A stretch of 10,664 bases of DNA. Source: a virus. Its lineage: Duplodnaviria > Heunggongvirae > Uroviricota > Caudoviricetes. The stretch is taken from IMG/VR virus record IMGVR_UViG_2675903575_000010, positions 1-10,664 of that record. The stretch is one strand, 5' to 3'. The position numbers were made by a program, and so were the translations under genes. Positions 1 to 10,664 of this stretch are shown piece after piece. A model generated the notes under the pieces. It was not told the DNA's origin. It was given only the letters and a program-made list of their open reading frames with translations, and did not search any database. Within the stretch, counting starts at the first letter, position 1. Each line of letters begins with the position of its first letter.

Positions 1-7159: not shown

Positions 7160-7261
7160 GTGTCTGAATCTGACTAATCTGTTTTCATGATAGAAATATA
7201 TTTATCTACCACTTTTATCGATCAATAATGCGCGCAGTTTAGTCAGTAAGAGGAAGTTACT

Positions 7262-7471
7262 GTGAATTGTATTAATGACCTGAACACAGGCGAGGTAAGA
7301 GGTGGTTCCGTTCATCTGGATGCGCAGACCGTTATGCGCCTTAAGCAGTACAGGATCGACCACATAAATCATCATCCTGGCCAACCATTACCAGGTGTGG
7401 CGCAGATTGTCAGACACGCAGTTAACGCGTGGCTTGATAAGAATGGTTTTGCATCTGGGGGTGAGCAATGA
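7262..7471 (+). CDS. Hypothetical small protein (69 aa), GTG start, translationally coupled to the capsid gene
   Basis: SD AAGAGGA about 7 nt upstream of the GTG. Stop overlaps the downstream ATG (ATGA). No family recognised. Confidence 0.5.
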   Translation: MNCINDLNTGEVRGGSVHLDAQTVMRLKQYRIDHINHHPGQPLPGVAQIVRHAVNAWLDKNGFASGGEQ

Positions 7472-9381
7472 ATCACTGGTACACCATTAAGGCGGCGGGT
7501 GTTCGCGGAGCGGCAGAAATATCCATCTATGAAGAAATTGGCGGCTTCGGTATCACCGCGAAGCAGTTTGCGGAAGACCTGAAAGCCCTGGGCGATGTCT
7601 CACATATCGACCTGCGGATCCATTCGCCAGGTGGTGACGTGTTTGAAGGCATCGCCATCTATAACCTGTTACGGAATCATCCGGCAGAAATTACGGTTTA
7701 TATCGATGGTGTTGCGGCTTCAATGGCTTCGGTTGTCGCAATGGCTGGCGATCGTGTTGTGATGCCGGAAAACGCCATGATGATGATACATAAGCCGTGG
7801 GGTATCTCTGGCGGAAATGCTGGTGATATGCGTGATTATGCTGATTTGCTGGATAAGGTGGAAACCGTGTTAATCCCTGCTTATGCCAGAAAAACGGGCA
7901 AATCAGCACAGGAAATTACCGCCATGCTGGAAGATGAAACCTGGATGGACGGGAAAGAATGCCTTAAGCAAGGTTTTGCTGATGAATTGTTGCCATCCGT
8001 CAGAGCAATGGCGCGAATTGAATCGAAACGCACAGGAGATTTTTCACACATGCCGGAAACCATTAAAGGAATGATTACCCCGCCACAGGGAGCAGCCAAT
8101 ATTGCTGGTAATGAACAGAAGCGCATCAACGGAATAAGTGAAGTGTTTAGCCTGTTCGACAGTCGTTACGACGGGATCAAAATGGCGTGCCTGGAAGATG
8201 CATCATGTACACCGGAGATGGCCCGTGAAAAGTTGTTGAACGAGATGGGGCGCGAGTCCACGCCATCAAATAAAAATACCCCGGCTCATATTTATGCCGG
8301 TAACGGGAACATAACAGGTGATGCAATTCGTCAGGGGCTTTATTCTCGTCTCGGGTATGAACGCCCAGAGCGGGGAAATCCTTACGCGATGATGAGCCTT
8401 TTTGAAATGGCCCAGGCATCACTAACGGATCGTGGTATCAGTGTTGGCGGTTTTTTAAATCGCTCGCAGGTCGTTAATGCAGCTTTCACACACAGCAGCA
8501 GCGATTTTTCTCATATTCTGGCTGGTGGTGCTGAAAAATCAGTACTGAAAGGCTGGCAGGACAGCGGCGAAACGTTTCAGAAATGGACGCGTACCGGATC
8601 GCTTTCAAACTTTCATGAAGCAAAGCGCGTTGGTCTGAATGGTTTTTCAAAGCTGGATAAAGTACCGGAAGGTGCGGAATATAAATACATCACCACCAGA
8701 GATAAAGGTGTACCTATTGCGCTGGCCACGTACGGGAATATTTTTTCCGTTACCCGTCAGGCCATTATCAACGATGACCTGACCCAGTTAACTACAATCC
8801 CCATGGCGATGGGGCGTGCGGCCGCCAGAACAGTAGGTAATCTGGTTTATCTTCTGTTAACCAGCAACGGCAAATTTACGGATGGTAAAGCGTTATTCCA
8901 TGCCGATCATAAAAATCTTATTGCGAAGGATATGGACATGGAGGGGCTTAACGAAGCCCGTAAGCTGATGCGACTACAGGAGGATGCCAACGGCGACTCC
9001 CTGAATATTACCCCCGCTTTTGTTCTGGTCCCTGCTGCGCTGGAGTCTGCCGCACATCGCGCCATTCTGTCATCGTCATCACTCTTTCCGGTTGATGGTG
9101 AGGGCACTATCAATCAGAACCCCGGCATCATTAACGTGGTGAAAGATATGGCTGAGGTTATTGTTGAGCCACGTCTTGATAAGAACAATAACAAGGAGTG
9201 GTATGTAGCCGCAGCGAAAGGGATGGACACGATAGAGGTCGCTTATCTTGATGGTATTGATACGCCATATCTTGAGGAGCAGGAGGGCTTTACTGTTGAT
9301 GGTGTCGCCTGGAAGGTGCGCATAGATGCAGGTGTTGCGGCCCTCGATTATCGTGGACTACTGAAATCGAGTGGAGCATGA
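7468..9381 (+). CDS. Fusion protein: N-terminal ClpP-like (S14) prohead protease domain + C-terminal putative major capsid protein
   Basis: 637 aa. N-terminal roughly 170 aa carry ClpP-type motifs: IHSPGG (compare ClpP INSPGG), GVAASMASV (catalytic Ser region), MIHKPWGISGG (compare MIHQPLGG), and GFADEL at the domain end. The remaining roughly 450 aa are assigned as capsid from size and position in a packaging module next to cos and terS; the fold itself was not verified. Confidence 0.75.
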   Translation: MNHWYTIKAAGVRGAAEISIYEEIGGFGITAKQFAEDLKALGDVSHIDLRIHSPGGDVFEGIAIYNLLRNHPAEITVYIDGVAASMASVVAMAGDRVVMPENAMMMIHKPWGISGGNAGDMRDYADLLDKVETVLIPAYARKTGKSAQEITAMLEDETWMDGKECLKQGFADELLPSVRAMARIESKRTGDFSHMPETIKGMITPPQGAANIAGNEQKRINGISEVFSLFDSRYDGIKMACLEDASCTPEMAREKLLNEMGRESTPSNKNTPAHIYAGNGNITGDAIRQGLYSRLGYERPERGNPYAMMSLFEMAQASLTDRGISVGGFLNRSQVVNAAFTHSSSDFSHILAGGAEKSVLKGWQDSGETFQKWTRTGSLSNFHEAKRVGLNGFSKLDKVPEGAEYKYITTRDKGVPIALATYGNIFSVTRQAIINDDLTQLTTIPMAMGRAAARTVGNLVYLLLTSNGKFTDGKALFHADHKNLIAKDMDMEGLNEARKLMRLQEDANGDSLNITPAFVLVPAALESAAHRAILSSSSLFPVDGEGTINQNPGIINVVKDMAEVIVEPRLDKNNNKEWYVAAAKGMDTIEVAYLDGIDTPYLEEQEGFTVDGVAWKVRIDAGVAALDYRGLLKSSGA

Positions 9382-9388
9382 CAACAAG

Positions 9389-9411
9389 GGCGGCGATAGC
9401 CGCCTTTTTTT
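9389..9411 (+). terminator. Rho-independent terminator after the capsid gene
   Basis: Perfect stem GGCGGC / GCCGCC, loop GATA, followed by 7 T. Confidence 0.6.
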
Positions 9412-9477
9412 ACGGGTCCTCCCGGTGGAGTGGCCTTACCACGGGGCGGCAGACGCGCGGGTTTTCGCTATTTATGA
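9407..9477 (+). other. cos site, copy B (lambda-type cosQ-cosN-cosB-proximal; candidate cohesive-end 12-mer GGGCGGCAGACG at 9444-9455)
   Basis: TTTACGGGTCCT (9409-9420) and CGCGGGTTTTCGCTATTTATGA (9456-9477) are identical to the sequences flanking lambda cosN as recalled (…TTTACGGGTCCTTTCCGGTGATCCGACAGGTTACG GGGCGGCGACCT CGCGGGTTTTCGCTATTTATGAAAA…), with the same 23-bp and 12-bp spacings. It lies directly upstream of a Nu1-like terS, as in lambda. Confidence 0.7.
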
Positions 9478-9588
9478 GCCTTTTTCGGGTGCTGGTGGTG
9501 GTTTTGTTGTTCGCTCTATCTCTATGAATAAAAAGGGAAAGATAAAACAAATACACCAACCTGAAACATTACTTAAGTGGGGATATTG

Positions 9589-10131
9589 ATGAAATCGCAC
9601 CTGATGAACAAAAAAAACATGGCGCAAAGCTGCCGTGTAAGTGCGACAGCGTTCGACAAGTGGGGAGTGACTCCCGTTGAACGTAAAGGCCGCGAGGCGT
9701 TTTATGATGTTGCCAGCGTAATAGACAATCGGGTTAGCAATGCAATTAACCAGATTACAGACGACAAAGGCGAGATTGATAATGATGAGCTTTTGCGAGT
9801 CAGGATCAGATTGCTGACAGCGCAGGCGGAGGCGCAGGAGCTTAAAAACGAGCGCGAACGCGGCGACGTGATTAGTACGGAATTTTGTATATATGCGCTT
9901 TCAAAACTGGCGAGTCAGATTTCATCTATCATGGACAGCCTGCCGCTTACCATGCAAAGGCGCTTCCCACAGATGACCCCCGCCATGCTGGATGGCCTGA
10001 AAAAAGAAGTTGTCAGAGCCTGTAACGCATGCACAAAACTTGATGAAAACATCCCGCGAATGCTGTCCGATTATCTGATGGAAACTACCGGAAATGTGTC
10101 TGATAAGTTTCAGCCGGATAAAGACAAGTAA
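9589..10131 (+). CDS. Small terminase subunit, lambda Nu1-like (TerS; Rpp-like in a satellite context)
   Basis: MNKKNMAQS…REAFYDVASVIDN and LLTAQAEAQELKNERERGDVISTEFCIYALSKLASQISSIMDSLPLTMQRRFPQ parallel lambda Nu1 (MEVNKKQLADIFGAS…; LTRAQADAQELKNARDSAEVVETAFCTFVLSRIAGEIASILDGLPLSVQRRFPE). Start could be ATG 9589 or ATG 9604; the track's 9577 is a GTG. Confidence 0.85.
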   Translation: MKSHLMNKKNMAQSCRVSATAFDKWGVTPVERKGREAFYDVASVIDNRVSNAINQITDDKGEIDNDELLRVRIRLLTAQAEAQELKNERERGDVISTEFCIYALSKLASQISSIMDSLPLTMQRRFPQMTPAMLDGLKKEVVRACNACTKLDENIPRMLSDYLMETTGNVSDKFQPDKDK

Positions 10132-10367
10132 CGTAGTGCACAATGACCGAAGCCAGTTTACTGACTGGCTTTCAGCGTTGCGCTGGTGGGAGTTATGCGT
10201 CAGTGATGAACAAAAAATAATCGAAATCGACACCGAAAAATAAAACATCAAGTCATATCAATATATTGCATTGGTGGTGATGACGAATAAAAATGCAAAA
10301 ACTAGCCTTTTTCCGCGATGCTCCCGCCCCGTGGCAGGGCACCCCACCAGGAGGACCCGCCATCACT

Positions 10368-10664
10368 ATGGAGGCCATGACCATGACCGAGACCGAAGCG
10401 CTCGGGATAATCCGCAGTATTACCGGAATCAGCCAGCAGGCTGACGAACAGGCCACGCAGCCGGATACAGTCACCGCTGAAAATTACGCGCGTGTGATGG
10501 CTGAGGTGATGCGCCGTGACGGTATCGAGCTTAATGGCGTGGATATACGCAACATACGCACCAGAGTTCTGGAGATGTTGTCGTACCGTCGCCGCGTGCA
10601 GATGTACCAGGAGAAAGAAAAAATTACGTACCAGTGGAAGAAGCCGGAGCGGTTACGGCGATAA
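10368..10664 (+). CDS. Hypothetical protein downstream of terS (start ambiguous: 10293, 10368 or 10383)
   Basis: Complete ORF ending TAA at 10662-10664. GGAGG at 10370-10374 gives good spacing for ATG 10383; AGGAGGA at 10349-10355 precedes ATG 10368. Too small to be a large terminase. No family recognised. Confidence 0.45.
   Translation: MEAMTMTETEALGIIRSITGISQQADEQATQPDTVTAENYARVMAEVMRRDGIELNGVDIRNIRTRVLEMLSYRRRVQMYQEKEKITYQWKKPERLRR

Follow-up and report, generated by a model that had tools for sequence, protein, structure and literature searches.

The 10,664-nt stretch of DNA analysed here (the window) is an ordinary E. coli PICI of the Gram-negative cos type, a member of the already known EcCICFT073 family, whose packaging end carries a true small terminase (TerS) in the rppA slot and no large terminase (TerL). 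We propose that this packaging module works through its own TerS, which would bind a private cosB and recruit the TerL of a helper phage, a reading whose truth we regard as evenly balanced.

Identity and setting of the island

Genes in the window follow the order int, alpA, primase, ori, SSB, capsid homologue, cos and packaging gene, and the PICI hallmarks among its ORFs comprise an integrase, AlpA, a D5/P4-type primase-helicase, iterons, an SSB and a capsid homologue, the core components used for membership being those listed in bioRxiv 10.1101/2022.09.14.508007. The island genes, including terS and the capsid homologue, run in one direction and their content corresponds to the PICI model of SatelliteFinder; neither the ORFs of the window nor the annotated genes of the E. 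coli RM11911 island (100% identity over 9300-10664) include any tail, lysis, portal or TerL gene. A 372-aa ORF at 1983-3101 overlaps small genes annotated by RefSeq in the related RM11911 island and is probably spurious. The island is inserted at tRNA-Pro, between yejM and yejO, and extends for about 11.0 kb from this tRNA gene as far as a partial copy of its 3' end; k-mer matching returned no exact attachment-site core, only arm-type repeats and this approximate 3'-end copy. Helper-phage-induced excision, replication and high-frequency transfer have been demonstrated only for EcCICFT073 (PMC6092414).

The cos-terS module

The packaging end comprises the following features:

7468-9381, + strand: ClpP-like prohead protease/major capsid protein fusion (57% identical to the Tritos capsid protein), the capsid-homologue module directly upstream of the cos-terS module
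9389-9411, + strand: G+C hairpin GGCGGCGATAGCCGCC with a T7 run behind it, located just 3' of the capsid-fusion gene and abutting cosQ; it looks like a terminator
9414-9420, + strand: cosQ-like heptamer GGGTCCT of the private cos (cos B), counterpart of EcCICFT073 cos1
9444-9455, + strand: predicted 12-nt cohesive end GGGCGGCAGACG within cosN (lambda counterpart GGGCGGCGACCT), from an alignment to the genome termini of lambda, N15 and Tritos
9456-9588, + strand: island-specific cosB region, its first ~22 nt lambda-like (CGCGGGTTTTCGCTATTTATGA) and followed by a private segment beginning GGTGCTGGTGGTGGTTTTGTTGTTCGC
9589-10131, + strand: small terminase TerS of the Nu1/gp1 family, 180 aa, with an N-terminal winged HTH, a conserved central helical region and a Nu1-type C-terminal region

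A preliminary description had recognised here a cos site followed by a Nu1-like TerS, and both assignments stand, a lambda-type cosQ/cosN spanning 9414-9460 and a full-length Nu1-family TerS lying behind it. The pattern GGGTCCT-N19-23-CGGGGCGG-N6-CGCGG, whose heptamer we take to be cosQ from established knowledge of lambda, occurs at three sites in the window, 9414-9460 (+), 6877-6923 (+) and 10313-10358 (-), and in 0 of 200 shuffled sequences. Cos B shares 55 of 78 aligned bases with lambda cos, including 29 of the 35 bases 3' of the cosN-core segment; the cosN nick positions at 9444-9455 are predicted by homology. The succession of hairpin, T-run and cosQ is also found ahead of EcCICFT073 cos1 and of a further cos of the window, cos A. 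Within the private cosB segment (the GGTGGTGG/TTGTTGTT segment) the motif TTGTTGTT stands at 9504-9511, and N15 cosB carries the same motif at a similar position; 9456-9588 is our proposed binding site for the island TerS.

The terS gene starts at ATG 9589, which is also the RefSeq start, and not at GTG 9577; it lies directly behind cos, as in the Nu1 family (cosN 12-mer at 9444-9455). Its product matched Pfam PF07471 with 81.8 bits (cut-off 30), the hit covering residues 68-151 only, against profile positions 78-161 of 164; the N-terminus beyond this hit is homologous to the N15 and lambda DNA-binding domains, and PHROG 57 ('terminase small subunit') matched the full length of the protein with an E value of 9e-52. 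TerS can be aligned over its whole length with N15 gp1 and lambda Nu1, tblastn identities being 47% and 36.5%, respectively, over 88-95% of the length. By region, the DNA-binding domain is 58% identical to N15 and 39% to lambda, the central region 54% and 56%, respectively, and the C-terminal region 37% and 40%. The C-terminal region keeps the conserved F-P...L-K...A-N...E-x-I-P...Y pattern and ends in a 13-residue tail extension. An AF2 model of moderate confidence (pLDDT 66) placed a winged HTH at residues 5-60 (strand, two helices, wing and third helix), for which the best Foldseek match was the phage TerS DNA-binding domain 7LWR_A (probability 1.0, TM 0.72 over 51 residues, with a weak E of 0.055), followed by MerR-type domains. 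Among INPHARED phages none encodes a TerS at least 60% identical to that of the island, the best being N15 gp1 at 47%. Binding of cosB and of a cognate TerL by this protein is a prediction, to which the conserved C-terminal motif pattern and the co-variation described next speak indirectly.

The TerS DNA-binding domain co-varies with cosB across the family. The private cosB segment is conserved in four TerS-type islands, whatever the type of their cosQ/cosN-left half, and is the shared partner of the N15-like domain, whereas islands with a TerS that joins a phage-21-like N-terminus to the same satellite C-terminal half (P0221) have a 21-like cosB, which replaces the private segment exactly where TerS has the 21-like DNA-binding domain.

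Likening this module to Rpp, as had been done from the sequence of the window, holds by position and analogy only. The terS gene does occupy the rppA slot, between the equivalents of cos1 and of the inverted cos2, but we found no sequence relationship between the two proteins: BLASTP of TerS against RppA gave no alignment at E<=100, hhalign comparison with the Rpp profile a probability of 2.4%, and a PDB sequence search with TerS no match to the Rpp structures 6HLK/6HN7 at E<=1, which together rule out TerS as an Rpp homologue. Rpps are proteins of 139-154 aa without the Nu1-type C-terminal region (PMC9026076); at 180 aa and with a C-terminus aligned to lambda and N15, the island TerS departs from them in both size and architecture.

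Absence of a large terminase and spread of the module

The preliminary description had taken the locus for a TerS-only module in need of a helper TerL, a view that a large terminase gene directly past 10664 would have contradicted; none is there, the last gene of the identical RM11911 island, which encodes 93 aa, being separated by 634 bp of non-coding DNA from yejO, the core gene that comes next. A TerL search found no terminase domain in any other ORF of the window. Likewise, in four islands, located at three insertion sites, the 93-aa gene is followed by core genes (yejO, clpS and phoQ) and not by TerL, nor was TerL found in the phoQ-site islands with chimeric TerS (L013-L015) or, as an own gene, in helper-embedded relatives; the TerS-only view is borne out. 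No TerL is encoded, we suggest, because the helper would supply it.

The relatives of TerS split cleanly in two. A satellite clade, at least 54% identical and found in Kosakonia, Superficieibacter and Enterobacter/Citrobacter, lacks TerL and has a capsid homologue upstream of terS, whereas at phage-type loci (31-41% identity) a gpA-type TerL overlaps or adjoins the end of TerS in 12 out of 12 cases, these 12 being the loci that retain sequence downstream of terS. Among 5,426 complete E. coli genomes the TerS variant is present in 772, in which terS is intact, and rppA/B in 97; the rppA slot is thus filled about 8 times more often by a genuine TerS, the carriers including O157:H7 strains and ATCC 25922.

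Additional cos sites and the 93-aa gene

Besides cos B, the window contains two cos sites of phage type and a conserved gene at the island end:

6869-7120, + strand: cos A, an extra cos in direct orientation, with cosQ at 6877-6883 and the cohesive-end 12-mer GGGCGGGAGCAT at 6907-6918
10313-10358, - strand: inverted cosQ/cosN (cos C), counterpart of EcCICFT073 cos2, with the 12-mer GGGCGGGAGCAT at 10318-10329
10208-10317, - strand: phage-type cosB flank of cos C, 81% identical to the cos region of phage PhiR47_1
10383-10664, + strand: conserved 93-aa gene, last gene of the island, PHROG 1561 ('unknown function'), homologue of EcCICFT073 c1505

Cos A has a cosB of about 170 bp nearly identical to that of phage Tritos and is absent from sister islands; it lies outside the stretch covered by the preliminary description, yet is part of the packaging signals. 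As for cos C, the segment 10291-10329 (-) is 97.4% identical to bases 1-39 of phage Tritos, and an inverted phage-type cos was present in 6 of the 6 islands examined.

The small ORF noticed behind terS is indeed small and complete in the window, but its extent of up to 123 aa does not hold: the reading from 10293 was rejected, its first 30 codons running through the inverted cos site, and the true gene encodes 93 aa. An MTE start is present in 20 of 20 aligned homologues, 19 of which begin there, GGAGG lies 8 nt upstream and the RefSeq start is identical. With dN/dS values of 0.13-0.34 the gene is under purifying selection, and its product is 74% identical to the EcCICFT073 counterpart. The profile search that had been suggested for this ORF was uninformative, the protein having matched nothing in Pfam, NCBIfam, PADLOC or PDB sequences and its PHROG family having no assigned function. 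There was no clear homologue in ~50,000 phage genomes, the sole match being weak, partial and from a Klebsiella phage, and a set of 1.84 billion proteins held only 36 representatives, all of them close relatives or fragments; an AF2 model of low confidence (pLDDT 64, three helices) retrieved nothing significant with Foldseek.

A role of this ORF as packaging accessory or interference factor had also been put forward, but it finds no support in the data available for its homologue. The gene c1505, which we recognised from a match of the published primers to L009, was among those cloned into pBAD18, of which only c1503 reduced lambda plaques, and the strain list contains EcCICFT073 c1504-07::cat, built with primers spanning cos2 and c1505 (PMC6739421 and its supplementary tables). 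These published constructs indicate that the 93-aa homologue would neither block lambda nor be needed in transfer, and a Ppi-like interference by the gene is unsupported, c1505 having given no lambda inhibition. Within this PICI family the 93-aa gene is a conserved accessory and does not belong to the packaging core.

Proposed mechanism and alternatives

In the reading that we propose, the island would be excised and replicated upon helper induction and would then make its own Nu1-family TerS, whose N-terminal winged-helix domain would bind the island cosB to the right of the lambda-type cosN (9456-9588), while its Nu1-type central and C-terminal regions would assemble with the helper large terminase. 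The helper TerL may then nick cosN (9444-9455), move island concatemers into helper-made heads and terminate at the next cosQ/cosN. The module would thereby fill the role of Rpp in EcCICFT073 by means of a genuine TerS, comparable to SaPI TerS in pac-type SaPIs, and would presumably be independent of the helper TerS. Against such a direct substitution, the C-terminal TerL-binding region is just 37-40% identical to N15 and lambda, and the capsid module, the cosQ/cosN-left half of cos B and cos A all resemble Tritos-type phages, whose TerL is 24% identical to lambda gpA and whose TerS is 18% identical to that of the island. The same TerL-binding region is 31% identical between lambda and phage 21, the island TerS being about as diverged from lambda and N15, and lambda and 21 terminase subunits are described as non-interchangeable.

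Mixed oligomers with the helper TerS, i.e. an Rpp-like mode, are quite possible because the central region is 52-56% identical to the TerSs of lambda, N15 and 21-type phages. The island protein could thus form mixed dimers or oligomers that block recognition of the phage cosB and retarget the TerS-TerL complex to the island cosB, which we consider rather unlikely; the location of terS in the exact rppA slot of the same PICI family, the requirement of EcCICFT073 for helper TerS (PMC6739421, PMC9026076) and a C-terminal region diverged from every known phage TerS are consistent with it. It is harder to reconcile with the lack of sequence relationship to Rpp, with the retention of the Nu1-type C-terminal region that Rpp is missing (PMC9026076) and with chimeric variants that retain the satellite-specific C-terminal half. 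The phage-type cos sites raise another scenario, namely that unmodified helper terminase packages at cos A and/or cos C and that the island TerS is mainly a dominant-negative interference factor or redundant. The near identity of the right flank of cos A to Tritos cosB, the PhiR47_1-like flank of cos C, the recurrence of an inverted phage-type cos in every island examined and the residual transfer supported by cloned EcCICFT073 cos2, which is functional (PMC6092414), all fit this scenario, but efficient transfer of EcCICFT073 needs cos1 and is raised by deletion of cos2, private cosB and TerS DNA-binding domain vary together, sister islands do without cos A and terS has stayed intact in the genomes that carry it; on balance we judge it improbable. 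That terS is a functionless leftover of a lambdoid prophage after loss of TerL and the late operon, as a normal phage-type terS with a capsid gene near might suggest, appears very remote, given that the compact ~11-kb layout, which has PICI hallmarks but otherwise no phage genes, is met again in several genera and at several attachment sites, that the adjacent 93-aa gene is under purifying selection and that the satellite TerS forms a clade of its own, with no phage at least 60% identical.

Returning to packaging by the island's own TerS, it is tempting to speculate further that the Nu1-type TerS represents the majority, uncharacterised strategy of E. coli cos-type PICIs, in which a hybrid terminase formed with the helper TerL independently of the helper TerS would be combined with one or two additional cos sites that mimic those of phages (an inverted one, joined here by one in direct orientation), the 93-aa gene acting with the inverted cos. 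We hold this wider scheme to be rather doubtful as a whole; if true, helpers with as many as three different terminase specificities could package one and the same ~11-kb island.

Significance

PICIs carry virulence and defence genes between enterobacteria and, to our knowledge, Rpp is the only worked-out mechanism in cos-type PICIs of Gram-negative bacteria. Which helper TerL is chosen by TerS, and whether the helper TerS is needed or poisoned, would determine which phages mobilise a large share of E. coli PICIs. There is also a lesson for annotation, a terS without terL beside a capsid gene being a satellite hallmark and not the sign of a broken prophage.

Comparison with known systems

As in the island, SaPIs with TerS-S and Ppi encode only a TerS homologue and have their DNA packaged by the helper TerL (PMC6739421, PMC6092414); they differ in packaging by the headful (pac) and not the cos mode, in an unrelated protein family and in their Gram-positive hosts, and no Ppi equivalent was identified in the island, where the only candidate is the 93-aa gene. 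Lambda gpNu1 and N15 gp1 share with the island TerS the family, the domain order and the position immediately 3' of cos, and the island pairs its N15-like DNA-binding domain with a short N15-like cosB bearing the TTGTTGTT motif. In these phages, unlike the island, terS overlaps or adjoins a gpA-type TerL (the 12 loci above as well as lambda, N15 and Tritos), and the island protein is set apart by its diverged C-terminal region and 13-residue tail.

Among enterobacterial satellites, cf-PICIs similarly have a capsid gene and terS, but they also encode TerL, HNH, portal, protease and head-tail connectors (bioRxiv 10.1101/2022.09.08.507074), of which only the protease-capsid fusion was found in the island. 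In helper-embedded satellites such as 11capE (bioRxiv 10.1101/2022.07.18.500453) the TerS relatives are 57-59% identical, the gene order is likewise capsid - decoration - terS and an own TerL is lacking; these satellites are inserted in gene E, a helper late gene, of lambdoid prophages and lack the 93-aa gene, whereas the island resides at a tRNA gene.

The closest parallel is the packaging module of EcCICFT073, which has been studied experimentally (Fillol-Salom 2018/2019). Both islands have a capsid homologue, a terminator hairpin, a lambda-type cosQ/cosN with a private cosB and a specificity gene, then an inverted phage-type cos and the 93-aa gene, without TerL (cos1 - rppA/c1503 - cos2 - c1505 in EcCICFT073). 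In that island, the cosB of cos1 is recognised by an island-encoded factor (PMC6739421) and the helper TerS is strictly required (PMC6739421, PMC9026076), a need attributed by Murialdo and Feiss to the missing C-terminal region of Rpp (PMC9026076). The differences lie in the specificity gene, rppA being unrelated in sequence to the 180-aa TerS, in the capsid module, a ClpP-MCP fusion here versus homologues of lambda E/D in EcCICFT073, and in the third, direct-orientation cos that the island described here has in addition.

Island gene content and absence of a large terminase

The genes listed for the window lie on a single strand throughout:

1-1242, +, tyrosine integrase
1772-1978, +, AlpA
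+, DUF4222 protein
4080-5885, +, D5/P4-type primase-helicase (601 aa), with GGTGAACAGT-type iterons coming next
6414-6836, +, SSB
7468-9381, +, ClpP-like protease/major-capsid fusion
last in the window, +, Nu1-family protein, then a small ORF

The preliminary description had placed a small ORF, and not a large terminase (TerL), after the Nu1-like small terminase (TerS), and had read this as fitting a TerS-only module that relies on the helper's TerL. The order is borne out in the window and in its continuation in E. coli RM11911, which is 100% identical over 9300-10664 and has no TerL 3' of the window end, there being 634 bp of non-coding sequence and then yejO; the RM11911 island is bounded by tRNA-Pro and yejO. 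A TerL immediately past 10664, which had been named as contrary evidence, was thus absent, as it was from the ends of sister islands at cspD/clpS, roxA/phoQ (O157:H7) and tRNA-Pro (ATCC 25922), likewise from the ends of islands with a chimeric TerS, and, as a gene of their own, from the Enterobacter/Citrobacter relatives, satellites embedded in prophage gene E. A species scan for TerS relatives, taking one genome per species, gave the same picture: the two closest (54-57% identical) belong to satellites without TerL, and at phage-type loci (31-41% identical) a gpA-type TerL overlaps or adjoins the TerS end in 12/12, counting only loci that retain sequence downstream of terS. The reading was right, and a known family of satellites has this arrangement as its standard architecture.

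Just 3' of the primase gene (5884-6100), GGTGAACAGT/AACTGTTCACC repeats in direct and inverted orientation form a cluster that is probably an iteron-type replication origin. The RM11911 island, identical to the window over its packaging end, has a RepA-family helicase (L001, the RM11911 locus, 9257-10663) as replication gene versus the D5/P4-type enzyme of the window, a case of mosaicism inside one island lineage. A 372-aa ORF at 1983-3101, taken from a mechanical ORF list, is probably no gene: it overlaps the small-gene region of the related RM11911 island, where RefSeq has minus-strand YlcI/YnfO, an ash fragment and an Icd-like gene.

The island TerS protein

With the RefSeq start (ATG 9589) the island TerS has 180 aa and scores above the Pfam Nu1 threshold. 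A PHROG small-terminase family matches it along the whole protein, and its alignments with N15 gp1 and lambda Nu1 run from one end to the other. Identity in the DNA-binding domain, central region and C-terminal region is 58%, 54% and 37% to N15, and 39%, 56% and 40% to lambda. In its AF2 model (pLDDT 66) long helices come after an N-terminal winged helix-turn-helix, the top fold match being a phage TerS DNA-binding domain, with MerR-type domains next. Family matches, alignment and fold together establish the gene product as a true small terminase of full architecture. A chimeric satellite TerS (P0221, 194 aa) occurs at the phoQ site in E. coli contigs (L013-L015), where a phage-21-like DNA-binding domain and linker are joined, within a conserved RLT.AQADAQELKN segment, to a C-terminal half of satellite type; a 21-like cosB lies upstream of its gene.

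cos sites

The composite motif GGGTCCT-N19-23-CGGGGCGG-N6-CGCGG, which corresponds to lambda cosQ plus cosN, has three copies in the window and gave 0 matches across 200 shuffles of the sequence:

6877-6923, +, cos A
9414-9460, +, cos B, the private cos
10313-10358, -, cos C, inverted

Aligned with lambda cos, cos B is identical at 55/78 positions, and at 29/35 of the bases 3' of the cosN-core segment; by homology with the lambda, N15 and phage Tritos ends, its cohesive-end 12-mer would be GGGCGGCAGACG (9444-9455). The third cos, cos A (6869-7120, +), is directly oriented and sits in the SSB/capsid gene interval, 2,537 bp ahead of cos B, from which it differs in its 12-mer (GGGCGGGAGCAT). The right flank of cos A is nearly identical to the Tritos cosB region for about 170 bp, ending where Tritos terS begins; a cos is absent here from those sister islands whose capsid genes are lambda-type.

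An inverted phage-type cos with phage-like cosB, of either a Tritos/PhiR47 or a lambda/21 flavour, separates the specificity gene from the 93-aa gene in 6/6 islands examined:

10208-10365, -, window
12860-12920, L006 (another PICI locus)
23265-23340, L009 (the CFT073 locus)
intergenic region from terS to the 93-aa gene, L011, L012 and L013 (further PICI loci)

This inverted cos is the counterpart of EcCICFT073 cos2, whose deletion is reported to increase transfer. One idea is that inversion of this conserved cos might prevent premature termination of packaging begun at the private cos.

The 93-aa gene

The small ORF had been delimited at up to 123 aa from 10293. We rejected this 5' end because 10293-10382 holds the inverted cos (10291-10329 and bases 1-39 of the Tritos genome share 97.4% identity), and the real gene occupies 10383-10664. 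Its MTE start is present in 20/20 aligned homologues, 19 of which begin there, RefSeq agrees, and GGAGG stands 8 nt upstream; dN/dS of 0.13-0.34 across six islands marks it as a real gene. The protein belongs to PHROG 1561 (function unassigned), gave no match in Pfam, NCBIfam, PADLOC, PDB or a fold search, and represents a narrow family (36 representatives in 1.84 billion proteins). Sequenced phages yielded no clear homologue, the sole match, in a Klebsiella phage, being weak and partial. Eleven separate stretches of P0256, a protein of 2,175 aa, match residues 28-60 with 33% identity. Enterobacter/Citrobacter helper-embedded satellites (L016-L018, 6559-7916) have, in place of the 93-aa gene, two genes on the minus strand, for an FRG-domain and a DUF3892 protein, which may be cargo or defence genes.

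A role as packaging accessory or interference factor had been proposed and finds no support in the study of EcCICFT073. There, plasmid pJP2220 ('c1505') has supplementary primers mapping to the CFT073 93-aa gene, and among the cloned post-ori genes c1503 alone reduced lambda plaques (PMC6739421). The strains listed include c1504-07::cat, and cat-marked EcCICFT073 was used in transfer assays (PMC6739421); the construction primers start just 3' of the rppA stop and end well beyond c1505, so that this derivative is without cos2 and c1505. Plaque result and construct together indicate that c1505 is neither an autonomous anti-lambda factor nor needed for lambda- or phi80-mediated transfer.

Module boundaries, attachment sites and frequency

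Similarity of the window island to most TerS-type islands begins at 9441, inside cosN of cos B. Left of this point the cosQ/cosN-left half varies together with the capsid module: in sister islands a lambda-type half accompanies E/D homologues, and in the window a Tritos-like half accompanies the ClpP-MCP fusion. Right of it the cosN half co-varies with terS; cosN therefore acts as a recombination or module boundary. Among otherwise similar islands the capsid module is swapped (window 7468-9381 versus L006 10161-11552 and L009 20668-22070), the window fusion being 57% identical to its Tritos counterpart and the other islands carrying a lambda E-like MCP and D-like decoration gene pair. In Shewanella prophages a gpA-type terminase occurs together with a ClpP-MCP fusion that shares 46-50% identity with that of the window.

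Short repeats upstream of int recur near the island right end and are probably integrase arm-type sites:

5006-5075 and 15798-15830, L001, TAGCTACACG
3359-3373 and 13817-13840, L006, GGTGTAGTTAAT

The right attachment site, roughly 530 bp past the window end (about L001 15883-15900), approximately repeats the 3' end of tRNA-Pro.

At a threshold of at least 80% nucleotide identity, terS with the private-cosB segment occurs in 772/5,426 complete E. coli genomes, among them ATCC 25922 and strains of O157:H7. Of the same genomes, 97 carry rppA/B, the type studied by experiment, as counted with an rppA query that also picks up rppB; RppC is too diverged for such counting. The TerS type is the commonest E. 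coli version of the packaging module, and experimental work so far concerns rppA/B.

Proposed packaging mechanism and relation to known systems

The private segment GAGCCTTTTTCGGGTGCTGGTGGTGGTTTTGTTGTTCGC, which includes a TTGTTGTT also present in N15 near the R3 position, is common to islands with an N15-like DNA-binding domain regardless of cosQ/cosN-left type, and a phage-21-like TerS N-terminus on the satellite C-terminal half goes with a long, 21-like cosB. This co-variation is the best in-silico support for a TerS that would read the adjacent cosB. Together with the retained Nu1-type C-terminus, it leads us to infer that the island TerS would bind its own cosB and recruit the helper TerL, like SaPI TerS. 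As the main rival, the island TerS would form a mixed complex with that of the helper, as Rpp does; the conservation of the central region (52-56%) would permit this, and it is harder to dismiss given a C-terminus diverged to 37-40% identity with lambda/N15 (cf. 31% for lambda versus 21). Packaging could possibly be carried instead by the phage-mimicking cos copies, against which argues what is known of cos1 and cos2 in EcCICFT073.

EcCICFT073, which we located in the CFT073 genome, has the order capsid and decoration genes, hairpin, cos1 (+), rppA (c1503, 144 aa), inverted cos2, 93-aa gene (74% identical to that of the window) and phoQ. From the shared layout of cos1, specificity gene, inverted cos and 93-aa gene, the window is an EcCICFT073-family PICI with a true TerS in the rppA slot. 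The SatelliteFinder PICI model has terS as one of five core markers (bioRxiv 10.1101/2022.09.14.508007) and Fillol-Salom (2018) noted a terS homologue in some Gram-negative PICIs (PMC6092414); our literature search found no paper characterising such a PICI terS. The term 'Rpp-like' in the preliminary description holds for position and analogy but not for sequence, in which the island TerS and RppA are unrelated. Rpps are proteins of 139-154 aa, and Murialdo and Feiss argued that they are without the TerL-binding C-terminus, which would explain their need for the helper TerS (PMC9026076); the island TerS retains this region.
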